A stretch of 63,353 bases of DNA, filler included, from Malassezia furfur (lineage: Eukaryota): assembly GCA_052055015.1 (NCBI GenBank). It is 14 parts of 14 records of this genome, joined end to end, with 100 filler letters (N's around TTAATTAATTAA, not from the genome) between each part and the next. Parts side by side here need not be neighbours in the genome. Positions count along the whole stretch, not along the records: positions 13,741 to 18,192 come from JBQJIT010000673.1; 13 more parts are not named here. One strand, 5' to 3'. The position numbers and the translations under genes are program-made. Position 1 is the first letter of the stretch. Each line of letters starts with the position of its first letter. This document shows positions 1 to 63,353 of this stretch, one piece after another. The notes beneath the pieces are model-generated. The model worked only from the letters and a program-made list of their open reading frames with translations, was not told the DNA's origin and searched no databases.

Positions 1-1566
1 GAGCCTGTGCAGCGCGGCGCGCGCCGCCTCGACACTCGCGGCGGCCGGCGCGTCGAGGTCGGTGTACGTGCCGAGCGACGTTTGCAGCCGCGCGAGCAGC
101 GCCGGCATCTCGTGCGCCGGCACCGTGCCCGCGAGGTGCGCGAGCAGCGCGTGCAGCTGGCGCGCGCTCGGCGTCGTGGCCGTGTGGCCGTACGCAGGCG
201 CCCGCGCCGCGTTCCAGTCCGTGTAGGGCACGGGCAGCTGCAGCGACACGGCGAGGCACGCTGTGTAGCTCAGCCGCGTGCCGTGCATGTCCGCCATGTG
301 CGTGTGCTCGAGCAGCGCATCGACGGCCGCCAGCACCACGATGCGCGGCGCCGCGGCAGCCGCGACGTCGGCGCGCACCTGCGGCAGCGTATGCAGCACG
401 CCGCGGGTATCCTGGACGCACGCACGTACATCTACGGGCGGCGGCACACCCTGCGCCGCGTACGGCGCAACGAGCGCAAGGCGCAGCGCGTCGTGCATCT
501 CGGGCGTCCAGTGCGCGGCGAACTCCGCGTCGGTCGGCAGCGTGTCGACGAACGCGGCGAGCGGCTGCGTCGTGGCGTGGTGCAGATAGCACAGGCGCAC
601 GGTCTGCGCGACGCTCTCCCAGCTCGGCTCGACGTGCCAAAAGCGCCGGCGCACCAGCTCCAGCACACTGCGGCCCAGCACGAGCGGCGCTGCAGGCCGC
701 ACGAAAAAGGGGCACACGACCTGCTTCCAGAACGCGCGCTTGTCTGGAAACGCGAGCGGCGCCACGTCCAGGCCTTGGAGCACGCGCGCGGAAAGCAGCG
801 GCGCGAGCCAGGACGTCGGCTGGTGCACGTCGGCGGGCATGCGCGTGCGTGGCAGCACTGCGATCGGCGCCGTATACACCACCACGAGCTGCAGCGCCGG
901 CGCGTGCGTCCAGCGAACGAGCGCCTCGAGAAAATCGTTGAGCGGCGCCGCAGCAAACTGCTCGACGCTGTACACGACGAGCTGGATGCGCGGCGTACGG
1001 GACAGCGCCGCATACTGCGCGTCGAGCAGCGCGAGGTCGTTGGCGTCGAACTCGGCGGCAAGCTCGGCGAGCGCAGCGTCGGGGTGCGCCGTTGCGAGCT
1101 GCGCGCTGACCTCGGTGACAAACGCGGCAAGCGCCGATGCCAGGTTGGCGCACTGCACGGCGCGCATCGTGACGCACACCGCGTCGCCGGCGTGCTGCTG
1201 CACGAGGTGGGGTATCCGTTCGTAGGCGGCACCGCCGCTGGCTGCGTGTGAGCGGGCCACGTACCGTCTACCGCGACGGTGGGCACACCGAGCCCTGGGG
1301 GCGGCATGCACGCGGCGATCTGCGCACAGCTCGGCGCATAGAGCGCGTCGGCGAGGTGCGTGAGCTGTGTGCGTGCACGGTCCCAGGCGTGCCGAAAGGC
1401 GTCCCAGCGCCGGCCCGCCGGCACGTCGTCCGCCTCGACCACGTCAATGCGCGCGAGCGCCGGACGCGCGGCGCGTCCGGGGGCGTACGCGCGTACCGAG
1501 ATCGGCTAGGGCGTGAGCCGCGCGCCGCGCACGTACCTCGGTGTCCAGCGCGGCCGGACTCGTCAT
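1..1566 (-). CDS. ORC3: Origin recognition complex subunit 3-like protein, 3'-truncated at the window edge; introns 1506-1536 (31 nt) and 1242-1264 (23 nt)
   Basis: ATG at 1566. Removing two GTACGT...CTCAC...YAG introns gives one open frame (MTSPAALDTE|PISVRAY...RRWDAFRHAW...VPTVAVD|ASGG...VEQFAAAPLNDFLEALVRW...LVLGRSVLELVRRRFWHVEPSW...YLHHATTQPLAAF). The motif layout resembles the ORC3 N-terminal domain but is divergent. Confidence 0.55.
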
Positions 1567-1606
1567 CGTCGTGCGCTCGGCCGAGCTTCCCCCGACGACG
1601 ACTGCG

Positions 1607-2425
1607 ATGGCCCCGAAGCGCGGAAAGCAGGCGGTACGCCGCCAGGCGAGCAACCTCGCGGCGAAGGCCAACTTGCACACCGAGAACATCTTCCTGTTCG
1701 TGCCGAACCTGATCGGCTATGCGCGCGTGATCCTCGCGGCGATCTCGCTGTACTACATGCGCGACAACCCCAAGATGTGCACGGTGCTGTACTGCATCTC
1801 GTGCCTGCTCGACGCGTTCGACGGGATGTTTGCGCGGCGCCTGGACCAGAGCACGCGGTTCGGTGCGGTGCTCGATATGGTCACGGACCGGTGCACGACG
1901 TCGTGCCTGCTGTGCTTCCTGACCGCGGCCTACCCGCGCTGTGCGCTGCTCTTCCAGTTCCTCGTGACTCTCGACTTTAGCAGCCACTACATCCACATGT
2001 ACAGCACGCTGGTGTCCGGCTCGCAATCGCACAAGGTGGTCGACTCGTCGCGCTCGCGCATCCTCAACCTGTACTATACCGACACGCGTGTGCTGTTCCT
2101 CTTCTGCGCCTGCAACGAGATCTTCTTCGTGTGCCTGTACCTGATGGACTTTTACAAGCAGCCGCTCGGTCTCGACCTGCTCGCGTTTGTGCCTCACAGC
2201 GTCGCCGAGGCGCTGCCCCTGCACAAGGGCTCGGCGCTGTACCACGCGCTGCACGTCTATCTCCCGACGCTCACCTGGCCCCAGATCCTCGGCGCACTGA
2301 CCCTGCCCGTGTGCATCGGCAAGCAGATCATCAACGGTGTGCAGTTCTGGAAGGCGGCCAAGGTGCTCGTCGATCTCGACCTCGAAGACCGCCGCCGCCG
2401 CCGGCAGCACGGCAAGCGCGCCTAG
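1607..2425 (+). CDS. PIS1: Phosphatidylinositol synthase (CDP-alcohol phosphatidyltransferase)
   Basis: ENIFLFVPNLIGYAR, the CDP-alcohol motif LLDAFDGMFARRLDQSTRFGAVLDMVTDR, and LDFSSHYIHMY. Confidence 0.95.
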   Translation: MAPKRGKQAVRRQASNLAAKANLHTENIFLFVPNLIGYARVILAAISLYYMRDNPKMCTVLYCISCLLDAFDGMFARRLDQSTRFGAVLDMVTDRCTTSCLLCFLTAAYPRCALLFQFLVTLDFSSHYIHMYSTLVSGSQSHKVVDSSRSRILNLYYTDTRVLFLFCACNEIFFVCLYLMDFYKQPLGLDLLAFVPHSVAEALPLHKGSALYHALHVYLPTLTWPQILGALTLPVCIGKQIINGVQFWKAAKVLVDLDLEDRRRRRQHGKRA

Positions 2426-2452
2426 AATGCGAGCGTGTTCGCGTGGTATCGT

Positions 2453-3576
2453 CTACTGGTAGTCCAGGTAGTCTAAAAGAGCGGTCGAGACCGGCGGTGG
2501 CCGCTGGGTCTCTTGCAAATGCGCCGAGATCGTCTCGATTAGCATCCACGTAATGCCGTGCGACAAGAAGCTGCGCACTGCACTGATGCCCAGCCCGCGG
2601 TAGAGCCGCGCGATGTGGTTCAGCGGCACGCCGGCGATCGTGAAGCGCGACGGCACCGACGTCGGCTGCGCATGCACCAGCTTCTTGAACACGCGCACGG
2701 CATTCAGGCGCGGCGCCCCCGCGAGCGCATCGCGCTGGATCTGCGTCTTGAGCAAATCCACCGGGTACACGAGCAGCCACGAGAGCATCCCCGCGGACGA
2801 GCCGATCAGGAACGACAAGACCGGGCTCGGCACGCCCATGGTCTGCTTCCGCGCCTCGAGCTGGTTGCCCATGGCGCGGAGCGTGTCGTAGATGCCAAAG
2901 TACAGCGCGGAGCCGAGCGTGTCGCGGCACAGGTGGAGCGGGAAGCCCAGGTAGAAGCCGCGCACGCCGCCGTGAGTGCGATAGATGTCGAGCGCGGCGC
3001 GGAAGCCCGACTGCGGCTTGAACGGCGCACTCGGCTCGCCGCGCGCCTTTTGCCGCTGCGCAGCGATGAGGAATTCGAGCTGGCGCTGCACCTTGACCAG
3101 CTCGAACGGCGCGGAGCCGCAGCTGATTACGGTGCCGCTCGTCATGCCGCCGACTGCACCATACATCGCGGTGCGCCACAGCTGGCTGCCGTCGTTCGGC
3201 CCGACGTGCGTGTCGAGCCAGGTTTTCGTGCCCGTGTAGATGCTGAAGGACGAGGTGCGCACAAAGGTGATGGTGATGAGCGGGATCGATGCGCCGCGGA
3301 AGAGGCCACGCACGCCCTCCTCGCGCACGACGGCACGCGCGCACGCCCATGCGCTGGGGTAGTCCTTCACCTGGAGACGGCTTTTGATGCTGTCAAACTG
3401 GCGATCAGCTGCGCACACGTACCGGAAACGACGCAAGGGTCGACACGAGCGATGCCGGGCCCGCCGATGCCAACGTCGGATGCGCTGCGTGTGAGCCACA
3501 CACACGTACCATGCAAATATTCGTACAGCTTGTGTACGTGCCGCGCATACGGCGACTCCCGGCGCTGCTCCGGCAT
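2453..3576 (-). CDS. Mitochondrial carrier family protein (carnitine/ornithine carrier-like); introns 3485-3509 and 3398-3422 (25 nt each)
   Basis: After splicing, three carrier signature motifs appear: PFDSIKSRLQ, PFELVKVQRQ and PVDLLKTQIQ, with EEGVRGLFRG and GGVRGFYLG. Confidence 0.9.
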
Positions 3577-3653
3577 CGTGCGGAGGCGTGCGTGCACGGC
3601 GCGCCGCGAACGCCGCGCACAATTGCGCGCACGCCGATTGGTCGCTCGGCCGA

Positions 3654-4495
3654 CTACAGGGCTATCAGCTTCACGCGGCTCGGCACTTCGCGCGTCGCAA
3701 ACGGGTCCGCAGGCCCGTGCGCTGCGGCGCCGTCATGGGACGACCCGGGCCGCGGGATGGCGGGACGCGTGCGCCCAGGCACGGCCGTGAAGTAGCTCCC
3801 CGAGTCGTGGCTGCGCGCGTTGGCCCCGCGCGCCCACGGCATCCGCAGCTCCGACAGGTTCGACGTCGAGACGCCGCCGCCGCCGCTGCTGTTGCTCGAC
3901 TCCTCCAGGATGCGGCTCACGTCGGTGGCCGCATACGGCGACCCGATCCACTGTAGCATGCGGTTCAGCTCCGACCAGCTCACGCCGAACCGCACACATA
4001 GCTCGTCGTCGCAGTGCATCCCGTCCAGCAGCCCGGGCAGCTCCGGCGGGATGGGAATCGTGACGCTTGCGCGCGGCGACCGCAGCGGCGTGCGCACCCA
4101 CCCGGACTCGTCGCGGAACGACGTCGGCTCGGCGGCACCGTACGCAAGGCTCGCGACGTCGATCGCCGTCGCGGTCGGCCGGTGCGCCATCGCGCGCGCC
4201 GACGGCCGCGATTCGAGCGTGTTGCGCCGCGGCACTTCCGCGCGCGCCGACGTGCTCAGCGAAAAGAGCGAGTCGTGGTCGGCGTGCAGCATGTCGCTCG
4301 GGGGCACGGGGATCGCGCCCGCCCCCGCAAACTGCAGCCACGAGGAGGCGGCGGAGCGCGCCGACGCCGAGCTCGCGTACTGGATCGCACTCGCGAACGA
4401 TGTCGGCGCGACGACATCCGCGTTGCGCCGCGGCCAGTCGGCCTCGACCTCGGCGGTGCGGTCTTCGCTCGCATACACGAGCGTGGGGTATCGGT
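3654..4495 (-). CDS. NPR2: C-terminal part of GATOR1/SEACIT subunit Npr2 (NPRL2), 5'-truncated
   Basis: LPGLLDGMHCDDELCVRFGVSWSELNRML resembles the NPRL2 C-terminal winged-helix motif (G-x-H-x-x-D-E-I-C-x-x-x-G-x-S-x-x-E-L). Confidence 0.65.
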
Positions 4496-4595
4496 NNNNN
4501 NNNNNNNNNNNNNNNNNNNNNNNNNNNNNNNNNNNNNNNTTAATTAATTAANNNNNNNNNNNNNNNNNNNNNNNNNNNNNNNNNNNNNNNNNNNN
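4496..4595. other. Artificial contig-joining spacer (N44-TTAATTAATTAA-N44, stops in all six frames), one of 13 copies
   Basis: Identical 100-nt spacers start at 4496, 9086, 13641, 18193, 22734, 27265, 31792, 36316, 40839, 45360, 49881, 54385 and 58874. The intervening contig lengths run in descending order (4495, 4490, 4455 ... 4380). Confidence 0.99.
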
Positions 4596-4883
4596 CTTGC
4601 CTTGGCGCCCTCGGCACCCTCGCCTGCGGCGCCGGCACCGGCGGGCAGCGGCCCGTTTGCGGTGCGCATCAACCCGCTCAAGGCGGCGAGCACGAGCGCT
4701 GCGCGGCCGAATCCACTCAAGGCGGCGCCGAAAGACGACGCGAAGCGGCGGGCGCCGCCGACGCACCTGGGTGCGGCGGAGCGTATCATGCTCGAGGAGC
4801 AGAGCCGCAAGCGCAAGGACGACGCGCCGCGCGCCGCGCCGGGTCCGATGCGCGACGCGGGGGTCAAGCGGAGCCGATTCTAG
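4596..4883 (+). CDS. C-terminal fragment, possibly fungal KIN17/Rts2-like zinc-finger protein
   Basis: Open frame to a TAG stop. NPLK repeats and AAERIMLEEQSRKRK...KRSRF resemble fungal Rts2/KIN17 tails. Only the tail is visible. Confidence 0.4.
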   Translation, partial: LALAPSAPSPAAPAPAGSGPFAVRINPLKAASTSAARPNPLKAAPKDDAKRRAPPTHLGAAERIMLEEQSRKRKDDAPRAAPGPMRDAGVKRSRF

Positions 4884-5130
4884 CTGGCCGTGCGCCGATC
4901 GGGCTGCAGCGTTTGTAATCGGGTGTAGAGCATTTGTCGGGCAGCGTGGGCATCACGTGCGAGTCATGACCGGGACAACACGGAAAGTGCGTGCGCGAGC
5001 GGCCGAGACGCCCGACAGGGGCCTAGTAGGGGTGCGGCGGCACGCTGGCGCTTCTTCGGTGCAGAGAGCCCGGGTTGCGATTCGTCCTCTCTTTTAGACG
5101 AGCGCCGGAGCCGACTGCTATCTTCGCTCC

Positions 5131-6482
5131 ATGTCTGTGCCTAGGTCTTCGACTCGTGTCCTGCGTTCCGTGCCCGCCCAGCTGCGCACGGCGGGCGCCT
5201 CGCGCGCGCTGTCCACGTCGCGTGCGGCGGCGATCCCCTACGTTGCGCTGGTACGTTTTTTCCTGCCTGACCCCAGCATGAGACCGCGCCGGTCGTCTCG
5301 CTCACGGTCGCTGCGCGCGCCGGCCCGCGCTACGAGCCCGCCGAGGGCGTTGCGCACGCGCTCAAGAACTTTGCCTTCCGCTCGACGAACGAGCGCTCGG
5401 CGCTGCGCATTGTGCGTGAGGCCGAGCTGAACGGCGGTGCGCTTTCCGCCGCGCTCAACAAGGAGCACCTCCTGCTCACCGCCGAGTTCCTCAAGGGCGA
5501 CGAGGAGCACTTTGCCGCGCTCCTCGCCGAGGTCGTGCGCTCGACCAAGTACAACCAGTTCGAGTTCAAGGAGGATGTCCTCCCCTCGCTCGCCGCCGAC
5601 CTCGCACAGGCGTCGCAGGACCCGGTCGTGTACGGTCTGGAGACGCTGCAGGCGACCGCGTACCGCTACCAGGGCGTCGGCAGCACGCTCTTTGCGAACC
5701 CCGCCGTGCCGGTCCAGCTGGCGGATGTCAAGGCGTTTGCCGGCAAGGCACTCACGCAGGCGAACCTTGCGCTGGTGTCGAGCGGCCTGAGCGGCGCGCA
5801 GATGGAGCAGCTCATGAAGCACTTTGACGGCGTGCCCGCCGGCGAGGCGCTCCTGCCGCCCCCGGCGACGTACTACGGCGGCGACTTCCGCGCGCCGATC
5901 GCCGACGCGCATGGCCACCCGCTGCCCCAGGACCACTTCTTCCTGGCGTTCGAGGGCGGTGCGCAGACGAACCGCGCCGAGGTCGCCGTGCTCGAGGCGC
6001 TGCTCGGCGGCGCCTCCTCGGTGAAGTGGTCGCACGGCCAGACGCCCCTCGCCCGCATCCAGCAGCAGGTCGAGGGCGCCGAGGTGCGCGCCTTCAACAC
6101 CGTCTCGCAGGGCACCGGCCTGTTTGGCCTGCACGTCGCCGCGCCGCAGGGCAAGGTCGCCGACGCCGCCAAGCTCGCGGTGCAGGCGCTGCAGCGCATC
6201 GCCTCCGGCGCCCCCTCCGCCGAGGAGCTCACGCGGGCGGTCGCCAACGCCAAGTTTGGCGCCGCGACGCGGTTCGAGGGCTCGCGCCAGCTCGCGCACG
6301 AGTCGGTCGCCGCGGCGCTGCTCAACGACGGCACGCCGTCGCTGAGCGAGCGGCTCGCCAAGATCGACGCCGTGGACGCCGCGGCGGTCTCGTCGCTCGC
6401 CGAGTCGCTGCTCAAGAGCAAGCCGACGACCACCGCGCTGGGCGCGCTCAAGCAGCTGCCCTACGCCGAGGAGCTCCTCTAA
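5131..6482 (+). CDS. QCR2: Cytochrome bc1 complex core subunit 2 (M16 family, non-catalytic); intron 5251-5276 (26 nt)
   Basis: Mitochondrial presequence, then spliced AGPRYEPAEGVAHALKNFAFRSTNERSALRIVREAELNGG, LLGGASSVKWS, and the terminal LPYAEEL. Confidence 0.93.
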
Positions 6483-6519
6483 ATAGATTGGCCCCGATAG
6501 GCCCTGCCTATTAGTAACC

Positions 6520-7651
6520 ATGTCCAACGCCCCGCGCGTCGTCCAGTGCACCGCGGTGCCGAGCCCCTATCTGCAGGAAGCACACGACCGCGGCGACGTG
6601 CGCCTGACCGTCTGGACGCCCCGCGAGGACGAGGCGCACCTCACCACCGCGCCGCGCGCCTGGCTCCTCGAGCACGCGCCGGGCGCCAGTGCGCTCCTCG
6701 TCGTGCTCCAGAACCGCGTCGACGCCGAGGTGCTCGACCGCGCTGGCGACTCGCTGCGCGTCGTCTCGACGATGAGCGTCGGCTACGACCACATCGACCT
6801 CGACGCATGCAAGCAGCGCAACGTCCGCGTCGGCTACAGTACGTCTGCCTGCTCACCCAGCGCCCCACGTCCTCACCGAGGCGGTCGCCGACACCGCCGT
6901 GCTCCTCGCGCTGATGGGCACGCGCCATGCGCTCCCTGCAAGCCGCCTCGTCACCGACGGCCGCTGGCCCACGACGCCGATGCGCCCCCTCACCCTCACC
7001 GGGCCCAGCCTCGAGGGCAAGACGATCGGGTTCGTGGGCTTCGGTGCCATTGCCCAGACCGCCGCGCGCCGCCTCGCGTCCTTCCGCCCAGGGCGCGTGG
7101 TGTACACCGCGTCGAAGCCCAAGCCGTTTGACGTGCACGGCGCGGCGTTCGCGCCGCTCCTCGACGACGTCCTCGGCACCTACGCCCGTGCGCACGGACG
7201 CCTGCCGTTCGACGTCGAAAACGTCCAAGACGTCGGCCGCATGGCCGCCGAGGCCGACGTCCTGATCGTGCTCGCCAACTACGCGCCGTCGACGCACCAC
7301 ATCGTCAACGCCGACGTCCTCCAGCGCATGAAGAAGACGGCGACCGTCGTCAACGTCGCGCGCGGGCCACTTATCGACACCGACGCGCTCGTCGACGCGC
7401 TCCACCGCGACGCCATCGCCGGCGTCGCGCTTGACGTGGTCGAGGGCGAGCCGCAGATCACACCCGAGCACCCGCTGCTCGCGCCGGCGCTCGCCGACAA
7501 GGTCGTCCTCCTGCCGCACATCGGCAGTGCCACGACCGAGGCGCGGGAGGGCATGGCCAACTACGCGACGCTCAACGTGCTCGCCGCCCTGGGCCTGCGC
7601 CCCGGCGACGAGAAGGACACGTTCTGTGCGGAGCTGGACCTGTCCAAGTAG
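6520..7651 (+). CDS. Glyoxylate/hydroxypyruvate reductase-like D-2-hydroxyacid dehydrogenase; intron 6839-6860 (22 nt)
   Basis: STMSVGYDHID, spliced VGYTPHVLTEAVAD, GFVGFGAIA, VNVARG, LDVVEGEP and LPHIGSAT. Confidence 0.92.
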
Positions 7652-7652
7652 T

Positions 7653-8828
7653 CTACTCGTCGTCGCTATCACTCGCATAGGCCGCCAACCCCTGCAGCGT
7701 TTGCGGCGCGCGCGCGGCCGGCGCCTTGTGCCGCAGCGCCGCCAGGGAGCGCACCGCCTCGTCGCTGAGCAGTCCGCGCGCCTCGGCCTGGGGCGCGGGC
7801 GCCTCCTTCCGCGGGGCCTTGGCCTCCTGGGCGTGCTCTGCATCGTAGGCCTTCCAGCCCCGCGCGTTCTCCGCGTCGAGGCGCGCGGCCTCCTCCTCCG
7901 ACAGCGCGAGGCGCTGCCGCTTCGCACGCGCATACTCGCCCCAGTCGATCGTCGGGTCGTCCTTGCGTGCCTCGTACGCCGCGTCCTGCTCGGCGCGGGC
8001 GGCGTCGATAGCGGCGATCTGGCGCTCGCCCTGCTTGCGCAGCGCCTCCTCCTCCTTCGGCACGAAGTCGTTCTTGGGGTCGTCGGTCGACCAGCGCACG
8101 TTGAGCACCTCGTTGTGGTCGAGCGACTGGTGCATCATGGCCTCCTTGGCGAACTGCGCATTGGCCTCGTACTTGTACGTCACAAACGCAATCCCGCGGC
8201 CGACCATCGCGCGCACGCGCTCGATCTCGCCCCACTCGCTAAAGTGCCGCCGCACGATCTTGGCCATGGTGCTCTTCTCGCCGTCGGGGTCGTCGCCCTC
8301 CTTGGCGTTGCCCGTGCGCCGGAAACTGAGCGAGGTATCTTCGTTGATGCGCCCGACGTACAGCGTGCGGTTCACGCGGTGCATCGAGCCGACGCCGCCC
8401 ATGTCGTCGCGGTACGACCCGTGCTTCTCGCGCCCAAAGATGTCCACGCCCTGCTCGGCCACCTCGTGCGAGCGCGGCAGGCGGTGCAGGTAGGTGCAGT
8501 TGGCGCCGTGGGGGCAGCAGCCGCGCGCGAAAAAGAGGCAGCAGTACGCGGCGTCGGTCAAAATGCCGCCGCCCGCCGCCTGCCGCATGCGCAGGTCCGC
8601 ACGCGTGTAGCCCGCGTCGCGCGCCAGGTCGCAGCGCGTCTCGGAGTGCGTCTTGTTGCCGGGGCCGCTGTTGTCGTTGTCGCCGTGCGACATGGCATTG
8701 TACCTGATATTGTACACCATCCCCGACGTCGTCGTGCGTTCTGCACGCGTCCGGATCACATCGAGCTCCTCAAAGGTGATCTGTGGCCGCGCGGGGCGCC
8801 CCAGCTCGCCCTCGCGTGCCGTCGTCAT
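7653..8828 (-). CDS. CWC2: Pre-mRNA splicing factor Cwc2 (torus/CCCH zinc finger plus RRM)
   Basis: RPARPQ, CLFFARGCCPHGANCTYLHRLP, DIFGREKHGSYRDDMGGVGS, RTLYVGRI, and AQFAKEAMMHQSLDHNEVLNVRW. Confidence 0.95.
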   Translation of the reverse strand: MTTAREGELGRPARPQITFEELDVIRTRAERTTTSGMVYNIRYNAMSHGDNDNSGPGNKTHSETRCDLARDAGYTRADLRMRQAAGGGILTDAAYCCLFFARGCCPHGANCTYLHRLPRSHEVAEQGVDIFGREKHGSYRDDMGGVGSMHRVNRTLYVGRINEDTSLSFRRTGNAKEGDDPDGEKSTMAKIVRRHFSEWGEIERVRAMVGRGIAFVTYKYEANAQFAKEAMMHQSLDHNEVLNVRWSTDDPKNDFVPKEEEALRKQGERQIAAIDAARAEQDAAYEARKDDPTIDWGEYARAKRQRLALSEEEAARLDAENARGWKAYDAEHAQEAKAPRKEAPAPQAEARGLLSDEAVRSLAALRHKAPAARAPQTLQGLAAYASDSDDE

Positions 8829-8866
8829 CGCAGAAACCAAGCCCGATCGCCCCGATCGTGCTTCGC

Positions 8867-9085
8867 ATGCCCCGCACGGCGTACACGGCGCTCGTGGTGC
8901 TCCTCCTGCGCCCGGCCGGCGCCGCGGACGCCCAGCGCCTGCAGCAGCTGCAGCGCATCCGCCACACGTACGACGCCGCGTACACGCGCTGGCTGCCGCA
9001 CATCACGCTCGTCCCGCCGTTCGCGGTGCCGCCGCCGGACGCCGACGCCGGCGAAGACGCCGAGCCAGCGGGCTCGGGCGGCGCC
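8867..9085 (+). CDS. 2H-phosphoesterase (LigT/2'-5' RNA ligase-like) protein, N-terminal fragment
   Basis: IRHTYDAAYTRWLPHITLVPPF contains the first HxT motif of the 2H superfamily. Truncated by the contig end. Confidence 0.65.
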
Positions 9086-9185
9086 NNNNNNNNNNNNNNN
9101 NNNNNNNNNNNNNNNNNNNNNNNNNNNNNTTAATTAATTAANNNNNNNNNNNNNNNNNNNNNNNNNNNNNNNNNNNNNNNNNNNN

Positions 9186-12100
9186 CGCGCCGGCGCTCGG
9201 TGCGGGCGAGCTGCGCGTGGGCGGCGTGCTCGGCGTCCTGCGCGTCGCGGCCCTGGGATGCGGCGTTGGCCAGGATCTCTTCAAACTCGCGCAGGTCGGC
9301 GTCGCTGGCCTTGGCGCCCGCGGCCGACTTGCCCTGCCGCGCCTTGGCGAGGATCTCGGCAAAGCGTTTGTAGACGTCGGGGTTGTACAGCTTGTCTTGG
9401 TAGTAGGGTAGCCCCTCGACGAGTTTCTTCACCGAGCGCTCCGAACGGTACGGGAGGAGCGACAGGCAGTAGGCAATGTCGCGCCATTGGCGCGGCTCGG
9501 TGGTCAGGCGGAAGCGCTGGCACAGCTTCTCGATCACGTTTTCCGCCTGGCGCTCCTTGTCGATAAAGGTGAAGATGAAGCGCATCGTGTTGGCAAACAC
9601 CTCTTCGTCCACGGCGTGCTCGCCGCTGGAGAGGTGGCTGATGATGTCGGGCAGGTTGTTGTACACGGCGTTCTCCTTGGTGGCCAGCTCGCTAAAGAAG
9701 AGCTTCGCCAGGTCGCTCACGCGCGGCTCGCCGTCCTCGAGGCACTTGGCCATCTCGCCCAGCTGGCCCTTGACCTTGATCATGCCGTTGAGGATGAGGT
9801 GCGTCAGCACCATCAGCGTGTTCTTCTTCACGCCGAGGTCCGCGTCGTTCAGGCCGGCGTACAGCCGCTCGCTGTTCTCGTCGACGAGCGTGCCAAAGCA
9901 CACCGCCACGTCTCCGAGCCCAATGACCACGTTGGCGCGCACCACCGGGTCCGGTGCGCTCTTGAGCACGTGCAGGAGCAGCGCGAGGTGTGCGTCGCAA
10001 AACTCGGACGAGATGCACATGAGCTTGGCGAGCGTGAGCGCCGCGGCGCGCTGGACGTACGCGTCGCCAAATGCGTGCGGCGTGCGCAGGATGTGCGCGA
10101 CGAGTGGGCCGTACAGGCCGAGCAGGCTCTCGGGGCCGTACAGCAGCTCGCGCTCCTTCAAAAATGCCATCATGTCGCCGATCTCGTCCTCGGCGTTGCC
10201 CGCGACCTGGTCGAGCTCGGTGCTGGGCCGCGCGCCGCCCTCGGTGGCGTCGCGCTCGCCCTTGCGCCGCTTGAGCTCGCGCTCGACAAGCTCCATGTAC
10301 ACCATCTGTTTGAGCGCGACGTGCCCCACGACAAACAGGAGGCGCGCCAGCGCATAGGCGTCGCCGTCCGCGAGCGCCGAGCGCGATAGGTGCCGAATCA
10401 GCTCAGTGCCGAGCGCGTCGGGCTGCTCGCCGAGCGCATAGATCGCCTGCACGGCGTGCTCCGCAAGGCCGAACCACGCGGCGCGCTGCGCCTCGCCGTG
10501 CACGTCCATGAGCACCGCGGCGCGCAGGCGCGCAAACATGGGGTGCGCCATCGGGTAGCGCACGTTGGCGTCGCTCAGCGCGCCCTTGACCTTTTTCGCG
10601 CTGCCGCTCACGCGCTGCAGGGCGAGCGCCGTGTAGGTCGCGAGGCGGACGTCGCGCGCGCCCAGCGTCCCGAGGCCGATGTGCAGCAGCGTGTCAACCC
10701 GGTCGGCCACCAGCGCGCGGTCGGCGGTGGCGAGCATGCCGAGGATCAGGATCGCGCCGCGCCGCTGCGCCCGTGCAATCGCGCGCGGCGTGGCATACAC
10801 GTCCCACAGCTTCTCGATCACGGCGGGCGCGACGAGGCGCTCGGTATGCATCAGTGCGAACAGCTGCTCGAGGCTCGTCAGCTCGGCGAGCGTCGCACCA
10901 AACGTGCGCTCGATCATGTTGCGCGAGATGCGCGCGACGTTCTCCGCGTGCGACAGCTCGGGGTACGGGTCAAAGTAGAGCGCGCGGTACACCTCGATCA
11001 GGCGGCTGCGCACGCCTTTGAGCTGCGAGCCGTCCTCGAGGACCAGCGCATTGTCCTTCGCCCAGATCAGGTGCACCATCGCACGCACGCCGTCGGCCGC
11101 ACCGCGGATCTTGTACTCGTGCGCGACGCGGAAAAATTCCATGCTCTCGAGCACCTCGGCCTTGAACGTGGACGCGAGCAGCTGCACGAGGATCGGCACG
11201 GCGTGCTCGAGCTTGCCGATGAACTGCAGCGCGTCGTCGTAGTAGCGCAGCGTGAGCCGCAGCTTCACCAGCTGGTCCTGGTCGCGGTGCGTCATCGCCT
11301 GCTGCGACGCGGCGAGCGCCTCGAGGTCCAGCGCCGACTTGCGCGGCCGCCGCCGCGCCGAGCCCTCGGCGTCCGGCGCGGCGTCCGGCTCGGGCTTGAC
11401 GCTTGCGTCGTCGGGCACCTGGGTCTCGGGGAAGACGAGCTGCGCCTCGGCGCTGTCCAACTCGCGCTGCACCACGTCGCGACGCGCGCGCCACACGTCC
11501 GCATCGAGCTCGCCGCCGTGCAGCGCGCCGTACGGGTGTGTCAGGATGAGCTTGGTGAGCAGCGCAATCGCGTTGCGCCGCACATTACTGCCCTTGTCCT
11601 CGAGCGCCCGCACCGCAAGCGCCGTCATCTGCAGGCGGTGTGCGGCAAACTTGACCGGCAGGTCGCACAGCGCCGCGCACGTCTGGATCGCCTTGGTGCG
11701 CACAAACGTCGTGAGGTCCAGGAAACGCTCCTCGATCCGCGCGAAAAAGAGATCGATCTGCTTCTGGTGCGCCGAGACGCGCGCGCCGTCGTCCGCGTCC
11801 GCATCCGCCTCGACGTCGGCGGCGGTGTCGGCAAATTCGTCCTGGACGCACAGCGCGCGGATGAGCACGCCCTGCACCTCAATCATCGCGTTGCGGATGG
11901 GGTACGACTCGCTGTCGAGGTGCACCTGCAGCAGACTCATTTGCTTCAGCACGCTGCGGGCGTTCAGCTCCGCCATGCGCACAAGGAAGCGGCCATAGGT
12001 GCGGGGGCTCTTGCTGTCGAGGCTCGTAAAGGTCTTGCTCGCGACGTCGCGCAGCACATCCTCGCCAAGACGCTCGACGTCGTACTCGATGCGCAGCTGC

Positions 12101-12825
12101 GCAAGCAGCTCGGCCATCGGCTCGGCGAGGTGCTCGTAGTACTGCAGCGACTGCAGAATGCTCGTCTGCACGCTAAGCGCCTGGCCGTGCAGCTTGACCG
12201 CGAGGCCCATCACCTGGAACAGCGCCTTGCGCACCGTGGCGCTCTTCATGTATGCCTCGTTCTCGAGCAGCAGCGCGACGGGACGCAGCATGCACCGCGA
12301 CACCAGCGTGTCGCGCACGGCCGTCGCCGACCACACGTGCTCGGCGAGCGCGCGCAGCACGCGCGCCATCGTGGCAAGCACCGCGGGCATGGACGAGGCC
12401 CACGTCCAGGCGTCGGCAGACGCTTGGCGCGCCGCCGGCGCCGCCGGTGCGCCGCGCTTCTCGAGCACCTGCACCCACCATTGCAGCAGGAAGGCGTAGC
12501 GCTCGAGCGCCTCGAGGGACGCGTCGCCGTCCCATGCGCTCGGCGCACACACGGCCTGCATGCCACTCAGCACGGCATCCAGTGCGCGGTGCACCGCGGC
12601 GGGGCGGAGCGCCGCGCTGTACTTGACGCACGACTGCAGCGCACCGTACACCTCGGCGTCCTGCACGGCGCCGGCGTCGTTCGCGAGCGCGTCGATGGCG
12701 CCGTCGACGATGACAGCTTGCTCATCCGCGCCGAGCGTGTCGAGCAGCACCTCGTGTGCCACATCCAGCTCGTCGTCCTGCAGGCGCTGCAGCTCGTCCG
12801 CCAACACGAACGCGCTGGCCGCCAT
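9186..12825 (-). CDS. YCS4: Condensin I HEAT subunit Ycs4/Cnd1 (CAP-D2), last codons missing
   Basis: Intronless ORF of about 1210 aa with ALEDKGSNVRRNAI, LAELTSLEQL, LMVLTHLILNGMIKVKGQLGEMAKCLED and KENAVYNNLPDIIS. Confidence 0.96.
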
Positions 12826-12869
12826 GGTGGACGCGACGCGTGCGTCACGTGCTGCCTCCGACCCCCATC

Positions 12870-13640
12870 ATGGTAGGTGCGCGCGCTGACGCAGGACCGG
12901 CAAGTGCATGCGCCGCCCGAGGCGCGGCGTGTGGTCGACTTTTTGCGCACCAAGGCGGGCATGAAAGTGCGCCCCGGCGTGCTGAATGGCCAGCGCGCCG
13001 ACTACTTCAAGGGCAGCGCCGCGATCAAGGCGGTGCTCTCGCCCGAGTACGCCAAGTTGCGCAACGTGCCCAAGGTGACGACCGAGGAGGAGGCGGAAAA
13101 GATGCTGCACAACCTGCTCCCGTACGCCTTCTTTCTGCGTGTCGAGCGCGGCGAGAAGCCGGCCAAGAAGGAGGAGCGCCGTGCGCTCCAGGTGAACCAG
13201 ATGCAGCTCTTTGAAAAGGACATGTACTACGCCTGGTTCTACGAGGGGCAGCAGCTCATGATGAAGCTCGCGGGGCTCGGCATGGTCGTTGTGATGCTCG
13301 CCGCGGTCATGTTCCCGCTGTGGCCGCGGTTCATGCGCCTTGGCGTGTGGTACGCGAGCATGGGTGTGCTGTGCCTGTTTGGCCTGCTCATGGTCCTGGC
13401 GGTGGTGCGTCTGCTGTTCTGGACGATCTCGATCGTGGTGCTGCCGCCGGGCATCTGGATCTTCCCGAATTTGTTTGCGGACGTCGGTGTGGTACGTTGT
13501 CGCCCCCCCTCACGCAGGTCGAGTCGTTCATCCCGCTGTGGGCGTGGGACGTCGCGCCGCCCAAGCCCAAGGCGAAGAAGGCGAAGAAGGCGAAAAAGAC
13601 CAAGCGCGACGCGGGCGACGCGGGCGATGCGCCCAGCGAC
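12870..13640 (+). CDS. SEC62: Translocation protein Sec62, 3'-truncated; ATG-only first coding exon, introns 12873-12894 (22 nt) and 13492-13517 (26 nt)
   Basis: DYFKGSAAIKA, YYAWFYEG, MFPLWP, two TM segments, and spliced WIFPNLFADVGV|VESFIPLWAW. Confidence 0.93.
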
Positions 13641-13740
13641 NNNNNNNNNNNNNNNNNNNNNNNNNNNNNNNNNNNNNNNNNNNNTTAATTAATTAANNNN
13701 NNNNNNNNNNNNNNNNNNNNNNNNNNNNNNNNNNNNNNNN

Positions 13741-14000
13741 TTGCACCCGAGCGTCGGCGAGGGCGGCGCGTCGTCGTCCGACTCCGCGTCGCCGAGCGCG
13801 CGCCAGCGCGGCGCCTCGGCAGAGCGCGGCGTGCCGGCCGAGCTCGGCGTCGGGGCGTACGGCGTCGAGTACGAGATCGAGAGCGCGGGCGTGTCGGGCG
13901 TCGCGGGCGCCGCGCGCGTGCGCGGCAAAAAGAAGCGCGACGCACGGCTCGGTGTGACCGTGCCGCGCACGACGCGCGGTCGCGCGCCGTCTTCGCTCAT
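13741..14000 (-). CDS. N-terminal fragment of an unidentified low-complexity protein
   Basis: ATG at 14000 (MSEDGARPRVVRG...) stays open to the contig end, with CACGTG about 75 bp upstream. No family motif recognised. Confidence 0.4.
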
Positions 14001-14080
14001 CGCGCGTCGCGTCGCGGTGGGTGGAGGGGCGGCGCACCGCGCCCGGCTTCGAAGGCTATGGAGGTGGACTTCACACGTGG

Positions 14081-15085
14081 TCAGTGCGCCAGTGCCTCGG
14101 CGCGCTCGGCGACCGCCTGGGCGCTCGGGATGCTCTCCATGGCGCCGTCGACCTCGACGGCCATCGACGCCGCGATGCCCGCGTACCGCAGGATGCGCTC
14201 CGCGGACGCTTTGGTGGTCGGCTCGCGCGCGTCGTGCGCCTGCATGAGCCCCGACACAAGGTAGCCTGCGAACGTGTCGCCCGCGCCCGTCGTGTTGACC
14301 ACCTTGCGCGGCGGCGAGGCGGGCATGTCGATCCACACGCGCTCGCCGTCGACGAGCACACCCGCAAGGAAGCCGCTGCCCCCGCGCGTCACGACGAGCC
14401 AGCCGATGGCCTGCAGCGGCGCGAGGGCCGCGAGCGACGCCGCCGCCGAGTCCTTGCGCTCGCCGTGTAGCGCATCGAGCAGGTCGTCGGACTCGCCCTC
14501 GTTCACAATCAGCACGTCGATGCCCTCCCACGGGAAGGCCTGCAGCTCCTCGGGGCTGAGCATCGGACTCGGGTTAAACACGGTGCACACGCGGTTCGAC
14601 GCGCCGCGCTGCTTCAGCGTGCGCGCGTACGCGGCGTACGCCATGGTCGTCTCGAGCGGGATCTCGTTCTGCAGCATGAGGTGCGTCGCGTCGCTCTCGA
14701 GCCACTGCGCGGGGTCGTCGAGCGCGGGCACCGGCGCAAAGTTGGCGCCCTTGAGCAGCACGATCGAGTTCTCGCCATCCGCGCTCGAGATCTGGATAAA
14801 CGCGCGCCCGGTCGGCGTGTCCTTGGAGCGGTGCACGTCGTCGACCGCGACGCCGTGCTTGCGCAGGTGGTCGAGCGGCCACGGAGCGTCCTCGCCGACG
14901 GCGCCCAGCATCGTCACGGGGACGCCCGACAGGCCGAGCGCCGCCGCGACGTTGGCGCCCTTGCCGCCCGGGCGCGACCACATCTGCGACGAGGAGATCG
15001 TCTCGCCGGGGCGCACAATGTGCGGCACCTGGAACGTCTCGTCGATGTTGACGCTGCTGCGCACGATGCACCGCGCCTGGGACAT
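14081..15085 (-). CDS. RBK1: Ribokinase (PfkB family)
   Basis: SVNIDETFQVPHIVRPGETISS, PGGKGANVA, PTGRAFIQ, GENSIVLLKGAN, LQNEIP and NTTGAGDTFAG. Confidence 0.92.
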   Translation of the reverse strand: MSQARCIVRSSVNIDETFQVPHIVRPGETISSSQMWSRPGGKGANVAAALGLSGVPVTMLGAVGEDAPWPLDHLRKHGVAVDDVHRSKDTPTGRAFIQISSADGENSIVLLKGANFAPVPALDDPAQWLESDATHLMLQNEIPLETTMAYAAYARTLKQRGASNRVCTVFNPSPMLSPEELQAFPWEGIDVLIVNEGESDDLLDALHGERKDSAAASLAALAPLQAIGWLVVTRGGSGFLAGVLVDGERVWIDMPASPPRKVVNTTGAGDTFAGYLVSGLMQAHDAREPTTKASAERILRYAGIAASMAVEVDGAMESIPSAQAVAERAEALAH

Positions 15086-15123
15086 CGTGGTTCACGGCCG
15101 ATCGCCCGATCGCCCTCCGCCTC

Positions 15124-15765
15124 ATGTTTTCGTGCGTCGTGGCCGGGCGCCTGCCGCTGCCCCCGCCGCAGCAGATCGACGCGACGCACGCCGTGTTCCA
15201 GCTGGAGAATGCGGAGCTCATTAACCACCTCGTCGTGTTCATGACGGGCGAGCAGGCGTTCCCGGAGGGGTACGGCGCGACGGTGCACCTGATGTGGCCG
15301 CAGCAGGGCTCCACCGCGCCGCACTGGCAGCTGCTGGGCTGGTGCGTTGCGTGACTGACGCAGCATCCAGAACACCAAACCCTCGGCCATCTTCCGTGTG
15401 CGCGACCCCAAGCGCGAGACGAGCGTCGGGGCGATCACCGCGACGCTCGGCATCAGTGTGGAGACGCTCGACGAGGTCGACCGCCAGATGCAGACGCTGC
15501 AGAGCGCTAAGCCCGCGCAGGGCACCATGGTGCTCGCCAAGTCGGGGCGCGAGGCACAGCTCACCGAGGCCGCCCAGCTCGCGGCGCCAATCGGTACGTG
15601 GGGCGCACTGACGCAGCGCAAAACATCTTTACCTACTTGTCGTCGTTTGCGCCCGAGTCCGCGCCGCAGGCGGTGCCGCTCCTGCAGCGCTGGCTCGACC
15701 AGTTCCAGCGCAAGCTGCAGACGCAGGGCCTCAGTTTCCTACTCAAGGGCGAGGGCGATAGCTAA
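15124..15765 (+). CDS. OPI10: Hikeshi/Opi10 family protein; introns 15342-15363 (22 nt) and 15594-15616 (23 nt)
   Basis: MFSCVVAGR, INHLVVFM, spliced LLGCIQNTKPSAIFR, LGISVE, and IAQNIFTYLSSF...RWLDQFQRKL. Confidence 0.9.
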
Positions 15766-16571
15766 AACTCAAACGAGCGGTTAAAGTCGCGGTAGATCAG
15801 GTCGCGCATCTCGGGCGGCATCAGCGGCGTGTGGTCGCCGCGGTCCAGGTAGCGGTACGGCAGCTCGACCGACTCGCCGCGCCCAAAGTCGAGCGTCGGC
15901 GAGTCGAGGAAGGCGAGGGCCCCCGCGCCGTCCTGGGGGGTGTCGGCGCCCTGCGCCCCGTCGAGCTCCGCAAGCCCGAGACGCAGCCCGTCCTCCACGA
16001 CACGCTTCGTCACACCAAGCGCCGTGTCCGTCGACATCTGCACGCTGCCGAGATGCCGACCGGGGAAGTGGAGCTGGCGCAGCGACGCGGTGCGGTCGCG
16101 CGGCGGGTCGTCGCCGAGGATGCCGCCAAAGAGGAAGTGGGTGAAGGGCGCGTCCTCCGTGTGCGCCGCCTGGGCCGACGACGCGTGCAGGCCGGCGTCG
16201 CACACCGACAGCGGGAGCGGCGCCTTGGGGTCCAGCAGGCAGATGCGCTCGAGCGGCCAGTTGCGCTCCTTGGCGAGCGTCGTGACGGATTTCGCGTGCA
16301 GCTCAAATGCGGCAGGCGCGTGCTGGAGCGTGGGGAACGGCTCCGCAAACGCCTGCTGGAGCGCGCCGAGCGACGCCTCCGAGAGCGACGTAAAGTGCAC
16401 CGTCGAGCCGGCGCCGACGTGGTAGAGCATGTGGCGGTACTGCGTGAGTGGGTGGGCATACCCTGTTGTGAGCGAAGCGACCTACTCGAGCAGCGCCCAG
16501 GGCGGGAAGTGGGCCGGCGCCCCCGGCTCGTCCTCTTCCATGTGCTCGATGATGTATTCTGGCCGCGGCAT
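15762..16571 (-). CDS. SFM1: SPOUT protein-arginine methyltransferase Sfm1; exons 16571-16486, 16462 (1 nt), 16439-15762
   Basis: YIIEHME...WALLEYRHM, ICLLDPKA, FLFGGILGDDPPRDRT, RHLGSVQMSTDTA and ESVELPYRY. Confidence 0.9.
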
Positions 16572-16974
16572 GGTGGAAGGTGGAGGTCCGGCGCTTTTTT
16601 TTTTCGCCGTTTTCTTGCTTTCGCCCACGATGGCCCGCGGGGCCGACCGCGGCCGGGCGACCGGCCGGGGCGGTGTGCCGCGCGGCCGCCCGTAGTGCTG
16701 ACGGCAGTGTGAATGGAAGGTCTGCTGTGCGGTCGATGCCGTGTTCCGTGCGGCCGATGCCGTGTGTCAGTGGGGCCTGGCCGTGCGTCGTACGGTTGGG
16801 CTGTGTCAGCGGCGCCCTGGGCGCCCCGCCCGCTCTCCTTATCCCGTGCCTGCTTCTCCCACGCAGGGGCGTCATTTATGCGGTCTGGGCTTGGTTGTTC
16901 TTGCTCGCGGAGATCGACGGGTATTCCTTCGCTATCAGCCTCAGATGCGTCGATGAAGGCTCATAGATAGTAGT

Positions 16975-18192
16975 CTACCCACATTCTGTCTGTGCCGCGT
17001 CCTCTACGGCGCGCTCCATGTGTGCAATCTGGTCGGCGATCGAGAGCTGCGTGCGGTGCTGGTGCGCCCGCAGGCTGGCGCTGCGCCCGAGGTCGGCCGG
17101 CGGCGCAAAGAGGCTCGGTGCGAACGTCTCGGGGCCCTTGTCGGCCGGCGCGCGCGGCACCGACACGGGCGTCGTGGCGCGCCGCTGGAGCATCGGTGCG
17201 GTGTCGACGTGGCGCACCCACACGGGCGACGCGGGCGCCTCGGGCGAGCTGAGCAGGAAGTCCTTGTCGGTGTCCTCGAGCTCGTCGGAGAGCTCCATCT
17301 CCATGCTCTCGCCCTCGCTCTTGTCCTCGAGGTCGTCGACGGCGCGCGACGTGACGCGGTACAGGTACACAAAGATGCCGATGCACAGCGCGAGGCCGAG
17401 CACGCCGGCCACCTGGCGCACGCGCTCGGCGTGCAGCAGTGGGTCGTCTTGGGGGGTATCGTTGGTCAGCACGCCCATGTTGCTGTGCGTGCGGTTGCTC
17501 GGTGCGTGGTAGTGCGCAAAGCTGTGGATCGACGCGCCGAGCGCCGTGTGCACTAGCAGCTTGGGCAGCGCGAGCGCCGTGCACACGAGGTAGGTGCGCA
17601 GCCGCAGCTGGCTCGCGCTCGCCAGCAGCGTGTTGAGCAGGTTGTACGGGTACGGCGCGAGGCGCACGAGGAACAGCAGGCGCGGCTGCTTCTCGATGGC
17701 GCGCACCACGCGCCCGAGGCCGCCGCTCGCGCGCAGCAGCCGCGTCATCCACGCGTGCAGGTAGGTGCGGCTCAGCGAGAAGACGGCCAGCGCGCCGAGC
17801 AGCGCCGCGACGTAGCTCACGACGAACCCCTGCCACATGCCAAAGGCAAAGCCGGAGAGCACCACGAGCGTAGAGTACAGGGGGAGGGGGGGGAAGGTCG
17901 TCACAAAGATCATCAGGCCAAACACCACGCGGCCCGCCCAGCCCCACCGGCGCAGCAGCACCGAGAGGTGGTCGAGCGCGCCAAACACGGCCGTGTGGAA
18001 GGTGAGCACGAGCGTGGTGCTCGCGAGCGTCACCACGAGCCAGATCAGCAGCGGGATGTACGCGTGCAGCCACGGCGGCCGCCAGCACCGCTGCCCCGTG
18101 TCCGGCTCGCGGAACGCCTCGTCCCAGTACCGCAGCTGCTCCGCGCCGCGCCGCGCGAGCTGCCGCGCGAGCTGCCGCGGGTGCGCGAGCGT
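16975..18192 (-). CDS. TVP38: Tvp38/TMEM64-like DedA (SNARE-associated Golgi) membrane protein, 5'-truncated
   Basis: FPPLPLYSTLVVLSGFAFG, LLFLVRLAPYPYNLLN, LPKLLVHTALG and several TM segments. Confidence 0.82.
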   Translation of the reverse strand, partial: TLAHPRQLARQLARRGAEQLRYWDEAFREPDTGQRCWRPPWLHAYIPLLIWLVVTLASTTLVLTFHTAVFGALDHLSVLLRRWGWAGRVVFGLMIFVTTFPPLPLYSTLVVLSGFAFGMWQGFVVSYVAALLGALAVFSLSRTYLHAWMTRLLRASGGLGRVVRAIEKQPRLLFLVRLAPYPYNLLNTLLASASQLRLRTYLVCTALALPKLLVHTALGASIHSFAHYHAPSNRTHSNMGVLTNDTPQDDPLLHAERVRQVAGVLGLALCIGIFVYLYRVTSRAVDDLEDKSEGESMEMELSDELEDTDKDFLLSSPEAPASPVWVRHVDTAPMLQRRATTPVSVPRAPADKGPETFAPSLFAPPADLGRSASLRAHQHRTQLSIADQIAHMERAVEDAAQTECG

Positions 18193-18292
18193 NNNNNNNN
18201 NNNNNNNNNNNNNNNNNNNNNNNNNNNNNNNNNNNNTTAATTAATTAANNNNNNNNNNNNNNNNNNNNNNNNNNNNNNNNNNNNNNNNNNNN

Positions 18293-18796
18293 CGCGCCGT
18301 GCGCGACGATGCGGCGGAGCCGGTGGCCGCCGGGCCTGCGGCGCAGGACGCGGCGCCGGTGACGGAGCGCCAGCACGCACGGTCGTTTGTGCTGCGCGAG
18401 CAGACGCTCGGCAACGAGGAGGACGAGGCCTTGCCCGAGATTGTCGTCAAGCGGCGGCGTACGGACGCGGGCGAGCCCCGTGTGAAGGAGGAGCCGCAGG
18501 AGCCCCGCGTAAAGGAGGAGCCGCAGGAGCCCCGTGTGAAGGAGGAGCCGCAGGAGCCCCGTGTGAAGAAGGAGCACGGCGAGGAGCCCCATGTGAAGGA
18601 GGAGCCGCGTGAGGAGCCCCACAAGGATCCCCACGAGGAGCCGCGTTCGACTCCGCCTCGCGCGGCCCCCGTCAAGGAGGAGCCTGCGGACGACGCTCCT
18701 CGCACGTCGCCGGCGCCCCCCGACGATGCTATGTTTCGCAAGCGCAAACCCCGTGGCGGCGCCACGAAAAAGGTCACGAGCCGGGCCTTTACATAG
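18293..18796 (+). CDS. C-terminal fragment of a nuclear protein with VKEE repeats (possibly WBP4/U1-type zinc-finger family)
   Basis: Open frame to a TAG stop with FVLREQT...IVVKRR...(EPRVKEEPQ)n...MFRKRK. The family call is tentative. Confidence 0.45.
   Translation, partial: RAVRDDAAEPVAAGPAAQDAAPVTERQHARSFVLREQTLGNEEDEALPEIVVKRRRTDAGEPRVKEEPQEPRVKEEPQEPRVKEEPQEPRVKKEHGEEPHVKEEPREEPHKDPHEEPRSTPPRAAPVKEEPADDAPRTSPAPPDDAMFRKRKPRGGATKKVTSRAFT
18473..18640 (+). repeat. Coding minisatellite, 27-bp unit GAGCCCCGTGTGAAGGAGGAGCCGCAG, about 3 near-perfect and 2-3 degenerate copies
   Basis: Tandem units are directly visible and encode EPRVKEEPQ. Confidence 0.9.
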
Positions 18797-18903
18797 ATAC
18801 CCTAGGATGCACGTCCCTCTTCGGGCGTGGGCGCCGGCCGTGCGCGTGGAGGAATTGGCCCCTTTCGCGCTGTGACCTCCACCTCTGCGTTGTGGGCGGT
18901 GGG

Positions 18904-20142
18904 ATGGCGTGTGCCGTGCACCATGAGCGCGTGCCCCCCCAGGGCTTTGCGCACGGCGCGATCGTGCAGCTGACGGTGCCGGACGCGCCGGACGCACACG
19001 TGTTCCAGTGGCCGCCGCACCGCGGGCGCCTCGTGAGCCATGCGGTGCTTGCGCGGGACGACGTGCTGCGTATTTTCGAGGTGCGCGAGCGCGACGGGAC
19101 GACGGTGCTGGTGCAGGTGCGCATGCACCGGCTGTTTGGCGAGGTGACGGGCGTGCGGCCTGTGCGCACGCTCGCGAGCCAGTACGACGGGCGCGACCGT
19201 GTGCTGCTGGCGTTTGCCGACGCGAAGCTTGCGCTGATGGAGTGGAGCGATGCGTACGGCGACGTGCACACCGTGTCCATCCACACGTTTGAGCGTGCGC
19301 CGCAGCTGGCGCAGGGCGTGCGCCCGTGGTTTGTGCCGGCGCTGCGTGTGGATCCCGCGAGCCAGTGTGCGGCGCTGCTGCTGCCGCAGGATGCGCTGGC
19401 GATTCTGCCGCTGTACCAGGACGTGGGCGAGCTGCAGCTCGGCGACGAGGCGCCGAGCGCCGCGCAGATCGTGGCGCACGTCCCGTATGCGCCGTCGTTT
19501 GTGCTGTCGCTGCCGACCGACGTCGATGCGGGCATCCGCAACGTGCGCGACCTGCTGTTCCTGCCCGGCTTCCAGAAGCCGACGCTGGCGGTGCTGTACG
19601 AGGCGCAGCTCACCTGGACGGGCAGTTTGTCGGTGGCGAAGCAGACGATGCACGTGTGCTTTGTGACGCTCGACCTGACCGTCGGGCACTACCCCGTGAC
19701 GGTGACGAGCGAGGCGCTGCCGTACGACTGCCTGTACCTGGCGCCGTGCCCCGCGTCGCTGGGCGGGGTGATGATCGTCACGCCCTCGGCGGTGGTGCAC
19801 ATGGACCCGACGGCGCGCCTCGTGGGTGTCGCGGTGAGTGCGTGGTACGAGCGGAGCTCGGCGGGGCTGCCGCTGCCGCACGCCGACGTCGCTGCGCGCG
19901 ACCTGCAGGGCTCGCAGCTTGCGTTTGTCGACGCGACGCACGCGCTGCTCTTCTGTGTGGACGGCGCGGTGCTCACGCTGCGATGCGACGTCGAGGGCCG
20001 CTCGGTCACGGCGCTGACGCTGTGTGCCGCGGACGCCGATGCGGCGCCGTCGCCGTGTGCGCTGGCGCTCAGCGTGCCCGGCGACCGTGTGCTGTGTGCG
20101 TCGATGCTGGGCGACACGCGGCTGTACGCCGTCGAGACGCTC
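18904..20142 (+). CDS. CFT1: CPSF160/Cft1 N-terminal part (about 410 aa); homology ends abruptly at about 20142
   Basis: HRLFGEVTG, LLAFADAKLALMEW, TVSIHTFER, LRVDP, PYAPSFVL, IRNVRDLLFLPGFQKPTLAVLYE, TWTG and LPYDC. Confidence 0.85.
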
Positions 20143-20560
20143 AGCGGCGGCGGCGGCGACGGCGGCGCCTGCTTCGGCGGCTGCTCCGGCGCGGCGCAAG
20201 ACGGCGCGCGAGCTCTTTCTCGAGCAAGAGGCGCGGCGCAAGCGCGAGGCCGCACAGCGTGCGTCGTCGTCCGAAGCGAGCGACGAGGATCTGGACTCGT
20301 ACGACGACGAGGACGAAGAGGAGGACGAAGAAGATACCCACCCGTCGCTGCGCGACGAAATCTGGCGCCTGTTTGGCAAGCAGCGGCAGCAGTACATGGC
20401 GCGCGACGTCGACAGCGACGACGACATGGAGGCGGGCGCCTTTGACGTGCTCAACGAGGAGCGGCGTGCGGCGCTGCATGCGCGGCGCGAAGATGAGCGT
20501 GAGGAGCGGGCGCTGCTCGAAGCGAAGCGGCAGAAACGCGCGGCGCGCGGCGGCGCATGA
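20143..20560 (+). CDS. SPT2: C-terminal domain of chromatin protein Spt2, lacking its own start and out of frame with the upstream CFT1 sequence
   Basis: DEIWRLFGKQRQQYMARDVDSDDDMEAGAFDVLNEERRAALHARREDERE matches the SPT2 C-terminal motif (I-x-x-x-F...DMEA...EE-x-R...ED). Confidence 0.75.
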
Positions 20561-20620
20561 GGCGTGTGTGGGCGCGCTGTGGACGCTATGGATGGGCCAT
20601 GTAGGGCATAGGCGGTGTGC

Positions 20621-21199
20621 CTAGGCGCGTTTTTCGAGGAGCCATGCGGAGCGCGGCTCGAGTTTCTTGTAGTAGTCCGGCACCGTCTCGGTGACGTGGA
20701 AGCCAAACTGCTCGTAAAACTGCTTGGCGGCCTCGTTGCCCGTGTGCACATGGAGGTACACGGCCTCGACCTTGCGCAAGTCGTCGTACTTGCCGCCGGG
20801 CGGCGCGTGCTCGAGCACCTGGCGGAGCAGGGCGGAGCCGATGCCGAGATGGCGGTAGGCGGGCAGGACGCCGAGCGTCATGATGTACACCTTGCAGTGC
20901 GCGACGTCCTTGCCCTCGTCGACACGGCAGCACACGTTGGCGACCGGGATGTCGTTGTACAGGCCGAGCTTGCACACCGGGCGCACGTCCTCGCCGAGCA
21001 CGTCCTTGTACACCTGCTCCGAGTAGGCGATCGGGAAGAGTTTGGCGTTGAGCATGCGCAGCTGCCCGAGGTTGTTGGGCGTGAGGTCCGCGAGCGCGAT
21101 CGCGTTGCGCGGCGTGACTGCGCGGCGCACGGGCGCGGCGTCCGCGCCCGGCTGCACGCGCTCCGCGTACGTCGCGGGCGGCACCGTCCTCGCCGCCAT
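20621..21199 (-). CDS. NAA50: N-terminal acetyltransferase NatE catalytic subunit (Naa50/Nat5/San)
   Basis: LTPNNLGQLRMLNAKLFPIAYS, YIMTLGVLPAYRHLGIGS and YLHVHTGNEAAKQFYEQFGF. Confidence 0.92.
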   Translation of the reverse strand: MAARTVPPATYAERVQPGADAAPVRRAVTPRNAIALADLTPNNLGQLRMLNAKLFPIAYSEQVYKDVLGEDVRPVCKLGLYNDIPVANVCCRVDEGKDVAHCKVYIMTLGVLPAYRHLGIGSALLRQVLEHAPPGGKYDDLRKVEAVYLHVHTGNEAAKQFYEQFGFHVTETVPDYYKKLEPRSAWLLEKRA

Positions 21200-21279
21200 G
21201 GTCGTCTCCCGATCGCCACGTGGGCATCGGGGCGCGCGCACGGCGCGGCCCGGCCGCAGCGACGACCATCCGGGGCACC

Positions 21280-22600
21280 ATGTCGCGCTCGAACGTGATT
21301 GTGCTCGACAATGGCACGGGCTACACCAAGATGGGGTATGTGGCATGACTGACACAGCTTCGCGGGCAACTCGGAGCCGTCGTACGTCTTCCCCACGGCG
21401 ATCGCGACGCCCGCGTCGGGCAAGACGGCCGGTGCACGCCCGACGGTGCCTGCCAAGCCCGGCGGGCTGAGCCACTCGTCGCTCGCGTCGAAGCGTGGCA
21501 TCGAGGACCTCGACTTCTACATCGGCGACGAGGCGTTTGCGCACTCGAAGACGTACCAGGTGGACTACCCCATCCGGCACGGCATCGTGGAGAACTGGGA
21601 CCAGATGGAGCGGTTCTGGGAGCAGTGCATCTTCAAGTACATGCGCGCGGAGCCCGAGGAGAACTACTTTATGCTCACCGAGCCGCCGCTCAACCCGCCG
21701 GAGAACCGCGAGGCGACGGCCGAGATCATGTTTGAGTCGTTCAACATCAAGGGCCTCTACATCGCCGTGCAGGCGGTGCTGGCGCTCGCGGCGAGCTGGA
21801 CGAGCAACAAGGTGAGCGACCGCACGCTCACGGGCACGGTCGTCGACAGCGGCGACGGTGTGACGCATGTGATCCCCGTGGCTGAGGGCTACGTGATCGG
21901 GAGTGCGATCAAGCACATCCCCCTGGCGGGCCGCGACATTACCTACTTTGTGCAGCAGCTGCTGCGCGAGCGCGGCGAGTCGGCGCACATCCCGCCGGAG
22001 GACAGCCGGCGTGTCGCGGAGAAGATCAAGGAGGACTACAGCTACGTGTGCCAGGACATTGTGCGCGAGTTCCGCCGGTACGACGAGGATCCGTACAAGT
22101 ACTTTGCGCGCTACGACGGCGAAAACTCGGTGACCAAGCAGCCGTACTCGGTCGAGGTCGGCTACGAGCGCTTCCTGGCGCCCGAGATCTTCTTCAACCC
22201 CGAGATCGCCTCGAGCGACTTCCTGACGCCGCTCCCCGAGGTCGTGGACAACGTCGTGCAGCAGTGCCCGATCGATGTGCGCCGCGGGCTGTACAAGAAC
22301 ATTGTGCTGAGCGGCGGGTCGACCATGTTCCAGCACTTTGGCCAGCGGCTCAAGAAGGACCTCAACGCGCTCGTCAGCGAGCGCCTGCACGCGTCCGAGG
22401 TCGCGAGCGGCGGCCTGCAGCACTCGTCGGGCCTCGAGGTGAACGTCATTTCGCACCGCGCGCAGCGCTACGCCGTCTGGTACGGCGGCTCGCTCCTCGG
22501 CTCGCTGCCCGACTTTTACTCGTTCTGCTACGACAAGAAGGACTACGAGGAGCACGGGCCGAGTATCGTGCGCAAGTTTAGCGTGTTTGGCGGCGTGTAG
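21280..22600 (+). CDS. ARP3: Actin-related protein 3; intron 21336-21357 (22 nt)
   Basis: [53 protein letters not shown] and [13 protein letters not shown]. Confidence 0.97.
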
Positions 22601-22618
22601 ATAGGGGCCAACGCGCGA

Positions 22619-22733
22619 TTATTCCCACACCCGGATCGCCCCCGCGCGGTCGCCGGCCACGACGCACCGGAAGGGCGACTCGAGCACGCACAGCACGGTG
22701 ACCGCGTCCTTGTGCGCGCGCACGTAGTGCGCG
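22619..22733 (-). CDS. VPS15: Terminal WD40 repeat, probably of PI3-kinase regulatory subunit Vps15
   Basis: Reverse strand reads AHKDAVTVLCVLESPFRCVVAGDRAGAIRVWE*, typical of Vps15 C-termini. Only about 38 codons are visible. Confidence 0.55.
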
Positions 22734-22974
22734 NNNNNNNNNNNNNNNNNNNNNNNNNNNNNNNNNNNNNNNNNNNNTTAATTAATTAANNNNNNNNNNN
22801 NNNNNNNNNNNNNNNNNNNNNNNNNNNNNNNNNCCGTTCCCCCTCCCGCGCGCACCCCGGCTCAACCTGGCGGCGCTCGCGTACATAGTCTCCTCATCTG
22901 CGCGCGTTGAATGCGCGCCTGTAGAGTAGCCGAAATCCTCAACGATGCATCGCACTTTGTGTCTATATGTGCGC

Positions 22975-26216
<3,242 letters not shown>

Positions 26217-26491
26217 GGTGCACGAGCCGCGTTGCAAAACGGGGGAAGAGAAGGACGCCGCGTCCGGCGCGCCTACCCCAGGCGGCGGCGCGCGCGCGTG
26301 CCCCCCGCGTGCGTGCGCACGTGGCACCGGCCTGGAACGTGGGCGCGTGCGCCACATGCAAAACTATAGAGCTGCGGGTCCGCGCACGTGATCCTGCGCG
26401 CGGCCAGGGGCGCCGCGGCGTGAAGGCTTCTCGTTGCGAACCGTCGTCGAACGTGAGTAGCGCGGCGTGCCGGCGAGTGCTAACGCAGCAG

Positions 26492-26888
26492 ATGGTGAAC
26501 ATCCCGAAGACGCGTAGGACCTACTGCAAGGGCAAGACCTGCCGGAAGCACACGTACGTATGCTCGAGGTCGTCCCGACTAACGCCAACAGGCCCCACAA
26601 GGTGACCCAGTACAAGGCCGGCAAGGCGTCCGACTTTGCGCAGGGTAAGCGTCGTTACGTGCGCAAGCAGAAGGGTTACGGTGGTCAGACCAAGCCCGTC
26701 TTCCAGAAGAAGGCCAAGACCACCAAGAAGGTCGTGCTGCGTCTCGAGTGCACCGTGTGCAAGTACCGCGCGCACCTCGCGCTGAAGCGCTGCAAGCAGT
26801 ACGTATCCGGATCCTGTGCCGGGTGGCTAACCGCAGCTTCGAGCTTGGTGGTGACAAGAAGACCAAGGGTGCCGCCCTGGTGTTCTAA
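26492..26888 (+). CDS. RPL42: 60S ribosomal protein eL42 (L42/L44e); introns 26554-26591 and 26799-26836, plus a probable 5'-UTR intron 26453-26488
   Basis: [32 protein letters not shown]...[10 protein letters not shown]...[13 protein letters not shown]. Confidence 0.97.
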
Positions 26889-27438
26889 AGGTGATGCGCC
26901 TCGTTGTGTGCACTCACCATGTCCCCATATACTTGTTGGCGCAGCGGCGCTGCTCTGCCGTGCCCCGGGACGTCTCGGGGCGTGTGGCACAATGACCTGT
27001 AGCCTAGCGTTGTTCCAGCAATCCCCCAAAAAAGCAGGATATCATGCCATCTTCTCACCTACGGGTATACGTCTCTCTCTCAGTAGGGCCGCGGCGGCAT
27101 TGGCGGCCGCCCCGCACCGCCCGGCGCACCCGTCGCGGGGTTGTACCACCCCTGGTCCTTTTGGCTCGGGCGGCGGTACGCGCCAGGCCCCCCTCCGCGC
27201 GGCGGCCCCCCCGCGGCGAGCGGCAGCCGCGGCGCCCGCGTCAAGCGGGCATATGGCGTGCCATNNNNNNNNNNNNNNNNNNNNNNNNNNNNNNNNNNNN
27301 NNNNNNNNTTAATTAATTAANNNNNNNNNNNNNNNNNNNNNNNNNNNNNNNNNNNNNNNNNNNNGGGGGATCTATTCGTAGGCGACTAAAACACAAGAAG
27401 GATCGTGACATCAGGCGCAAAGACACAACCGTGTGTCC

Positions 27439-28166
27439 TTAGCTGCTGGCGCCGACCACGTTCATGAAGAGCTGCTCTTGCGGCAGCATGTTCGGCGGGT
27501 CGTAGACGAGGTACAGCTTCGCGTACGGCTGCCCATCGAACGCGTACATCTGCATGCTGTACACCGTGTCGTCCTCGTTACCCAGGAACGCCGGCTGCGT
27601 CTCGATGTAGGTCGTCCAGTTGCTAATGAACTCGGTTCTGCGGTCAGCACACGTGCCACGTACTCCGAGTAGACGCTCATCTGCACCCGCGTCGCCTCTG
27701 GGTTGCAAGGGCTGACGGTCTGTACCGCGCCGTCGCCCTTGTACGGGTTCATGGTGATGGTCGACGTGTTCGACACATAGGTGCCGTGCTGCCAAATGAG
27801 CTGCGCCTCGAAGCAGTCCGGCTTTTCCGCTGCGGTCAGTGTATACACACGTACCGTTTGACGAGTATGCCAGCTTGGCCATCTCAAAGTGGCCGTCATT
27901 GGTGAAACTGTACGAAATACCCGCCGCTGCGGGCACTGTAAATTGCTTCATAATGGGGTTGTAAAACATCTGCGTCAGCCACTCCCACGCACCGTGTTGC
28001 CGTTCCGGCCCGTGAGCACCTGCTGCGAGCCACTGCTCCACGTCCCCACGATCGAGTGCTGGTCCTCTGGCTTCGTCGGAGGGTCCGCGCGGACCACATG
28101 AAACAGGCCCAACAGCAGGAAGAGCGGCCATACGGCTAGGCCAGTAATGCGCAACCCAGACACCAT
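27439..28166 (-). CDS. ROT1: ER chaperone Rot1; introns 27970-27992 (23 nt), 27830-27854 (25 nt), 27638-27663 (26 nt)
   Basis: Signal peptide, IVGTWSSGSQQVLTG, FYNP, GISYSFTNDGHFE, LIWQHGTY, DG...SPC and LYLVYDPPNMLP. Confidence 0.9.
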
Positions 28167-28455
28167 CTTGCAGTCGTTTGTTATGTAGGCAGGGGCTCGT
28201 CGGTTTCCTGCTCGCCGTCTTCCGTGCCGCGGGCTGGCTGTACAGGTACAAACGCAGCGTAAAAAGCGGCGCGGCGCGTTCGACACGGCTCGCCTCGCGC
28301 CGCGCTCGACCGGCTCGGCCGAATTCAGGGCTGCACACGCCTCCCTGGACGCGTGCATGCACCGCGGCGCGCAGGGTGTGGAGGCCGGCAGGGGCACGCC
28401 CCCTGGCGCGGTGCCCCGGCGCTCACACAGATCCACACAAAGCGCCTTGGGTAGT

Positions 28456-28867
28456 CTACTGTACAGGTATCTCGTTCCTAGGGGGTTGCGTAGAAAATAG
28501 ACGACGAAGCGTGTCCATGTCCACGTTCAAGGCCCGACGAATCTGGCGTGAGTGTGCAGCGACGTACCGGCTTGAAACAGTGCTCGCCCTCGCCAAAATC
28601 GGCAAACAGCACAAAGTAGACACAGGTACCTGTCGCGACCGTGCCAGCAATGAGCTGCATGATGCGCTGCCACATCGCCGGGGTCGGATCCTCGGGCAGG
28701 TAGGGCCCACGCTGCGGGTCGATGTCGCTCGCGCGCGGCACACACGACGAGAAGGCGCGAGGGCAGGCAGCACGCGGCAGGTACACCGTGTGCGCCGCGT
28801 ACCTTGTGTACGCGGGGTGCGCAACGCGCGCAGGGCCACGCACGGTACGCAAACCTCTCGCCCACAT
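28456..28867 (-). CDS. Small single-TM protein with mitochondrial-type presequence; intron 28543-28567 (25 nt)
   Basis: Arg-rich N-terminus, a TM segment, then YFVLFADFGEGEHCFKP|IRR. The intron has canonical GTACGT...CTCAC...CAG signals. Confidence 0.65.
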
Positions 28868-28942
28868 CGCGTTCGCCAGAAGATCGTTGCGCGCAAAAAA
28901 AGGAATGCCACGTGGACCACTACGAAGGGGGGGTATGTACCG

Positions 28943-29680
28943 CTAGGCGCCGCGCGCCTTGAGCGCCATGATCTGGGTCAGAGGAAAGGCGGGACGTACA
29001 AGCTGCACCTTCTTGCGGATCATATCCGCAAAGCGGCGCCGGTGGCGCTCCGAGCGCAGACGACGGCGTTTTTGGTTGGGCTTCTCGTAGCGCTCCTCCA
29101 GACGCAGCTCGCGGCGGACATTGTTGCGCCGGAGTGTGCCCATGAGGTTGCGGTAGAGCATCGCAGCCGAGCTGTTCCCGAACGAGTTCGCCGCCGAAAC
29201 TGTACGGCCGGTCGTGGGCGTCGCGGGCGTCGCGGGCCCGATCGTCTGCCGCGCACGGAACTCGCTCTCCAGCTGGTCCATAATCGAGCTTGACAGACCG
29301 TGGTCTCCGGCTGAACCCGGCCAGCTGTCAAGCTGCATGCCGAGAGCGTCGCGCGACCGACGGAGCCGCGCGTCGGCGCTAGCACTGTCGACAGGGTCCA
29401 CGACAATCGTATTCAGCATCTGGTCCCACAGCGCCGCGCGAGACGCCTCTGTATTCTCCTCGGTAGGGGTCTCGCTCTGAGCAGGCTGCTTGGGCGCGTT
29501 GGCGGCGGGCTGCTCCGCGTCGGTTTTCTCGACCGCGCGCGGTGCCGACGTGGTAAGCCAGCGCGGCGAAACGGCGAGTGAGGTGGTCCGCATAGGCATT
29601 GCCATACGGCTTGTTCGTGCAACCGAGGCAGTACCGAAGCGCATCCACGCACCCATGCCCTGGCGTAGTGCGGCCGACAT
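28943..29680 (-). CDS. MRP21: Mitochondrial ribosomal protein bS21m; probable in-frame intron 28973-28999 (27 nt)
   Basis: Presequence plus the S21 motif NNVRRELRLEERYEKPNQKRRRLRSERHRRRF. Confidence 0.85.
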   Translation of the reverse strand: MSAALRQGMGAWMRFGTASVARTSRMAMPMRTTSLAVSPRWLTTSAPRAVEKTDAEQPAANAPKQPAQSETPTEENTEASRAALWDQMLNTIVVDPVDSASADARLRRSRDALGMQLDSWPGSAGDHGLSSSIMDQLESEFRARQTIGPATPATPTTGRTVSAANSFGNSSAAMLYRNLMGTLRRNNVRRELRLEERYEKPNQKRRRLRSERHRRRFADMIRKKVQLVRPAFPLTQIMALKARGA

Positions 29681-29780
29681 GCTGGACACTGGAGCGAAGG
29701 AAGACGGCCGACGGCGCTCCAGGGGTGCATCACGTGACCACATCCGCTCGCCGCGCGACGCGTCCTGCGACCGTGGCACC

Positions 29781-30068
29781 ATGGCGCCGCCGATCGAGAA
29801 TCCCTATGTGGGTGTGCGCTGCTAACGACAGGAAGAGCGGCAGACATTGTTACTTGAGCGGATCATCAAGAATGTCGATTTGCTCGACGAGGCGCTCCAA
29901 GAGCTGAACCGCTCAGTCGCTGAGATCAACAACCAGAACCAAGAGATTACGATCGTGGCCGAGATGTGGAACGGCTACCACCGGAACGTGGAGTTCAACC
30001 TGCAGAATATGGAGACGAGCGCCGCGGTAGGCGCAGGCGCCAGCGTCGGCCCTGGCGCGTCGGGGTGA
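29781..30068 (+). CDS. DAD4: DASH/Dam1 complex subunit Dad4; intron 29808-29831 (24 nt)
   Basis: Spliced IENPY|EERQTLLLERIIKNV...LNRSVAEIN...MWNGYHRNVEFNL. Confidence 0.9.
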
Positions 30069-30310
30069 TCGCCCACGCTCGGCCTGCGGGACCGGCTGCG
30101 CACCGCTCGTGTGTAGCCCGTGTATTGTACAGAGTTTCTACCTTCCTTGGCGTGGTGCGTGTGCCGCGACGGTGCCCAGCTTGGCGCGCGCTGCAGCTCG
30201 TGGGTGCGCATGCCAAGACGTGGGCGCTTGGACGGTGTCAGGCATCGGCGCTGCACGATGACTAATTGGAGGTTAGGGTGGCTCGAGGCCGTCTACGTTT
30301 CTCAGTGACC

Positions 30311-31113
30311 ATGTGGGCCAAGACGCTCGCGGTGCTGAGCCTGTTGGCGCAGGTCGTGGTGGCGGCGAATTCGTCGTCTCCCTACGTGAACCCTGCGCAG
30401 AATGGCGGGAAGCAACTAACGGTACGTGGGGTTGTTGACCGCAGCTCCAAAAAGAGCCACTGAATGTGATTGTGTCGGGCGAATCCGACGCGTACGCGCT
30501 CACCAGCGACGGGTTCGAGAGCTTTTACCGCGCGATTGGTTTTGATGTAGGCAGCTGTGCGGGCCGCTCGGTGAACGACACGCAGCGTGCCAATTTGGGT
30601 GACGGCAACGGGAATGTGGTGCAGGCGGGCATTGCGCGCTGGGGCAATGGCTGCATCGAGTCGCTCACGGGCGGCAACCACTTCCGCTACTGGGTGCAGA
30701 ATGGCACGCGCGCGAATACGGGAGCCATCTTTATTGCCGCGTCCGTCGAGGAGCCGATCCGGCAGAACCATATGATTGTCTCGAACGGCTACGACCTCGG
30801 GCGCGACTGGCTCGTGGGCAACGCAACGCAGGGCACGCGCACCGACAACCAAACCGGCAACGAGTTCACCACGAGCGTTGTGGCAAACAACACGTCGCTG
30901 CTCCGCGGTGTGTCGGCCAGCTCGCTGAACCACGACATTGGCACCGACGGCGTCGTGCGCGTCCTGCGCGTGCGCGTCACGCAGGGCGGCAACGGCAACA
31001 CAAAGTCCTCGAGCGACAATGCGCAGACGGGCGTGGCCTCGTACCTGCCCGGCGCTGCGACGGTGGCCGGCGCAGTGTTCGCGGCACTCGTGCCGATGGT
31101 CGCTGGGGCCTAG
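30311..31113 (+). CDS. Secreted, probably GPI-anchored protein of unknown function; intron 30422-30444 (23 nt)
   Basis: Signal peptide, globular core (EPLNVIVS, QRANLGDGNG, GCIESLTGGNHFRYW, NGYDLGRD), several N-glycosylation sequons, and a hydrophobic C-terminus. Confidence 0.8.
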
Positions 31114-31297
31114 GCCGGCGCGGATGGTGTCGCGAGCACCCACCGTGTGCATCTAATCCGATAGTAGCTACGTAACGCGAGAGAGAAACGAGTGCACTGT
31201 ACAAGCTTCGCCCGCCAAGCAGCGCGGCCAGCCGCCCCTTTCAACAAAAAACGAGTGAGAGCTGGGACCCATTAGCAGAGCCGAGGGGTCGAGTCGA

Positions 31298-31791
31298 CTA
31301 CGCGCGCGACTGGCGCTGAGCGGCATTGGTCGAGCCGTGCGTATCGGCAAAGGTCGGCTGATGCGTAAACGCACCGACGGGCGACAGTGCCGAGCCGCCG
31401 GCCGACGCGTTCGCCGGGCGCATGTGGAAGGCCGTGGGTGGCGGCGGGTCGTCGGTGTGGTGACTGACGCCGGCGGCCGCGTACGGGTTCTCGCCCGCGA
31501 TCCAGCCGTCCATGTAGGACGAGGGCCACATGTTGGGATCCGCCTGCTGGTACACGTCGGGGCGCGCCTCGGTACGCGCCTCTTGCGACAGACGGCGGCG
31601 CTGCGGCGACGACATGGGGCTCTCGTATGCCGGCGAGTGCGTCGAGCGCACGGGCGACGACGCAGACACGCCGATCGCCTCGTCGGCAGCCGCGGCCATG
31701 TGGTCGCCCGACGTGCCACGCTCGGGTGCCAGGGGTGCCGCGCGCGAGGCGCCCGAACGCTGGCGCGTCGCACCCGAGCGGCGCGTGACGG
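31298..31791 (-). CDS. Disordered C-terminal fragment of an unidentified protein
   Basis: Ser/Pro-rich open frame with coding-like codon usage, ending at a TAG stop and converging on the secreted-protein gene. Confidence 0.4.
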
Positions 31792-31891
31792 NNNNNNNNN
31801 NNNNNNNNNNNNNNNNNNNNNNNNNNNNNNNNNNNTTAATTAATTAANNNNNNNNNNNNNNNNNNNNNNNNNNNNNNNNNNNNNNNNNNNN

Positions 31892-32769
31892 GCACGTACC
31901 GATGCACGCGGCGCTGGGCGCGTCGGCGTCGGCTCGCGCGGAGCGGTGGGCGGCGTGGGCGCCGGGGGGGTCGGCACGGGCACTACATGTTTCGGCGCGG
32001 GCGATGCGGGCGGCGAGGCGTGCGGCGACTCTGGTGGCGGCGTGGGCGTGCGTGGCGCCGGCGCTGAGGGCGGCGCTGTGCGCATTTCGTGCGTCTTGCG
32101 CAGGCCCCGCATCTGGGCGCGCCGCGTATCGGTGAACGGGTCGGTAATCTTGTCAAAATCGATCTTGGCATAGTAGTCGTCGGCCGGAAGCTCCGTATCG
32201 ACGTGGGCAGGCGTGCGTGGCGTATGTGCGCGCGCCGACGACGGCACCGGCCGCGGCGTCGGTGTGGGCCGCGGCTCGTGTGCTGTGCGCTGGGCCGGCG
32301 CTGGGCGCACAGGGCGTGCGGGTGCCTGCACCGCACGGGGCGCCGAGCGCGGCGGCTGCAGCGGCACGTATGTATGGGTATTTGGCGTAGGGGGCGCGCG
32401 GTGCGTGTCGGCGTCCACGGCGTCGTCCTGGTCGCTCGGCACCTCGGCCTCTTCGGGCGCAGCCTCGGCGGCGTAGGCGTCGTCGTGCGCCTCGTCGTCG
32501 TCCATGGCGTCTGACTCGCTCTCTGAGTCGTGCGGCACAAACTCTTCGTCGGTGTCCTGTTCGCCTTCCTCCTCGTCGTCGCCGTAGACGTCGGCGCGCG
32601 CCAAGTTGGGCATCGCGAGCGTGTCGAGTCCGCCGGTGAGCGGCGACTCGTCCAGCGCGACGTCCCACGGCTGGGACAAGCGTGGCGTGCGCGTGCGTGC
32701 GCCATGCTCCGGCGTGCGCGCGAGCGCCGGCAGGCGCCCAATCTTGCGGGCCTCGGACGCGCGCTGCAT
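31892..32769 (-). CDS. Acidic, Pro-rich hypothetical protein, 3'-truncated
   Basis: ATG at 32769, divergent from ArgRS with GTCACGTG upstream. No family motif recognised. Confidence 0.55.
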
Positions 32770-32919
32770 ACGGCCGTTGGGAGCGCGACGCGCCGCGTCG
32801 CGACGTCACGTGCTGGGACGCTTCTTCGACTTTTTCCAGTTGGCATCGTGTGGGTGCGCCAGTTGGTCGGATTTGCGCGGATACGCCAGCCCTTGTGTCT
32901 TGTTCGCTTTGCACACAGA

Positions 32920-34806
32920 ATGAGCCATCCCCCAATCCCTCCGCAGAAGCCGTTTGAGGGCGTCCCGCTGTTCCATCAGCTGCCCAAGCTCCCCGAACTC
33001 GAAGGCACGGACCCGGCGACGTCGCCGCAGGACGCGTTCCGCCTGGCGATCGCCGACCCGCTGTCCAAGACGCTCAACGTCCCGCTCAAGGATGTGTTTT
33101 TGGCCGTGGCGCCCGGCGGCCGCGACTCCGACTTCAAGGTCGTGCTGCCGCGCTTCCGCCTACCGACCAAGGTTGACGAGCTGCAGGCGCAGGCGATCGA
33201 GGCCTTCACGCCGAACGCGTACGTGGAGCGCATCGCGAAGCAGGGCCCCGCGCTGCTGTACCACGTTAACATGAACACGCTCACCGCGCTCACGCTCGCG
33301 ACCGTGCAGGCGATGACGTACGGCGAGGGTGCGCACGTCGACGCCGACGGCCAGAAGCGTCCCTCGTACGGTTCCAACACCTCGGGCCGCGGCAAGCGCG
33401 TCATTGTCGAGTTCTCCTCGCCGAACATTGCGAAGCCGTTCCACGCGGGCCACCTGCGCAGCACCATCATTGGCGCCTTCCTGGCGAACCTGTACGAGGC
33501 AAACGGCTGGGACGTCGTGCGGATGAACTACCTAGGCGACTGGGGCAAGCAGTTTGGTCTGCTGGCGCTCGGCTGGCGCCGGTTCGGCAGCGAGGAGGAG
33601 CTGAAGAAGGATGCGGTGCAGCACCTGTACAACGTCTACGTCGAGATCAACCGCCTCGCCGAGGACGGCGCCGAGGGCGAGAAGATCCACGAGGAGGCGC
33701 GTGCCTTTTTCAAGGGCATGGAGGACGGCAAGGAGGAGAACCTGGTCGAGTGGGCCAAGTTCCGCGACCTGTCGATCCAGCAGTACGAGAAGACCTACGA
33801 CCGGCTCAACGTGCACTACGACGAGTACAGCGGCGAGTCGAAGGTCTCCAAGGAGAACCTCGAGAAGACCATGGCGGTGCTGCGCAAGAGCGACATCACC
33901 TCGCGCGAGGAGAACGGCGCGCTGCTCGTCGACCTCACGCCGTACAAGCTCGAGAAGGCCGTGCTGGAGCGCAAGGACGGCACGCCGCTCTACCTCACGC
34001 GCGACATTGTCGAGGCGCAGCAGCGCTGGGACAAGTACCACTTTGACAAGATGATCTACGTCGTGGCCTCGCAGCAGGACCTGCACCTCGCGCAGTTCTT
34101 CAAGATCCTCGAGCTGATGGGCGCGCCGTTTGCCGAGAAGGGCAACTCGCGTCTGCTGCACATCAACTTCGGCATGGTGCAGGGCATGTCCACGCGCAAG
34201 GGCACCGCCGTGTTCCTCGACCGGATTCTGGACGAGACCAAGGAGCACATGCACGAGGTCATGAAGAAGAACGAGGCCAAGTACGCGCAGCTCGAGGACC
34301 CCGAGGGCACGGCCGACATCGTGGGCATGACCGCGGTCAAGATCCAGGACATGAGCGGGAAGCGGATCAACAACTACCACTTCGACTGGAACCGCATGTT
34401 CTCGTTCGAGGGCGACACGGGCCCCTACCTGCAGTACAACCACGTGCGCCTGTGCTCGATGCAGCGCACCAACGCGCAGGACGGCCTCGTGCTCCCCACC
34501 GAGGACCTCGACGTGTCGACGATGCACACCGAGCGCCTCACGGGCAAGGAGGCGCACGAGATCGTCTGGCTCCTGGCCACCTGGCCGGACGTCGTCAAGA
34601 CGGTGAGCCGCGACCACCAGGCGTCGACGATCGTCACCTTCTGCTTCAAGCTGACGCACGCCATCTCGTCCGCGTGGGAGAAGCTGATCGTCAAGGGCCA
34701 GGAGCGCGACGATGCGCTGGTGCGCCTGTGGCTCTACCGCTGCGCCAAGGACGTGCTCGGCAGCGCGCTGCGCCTGCTCACCATCACGCCGCTCGAGCGT
34801 ATGTAG
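32920..34806 (+). CDS. RRS1: Arginyl-tRNA synthetase
   Basis: VEFSSPNIAKPFHAGHLRSTIIG, NYLGDWGKQFG, GMSTRKG, FEGDTGPYLQY and the C-terminal PLERM. Confidence 0.97.
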   Translation: MSHPPIPPQKPFEGVPLFHQLPKLPELEGTDPATSPQDAFRLAIADPLSKTLNVPLKDVFLAVAPGGRDSDFKVVLPRFRLPTKVDELQAQAIEAFTPNAYVERIAKQGPALLYHVNMNTLTALTLATVQAMTYGEGAHVDADGQKRPSYGSNTSGRGKRVIVEFSSPNIAKPFHAGHLRSTIIGAFLANLYEANGWDVVRMNYLGDWGKQFGLLALGWRRFGSEEELKKDAVQHLYNVYVEINRLAEDGAEGEKIHEEARAFFKGMEDGKEENLVEWAKFRDLSIQQYEKTYDRLNVHYDEYSGESKVSKENLEKTMAVLRKSDITSREENGALLVDLTPYKLEKAVLERKDGTPLYLTRDIVEAQQRWDKYHFDKMIYVVASQQDLHLAQFFKILELMGAPFAEKGNSRLLHINFGMVQGMSTRKGTAVFLDRILDETKEHMHEVMKKNEAKYAQLEDPEGTADIVGMTAVKIQDMSGKRINNYHFDWNRMFSFEGDTGPYLQYNHVRLCSMQRTNAQDGLVLPTEDLDVSTMHTERLTGKEAHEIVWLLATWPDVVKTVSRDHQASTIVTFCFKLTHAISSAWEKLIVKGQERDDALVRLWLYRCAKDVLGSALRLLTITPLERM

Positions 34807-34832
34807 CAAACAGTCGTCAAATCTATCGTACA

Positions 34833-35987
34833 TTACTTGCGCTTCGCCAGCTTGGGGTTCGACGTGCGGCTCGCCTTCTTGTTCGCGCCCACACGGCTGC
34901 CGCGCTCGCGCTGGCGCGTCGAGGCACTCAGGTCGCTCAGCACCTTCTTCTTGCCGCGGTTCTTGTTCTTGACGTTGGCGTGCGTGTAGTAGTTCTCCGC
35001 CTTGCGCTTGCTCGTCGTCATGCGCTTCTCCTTCGGCGCGGGCTCCGGCGAGGAGGACACGGAGCGCGCACGCGCCTCGCGCGCCTTGGGCGCCTGGCCG
35101 GAGAAGACGTCTTCCCACGCGAGGTTCTCAAACTCGTCCTCGTCGTCCTCGTCGTCCTCGTCGTCGTCCTCGGCACCCTCCAGCTCAATCTCCTCGTCCT
35201 CGTCCTCGTCCTCGTCCAGATCCGCGCCGTCGTCCGCGGGCTCAGCGCCCGGCAGCGGCGCAAAGTCGTCCGGCACACCGCCCTCGCGGTCCTCTGCCGA
35301 GAACTTGGTCGCGACCGGGATCTGCTGGATCGGCTGCTCGACGCCGCGGACGCGCGGCTCGGCGGCGTCCACGTCGGAGGTGGGGGGGAGCGGCGGCGGC
35401 ACAAAGAAGGGGATCTTGCCGCGGATCCAGTCGTTCAGCACCATCTTGGCCGCCGTATCGAGGTCCGGCTCACCACCACGCAGCAGTTTGCCCATGCGCG
35501 TGCACAGCTGCGCCAGGAAGTCTTCGGCGTCGCGCCACGACTGCAGGTTGTAGGTGCGCTTGATGTACTCGGGCTTGACGCGGCTCAGCACCGCGGCAAT
35601 GTGCTCGCTAGGCGTCTCGAGGTTCTCGACACGCACGACACCTTTGAGCACGGTGCCGGTTTCCGAGTCGTGTGCACTCACCGGCACAATGCCGGGGCAG
35701 TCGATCAGGTAGATGCGGCGCATCAGCGAGATGTACTGCCACACCTTGGTCTCGCCGGGGATCGGCGCAACGTTGCACACCTTCTTCTTCTTGAGCGTGT
35801 TGATGATGGAGCTCTTGCCGACGTTGGGGTAGCCGACAAACCCGACACTGATCTGCTTCTTGTCGGAATGCAGCTGGCTGAACTGGCGCAGGAGCTGGAT
35901 CAGGCTGCCTTTGCCGAAGCTGTGGTTGATGGAGGCATGGAAGGCGAGCGTAGGAAACTCGCGCGAGAGGACTTTGATCCAGCGGGC
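34833..35987 (-). CDS. NOG2: Nucleolar GTPase Nog2, last exon (upstream exon lies off the contig)
   Basis: After the ACTAAC-GCCAG acceptor (CAG at 35990-35988): [19 protein letters not shown]...[12 protein letters not shown]...[15 protein letters not shown]...GETKVWQY...LIDCPG. Confidence 0.95.
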
Positions 35988-36031
35988 CTGGCGTTAGTCG
36001 GTTCTTTCGCATGGGGGGAAGGGGGAGAGGG

Positions 36032-36289
36032 GAATGTTCGTCGTGGACCGGCATGCACGACACGACCGCTACCCTTGTGACGGGGCGCAGTCGCCGCCCA
36101 CGCACGGCCCGGACGTCGCGCACAGGTCGTCCTCCCCACTCCGGTCCTCAATGGCGGGAGAGAACTTGGGAGGGGTGCCGAAACACGATGGAGGCCGGGT
36201 CCTGCTTGCGTTACTCTTCCACATTCGTAACAGCGCTGCACCATTAGACACGAGGGTGTCGGCCGCAGCACTTGACAAGAATTGTGGGG
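36032..36289 (-). ncRNA. SNR191: Box H/ACA snoRNA, snR191/U19-like, inside the NOG2 intron
   Basis: 5' hairpin with lower stem CCACAAUUC/GAAUGUGG, pocket UGUCA...GUUAC and upper stem AGUGCUGC/GCAGCGCU. H box AGAGUA (36217-36212) lies 14 nt from the top of the pocket, and ACA is at 36037-36035. Yeast NOG2 hosts snR191 in its intron. Confidence 0.8.
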
Positions 36290-36493
36290 CTGACACCCCA
36301 CAATTCTTGTCAAGTNNNNNNNNNNNNNNNNNNNNNNNNNNNNNNNNNNNNNNNNNNNNTTAATTAATTAANNNNNNNNNNNNNNNNNNNNNNNNNNNNN
36401 NNNNNNNNNNNNNNNCGCACCGGCGCGCCGCACACCGCTGCAGGCGCTCCGTGCGGGCTTTTCCGCGCGCCGCGGCGCATCGCACGCGCCCAC

Positions 36494-38536
36494 ATGGTGA
36501 GAAGAACGTCGATTCGGCCGAGCGGCGTCGTGTTGACCCCCATGGCGGAGTACGACGAGGAGCCGCTGCTGGGCACGCCCGCGCGCGCCGATGGCGTGCA
36601 GGCGCTGCACCTTGAGGAGCCGGTGGCGCCGCCGCCGCGGCGCTACCTCTATGCGCCGATCTCGTACGAGCAGGCGACCGCGCCGCGCCGGCCGTGGTGG
36701 CACCCGCTGCGGTGGCACGCGGCGTGGCAGGAACACGCGCACGTCCTCGATGTGCTGCGCCCCTCGCCCAAGGTGCGCACCGTCCTTGCGCGCACGCGGT
36801 GGTTCCTGCGTGCTGCGTGGCCGCACAACCGCATGCACCAGACCATCCTGATCGTGTTTGCGCTGTGGATCATGGTGAGCTACGTGAGCTTTAGTGTCGA
36901 CGAAGTGCTTCCCGCGGGCCCCGTGGACGACCGCATCTACTCGGGCTATGCGCAGCTCCTGCTGGACGAGCTGGCGGACGTGCATCCCGCGCCTGCGCCC
37001 GGCGACGGCGTCGTGACCCAAAATGCGACATGGGCGCCCGAGTACTGCTACTCGCGCGGCAAGCCGCTGCGCCTGTTTGACGCCGTCGGGTGCAAGACGG
37101 CGACCAGCTTCACGATCGATGCAGTGCCGAACAAAAATTCGATGATCTCTACCGACACGTCGTTCCTGTACATCGACCGTGGGCGGCCGGTGCCGGATGC
37201 GGACGAGGCGCCCAAGAACACGCGCGATGTGCCGCTCGCCGCGCGGCCGGCACCCGCGCAGGTGTACGTGCGTGCGCAGGATCCACACGGGCCGCTCGCG
37301 GGACAGCACAAAATTGAGGTGAACATCACCGCGACCTTTTTCCGGCCGGCGCGCGTGCTATTCGACCACACGCTGGTGGCCAAAGTCGAGCGCGGCCACG
37401 GTACACAGGGCATCGAGATTCGGTCGCCGGTGGTGAGCGAGCACGCGCATCTCGAGACAGAGCCGCTGCAGTTCGATGTGACCATCAGCGTCCCGCCCGA
37501 GACGGTCGCGGGTCTCGAGATCGAGGCGCCGAACGCCGACGTGCAGCTCTTCACCGAGCTTGCGCAGGCATCCACCAACGACCCTGCGCACCTGAGCGAC
37601 GACGTACGCGGCGTATTTGCGCTGCTCCTCGGTGACTCGCGCACGGACTCGGGCAAGGCACCCGCGCCGCCCGCGGCGCTCCCTGCCGAGCACTTTTTCG
37701 GGCACGTCAGCGTGCAGACGGACGTGGGCGAGATTGTCGCCGCCTCGCACGTGCGCTCCAACTCGCTGCTGCGCCTCGCGACGCGCCGCGGTGACCTGAC
37801 CGTCCAGGGCACGCTCACGAGCCCTGTGCTGCAACTCGACACGGCGTCGGGGCGCATTGCCTACGTACGCCCCGGCATGTCGTACGCAAGCCGCTCGTCG
37901 GAGCTCACCACGCGCACGGGTGACATTGTTCTCGACGCGGGCACGCACGTCTCGGGCGTACGTAGCCGCGCGACGTCCGCCTCGGGTGCGATCGTCGGCA
38001 GCGGCACGTGGCATGCGAACCTGTCGCTCGCGCTCACCACGGGCCCCGGTGCGCTGAACGCGTCCGTCGCCGTACACCACCCGCTGCTGCGAAACGTCGA
38101 ATACAGCGACTACCTGGCATCGGAGCACGGGCGACGCGTGGACAATGCGTTTGTGTCGCAGAACGGCTCGGTGTCGGTGCGCTACGTGGAGCACGAAGCA
38201 GGCGTCCCGCTGCGCACCTCGGCGACGAGCGCGGGCAACGTCACGATGCGCCTCGCGCCCACCTATGAGGGGCCACTCAGCGCGCGGGGGCGCGTCGCGT
38301 TCACCACCCACGTCCCGTTCCCCGCGGGGCGGCACTGGGACGCGGCTACCCGCGGCAGGGAGGGCGGCCAGGTCGTCGCAAATGCGACGACCTACTGGGA
38401 CGATGCGGCGCGCCCCCCGCTCGCGCCGCCCATCGATGCGCAGCCCCTCATTGAAGCAGGCAAGTCGGTGCTCTCCTACGGGCCGCACGCGACGTTGACA
38501 TCGCTCGACGCCGAGGCCCAATTGATTGTGACATGA
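36494..38536 (+). CDS. Hypothetical type II membrane protein with repetitive beta-strand (DUF4097/adhesin-like) ectodomain
   Basis: 680-aa ORF with one TM segment (TILIVFALWIMVSYV) and repeated TxxGxI motifs (TDVGEI, TRRGDL, TASGRI, TRTGDI, SASGAI). Confidence 0.7.
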   Translation: MVRRTSIRPSGVVLTPMAEYDEEPLLGTPARADGVQALHLEEPVAPPPRRYLYAPISYEQATAPRRPWWHPLRWHAAWQEHAHVLDVLRPSPKVRTVLARTRWFLRAAWPHNRMHQTILIVFALWIMVSYVSFSVDEVLPAGPVDDRIYSGYAQLLLDELADVHPAPAPGDGVVTQNATWAPEYCYSRGKPLRLFDAVGCKTATSFTIDAVPNKNSMISTDTSFLYIDRGRPVPDADEAPKNTRDVPLAARPAPAQVYVRAQDPHGPLAGQHKIEVNITATFFRPARVLFDHTLVAKVERGHGTQGIEIRSPVVSEHAHLETEPLQFDVTISVPPETVAGLEIEAPNADVQLFTELAQASTNDPAHLSDDVRGVFALLLGDSRTDSGKAPAPPAALPAEHFFGHVSVQTDVGEIVAASHVRSNSLLRLATRRGDLTVQGTLTSPVLQLDTASGRIAYVRPGMSYASRSSELTTRTGDIVLDAGTHVSGVRSRATSASGAIVGSGTWHANLSLALTTGPGALNASVAVHHPLLRNVEYSDYLASEHGRRVDNAFVSQNGSVSVRYVEHEAGVPLRTSATSAGNVTMRLAPTYEGPLSARGRVAFTTHVPFPAGRHWDAATRGREGGQVVANATTYWDDAARPPLAPPIDAQPLIEAGKSVLSYGPHATLTSLDAEAQLIVT

Positions 38537-38571
38537 TGTACAAAATGTGTGCGTATATACCTTTCACCTTT

Positions 38572-39813
38572 CTATAGTGATGCAAGACGTTCGAGGAGGT
38601 CGGGCGGTACCTTGCGCGGCCGCCGCGCGCCGCGTGGCTCATGGGCCAGTACCGTGCGCAGCGCCGTGCGCGACGACGGCATCCCCGGGCGGGGCGACGT
38701 GCCGCGCGCATTTTCGTCGCGCGACGTGCTGTGCGCCGGAGCCGCCAGCGCCCCGTCCACGTCTTCCGTGGCAGACCGCGAAACCGACACACCCAGCCGT
38801 GTGTACTCTTCGACAAACGCCCCAAGGGCCACCATCGCACTCGCATCGAATGCATGCAGCATGGGCCGCGCATACCCCAGCGAATGCGCGGCCCAAAAGC
38901 GCCACACGTCGTCGCCGACATCCATCGCAAGCAGCGGCGGTGCCGCGGCACGCAGCGCGCGGCATGCGGCCGCATCGGCGGGGGGTGGGTACGGAGGTAG
39001 CTGCCCCTGCGTCTCGTAGTACTTGGCCACAAAATAGTGCAGGGACAAGAGCATCGATGTGTCCGGAATGCGCTCGTCTCGCTCGTCCAGGAACGGCCAC
39101 CCATGTGCGTACTGGTTCCAAGCCTCTTCGTCACGTTGCGTCCAGGCAAAGACGCTGGGCAGGAGCGGTCCAGGTACGTCAGACGCACACGGCACCGGCG
39201 ATGCTGCCGCGTGCACACCTAGTGACACTGTGCCCGGCTCGCTGCCCGTCTCCGCCTCCTGCCGGGCTTGGAGCGCCATAACGCGGCGCGTCGTGCCGCG
39301 GTCGGTGCGCAGCGACGAGGTCCGCTGCGAGTAGGCCACGAGCCGGTCGAATTCGCGGCCTGCGAGAGGAATGCGTGACTGCATTGGGCCACGCAGGGCT
39401 CCATGCCGCCGCGACGGTTTCCAGTACGGGGATGCACGCTCCACGGCACCGTCCACGAGCCGCTGCCGGCGACGGCGCACGGCGGTTTCGGACGGCGGGG
39501 CTGTGCCCGGCGCATCCTGCGGCGGGGTATCCTGACGCAGCACCATCGCCTGGAATGCCAGGTCGGTGGGCTGGCTACGTTTCGACGTACTAGACGAGGA
39601 GCCGTCGTCCTCGCCGGGCGCCTCGGTACGAAGGCGCGCCGCGTCCAGGCCGAGGTCGGCGGGTGTGCCGAGCTCGACGGGGATATTGCGTACGCCATAT
39701 AGTGAGCGTACACCGCTCACATGGGTCTGTCCTGGTGGCACATCCAGGCCAAACAACGTCGACCAGCGCAGCGCCGCAACGTCCCACGGCGTGCCAGTCC
39801 GCCGGCCGGCCAT
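38572..39813 (-). CDS. Hypothetical protein with a C-terminal motif resembling Pol I UAF subunit Rrn10
   Basis: IPDTSMLLSLHYFVAKYY...MLHAFDASAMVALGAFVEE resembles the Rrn10 pattern (lHYFA...AFDEtal.aLG..iE). The family call is tentative. Confidence 0.55.
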   Translation of the reverse strand: MAGRRTGTPWDVAALRWSTLFGLDVPPGQTHVSGVRSLYGVRNIPVELGTPADLGLDAARLRTEAPGEDDGSSSSTSKRSQPTDLAFQAMVLRQDTPPQDAPGTAPPSETAVRRRRQRLVDGAVERASPYWKPSRRHGALRGPMQSRIPLAGREFDRLVAYSQRTSSLRTDRGTTRRVMALQARQEAETGSEPGTVSLGVHAAASPVPCASDVPGPLLPSVFAWTQRDEEAWNQYAHGWPFLDERDERIPDTSMLLSLHYFVAKYYETQGQLPPYPPPADAAACRALRAAAPPLLAMDVGDDVWRFWAAHSLGYARPMLHAFDASAMVALGAFVEEYTRLGVSVSRSATEDVDGALAAPAHSTSRDENARGTSPRPGMPSSRTALRTVLAHEPRGARRPRKVPPDLLERLASL

Positions 39814-39862
39814 GGAAGTCCCTCCACCTGCTCCAAAATTTACGGCGAATCGCTACGGTGCG

Positions 39863-40700
39863 TCAGGCAAAAAACAGCGCGTGGAGCTGCTTCATGGTGT
39901 CCTCCGGGCTCGTGACCGTGTGGCCAATCACGCGCGGGTGCGAAAAGATCTCGTGGTCGTTGCCGCCCTTGAACGTCTTGTCGCCGAAGAAGTGAATCTC
40001 TTTGTAGCCGCCGGGCAGCACATCGTCGGCCTCCTGGAGGTGCTGCAGCGCAAACGTCTTGTCCCACCCTTCGGGGAACACGTCGAAGCTGATCTGGCCG
40101 CCGATGCTGTAGGTCAGGCCATAGTCGGGAAACTCCTTCTTGAGCGCCTCGACAAAGTCGCGACGGATGTGGTGCTCGTTGTCGTAGTTCTGGAAATCGA
40201 TGCGCTCCTGGATGCTGCGCGGTGAGCGCAGCGACGTACCTCGCATTGCGTCCAATCGGGCTCACATTCACCATGCCCCGGCGGAACTCGACAAACGTGC
40301 CGCGCATAATCGGCAAGTCAAGCTTCGAGATGTACGCCAGGACAGATTTGACCAGCTTCTTGTACTTCTCCTCGCCGAGCCAGTTGATGAACGACTCGCT
40401 CGGCAGCTCCTTGGCCATGCGGTACGCCGTCAGGCCGTTCTCGGCAAACCCGTAATCGAAGTCCTCCAAAACTGCATTAGCTTCGCACGTACAGTTCTCC
40501 GCGCCGGGCAGCTGCAGCTGCTCGCGGATCTTGTCGAGATCACTGCCCCCCACGAAGCCCGTCGCGGTGTAGTCGCGCAGCTTCTTGAGCACATCGAGCA
40601 TCTCGGGCGACACCGTCTGCCGTGCTGGCGTCAGCGTGCCGTCGACATCAAACAGGCAAATGACACCCGGGTTCTTGCGCTGCGCCAGAGGAAGCACCAT
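39863..40700 (-). CDS. SEC53: Phosphomannomutase; introns 40472-40492 (21 nt, in-frame) and 40215-40239 (25 nt)
   Basis: [63 protein letters not shown] and [12 protein letters not shown]. Confidence 0.96.
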
Positions 40701-40987
40701 GACGGATAGGAAAGCTACGGAAACGTCCACCGTGCACGGCCCCGTACACGTCGCGACACTACACGGGGTCCGCACGTGACATGCCCGGGCGCGGGGGGGG
40801 TGGGCCTGGCGGCGGCGGCGCCGAGGTGCAAGGCGGCGNNNNNNNNNNNNNNNNNNNNNNNNNNNNNNNNNNNNNNNNNNNNTTAATTAATTAANNNNNN
40901 NNNNNNNNNNNNNNNNNNNNNNNNNNNNNNNNNNNNNNCGTTCTGGGGGAAAAGGGAATTTCATTCAGGGCCCACGTGGGGCCGCAA

Positions 40988-43359
40988 CTAGTCTACAATC
41001 ACATCGAGCTGATTACGCCGGCGGGCGCGGCTGTCATCCAGCGCCATCGCCAGGTCTTCGTCATCGAGCATCAGCACACGGTCGCCGTCCTCGTCCACAT
41101 AGTACAGGCGCAGATGCGCCGCACCGCCGTTCGGCAGTCCCGTCGGGCTCGCGCGGTACGGCCCGACTCGCTCGACCACCTGCTCGTACAGTGCAGGGAA
41201 CGAGTCGGTGTCGAGCAGCAGCACCTGGCTCTTGGTGTCCCCGTGCTGCACCCGTACCTGCATCGGCGCTGTCATGAGCGGCGACCCGGGCGTCGCCGGC
41301 GTGACCGGCGTCGTCACATACGGGTCACCGCCATTCGGCACCGTGGGGATGCTGCTTCGGCTGCTCGGCGGTCCCACGACGCTGCTCTCGCTCGTGCGCT
41401 GCGTCGCTGGCGAGGAGTGCAGGCTGAACGAGTTGGTGCGTGAGCCGCCGGCGGGCCGGGCGTTGTCGGTCGCAGAGGCGCCCGCCGAGGGCGGACCCGC
41501 CGGGATCGACGGGAAGTACGGATTCCACCCGCCCACGGGCGAGACAGAGGCAGGCGTCGACGGCTCCTCGGGTGCGACGGCGCGTCCGACGGCGCCGTCG
41601 GACGAGGTGCGCTGCATCGGCAGCAGGCCGGGGTGCGAGGGGATCGACGCCGAGCGTCCAGCGGCCATGCCCTTGCGCTGCACGGGCACGGAGCTGATGT
41701 TCATCCCGAGCATGTCCTGCTCGAGCGGGTCGGTGGGCAGCACAAGCTGTGCGGGGATCTTTTTGATGCGCGGCAGTGGCGTCGCACTGGCGCTGCGGGC
41801 AAGCAGCGAGGCCTGGGCGTGGGGCGGCACCGCCGAGGCGCCTGCCGGCGCGCTAGAGCCACTCACCGACGGGCGTGCCGACGGCGGCACACTCGGCGCG
41901 CCCGTCGCCGGCTTGCCCTGTGGCACGATCGACTTGGGCGACGCAACAAGGCCCGAGGCGAACGCATCCTCGCGCGGGTCGCGCGGGGTGTAGCCGGCCC
42001 ACGACTCGTGGATCGGCTTGGCGCGCTCGTCGAGCGGGACGCGCCCCTCGAGCAGGGCCATTGCGTCGGTCTCGGTATAGGAGCGTGCCGGGGGGTGGGG
42101 GATGGTGGGGGTCATGAAGCCGCTGGGCAGATCGGTGGGCAAATCGTCGTCGCTGCGCTGGCTCGACTGGCTCGGCTCGCGCTGGCACAGGCGCCGCGGC
42201 ATGCCGTGGTCTCCGCCCGGCGTGCCGACGATCGGCGTGGCGACCTGCATAAACGCTGCGCCCCGCGCGCTGGGGCGCGTAAAGTGCGAGCTCGAGAGGT
42301 TCAGATGGAGGGGGTGCGGCGGGTGCGACGAGGTGGGCGTCGTGGCCTGCGACAAGCTGTGCTGCCGGCGCAGCGCGAGGTCGTCGAGGAGCTTTTGGAG
42401 CGCGCCCTGCCACAGGCGCAGCTGCTCGTCGTTCTTGCACTTGAGGCTGAACGATTCGACCTCCGACTCGCCGCGCCACCACACCTGCGGCGCATAGGTG
42501 CCCACCGGGTGGTCCGGAAAGCCGCCCGCGCGACCCACGGCATTNNNNNNNNNNNNNNNNNNNNNNNNNNNNNNNNNNNNNNNNNNNNNNNNNNNNNNNN
42601 NNNNNNNNNNNNNNNNNNNNNNNNNNNNNNNNNNNNNNNNNNNNCCGTCTGATACAGGCCCATCGCAAAGTTTTGCATGATCTCCAGGTCATGCACATAC
42701 TTGCGCTCCGACTCGAGCAGCTCGCGCACGACGTGCATGCGCTGGTCGACGGGCGCCTCGAGAAAGTCGTTACTCGTGTGGCGCACGCTCGGCGCGACGC
42801 TCATCAGCAGATTCTGCTCTGCGAGGAGGTCGAGCAGCTTGTTCACGGTGCGGATCACACGCACGAACCCATTGGTGTCGTTCAGATAAAGCTGTGACAC
42901 GGTGAACGTGTCGTCCGGGTCCCACCCAAGCCGCTCCTTGAGCGCGATGAGGAAGCGCATCACGAGCGCCTTGCACGCGTTGGCATTGCTCAGGTTCGTG
43001 TCGACCGTCAGCGGAATCTCGGCAACGCGGGGTGACAGCTGGTTGTACAGTTTGCACAGCGGCGTACCGAGCCGGAAGCACTGCCAGAGATGCGTGACCG
43101 GATCAAACTGCATCTGCGGCACGCCGTTGGGCCGTGTGTCCGTGGCGCCGGGCGACGGCGCCGCGCTGGGCTCGAGAAACTCGGTCCCAAACCCCGGGAC
43201 ACACCAGAGGCGCTCGCGGAGCGACACGCAGCTCTGGTACAGGCCGGACCCCGGAGACGCCTGTTTGTTCATGAGCGTGTTGGCGGGTACGGGCGCAGTG
43301 GGTGTCGTGCGCACACCGGGCGCACCTGCCCCGACGCTGCCGTCCGCGGCGCCGCCCAT
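40988..43359 (-). CDS. CDC24: Cdc42 guanine nucleotide exchange factor Cdc24/Scd1 (CH-DH-PH-PB1), interrupted by an assembly gap
   Basis: CH domain (DPVTHLWQCFRLGTPLCKLYN), DH start (VVRELLESERKYVHDLE), PH end (SFSLKCKNDEQLRLW) and PB1 (LYYVDEDGDRVLMLDDEDL). Confidence 0.92.
42545..42644. other. Intra-scaffold gap (100 N, no linker) hiding most of the Cdc24 DH-PH region
   Basis: Pure N run. The DH start and PH end flank it, so the true gap is far longer than 100 bp. Confidence 0.9.
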
Positions 43360-43543
43360 CGTCACCAGCGGAGAGAGACCAGGCGGCGGCGGCGCCGACG
43401 CCCGGCCGAGGCGTCACGCGTCCGCGATTGGCGCCCCGCCACGCGGCGGGGGCCACTGCGGCGCGATTGGATCACGTGATGCTTACGTGCGCTTCCACCG
43501 TGGCACCCCGCGCGCACCGTGCGCTCGGCGCTTCTTTGCCACG

Positions 43544-45031
43544 ATGCGTGCGATTGTTCAAGCAGCTGTGGCGGCCGCACTCGCCGTTGTTGGCGTGTGT
43601 GCCGCCGACGAAAAGTCGAATGTAGGGAGTCTGACGACCGCCGGCTTCGGCAAGTGGGTCGCAGACGAGCCGCTCGCGCTCGTCGAGTTCTTCGCGCCGT
43701 GGTGCGGTCACTGCCAGGCACTGGCGCCGCACTACGAGGAGGCGGCCACTGAGCTGCTCCCGAGCGGCGTCAAGCTTGCCAAGGTCGACTGCACGCAGGA
43801 AGAGTCGCTGTGCACGGAACAGGAGATCAGTGGATTCCCCACGCTCAAGGTCTTCCGCCACGGCAAGGCGACGCCCTATGCCGGCACGCGCAAGAAGGAG
43901 GGTATCGTGAGCTACATGCTCAAGCAGCAGCTCCCCGCGGTGTCCAAGGTCACCCCGGAGACCCTCGAGGACCTCAAGACCAAGGACCGCTTTGTGCTGG
44001 TCGGCTACGTCGATGCCAGTGACAAGGCGTCCGCCGAGGCGCTGCACAAGTACGCCGAGGACCACCGTGACGCATACGTTGTGGGCATCTCGCACGACAA
44101 GGACCTCGCGGCCAAGGCGGGCGCGACCTTCCCCTCGCTCGTCGCGTACCGCGCGTTTGACGATCCCGAAGTGGTGCACAAGGGCAAGGGCTCTGCGCTC
44201 ACTACTGATGAGATCGACGCGTTTGTCGCCATCGAGTCGCTGCCGCTCATCGACGAGGTGAGCGCCGAAAACTTTGCCAAGTACGCCATGTCTGGCCTGC
44301 CGCTCGCGTACTACTTTGTCGAGCCTGAGTCGCCGACGCGCCCCGAGGAGGTGAAGAAGCTCGCCCAGGTCGCCAAGGATGTCCGTGGCAAGCTCAACAT
44401 GGTGTGGATCGACGCGCTGAAGTTTGGCAGCCACGGCAAGGCGCTCAACCTCAAGGGCGACCACTGGCCTGCGTTTGTGGTGCAGGACATGGAGAACGGC
44501 GCCAAGTACCCGCTCGAGCTCGGCAAGGACATTGTGGGCAGCGTCAAGTCGTTCGTGCACCAGTTTGTCAACGGCAAGCTGAAGCCCAGCGTGAAGAGCG
44601 CGCCGATCCCCGAGAAGCAGGGCCCCGTGATCGAGGTGGTCGCCGACGAGTTCGACAAGTACGTGTTTGACGACGACCGCGACGTGCTGCTCGAGCTGTA
44701 CGCGCCGTGGTGCGGGCACTGCAAGAACCTGGCGCCCACCTACGAAAAGCTCGCCGAGGCGTACGCCGCCAGTCCGGACACGAGCAAGCGCGTGTCGATC
44801 GTCAAGATGGACGGCACTGCGAACGACGTGCCGCCGCACGCCGACATTACGCTGTCGGGCTTCCCGACGCTCCTGTTGAAGCCCGCGGGTAAGGGCGAGC
44901 GCACGTTTGTGCAGTACGGCGGCGACCGCTCGCTCGACTCGCTCATTGACTTTGTCTCGACCAAGGGCACGCACAAGGTCGCGCCCAAGGCGGGCGCCGC
45001 CGAGTCGGCCACGGCGCACGACGAGTTGTAG
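43544..45031 (+). CDS. PDI1: Protein disulfide isomerase
   Basis: Signal peptide, two APWCGHC motifs and C-terminal HDEL. Confidence 0.97.
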   Translation: MRAIVQAAVAAALAVVGVCAADEKSNVGSLTTAGFGKWVADEPLALVEFFAPWCGHCQALAPHYEEAATELLPSGVKLAKVDCTQEESLCTEQEISGFPTLKVFRHGKATPYAGTRKKEGIVSYMLKQQLPAVSKVTPETLEDLKTKDRFVLVGYVDASDKASAEALHKYAEDHRDAYVVGISHDKDLAAKAGATFPSLVAYRAFDDPEVVHKGKGSALTTDEIDAFVAIESLPLIDEVSAENFAKYAMSGLPLAYYFVEPESPTRPEEVKKLAQVAKDVRGKLNMVWIDALKFGSHGKALNLKGDHWPAFVVQDMENGAKYPLELGKDIVGSVKSFVHQFVNGKLKPSVKSAPIPEKQGPVIEVVADEFDKYVFDDDRDVLLELYAPWCGHCKNLAPTYEKLAEAYAASPDTSKRVSIVKMDGTANDVPPHADITLSGFPTLLLKPAGKGERTFVQYGGDRSLDSLIDFVSTKGTHKVAPKAGAAESATAHDEL

Positions 45032-45044
45032 ACTACAGATAGCG

Positions 45045-45359
45045 CTACAGTTTGCTCCGCTTAAACAGGCTCACGCGCCCGGCGCTGTGCACGTCGAGCA
45101 GGTGCCGTGCCACGTACGGGTTCACGAGGATCTGGTGTGGGTCGTACGCGGCCTGCACCGCGCGCCAGTCGCCCAGGTGCGGGAAGCGCTGCGCGAGCTC
45201 CACGGCGTACGACGTGTGTGTTTTGGCCCAATGGGGCCGCCCGTCAAACTGACGCATCAGCGCCTCGAAGCGCTGGAACAGGCGGCGGTAGCTCGTCGGC
45301 CAGCCGTACGGGCGGAACTGGATGATGCCAATAAAGCACGTCTTGCGCCCGTAGCAGTG
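45045..45359 (-). CDS. ALO1: D-arabinono-/L-gulono-1,4-lactone oxidase, C-terminal fragment
   Basis: CFIGIIQFRPYG...FEALMRQFDGRPHWAKTH...YDPHQILVN. GRPHWAK is the ALO domain motif. Confidence 0.85.
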   Translation of the reverse strand, partial: HCYGRKTCFIGIIQFRPYGWPTSYRRLFQRFEALMRQFDGRPHWAKTHTSYAVELAQRFPHLGDWRAVQAAYDPHQILVNPYVARHLLDVHSAGRVSLFKRSKL

Positions 45360-45702
45360 NNNNNNNNNNNNNNNNNNNNNNNNNNNNNNNNNNNNNNNNN
45401 NNNTTAATTAATTAANNNNNNNNNNNNNNNNNNNNNNNNNNNNNNNNNNNNNNNNNNNNCGCTGGCCGACCCCCTCGCGTCGCCGTGCCCGGCGCCGGTC
45501 ACGCGCGTGCGCATCACGTCGATCACGTCGGAGCGCAGCACATCGGCCCGCACGCCGTCCAGCTCGATCGCACCGCCCACGCTGCCGTCGCCGCCGCCGT
45601 CGCCGCCCGCGCACGGGATGCTGGGCGACGTGACCTGGGAGCAGATCCGTTACTAGATACCCCGCCGTCCTGGCCGTAGTCCGGTTCCCCACCTCCACCT
45701 CC

Positions 45703-47967
45703 ATGGCGCCGTCGCCGTCGCCGCTCGTCGCGCTGCTGCTCGTGACGAGCTCGTCGCGTGGGTCGCACGTCGTGTTCCAATGGCCGCGGAAGCCGAAGCT
45801 CGTGAAGCGCTACTCGCGCATGCGCTACTTTGCCGCGAAGGAGGAGCTGGAGGACGAGCTGCTCGAGACGGGCGCGACGCATCCCGAGTACCTCGACTCC
45901 TCGTCGGATGCCGCGTCCGATAGCTCGGACTCGGACTCGTCGGAGGCCAGCTTCAAGCATGGCGCGGCGCTGCTGGGCCAGGAGGACGACGAGCGCAAGC
46001 CGCGCGATACGGCGCCGCCCGCGCACCTCACCGGCCGGCGGAACAGCAGCTCGCAGCGCTCGCGGCCGTCGACGCGCAGCTGGAGCGTGTCGCGCGCGTA
46101 CCGCGCGCGGGTGCCGCGCAGCGACGACGAGGCGCGGCGCATGCGCTCCTTCACCACCTACCTGGGCTTCGATCTCGAGATGCTCGCGACGATCCTCAGC
46201 CCGAAGCGCGAGCAGTGCCATCACAAGTTTGAGCTGGTGATCGACGACCTGGCGTTCCTGGGCCACCCCGTGTACTTTGAGCGCGACGAGCGGCACAAGG
46301 AGGACGCCCACAGCCTCACCGAGTTCAATCTCGTGATGGTCATCGACCGCCCCGATACGCTGCCCGCGCTCCCCGGCACGGACACGACGATCTGGACGCA
46401 CCTGTACTACACGCTGCTCTTCAAGATCACCGCCGTGCTCTACGCGGAGCAGCTGCGCACCGCCTACGTCAGCGAGGAGACCGCGGCACTGCTCGCGCTG
46501 CGCGACGAGTGCCTCCAGCACGGCAGCTGGTTCCAGGACTACCTCGACGCGGCGCTCGCGCGCTCGAGCCTCGCGCGCGCCCTGCGCGAGGTGCAGCGCG
46601 CGATTGCGCACAACCGCGACACGGTGGTGCGCGTGAACGAGGTCGTGGACCTGCACCTGCAGCTCCCGCTGCTGCTCATGCAGCCGGGCCAGGCGAGCAA
46701 GGTCGGCGAGCTGCAGCGCGTCCTGGACGCGCAGGACCCGGTGGTGCAGCGCGGCGACGGCCCCGAGCCGCGCGATCCGGTGCGCACGCTGTCGGCGCTC
46801 GGCGCGCTGCCCGGCTCCGCGGCCGAGCAGACGCTGCAGGACTGGACGCGGACCACGGGGCCGTTCCTCGAGCCGTGGAAGACGCTGCTTTTGCCCGACG
46901 TTCCCGCGGAGGCCATGGAGCAGAGCGACACGATCTACGACTTTGCGCGCCCGCTCATCGAGTGCTTCACGCCGAGCCTGCGCGGCAGCCGCACGTTCCT
47001 GCAGGCCGCCGAGGCGCTGCAGTGGGACCTGTACAAGGAGGTGTACCCGATGGTGCGCCACCTCATCTACTACACCAAGGCGCGCGTCATCTCCGTGCCG
47101 CGCATCCAGGGCACCTACGCGCTCGACCCCACCTTCTGCATGGAGCGCCTGCCGAGCCTCGAGGTGAGCTGGTCGACGTCGTTCCCCATGATGCGGTGCC
47201 TGCCGCAGTTCCTCGCGAACCTCTCGGCGGAGGTCAAGCCGTTCATCGCGCACTTTGCGCCGCGCATCAACCACACGCTGTGCCTCGACACGCTCGTGTG
47301 GCTGCTGCGGCACAATGTCGTCGTGCATGTGCACAAGCACCTGCGCCTCGTCATCACCGCACACGACCAGCAGCTCGCCTACACACTCCGCCAGAAACGC
47401 CACGAGCAGCGCGCCCAGCGCCCACACGCGGCCGACGGCGAGCAGGAAATGCTCATCGATACCCTCCGCGGCCAGATGCAGCGCGGCGCCAACGTGCCCG
47501 AGCGCCCGGCCACTGCGCGCCGGCGCATGCACCGCTCCATCTCGCGCTCCGACTCGAGCGACTCGAGCGCGGACGAGTGGCCGGGCATGGAGCCGATCGC
47601 CTCGGCCCAGGCGGCACTGCGTGCGCCGCCGCGCCGGCGGTCACAGCCCTACTTCTCCGCAGAGGACGAGCACGAGACCGAGCTCGACGACGACGACGAC
47701 CTCGACGACCTCATCCCCAACGGCGTGCCGGCGCCCGTGCTCATCACCGAGCCGAGCCGCGCGACGCGCCGCGAGAACGAGTGGATCTCGGCGATGCTCC
47801 ACGGCAAGCACGCTTGGTATACCCGCTGGTTCCTCCGCCTGATGCCCTACCTGAACGGCAAGCACACCATGGAGGAGATCGTGGCACGCGAGCGCTTGCG
47901 CCGCCGCGACCTCAAGCTCATCATGAGCCAGTTCGAGGCCAACTTGCTCGTCTTTTCGCACCCATAG
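45703..47967 (+). CDS. NPR3: GATOR1/SEACIT subunit Npr3 (NPRL3)
   Basis: LLLVTSSSRGSHVVFQWP, LATILSP...KFELVIDDLAFLGHPV, PWKTLLL, HLIYYTKARVI and PYLNGKHTMEEI. Confidence 0.9.
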   Translation: MAPSPSPLVALLLVTSSSRGSHVVFQWPRKPKLVKRYSRMRYFAAKEELEDELLETGATHPEYLDSSSDAASDSSDSDSSEASFKHGAALLGQEDDERKPRDTAPPAHLTGRRNSSSQRSRPSTRSWSVSRAYRARVPRSDDEARRMRSFTTYLGFDLEMLATILSPKREQCHHKFELVIDDLAFLGHPVYFERDERHKEDAHSLTEFNLVMVIDRPDTLPALPGTDTTIWTHLYYTLLFKITAVLYAEQLRTAYVSEETAALLALRDECLQHGSWFQDYLDAALARSSLARALREVQRAIAHNRDTVVRVNEVVDLHLQLPLLLMQPGQASKVGELQRVLDAQDPVVQRGDGPEPRDPVRTLSALGALPGSAAEQTLQDWTRTTGPFLEPWKTLLLPDVPAEAMEQSDTIYDFARPLIECFTPSLRGSRTFLQAAEALQWDLYKEVYPMVRHLIYYTKARVISVPRIQGTYALDPTFCMERLPSLEVSWSTSFPMMRCLPQFLANLSAEVKPFIAHFAPRINHTLCLDTLVWLLRHNVVVHVHKHLRLVITAHDQQLAYTLRQKRHEQRAQRPHAADGEQEMLIDTLRGQMQRGANVPERPATARRRMHRSISRSDSSDSSADEWPGMEPIASAQAALRAPPRRRSQPYFSAEDEHETELDDDDDLDDLIPNGVPAPVLITEPSRATRRENEWISAMLHGKHAWYTRWFLRLMPYLNGKHTMEEIVARERLRRRDLKLIMSQFEANLLVFSHP

Positions 47968-48025
47968 CCTCCACCCCCTTGTACGCACCTCCACCCCAAC
48001 GACGCGTCGCGACGCGTCTCGCACG

Positions 48026-49880
48026 ATGGACGACGTCGACGCCGAGTTTGACGACGCGCTGGACGCGAGCGTCCTTGCACAGCTCGACGCACTCGAGGCG
48101 GCGAACGGCCCTGCAGACGACCCCCTCGACCCCGAGATGGAGCAGCAGCTGCTCGACGCGTTCGACGCGCTCGACGACGAGGTGCAGACGCCGAGCCGCA
48201 CAACGCCGGGCCGCGCACCGCTCCAAGCACGCCGCAACACGCCATCCGGCACGCCGAGCGTGCGCCCTACCGATGCATCCAAGGCGCCCGCACGCGCGGC
48301 TCCGGCCCCGCCGCGCGCGTCGCACCCCGCCTCGTCGCCCGCCGGCCTCACCCAGCAAGGGCTGTGGGGCCACTCGTATACCCCCACGGCCGTCGAGTCG
48401 TCGCAGGGCACGCTCTCGGTCGCGCCCGCCCCCCCGTCTGCGAGCACGGGCGGGTTTGCGTGGACCGCCGTCAAGGTGTGGGACCACAGTATCTTTGTGC
48501 ATGGCAACCGCGTCACGAAGCCGTCCGGCGACGACGAGGCCGACGTGCTGTACGAGCGGCGTGCGCCGCTGCCCTCGCCGCCCGCCGAGCGCCCCATGAA
48601 GCTGGCGATCGACCGCGCCGCGGCACAGACGTGGATCTACCCCGTGAACAAGCCGCTGCGCACCTACCAGCTCAACATTGTGCAGAAAGCGCTCTTCCAC
48701 AACGTGCTCGTTGCGCTGCCGACGGGCCTCGGCAAGACGTTCATCGCGGCGGTCGTGATCCTCAACCTGTTCCGCTGGTTCCCAGAAGGAAAAAGTACGT
48801 GCCACACTGACGCAGTCATCTTTGTCGCCCCCACCCGCCCGCTGGTCACGCAGCAGCAGCAGGCATGCCACAGCATCTGTGGTCTCCCGTGGGACACGGC
48901 CATTGAGCTCACGGGCAGCACGCGCCGCGCGCTGCGCGACGACGAGTGGCAGACGAAGCGCATCTTTTACATGACGCCGCAGACGTTTGAGAACGACCTG
49001 CTGTCCACGACGTGCGACCCCCGCGACGTGGTGTGCGTCGTCGTGGACGAGGCCCACCGTGCGACGGGCAACTATGCGTACTGCAAGGTGATCCGCCACC
49101 TCATGTACCACAACCCGCACTTCCGCGTCTTGGCGTTGACTGCGACGCCGGGCAGCCATGCGGACAAGGTCCAGGAGGTGGTCAACAACCTGCACATCAA
49201 CCGCATCGAGATCCGCACCGAGGACGCGCTCGACATCCAGCCCTACCTGCACACCAAGCACGAGCAGCTAGTCCGCGTGCCGCTCGGCGACGCGGTCGGC
49301 CACCTGCGTGCCGCGTGGGTGGCGCTGATGCGCACCTTTCACGACCCGCTGTTGAAGCACGGCGTGCTGCGGAATGCGGACACGGGCGCCCTGCGCTCCT
49401 TCGCCGTGCGCGCGGCGGCGAACGACGCGCACGGCCGCGCGATCCTCGCCGAGAAACCCTACCTGCGGGGGAGCATCACGCAGCTGTCCAACATGGCGCT
49501 CGCGCTGCAGTACCTCGCCGAGGAGTCCGTGCGCGTGTTTTGCGACCGCGCGCAGGCGATCGTCGCGCCGAGCAAGGGCGGCGCCAAGAAGGACCAGGTG
49601 TTTTCGCCGCGCAACCCCGCATTCCAGGCGTACATCCTCGCGCTCGAGGGCGTCCAGCACGAGCTGGTGCACCCCAAGATGCAGGCGCTGCTCAACGTGC
49701 TCCTCGACCATGTCGCGGCGCACCCATCGACGCGCGTCATGGTGTTTTGCTCGTACCGCGAGGTGGTCACCGAGATCGTCGCGCTGCTCCAGGAGCACGG
49801 CCTGCGCGCCACGCCGTTCATCGGCCAGGCCACCGACAAGAAGGGCAACCGCGGCTTCACGCAAAAGGTCCAGGAGCAGA
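48026..49880 (+). CDS. MPH1: FANCM-family helicase Mph1, 3'-truncated; in-frame 21-nt intron 48795-48815
   Basis: TWIYPVNKPLRTYQ, LPTGLGKTFIA, spliced GKIIFVAPTRPLV, DEAHRATGNYAY, LALTATPG and HPKM. Confidence 0.95.
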
Positions 49881-49980
49881 NNNNNNNNNNNNNNNNNNNN
49901 NNNNNNNNNNNNNNNNNNNNNNNNTTAATTAATTAANNNNNNNNNNNNNNNNNNNNNNNNNNNNNNNNNNNNNNNNNNNN

Positions 49981-50117
49981 GCCGCAGCCGGCGCGGCCGG
50001 CACCGCAGCACGCGCCGGTGCGTGGAAGTTCGGCGGCGCGTACTGCGGCCGCAGCGCAAAGTACTCGTCCATCAGCGCGAAGAACGCCTGCCGCTCGTGT
50101 TCTGGGACGCCGGCCAT
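49981..50117 (-). CDS. N-terminal fragment of an unidentified protein
   Basis: ATG at 50117, MAGVPEHERQAFFALMDEYFALRPQY..., open to the contig end. Confidence 0.5.
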
Positions 50118-50199
50118 GGTGGAACAAAGACCTCCACTTGGGCCGCGTGGGTCGAGGTGCGGGGATGAGCGGTATCGTTGGACAGGGCTATGGACGGGC

Positions 50200-51764
50200 C
50201 TAGGCCTGCACCTTGCTCGCGGCGCGCGCCTGCGCAAACGCACGCAGCGCCTGGTTGGGCTTGCGCAGCACGCCGAGCACACACGTCATGAACGTCAGCA
50301 CCACGACGGAGCCGGCCTGGTGCGTGGCCGCAAGCGGCACAGGCACCATGTAGATCAGCGTCGAGATGCCGAGCAGCACCTGGAGCACGGTCATGTGCGC
50401 GGCACCCGTCGCGAAGCGCTTCGTGCCCGGCGGCAGGAGCGCCTTGACCTTTTTCGTGTAGCGGAGGAAGCCAAACATGGACAGCAGCGTCGTGATGCCG
50501 AGGAAGCGGTGCACCGCCTGCACGGTCACCGGGTTCTGCGTCAAGTTGCCGAGCCACATCCGAGAGAACGTCGGCTGCGCGGGCTCGCGCGTGACGTCGG
50601 GCGACGGCACCGGCTCGCTGGTGCGCACGGCGTAGCGCGCGTCCAGCAGTTCGCTCTTGGGCGGCAGAAGGCGGCCCTCGCCCATTGTCGGGAACTCGCT
50701 GTACACCAGACCAGCGTCAAGGCCCGCGACAAACGCGCCGTACACCGCCGTGGTGAACACCAGACCAAGCAGACCGATCGCAACGCGGCGGTACTTGCGC
50801 ACGGCCGGGCTCTGCAGCTGCGCAAGCACCTTGCCGAGCAGCGCCTGGCGCTCCGGCGCGGCGCCCGCACGCGCGGCACTCGCCAGCGTGTTGTCGCGCA
50901 GGATGTTGACCGCCGTGTAGAGCATGCCCATGTACACCGCAAACGCCGTGCTGAGGTGTGCCGCGAGCTTAAAGTGGCTCACGCGCGGCGTCCACTCGGG
51001 GCGCGGCTGTGCGTTCGCCGGCTCGTTCTCGTACGGGTCCTTGAGGCCGCTCGCGACCATGATCCAGCCCAGCAGGCCCTGGAAGCCGATACCCGCGGTG
51101 ATCGCCAGCAGCTTCCAGCGCACATCGGGCGTCGCCACGCCGCGGCGCATACAGAAGTAGAGCGCGGGCAGACCAAAGAAGACACCAATCACACGGCCAA
51201 GGATGCGGTGCGACCATTCCCACATAAAGATCATCTTGAAGTCCTCGAGCGTCATGTCCTGGTTGATCCTGCGTGAGTGAGGGCGACGCACATCTTAAAC
51301 TCGGGCGACTCCTTGTACTTGTCCCACTCGGCATTCCACTCGGCGTCCGACGACGGGAGACGCATGCCCTTCAGACCGGGGTTCCACTCCGTGATCGACA
51401 GACCCGACTCGGTCAGGCGGGTGATGCCGCCGACGACAATGATCAGGAAGACAAGCGCAGCAGAAAAGAGCAGGTGGTAGGCAACGATGGGACGCGTCGC
51501 GAGCTGGGGCTCGGGCGCCGCGGCAGTGGCGTAGGTACGCAGCAGGTTGTACCGCGGCGCACGCACGACCGGCTGTGCGCACGGCACAGGACGCGTCGGA
51601 AGAAGACGGCTCAGCGGCGTGCGGGGCACCAACGACGAGCGCGTCGCAGACGAAAGTGTGCGTACAGGTAGCAAGCTAGGGCGCGCGCACGACGCGCTCC
51701 GGAAGAGCGCGCCGGGGTTGCGCAGCAGCGGCTGGCATACCGCCCGTGCTCCGAAGAAGGCCAT
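50200..51764 (-). CDS. COX15: Heme A synthase Cox15; intron 51269-51291 (23 nt)
   Basis: VVGGITRLTESGLSITEW, spliced SPEFKM|INQDM, FMWEWSHRILGR, WIMVASGL, GAFVAGLDAG and LAATHQAG. Confidence 0.96.
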
Positions 51765-51979
51765 GCTGGTGGATCGGCGTCACGTGGTCCAGAGCGAATC
51801 GGTGGGGGGATATTAACAAGAGCGTGCGTACGCGCGTACGGCGCGCAAGTGCGATGGGGGGAAGGTGGCAAAGTAGGGTAAGGTGGCTACGTGTAGTGCA
51901 TGTTAGACGGTGTAGTACGTGGCGAGGGGGATGCACGCGCGGTAGGCGCCGTAGGACGTAGGAGCGGCCATGTGAGCCC

Positions 51980-52225
51980 ATGTTGTACAACAAAATCGTT
52001 CTTGTCACCGTGAAGTTCTACTCGCTGGACTGCATCTGCCATAGACGCCGCGGGCGCTGCCCTCATCGCCGCCGCCGCCTTCGTCCTCGCCCCGCACGTT
52101 GGCAGGTGCGTGGTGTGCCGTCGCTGCGGCCGTGCGCGGTGGTGGCCTCCACCTGCTGCGCCGGCGTATCAGGCCCCCCACATGCGCACGTGCGACCGCG
52201 CGCAGCGGCGACTCGCTTTCATTAG
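51980..52225 (+). other. Candidate upstream ORF in the VTC4 leader, in frame with the VTC4 ORF
   Basis: ATG 51980 MLYNKIVLVTVKFYSLDCICHRRRGR... has coding-like codons in an otherwise non-coding region. A single TAG (52223-52225) separates it from the VTC4 frame. Confidence 0.45.
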
Positions 52226-52330
52226 AGAGGCCACGTGCAAGCCGGTTCGCGCACGGAAGCGGGTGACGCTCTCCGGCCCAGCTGCGTCCGCCAAGCGTTT
52301 TGCCTTGACCCGCTTGGGCTTGTCTCAACG

Positions 52331-54384
52331 ATGAAGTTCGGCAGGACCATCAAGACGTCCTTGTACCCGGAATGGTCCTCGCAGTACCTGCAGTACTCGG
52401 ACCTAAAGAAGCAGATCAAGAAGCGTATCTCGGACAACCAGGGCACCTGGACCGATAAGGATGAGGACGACTTTGTTGAGGAGCTGCGCAAGGAGCTCGA
52501 CAAGGTGTACTCCTTCCAGAAGAGCAAGGTGTCCGAGCTCACGGGCCGCATCGAGCGCGTGAATGCCGAGGTGAACCAGCTGCTCGCGATGCGCGACAGT
52601 GGGGGCTCGCAGGCGTCGTCGCGCGCCGAACCCCAGTCGCAGGCGCCGTCGACGTCGCAGCAGGCGGCGCCCGCGCCGGAGGCGTCGCACGGCGACAACG
52701 AGGTGCACCGCGAGATGATGTACCACGCGCACGACAACGCCGGCTCGGACGACGAGTTCGACTCGGACAACGAGGACTCGGATGCGATGGAGGACCGCTT
52801 CCTGGACCTCGAGGAGCAGCTGGCGAGCATCATCGCGGACGTGCACGACCTTGCGCTCTTCACCAAGCTCAACTATACGGGCTTCCTGAAGATCGTGAAG
52901 AAGCACGACAAGCAGACGGGCCGTCTGCTGCGCAAAGAGTTTGTGCAGCACTACCTGAGCACACGTCCGTTCTACAAGGAGAACTACGACGCGCTGATCG
53001 TCAAGCTGTCGCGCCTGTTTGACATTGTGCACACGCGCGGGCACCCGATCCAGGGCGACTCGAGTGCGGGCGGCTCGCAGAGTGCGTTTGTGCGCCAGAC
53101 GACCAAGTACTGGGTGCACCCCGACAACATTGTGCCGCTCAAGCTGTTCATCCTGAAGCACCTGCCCGTGCTCGTGTTCAACGCGGACAAGGAGTACCAG
53201 TCGGAGGACAGTGCGATCACGTCGATCTACTACGACAACGAGGACCTCGAGCTGTACCTGGGCCGCCTCGAGAAGACGGAGGGCGCCGAGGCGATCCGCC
53301 TGCGCTGGTACGGCGGGATGGACAACAAGACCATCTTTGTCGAGCGCAAGACGCACCGCGAGGACTGGACGGGCGAGAAGAGCGTCAAGGCGCGCTTCCC
53401 GATCAAGGAGGAGCAGGTGAATGCGTTCATGCGCGGCGAGTTCCGCATGAACGACACGTTCGAGGAGATGCGCAAGAAGGGCAAGAAGTCGGACAAGGAG
53501 ATCGACTCGATGCTGCAGCTCGCGACCGAGGTGCAGTACAGCATCCTGTCGCGCAAGCTGCAGCCGGTCATGCGCTCCTTCTACAACCGCACCGCCTTCC
53601 AGCTGCCGGGCGACGCGCGCGTGCGCATTTCGCTCGACACCGAGCTGACGCTCGTCCGCGAGGACAACTGGGACGGCAAGCAGCGCTCGGGCAACAACTG
53701 GCGCCGCATGGACATCGGCATCGACTACCCCTTTGACCAGCTGCCCGAGGGCGACGTCGAGCGCTTCCCGTACGGCGTGCTCGAGGTGAAGCTGCAGACG
53801 CAGATGGGCCAGGAGCCGCCCAAGTGGGTGCGCGAGCTGGTCAACAGCCACCTGGTCGAGGCGGTGCCCAAGTTCTCCAAGTTCATCCACGGGTGTGCGA
53901 CGCTCCTGTCGAACCGCGTCGACCTGGTGCCGTTCTGGCTGCCGCAGATGGACACCGACATCCGCAAGCCCGTGTCGATGGACCTCGCGCTCGACCGCCC
54001 GCAGCACAGCGGGCGCAGCTCCGAGACGGGCAGCGTCCACAAGGCGCCGCACTACGAGCCGGTGTCCGAGGACGAGTTTGAGGACAACGAGGAGGAGGAG
54101 AACGTGCACCACATCGCCGACGCGCAGCAGGAGGCCGACAACGTGGGCCTCTCGGCGCTCGACCCGCGCATCAAGGAGATCCGCGCGCAGCGCGAAAAGT
54201 ACCTCGTCGAGTACCGCAAGGAGTCGGAGGGCGCGCAGAGCGACGCGTCCAAGGCGCCGACCAAGGCGCCCGCGCGCCCGTCGCAGTCGCAGTCGCAGAT
54301 GCGTGTGCAGACTACGCGGCAGGACATCCTGTCGCCCGCCAAGGTGTTTGACAAGAACTACCTCAAGCGCCTCGGCCTCTCGAA
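52331..54384 (+). CDS. VTC4: Vacuolar polyphosphate polymerase Vtc4 (SPX plus VTC domains), 3'-truncated
   Basis: MKFG...Y.DLKK SPX start, [43 protein letters not shown] and KFSKFIHG. Confidence 0.96.
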
Positions 54385-54484
54385 NNNNNNNNNNNNNNNN
54401 NNNNNNNNNNNNNNNNNNNNNNNNNNNNTTAATTAATTAANNNNNNNNNNNNNNNNNNNNNNNNNNNNNNNNNNNNNNNNNNNN

Positions 54485-54538
54485 ATCCTAATCCTAATCC
54501 TAATCCTAATCCTAATCCTAATCCTAATCCTAATCCTA
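54485..54538 (-). repeat. Telomeric repeat (TTAGGA)n, 9 perfect units, at the contig start
   Basis: (ATCCTA)9 with the C-rich strand at the 5' end, the orientation expected for a chromosome end, followed by AT-rich unique DNA. Confidence 0.9.
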
Positions 54539-55516
54539 CATGCAGCATTCTAATTGGGGGCAGCCTTTGACTTCAGGTTGATAATCACGCGAGATCATTC
54601 GAGCATGAAAAAGCTGCTCGACTACAAACAAGTACATTCGTTTTTACGCATTCGCTCTTGTGATTGAAGGCCAAGATAACAGCCATTGTCGCATTGGAAA
54701 AGGGATATTAGAACATAGATAATGCTCCTAGCTTTAATAATTATCTCATCTCCAGCACTCAGAAGCCAGATGGTGTTGCCAAGGTGCTAATCATACTTGC
54801 AGATCAGCTGAATCCACCATTAAGTAGAATCAAATCAGCAAAATTGTTCAAATTTAATAGGTGGTCTAACTTTTTAAATAGCCTTAGATTTCTGCTTGTT
54901 TGTTCGGATCCCTTGCTCAATACCTCTTCACTGGATGCTGAATGTGTGTGAATAAAAAACATTAATGTGGATACCGAGAAGCTGTACTAGAAGCAAGTGT
55001 TGCGGAATTTGAGGAAAACAACGTACATCTCCGTTCGAGTAGAACATCTGCATGCGGTAAAATAATATGATTTTCGTACCATTGTGCTTGCTGCACCATG
55101 TTCGTCATTGTGTTCTTCAGTTTTGCTAGTGGACAGTGTGACAAAAATTCGTGTCGCTAGGTCGCTCAGCGCCTACTATTGGCGAAAATGGCCCCTTTTA
55201 GGAATGAGCGACGATGTGGAGAACGCTAATTCACACCGGTAGATTGGAACGTCAATAATACTGCAGCTCCAATGTCGAGCCGCGTGTTCCTCATTGATGC
55301 GCTACTCAATGCACTGACGGTATCCAACACTCAATTAGCATGTACACCCAGGGTTCTGCACCTTGAGTCGGGCCGGCATTTGTCTCTACATGGATTCGAA
55401 TGGAACGACCTGGTGTGCGTCCCACGTGCCGAAGCAAGTGGAGGCCTACCTGGGGCAGATGTCCGATTCCCACGTTCACGGTCCCTTGTCCGTGCACGCA
55501 GCAAGTGCGTAACGCG

Positions 55517-58194
55517 ATGGCGCTCCCTCCATCACGAAAATGGCTACTGCCGTTTCATCGTGCCATCCTCGCGAATCTCATACCAGGCTCCGATGACCCT
55601 GAGCAGCGGGACCGTCTGGTGGTGCTTGCGCCGGGGCTGGGGATGCGCCGCGTAATCGCAACGCTGCTGCGGGCCTACTACAGCAAACAGAACCTGGTAC
55701 TGCTGGTGAACGCCTCTTCGCGTGACATTACTGGCATTGAACATGATTTGGGGACACTCGGACTCCCCCACGATGCGGTCAAGAACCTGCATCATGATAC
55801 GGCCTCGAAGCAGCGCGCGGATGCCTACATGAGTGGCGGCATCATCAGCGTCACGTCGCGCATTTTGATCGTGGACATGCTTTCTAAGCGTATCCCAATT
55901 AACCTAATCACTGGCATCGTTGTGCTTCATGCCGAGCGGTGCGTGACCGGCGCTCATCCAGGGTTTCCCCGACGTCGATCGAAGCGTTCATCCTGCGAAT
56001 CTACCGCGAGCAGAACAAGGTGCGTGAAGCTGTCCTGACCCAGGAAGGTTTCCTGAAAGCGTTCACGTGCAATGCTGAGCAGCTATCGTCCAGTTCCATG
56101 GCGCTGCAGACGGTCATGGCGCAGCTGCGCCTGCGCAACGTGGATATCTGGCCGCGTTTCCACCAGTCTATCGACCGTGACCTTGGGCAGCACCGGGCAG
56201 ATGCCGTGGAGCTGCACCAGCCAACTACGCCTGCGATCCGCTCTATCCAGTCGGCGATTGTCGAGTGCCTCGACGCCACGTTGGCCGAGGTGCGGCGCAG
56301 CAAGCTGGCCGAAGAGGTGGACGACTTTAGTGTGGAGAGTGCGATGCATCGTGCCTTTGACGTGGCCGTGCGGCGTCAGCTCGATCCCGTGTGGCACCGT
56401 CTGGCACCCTCAACGAAGCAGTTGGTCGCGGATCTGGGCACGCTGCGGACGCTGCTGCACTACCTGTTGTCGTACGATGCCGTGTCGTTCTATACCTACC
56501 TGGAAACGGTGCTGGCCGCGAATACGAACGATGCCGGCCGGCCGCGGCAGTCGGCGTGGCTCATGACCGATGCGTCCAACGTGATCTTTAGCGAGGCACG
56601 GCGCCGATTATGGCGCGAAACAAACGAGGGGACTGTGGAGCTGGTGCTCGAGGAGCCGCCCAAGTGGAAGCTGCTTCTCGAGGTCCTGGACGAAATCGAG
56701 CAAGAGGTGTACCATACGCCCGCACCGATCCTCATCATGACGGAAACCGAGCGCACGGCGACGCAGCTACGTGCCTTCCTGTCGAGTGCCGACGATGACC
56801 CCGAGCATCCTGGGCGGCCCGTGATGGCGGCTGCGTTTGCCGAGTACTTGCAGTGGAAGCAGAGCATGCGGGCGCACCACACGAGCCAGTCGGTGCCCGT
56901 GTCGGACGAGGTGATGAGCGAAGCGCTCCAGCGCAAAGCCGCGCGGAGCTCGGCGCAAAAGCGGCGGCGTATCCGGGGTGGGATGGCTATGCCCGTGCAC
57001 ACCCACGCCGACAAAACCGAGCAGGTGCCCGAGCTGCCGAGCGACATACCCCGTGCGGCGCCCTGGGACGTCAAGGCGGAAGAGGTGGACGATACGCTGG
57101 AGGACTACTTTGGCCTAGTGGACCTGGGCAATGTGGTGGTGATCCATACGTACGGTGGGGATGAGAACGACAGTTTGCTGCAAGAGCTGCGCCCCCGCCA
57201 TGTGATCATGTATGACCCGAACCCCCAGTTTGTGCGGCAGGTGGAAGTGTACCGGGCGATCCAACGCGTGCACGTCCAAGTCTACTTTATGATGTACACC
57301 GACTCGGTCGAAGAGCAAATGTACCTGGCGCAGCTGCGCCGCGAGAAAGATGCATTTGAGCGGCTCATCAAGCAAAAAGGCAACATGGCGATCCCACTCA
57401 CCGCCGATGGGCAGCCCGAGGAGGATGCGGACCAGCGGATGCTGCGTCGCCTGAGCTCGCGGGTGGCAGGAGGCAGCTCGCTGACCTCAGCACAGCTGCG
57501 CCTGCCGCCGACGGTGGTGGTCGACATGCGCGAATTTCGCTCGAGTCTTCCGTCGCTGCTGCACGCGGCCGGCATGCAAGTGGTACCGTGTACGCTGCAG
57601 GTGGGTGACTACGTGATTGCGTCCGACATGTGTGTGGAGCGCAAGAGTCTGACGGATCTGGTGCAGAGTCTCAATTCCGGCCGGCTGTATACCCAGTGCG
57701 AGGCGATGTCCATCCACTACCAGCACCCCATTCTGCTGATCGAGTTTGACCAGGAGCGCGCCTTTACACTCGAGACGCTGGGCGGCGATGCCAAGCATCC
57801 TAAGGCGGCGACCGCGACGGAGCTCGATGTGCAGTCGAAGCTGGTGCTGCTGACGCTGTCGTTCCCCCGCCTCCGGCTCATCTGGTCGTCGTCGCCCTAT
57901 GCCACGGCCGAGATCTTTGCGGATCTGAAGCAAGGTCACGACGAGCCTGATGCGACGACGGCCGCGGCGGTCGGCATGGACGACGACGCGTTGGGCGAGA
58001 GCACGCTGAACCTGACACCCGTGGACATGCTGCGCGCCATGCCCGGCGTCACTGGGAGAAATTACGTGTACCTTATGAATGCGGTGGAGAGCGTGCAGGA
58101 TTTGTGTGCCACGCCGCTGGAGCGGCTCGAGCAGCTGATTGGTCGTGAGCCCGGCCGGAAGCTGCACGCCTTCCTGCATGCGACGGCGGCGTAG
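55517..58194 (+). CDS. RAD1: XPF/Rad1/Rad16 nucleotide excision repair endonuclease; introns 55939-55961 (23 nt) and 56020-56043 (24 nt)
   Basis: SVTSRILIVDML, spliced HAERVSPTSIEAFILRIYR, WPRFH, LEEPPKW, VVDMREFRSSLP, VGDY and CVERKS. Confidence 0.95.
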
Positions 58195-58239
58195 ATAGAC
58201 GTCCGCCTCCATATGTTTCGTTCCCCCCTTTGTCGCACC

Positions 58240-58873
58240 ATGTCTTCGTCCCTGATTGGAAAGGTTGTCGCCGTTGAGCCCAGCGGCAAGACGGCACTCG
58301 CCGGTGATCTCGGGCAGCAGATTGCTGCGCAATGGAAGGCGAGCCGTGCGTCGGCCGCCAAGCCCGGCGAGCTGCGTGTGATGTACCCCCAGGATTCCGT
58401 GCCGGTCGCGGCGGTTGCGCTCGGTGAGCAAAAACCCGCGCCGGCCACGGCGCCCGATGCGATGCCTGCCGAAGACATCTACTTGCGCAACGAGCGTCGG
58501 GAACAGTCGCGCCTCGACGCGGCCAAGGGTGTGCGTGCGCTGCGCGACCTCGGCACCGACGGGGAGCACACGGTGGACGTCGACTCGTTCGCGAGCCCCC
58601 ACGCGGCGGCGGAGGGTGCGCTGCTCGGCCTCTGGAGCGTGAACCACTTCAAGACGCGCGGCACGGCGCCGTCGTGGAGCAAACCGAGCCACCTGCAGGG
58701 CGGCCGTCACATTACGCCTGTGCCGCTGAACGGCGCGACGTCCGATGCCGACAAGAAGAAGCTGGTGGACGAGGCGGACGAGCTGAAGGACAGTGCTTCG
58801 CCGCTCAGCTGGTACACGGGCGAGGTGTATGCGCGTGCGCAGAACTGGTCGCGTGAGCTGCAGGAGACGGCCG
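58240..58873 (+). CDS. M17 leucine aminopeptidase, N-terminal part (alternative in-frame ATG at 58213)
   Basis: AAAEGALLGLW and WYTGEVYARAQNWSRELQET match the M17 N-domain/catalytic-domain junction. Confidence 0.75.
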
Positions 58874-58973
58874 NNNNNNNNNNNNNNNNNNNNNNNNNNN
58901 NNNNNNNNNNNNNNNNNTTAATTAATTAANNNNNNNNNNNNNNNNNNNNNNNNNNNNNNNNNNNNNNNNNNNN

Positions 58974-60512
58974 CGAGGAGGGGGGCGGTGGCGCGACGCG
59001 CGGCGCGGCACCGTCGTCCCCTTGGAGCGTCTGTTGGTAGAGTGCGCGGAACTTTTCCACGGCCTGGATGCTTTCCGAGATACGGTACGCCGTATTGATC
59101 AGCGCCACAAGCTCGCTACGCCGAAGCGACACGTGCTGCTCCGGGTCGTTCTCTTCAAAGGCGAACAGCAGCTTGAGCGCCGTACCGATGCCGGTGACTT
59201 GCAGCTTGCCCCACAGGCGGCACTTGTCGCACCCGACGCAGTCCATGATCCGCGAAATGTTCATAAACTGCGCGCGGAAGTCCTCCTTGAGCTCGGCAAT
59301 CTGCAAGTTCTGCACGGGGTCATTGCCCGTCGCAAACAGCCGGTGCTCGTCAAAGGACGGCATATGCGCACCGGCGAACTGGAGCAGCTCGCGCAGCTGC
59401 TTTTCGGTGTCGGGGTCGCGGATTCTGTCGCCAGCGCGCAGCGCAAACTTGTCCAGGTACTCGCCGGCTTTGGACAGCGCGCGCATCATCAGCACGTAGT
59501 CAAAGTAGACGTTTTGCAGGCGCTCAGGGTGCTGCGAAATGCGCGTCATGAAGCACTCGAGGTTCGGGCCCCACGTCTTGGTGTCAGGGTCAAGATACTC
59601 GTTGCAAATGTGGATCGAAATGGAGGCATGCAGCCCTGAAATCACACGGTAAAACACACGCTTTTCGAGGCACTGCTCCATATTGCCCGAGTCCATGGGC
59701 GCCTGCATCGATTCAATCAGCGTCCCAAGGCCCCCCGCGCGGAAGGGCGTCACGTCGTTGCTCGGCTGCATCGTCAGCGGAATAGCCTGTCCAGACCGGA
59801 GCTGCTTCTTGGACACAAAGCCCGTACCGCCGACCGAGGTAGCGCGCGGCGGCTCAATAAATTTGACGCCGCCAAAACAGTTCTCCTCGTAGATGCTGCG
59901 CCAGACCCGGTTTGCACTGACGCCCGCATAACCGGTGAACCGCTCAGGGTTCTTGAGCAGGTCGACGTAGACAGCATCGGGCGACGCATCCTCGTCATCC
60001 AGGTGGCAAAAATTGATGTCGTCCACCGATTGCGCACGCCCTTCCTGTGAGTCGTTGTGCGACCGCTCCACTTCACTCAGACGAATGGTCCGGAACTCTT
60101 CGGGGACATCGGTCTCATTCATGCGTTCCACGGCACAAGCGCGATTCATGCACAGACCATCGTCCACCCAAAAGGGGCAATCCCGAAACAGATCAACCAG
60201 GAAGTAGCGGAAGTATTTCGTCTTGCGCAAGGCATCCAACTTGGCAAACATGAACGCATCGTTCACTTTTTCGACACTTTCGTAGTCGGTACACGCATCG
60301 TGGATTTGCCCCGTAGGGCGGCACAGCTGCTCGCCCTGCAACCCATGCTCCTGTCCGCCATGAGGGGGGTCCATGACCTCTTGCAGGAACTCGGCGCGGT
60401 GGTCGTCGGGAAAGTCCCCTAATGGTGCGAAGGAGGAAGCAGAGCTGTAGCTGGCGCATACGAGAAGAAGCGCAGCAAACACCCACAAATACAAACTCTG
60501 TAGTTGCGCCAT
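58974..60512 (-). CDS. ERO1: ER oxidoreductin Ero1, 3'-truncated
   Basis: FRYFLVDLFRDCPFW, YVDLLKNPERFTGY, CLEKRVFYRVISGLHASIS and MDCVGCDKCRLWGKLQ. Confidence 0.96.
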
Positions 60513-61739
60513 ACTCAATACTGCATACCGTCCGGAAAGAAAGACAGAGACGACTGGTTCCGCCACGGATGCAAGGACGTGCGCGTCTGACGTGGAGGAT
60601 GCCACAACCGCGTGCTTCCACGCCCATGGACCTCCACCCTACGGACATAAGCAACGGCCAACACGGTCCAACGTCCTAGTCAGCGGAAATATTTCCCCAT
60701 TTCTGCGAGGAAAAAATATATAAACCCGCCGGTGGACCTTCACCATTTCCTCATTTCTGCTGCTGTGGGGCCTACTCCTGAACCTTGAACCTCGCCTTTT
60801 ACTAGATTCAACCGGGCCGGTCCCACGCAATGGCAGCATGATGTATTTTTCGATCCTTTTCCTTGTATCAAGGAGTTTTATGATTGCGATGATGCTGCTG
60901 GGTGGGCCATGGCAAACCCAGGTGGCATCGCCTTTTTTTTTATGGGCCCATAGTTAGGTCACGTGATGTAATGAAGCAAACGCAAAGGCAGGTTCCTAGC
61001 AGCAGTACACGAGCGTGTACAGAGGCGTCAGACAGCCTGGGTCATGCCTACACTCGACCTGACGCGTTCGCTTATGGATTTCCATCATTTCCTTCATCCC
61101 TGAATATAATTTATCCTACATCGCGACTCAAATGCACATCACATATCAAGTCTATCAGAGTTGAGCGGCCAATCCCCCCAACGGTTGTCGAGCAATCCGA
61201 ACAATCCGAACGTCCCAGACAAAATCCAAGAGCCCAAAAGGCCTCGAAGCAACCGAAGGGCAACAGATCATCGACGGGCGGCAAGGCCCATTGTCCCTCA
61301 CTGGCTTATAGGGATTTGGCAGACGCAACGCGCCATAACGCCCGGGATTCATCCACTAGACTGAAATATTGTGACATGCGTTTGAGCACGAAAGATCCGG
61401 TTATCGACTTTATTAAGTGATTCCGTAAAGCTGGCGGGTGTTAGTCCTTGTCCTTGCAGCCGGAGGTGGCACGTACTATGATCTTAAAGGAAACCTGTAA
61501 GCGGGGATTCCCTGTATATATACTTTCGGTGCCTCCACTTTTTTTTTTCCTCGAAGTCCGGCGCCATGTGGCTTTGGGCCGCGTGGCCCCAGAATTTCTG
61601 GCCGTACCGAGCCGACGCGTGCCGTCGCTGCGGCATTGTTTGCCACTTACATCCCCGACGCACTTGGCCTGTGCACGCTGTGCCCCTTGTCGCTTCTACG
61701 TGGTCATACGCACCTGTTGCTATCCGCTAGGTGTACTGA

Positions 61740-62236
61740 ATGAGCGAGCAACGCACGCGGCCTACGGCTCGGCCGGATGCGCATGGGTCGCGCACCATGA
61801 CGGTGGAGCGCGCCGGCACGTCGCAGGTGGACGGTGGCGCGCAGGACGTCGGGCGCCTGCATCTTCGTGCGGTGGGTCGAGAGAGGGAACGCGAGGCACT
61901 TTCGGACTCGACGCACTCCGACCGGTGTGTTGTGTGGACGGAAGACACCATCGACAACGAAGGGATGGGCAAAAAGAAAAGCAAGAGTACGTCGTGTGCC
62001 GCACTGACCCAGTCTGCTGTATCTATCACAAGCCGCGTGCGTTTGACGAGTCCTCCTCCGAGAGCTCCGACTCGGACTCGGACGGGAGCTCGTCGAGTGC
62101 ACCTGAGTCATCCTCGGACGACGACGGTGCAGCGCGGCCCTCGCGCGGTATGCGGCATCGGCATACGCATCGCTGCAAGCATGGGCGGACACCAGATGCC
62201 GCTGGGCCCAAAGCCAATGCCTATGAGCGCCCGTAG
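61740..62236 (+). CDS. YPI1: PP1 regulator Ypi1/Inhibitor-3; intron 61987-62011 (25 nt)
   Basis: RCVVWTEDTIDNEGMGKKKSK|ICCIYHKPRAFDESSSES...NAYERP. Confidence 0.92.
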
Positions 62237-62586
62237 GAGGCCCTGTACGATAGTTTCTATCCTCTTTCTTTGCCGTGTCACTACCTCGCGCACGGCTGCG
62301 CGGATGGCCTGCCTGCCCTTGCTTGCCTGCCCGCGCCGCGCCAGCCGCCCTTGCAACAACCCCTTGGCGTGCCTCGCGAAACGAATGCGCGTATGCGCCT
62401 TGCATGCGGGCTGATTTTCGGCACGCGCTGCCATTCGTCCATTCTGACTGAGCCACCGGCCCCACCAATGAGGTCCACGTGACTGGCACTTTAGTGGCGC
62501 GTTTTCCCGGCACGTCGTGGGCCCAGCCGACCGCGACGTACCTTGGCTTTCCTACGCTGTGGTCTCTGGCTGATCCTGTGTGTAGC

Positions 62587-63353
62587 ATGTCCAGACCTGC
62601 GCCGACACCGACGCCGAAGCGTATCCGCCGGGCCCGTGGCCCTGTTCACGGAAAACGCCAGCTGGACCCACTGGACGATGGTATTCCGACGATTACGACC
62701 GACTACGATGGCGACCCGGTGACGGTCTACGTGTCGCCGATGACCACCCGTACGGACGAGGACGGCGATCCGACGTCCACGCGGTTCCGCACGCTGTCGA
62801 CGCTGCGCTCGTCGCGTACGCGCACGAGCTCCAGCATGACTGATACGGACACAGACACGCTCGGGGGCGGTGCTTTCCCGACCGGTACGTGGAGCCCCCC
62901 GCGCTGACCCAGGCACGAGTACTTCGACGGACGACGACGACGACGACGACTATACTTCGACCTCGTCGTCGACCACATCGACCACATCGTCGACCGGCAC
63001 CGACGACCTGCTGACCTCGACGAGCTCGACGAGCTCGACGACCTCGTCCTCGTCGTCCTCGTCGTCGCGCACGCGCTCGTCGTCGAGCAACACGCGCTCG
63101 CTTACGAGCTCCACGTCGGCGTTCTTGTCGGACACGTCGCTGCCGTCGACGGCGCTGCCGTCGGATACCTCTACGCCCTCGCCCACGGGCGGCAGCGGCT
63201 CGTCGAACCACACTGGCGCGATTGCCGGCGGTGTGGTCGGCGGTGTGGTGGGTTTGATCGTCGTCGCAACGATCGTTGCGCTGCTGTTCATGGGCGCGCG
63301 CAAGAAGCGGCGGAACCAGATGGCGCCGGAGATGGCGCAGCAGACGCACTACG
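62587..63353 (+). CDS. Ser/Thr-rich single-pass membrane protein (Mid2/mucin-like surface sensor), runs off the window; intron 62885-62912 (28 nt); start uncertain
   Basis: The spliced frame gives a Ser/Thr-rich stalk, then GAIAGGVVGGVVGLIVVATIVALLFM followed by the stop-transfer RKKRR. Confidence 0.75.

Follow-up and report, generated by a model that had tools for sequence, protein, structure and literature searches.

A putative one-base exon between two tiny introns in the SFM1-like gene of Malassezia furfur

Recursive splicing at zero-length exons takes place at AG/GT ratchet points, leaves no exon base behind and is found in very long introns. One-base exons have been demonstrated in only a handful of genes. 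The single-nucleotide exon of the Arabidopsis APC11 gene, which had been mis-annotated until that exon was recognised, rests on evidence from cDNA and from GFP reporters (Guo and Liu 2015, PMC4674806). A one-nucleotide exon is reported for the Fusarium CYP621A P450 genes in 20 species, where SRA reads support it (Nelson and Syed 2026, PMC12940212), and the long-read annotation of Coprinopsis cinerea assigns one 1-nt exon to each of 13 genes (PMC12230235). The initial annotation of the locus described here likewise took one-base exons to be known but rare. No report of a one-base exon in Malassezia was found in the literature searched.

The window, meaning the whole stretch of 63,353 nucleotides of Malassezia furfur DNA that was analysed (assembly GCA_052055015.1; 14 parts joined end to end), has a G+C content of 60-68% and carries an SFM1-like gene (Pfam PF04252) on the minus strand, from 16571 to 15762. 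The predicted layout of the gene is given in Table 1. Translation of the exon-1 frame without splicing gave 29 codons, MPRPEY...WALLE, followed by a TAG stop at 16484-16482, and exon 2 begins with TACCGCCACATG at 16439. Joining 16486 directly to 16439, as removal of one 46-nt intron would do, produces GA+T and a frameshift; this junction, in which the G at 16462 is skipped, reads CTCGATACCGC, i.e. CTCGA/TACCGC. If the G is kept, the mature junction is the 12-mer CTCGAGTACCGC. The initial annotation had read the minus strand as CTCGA, a 23-nt intron A, G16462, a 22-nt intron B and TAC, and this reading matched ours base for base; the donor, CTCAC branch site and CAG that it had claimed for each intron, the TAG in the unspliced frame and the frameshift from a single 46-nt intron were likewise all found. 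The best explanation of this arrangement would be two U2-type introns placed in series around one exonic G, a reading in which splicing is deduced from the DNA and to which we assign a probability of roughly three in four.

Table 1. Predicted features of the SFM1-like gene, window introns with Pfam support on both flanks, and the C-terminal SFM1 intron of relatives. Coordinates are those of the window unless a locus is named.
Feature	Coordinates	Strand	Description
Exon 1	16486..16571	-	ATG 16571-16569 to CTCGA; 28 codons plus first two bases of Glu-29
Intron A	16463..16485	-	23 nt, phase 2; donor GTAGGT, acceptor CAG
Intron A branch motif	16472-16468	-	CTCAC; branch A at 16469, intron position 17
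One-base exon	16462..16462	-	G completing Glu codon GA/G
Intron B	16440..16461	-	22 nt, phase 0; donor GTATGC (weak), acceptor CAG
Intron B branch motif	16448-16444	-	CTCAC; branch A at 16445, intron position 17
Exon 2	15762..16439	-	TAC (Tyr-30) to stop TAG 15764-15762; 225 codons
2-Hacid_dh intron			22 nt; flanking profile positions 87 / 91
DEAD intron			21 nt; flanking profile positions 39 / 49
COX15 intron			23 nt; flanking profile positions 62 / 65
PMM intron			21 nt; flanking profile positions 30 / 35
Hexokinase_1 intron			22 nt; flanking profile positions 35 / 41
Hikeshi_N intron			22 nt; flanking profile positions 66 / 68
Hikeshi N-end / C-domain intron			23 nt; adjacent domains
C-terminal SFM1 intron of relatives	L003:1420-1441		22 nt
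C-terminal SFM1 intron of relatives	L004:2065-2086		22 nt
C-terminal SFM1 intron of relatives	L005 about 2075-2140		about 66 nt

A Hikeshi-like gene lies next to SFM1 on the plus strand, with exons at about 15052-15341, 15364-15593 and 15617-15762 and two introns of 22 and 23 nt. The two genes converge so closely that two bases belong to both stop codons (TAG 15764-15762 for SFM1 and TAA 15763-15765 for the Hikeshi-like gene). Along their whole length, the two 3' ends must be antisense to each other. The window also contains runs of N, namely paired 44-base runs at 4496-4595 and every 4.5 kb or so, and a 100-base run at 42545-42644. They look like masking rather than assembly gaps, and none touches the SFM1 site.

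The SFM1 site shares with APC11 a single exonic base that sits between two GT-AG introns and is needed for the reading frame; APC11, however, is a plant gene with ordinary-sized introns and proof at the RNA level, whereas the SFM1 introns are 22-23 nt and predicted from DNA (PMC4674806). The CYP621A genes are closer in being fungal, and there too an intron-free relative served as the ruler, an AG-N-GT was found in the gap and a conserved motif was restored. Their combined gap is 139 nt with a median intron of 56 nt, against 46 nt for the SFM1 unit, whose conservation is deduced from protein models (PMC12940212). Coprinopsis cinerea is, like Malassezia, a basidiomycete, with one-base internal exons in otherwise normal gene models, but belongs to a different class, the Agaricomycetes (PMC12230235). 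Stwintrons resemble the SFM1 unit in that a short complex intervening sequence is removed by two consecutive U2 reactions under intron definition, and the [D1,2]/[A2,3] one-nucleotide intron shift offers a further likeness, its positions lying one nucleotide apart at the same codon boundary in phase 2 and phase 0. In a stwintron, however, the internal intron lies within a splice signal of the external one and nothing of the unit is retained, whereas in SFM1 neither intron breaks the signals of the other and the G would be kept (Fekete et al. 2017, PMC5587772). Recursive splicing is similar in that a donor lies almost directly behind an acceptor and removal is stepwise, the difference being that SFM1 would retain one base and that its introns are minimal.

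The amount of sequence that has to be removed was given by relatives that have no intron at the site. A metagenome scan for related DNA returned 25 loci, six of which were Malassezia-like (L001-L006). L006 covers only residues 105-225 and so not the site; the other five all cover it and all are intron-free there, reading (C/T)T(C/A)GAG followed directly by TAC. Alignment of the DNA showed that the intron-free Malassezia-like contigs (3/3 aligned) have exactly 45 nt fewer than the window and read CTCGAG/TACCGC, and at the protein level full-length relatives in Malassezia and in other Ustilaginomycotina present an unbroken ...WALLEYRHML.... Since these relatives lack exactly 45 columns of the window, the mature mRNA must read CTCGAG/TACCGC. 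A scan of genome contigs for related DNA gave nine loci, all of them archaeal homologs, with no Malassezia species carrying the interruption among them.

We then enumerated every GT-AG, GC-AG or AT-AC intron whose removal as a single intron leaves an in-frame product free of stops. There were 17 such solutions, none of them GT-AG and none retaining WALLEYRHM; they either remove conserved residues (4 to about 40) or translate intron sequence. A single canonical intron was therefore ruled out, as none restores the motif. The serial two-intron search returned one solution only, 23 nt, a 1-nt exon and 22 nt. When all two-step GT-AG paths were followed, nested ones included, WALLEY was obtained only by removing A then B or B then A. 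A stwintron was rejected on the same grounds, because no nested two-step path yields the conserved protein and the G must stay. The earlier claim that only one route leads to WALLEYRHM was upheld by this exhaustive enumeration for canonical one-step and two-step routes.

A one-step route with unusual ends has to be weighed separately. One 45-nt intron with the non-canonical ends GT..CA, TA..AG or AG..GC, depending on the register, would give an identical mature mRNA, which ordinary cDNA alone cannot tell apart from the product of two introns, and a non-canonical splice site has been reported in SPO11 of M. sympodialis (PMC3560662). Nevertheless, the ends were canonical in every window intron that we looked at, and the internal branch site, CAG and GT, all in correct geometry, would be left as a coincidence. 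Established 3' site selection moreover favors the first AG after a branch site; after branch site B this is 16441-16440, and its use would remove 46 nt, not 45. We regard the single non-canonical intron as highly improbable.

The proposal of two serial introns can be compared with the other introns of this genome, which are 21-26 nt long with the branch A at position 16-21. Short introns have been described elsewhere in the genus: the curated annotation of M. sympodialis gives a mean of 30 bp (PMC5389616, Table 2), M. restricta has a median of 30 (PMC9241646), and Malassezia introns have been termed "very short" (PMC7426719). A generic GT..AG scan with coding filters proved too noisy, with 43 matches classed as "broken if unspliced" versus 24-76 for control dinucleotide pairs, and we therefore relied on a compact pattern and on Pfam contiguity. 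The pattern (GTRNGY, 5-14 nt, YTNAY, 1-7 nt, YAG), applied to both strands of the window, matched at 41 distinct starts with lengths of 21-31 nt, compared with 8.6 +/- 3.0 (maximum 19) in 200 first-order Markov simulations. Two matches separated by 0-4 nt occurred once in the window, at the SFM1 site, and only one of the 200 simulations had any such pair. Widening the gap to 60 nt added one more pair, around a candidate 58-nt exon at 55939/56020. The compact intron-like sites, about 40 of 21-31 nt on both strands, have the consensus GTACGT, 8-12 nt, CT(C/G/A)AC, 1-4 nt, CAG.

Candidates were chosen by pattern and coding context, and 13 of them were probed by a Pfam scan of their translated flanks. 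Seven had two flanks that matched either neighbouring positions of a single family or neighbouring domains of a single protein (Table 1); their lengths were 21, 21, 22, 22, 22, 23 and 23 nt. Two more showed looser contiguity (Rot1, 26 nt, and Amino_oxidase, 36 nt), and the remaining four had a Pfam match on one flank only. The longer introns in the window are of 36 and 38 nt. The intron population of the window is unusually uniform and tiny. In the 18 window introns compared, the branch A occupies position 16-21, with 5-8 nt separating it from the 3' end, and introns A (17 and 6) and B (17 and 5) fall within both ranges. These 18 introns were also used to train a position-weight score, 11 of them resting on pattern and coding context or on partial Pfam support rather than on two-flank contiguity. 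Intron A scored 22.2, within the leave-one-out range of 20.3-24.9, whereas intron B scored 16.4, under the lowest training intron (20.3). The donor is responsible, scoring 3.0 in B and 8.8 in A (local consensus GTRCGT). Other GT..AG segments of 20-28 nt that score as high are infrequent in either case (5/3392 for A and 17/3392 for B). The GTAGGT donor of A recurs twice among the candidate introns, at 12873 and 24464; the GTATGC donor of B was absent from all other window introns examined, and this weak donor is the main internal caveat on the two-intron reading. An origin of A and B by tandem duplication is not supported, their identity of 0.61 lying below the mean of 0.72 +/- 0.06 for unrelated pairs of window introns.

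A candidate 22-nt intron with the donor GTAGGT was also seen at 12870-12894 on the plus strand, right after an ATG and before a Sec62-like frame (12895 onward). The first coding exon of this Sec62-like gene may be the start codon alone.

The distribution of the interruption was examined in a protein tree of 19 Malassezia proteins, each trimmed to begin at the internal Met. The window protein grouped with M. brasiliensis (94/87 support), then with M. yamatoensis (83/75) and then with the protein P0006 (93/96), and at the site each of these four has either an interruption or an odd gene model. The models of M. brasiliensis (P0004) and P0006 begin at the internal Met, and that of M. yamatoensis (P0005) reads WALLE-HM, without the conserved Tyr-Arg. 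Fourteen of the remaining 15 tree rows are continuous. The public SFM1 models of M. brasiliensis and M. yamatoensis look wrong at the Glu-Tyr boundary, and the faults in P0004 and P0005 may share a cause with the interruption in the window; the intron-G-intron arrangement has apparently led gene prediction astray in related species. As far as sequences can tell, the pattern in the four-member clade would fit independent assemblies sharing a structure that gene predictors cannot solve, and the protein models suggest that AG-G-GT may have been kept across the clade.

The exception among the 15 rows is P0012, a Logan-derived protein outside the window's clade that begins at the internal Met (MLFHVG...) and whose nearest neighbour, P0015, is continuous; it could represent a second, independent interruption or a contig artefact. 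Relatives carry another SFM1 intron, located after ...ES and before VELPYRY (Table 1), which the window lacks at about 15870. P0012, P0014-P0017 and P0019-P0021 read through this C-terminal intron or end in it. The N-terminal interruption, by contrast, is found in the window's clade only. The positions of introns in this small gene turn over between Malassezia lineages.

One-base homopolymer errors do occur in long-read assemblies, and an error of this kind would offer another account of the locus. If one G of a GG pair had been lost at the 5' junction (GAG/GTAGGT) or at the 3' junction (CAG/GTACC), there would really be one 46-nt GT-AG intron, a size made conceivable by the window introns of 36 and 38 nt. 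The initial annotation had held that any indel permitting a single intron would refute the one-base exon. This was too broad: an indel inside the 46-nt intron cannot rescue it, since nothing but the exon ends determines the spliced product, and the sole error that could do so is a G lost at either junction. An error would therefore have to fall on one of two specific positions, in a window where many long open reading frames are intact (700-780 codons, up to 777), which argues against frequent indel errors. The 46-nt intron would be the longest in the window and the internal CTCAC-N-CAG-G-GTATGC would be a coincidence, of a kind seen as a tandem in one of 200 simulated windows. The independent assemblies of the clade likewise gave interrupted or odd models, which would also argue against an error. 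Loss of a G during assembly appears very unlikely to us.

The division of the protein family between the two exons argues for their being joined. The PF04252 match of exon 2 reached 163 bits against a curated cut-off of 27 (E = 8.5e-48) and covers profile positions 19-200, and residues 6-29 of exon 1 match positions 2-18, the profile being divided exactly between positions 18 and 19, at the Glu-Tyr boundary. A full-length relative matched the yeast Sfm1 structures 5h5d, 5c77 and 5c74, whose crystal chains align from the N-terminal stretch that exon 1 encodes. The product is predicted to be a SPOUT protein arginine methyltransferase of ribosomal protein S3, a role taken from the names of the PDB entries. 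The best protein match of the exon 2 product was M. brasiliensis P0004 (97% identity), with further matches to P0006 (85%), M. yamatoensis (84%) and M. japonica (80%). The GC content of exon 1 by codon position, 0.76/0.41/0.90, is the same as the coding signature of this genome. Exon 1 aligns codon for codon with three relatives, and the three sites at which the window departs from all of them are synonymous third positions. The GC3 of 0.90 and the synonymous-only differences at these 3 sites suggest that coding constraint still acts on exon 1.

These observations bear on the possibility that exon 1 is not joined at all, the protein beginning at the internal ATG 16430-16428 and the exon-1 frame being an upstream ORF or a relic. 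Splicing would then be unnecessary, and three existing models do begin at the same Met, namely P0004 (the GenBank entry for M. brasiliensis) and the predicted genes P0006 and P0012. Gene models that are blind to the introns or have failed would give a first-Met-after-stop start anyway, however, and the shortened product would be without PF04252 positions 1-21 (about 21), among them the residues that line up with the beginning of the yeast Sfm1 crystal chains. An internal start sits poorly with the high GC3 of exon 1 and with lineage-specific changes there that are only synonymous, and it leaves unexplained two complete sets of intron signals within 45 nt. The start contexts also differ: ATG 16571 has an A at -3 and an A-rich tract upstream, a tract found in relatives too, whereas ATG 16430 has a C at -3. 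Translation from the internal ATG is the most probable of the alternatives weighed here and is, in our judgment, still unlikely.

Under the model of two serial introns, A and B would be independent U2-type introns that interrupt SFM1 inside and just after the Glu-29 codon. Each would be complete, with a donor, CTCAC, a branch A at position 17 and a CAG 5-6 nt further on, and each would be recognised by intron definition. The donor of B would overlap the acceptor region of A, and with units 1 nt apart the U1 and U5 contacts would overlap as well. Judging from the established contacts of the spliceosome, simultaneous engagement would then be impossible and the introns would be removed in two consecutive splicing cycles, which is a reasonable inference. 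Either order would lead to the same mRNA, CTCGA-G-TACCGC, restoring ...WALLE-YRHM... and the full SPOUT methyltransferase. If A is removed first, the three bases before the weak donor of B would change from AGG/GT to GAG/GT, a better exon context, and because of this improvement A-then-B would be the likelier order.

The weakness of donor B raises the question of whether most transcripts lack the G. Each of the sites that would then be joined, donor A and acceptor B, is a good one; the gene would make mainly a frameshifted product and would either be in decay or have its output set by how often each route is taken. Yet both exons are under coding constraint, as judged from the 97% identity to M. 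brasiliensis and the intact 225-codon frame, and the near branch site is the expected partner of donor A, since local branch As lie 16-21 nt from their donor. The initial annotation had further suggested that skipping could act as an off switch, for which we found no support: the skipped mRNA continues for about 140 codons in the wrong frame, this being the 16010-16960 frame, which stays open to about 16010. Skipping the G is thus a poor design for a switch, giving no clean off state, and predominant skipping is the least probable of the explanations considered.

Judged from its DNA, the serial arrangement of A and B would add SFM1 to the documented one-base exons, as a case unusual in its compactness, 46 nt in all, within a genus with near-minimal introns. 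Both introns flanking the G would be near the lower size limit of spliceosomal introns. The whole unit is shorter than one typical fungal intron, and nearly the same RNA would have to undergo two rounds of splicing. Standard pipelines are blind to such an exon; the M. sympodialis workflow, for instance, accepted a junction only if 20 bp of exon flanked it on either side (PMC5389616). Malassezia genomes may conceal further cases of this sort. A broader proposal, which we advance tentatively and at less than even odds, is that the 46-nt module is common to the whole M. furfur-group clade, comprising M. brasiliensis, M. yamatoensis and the species of the window and of P0006, that it causes the truncated or altered models there and that A always leaves before B, because the removal of A repairs the exon context of the weak donor of B. 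If this were true, no more compact unit needing two splicing cycles would have been described, and the module would be proof from nature that intron definition suffices for the spliceosome to recognise an exon of one base.
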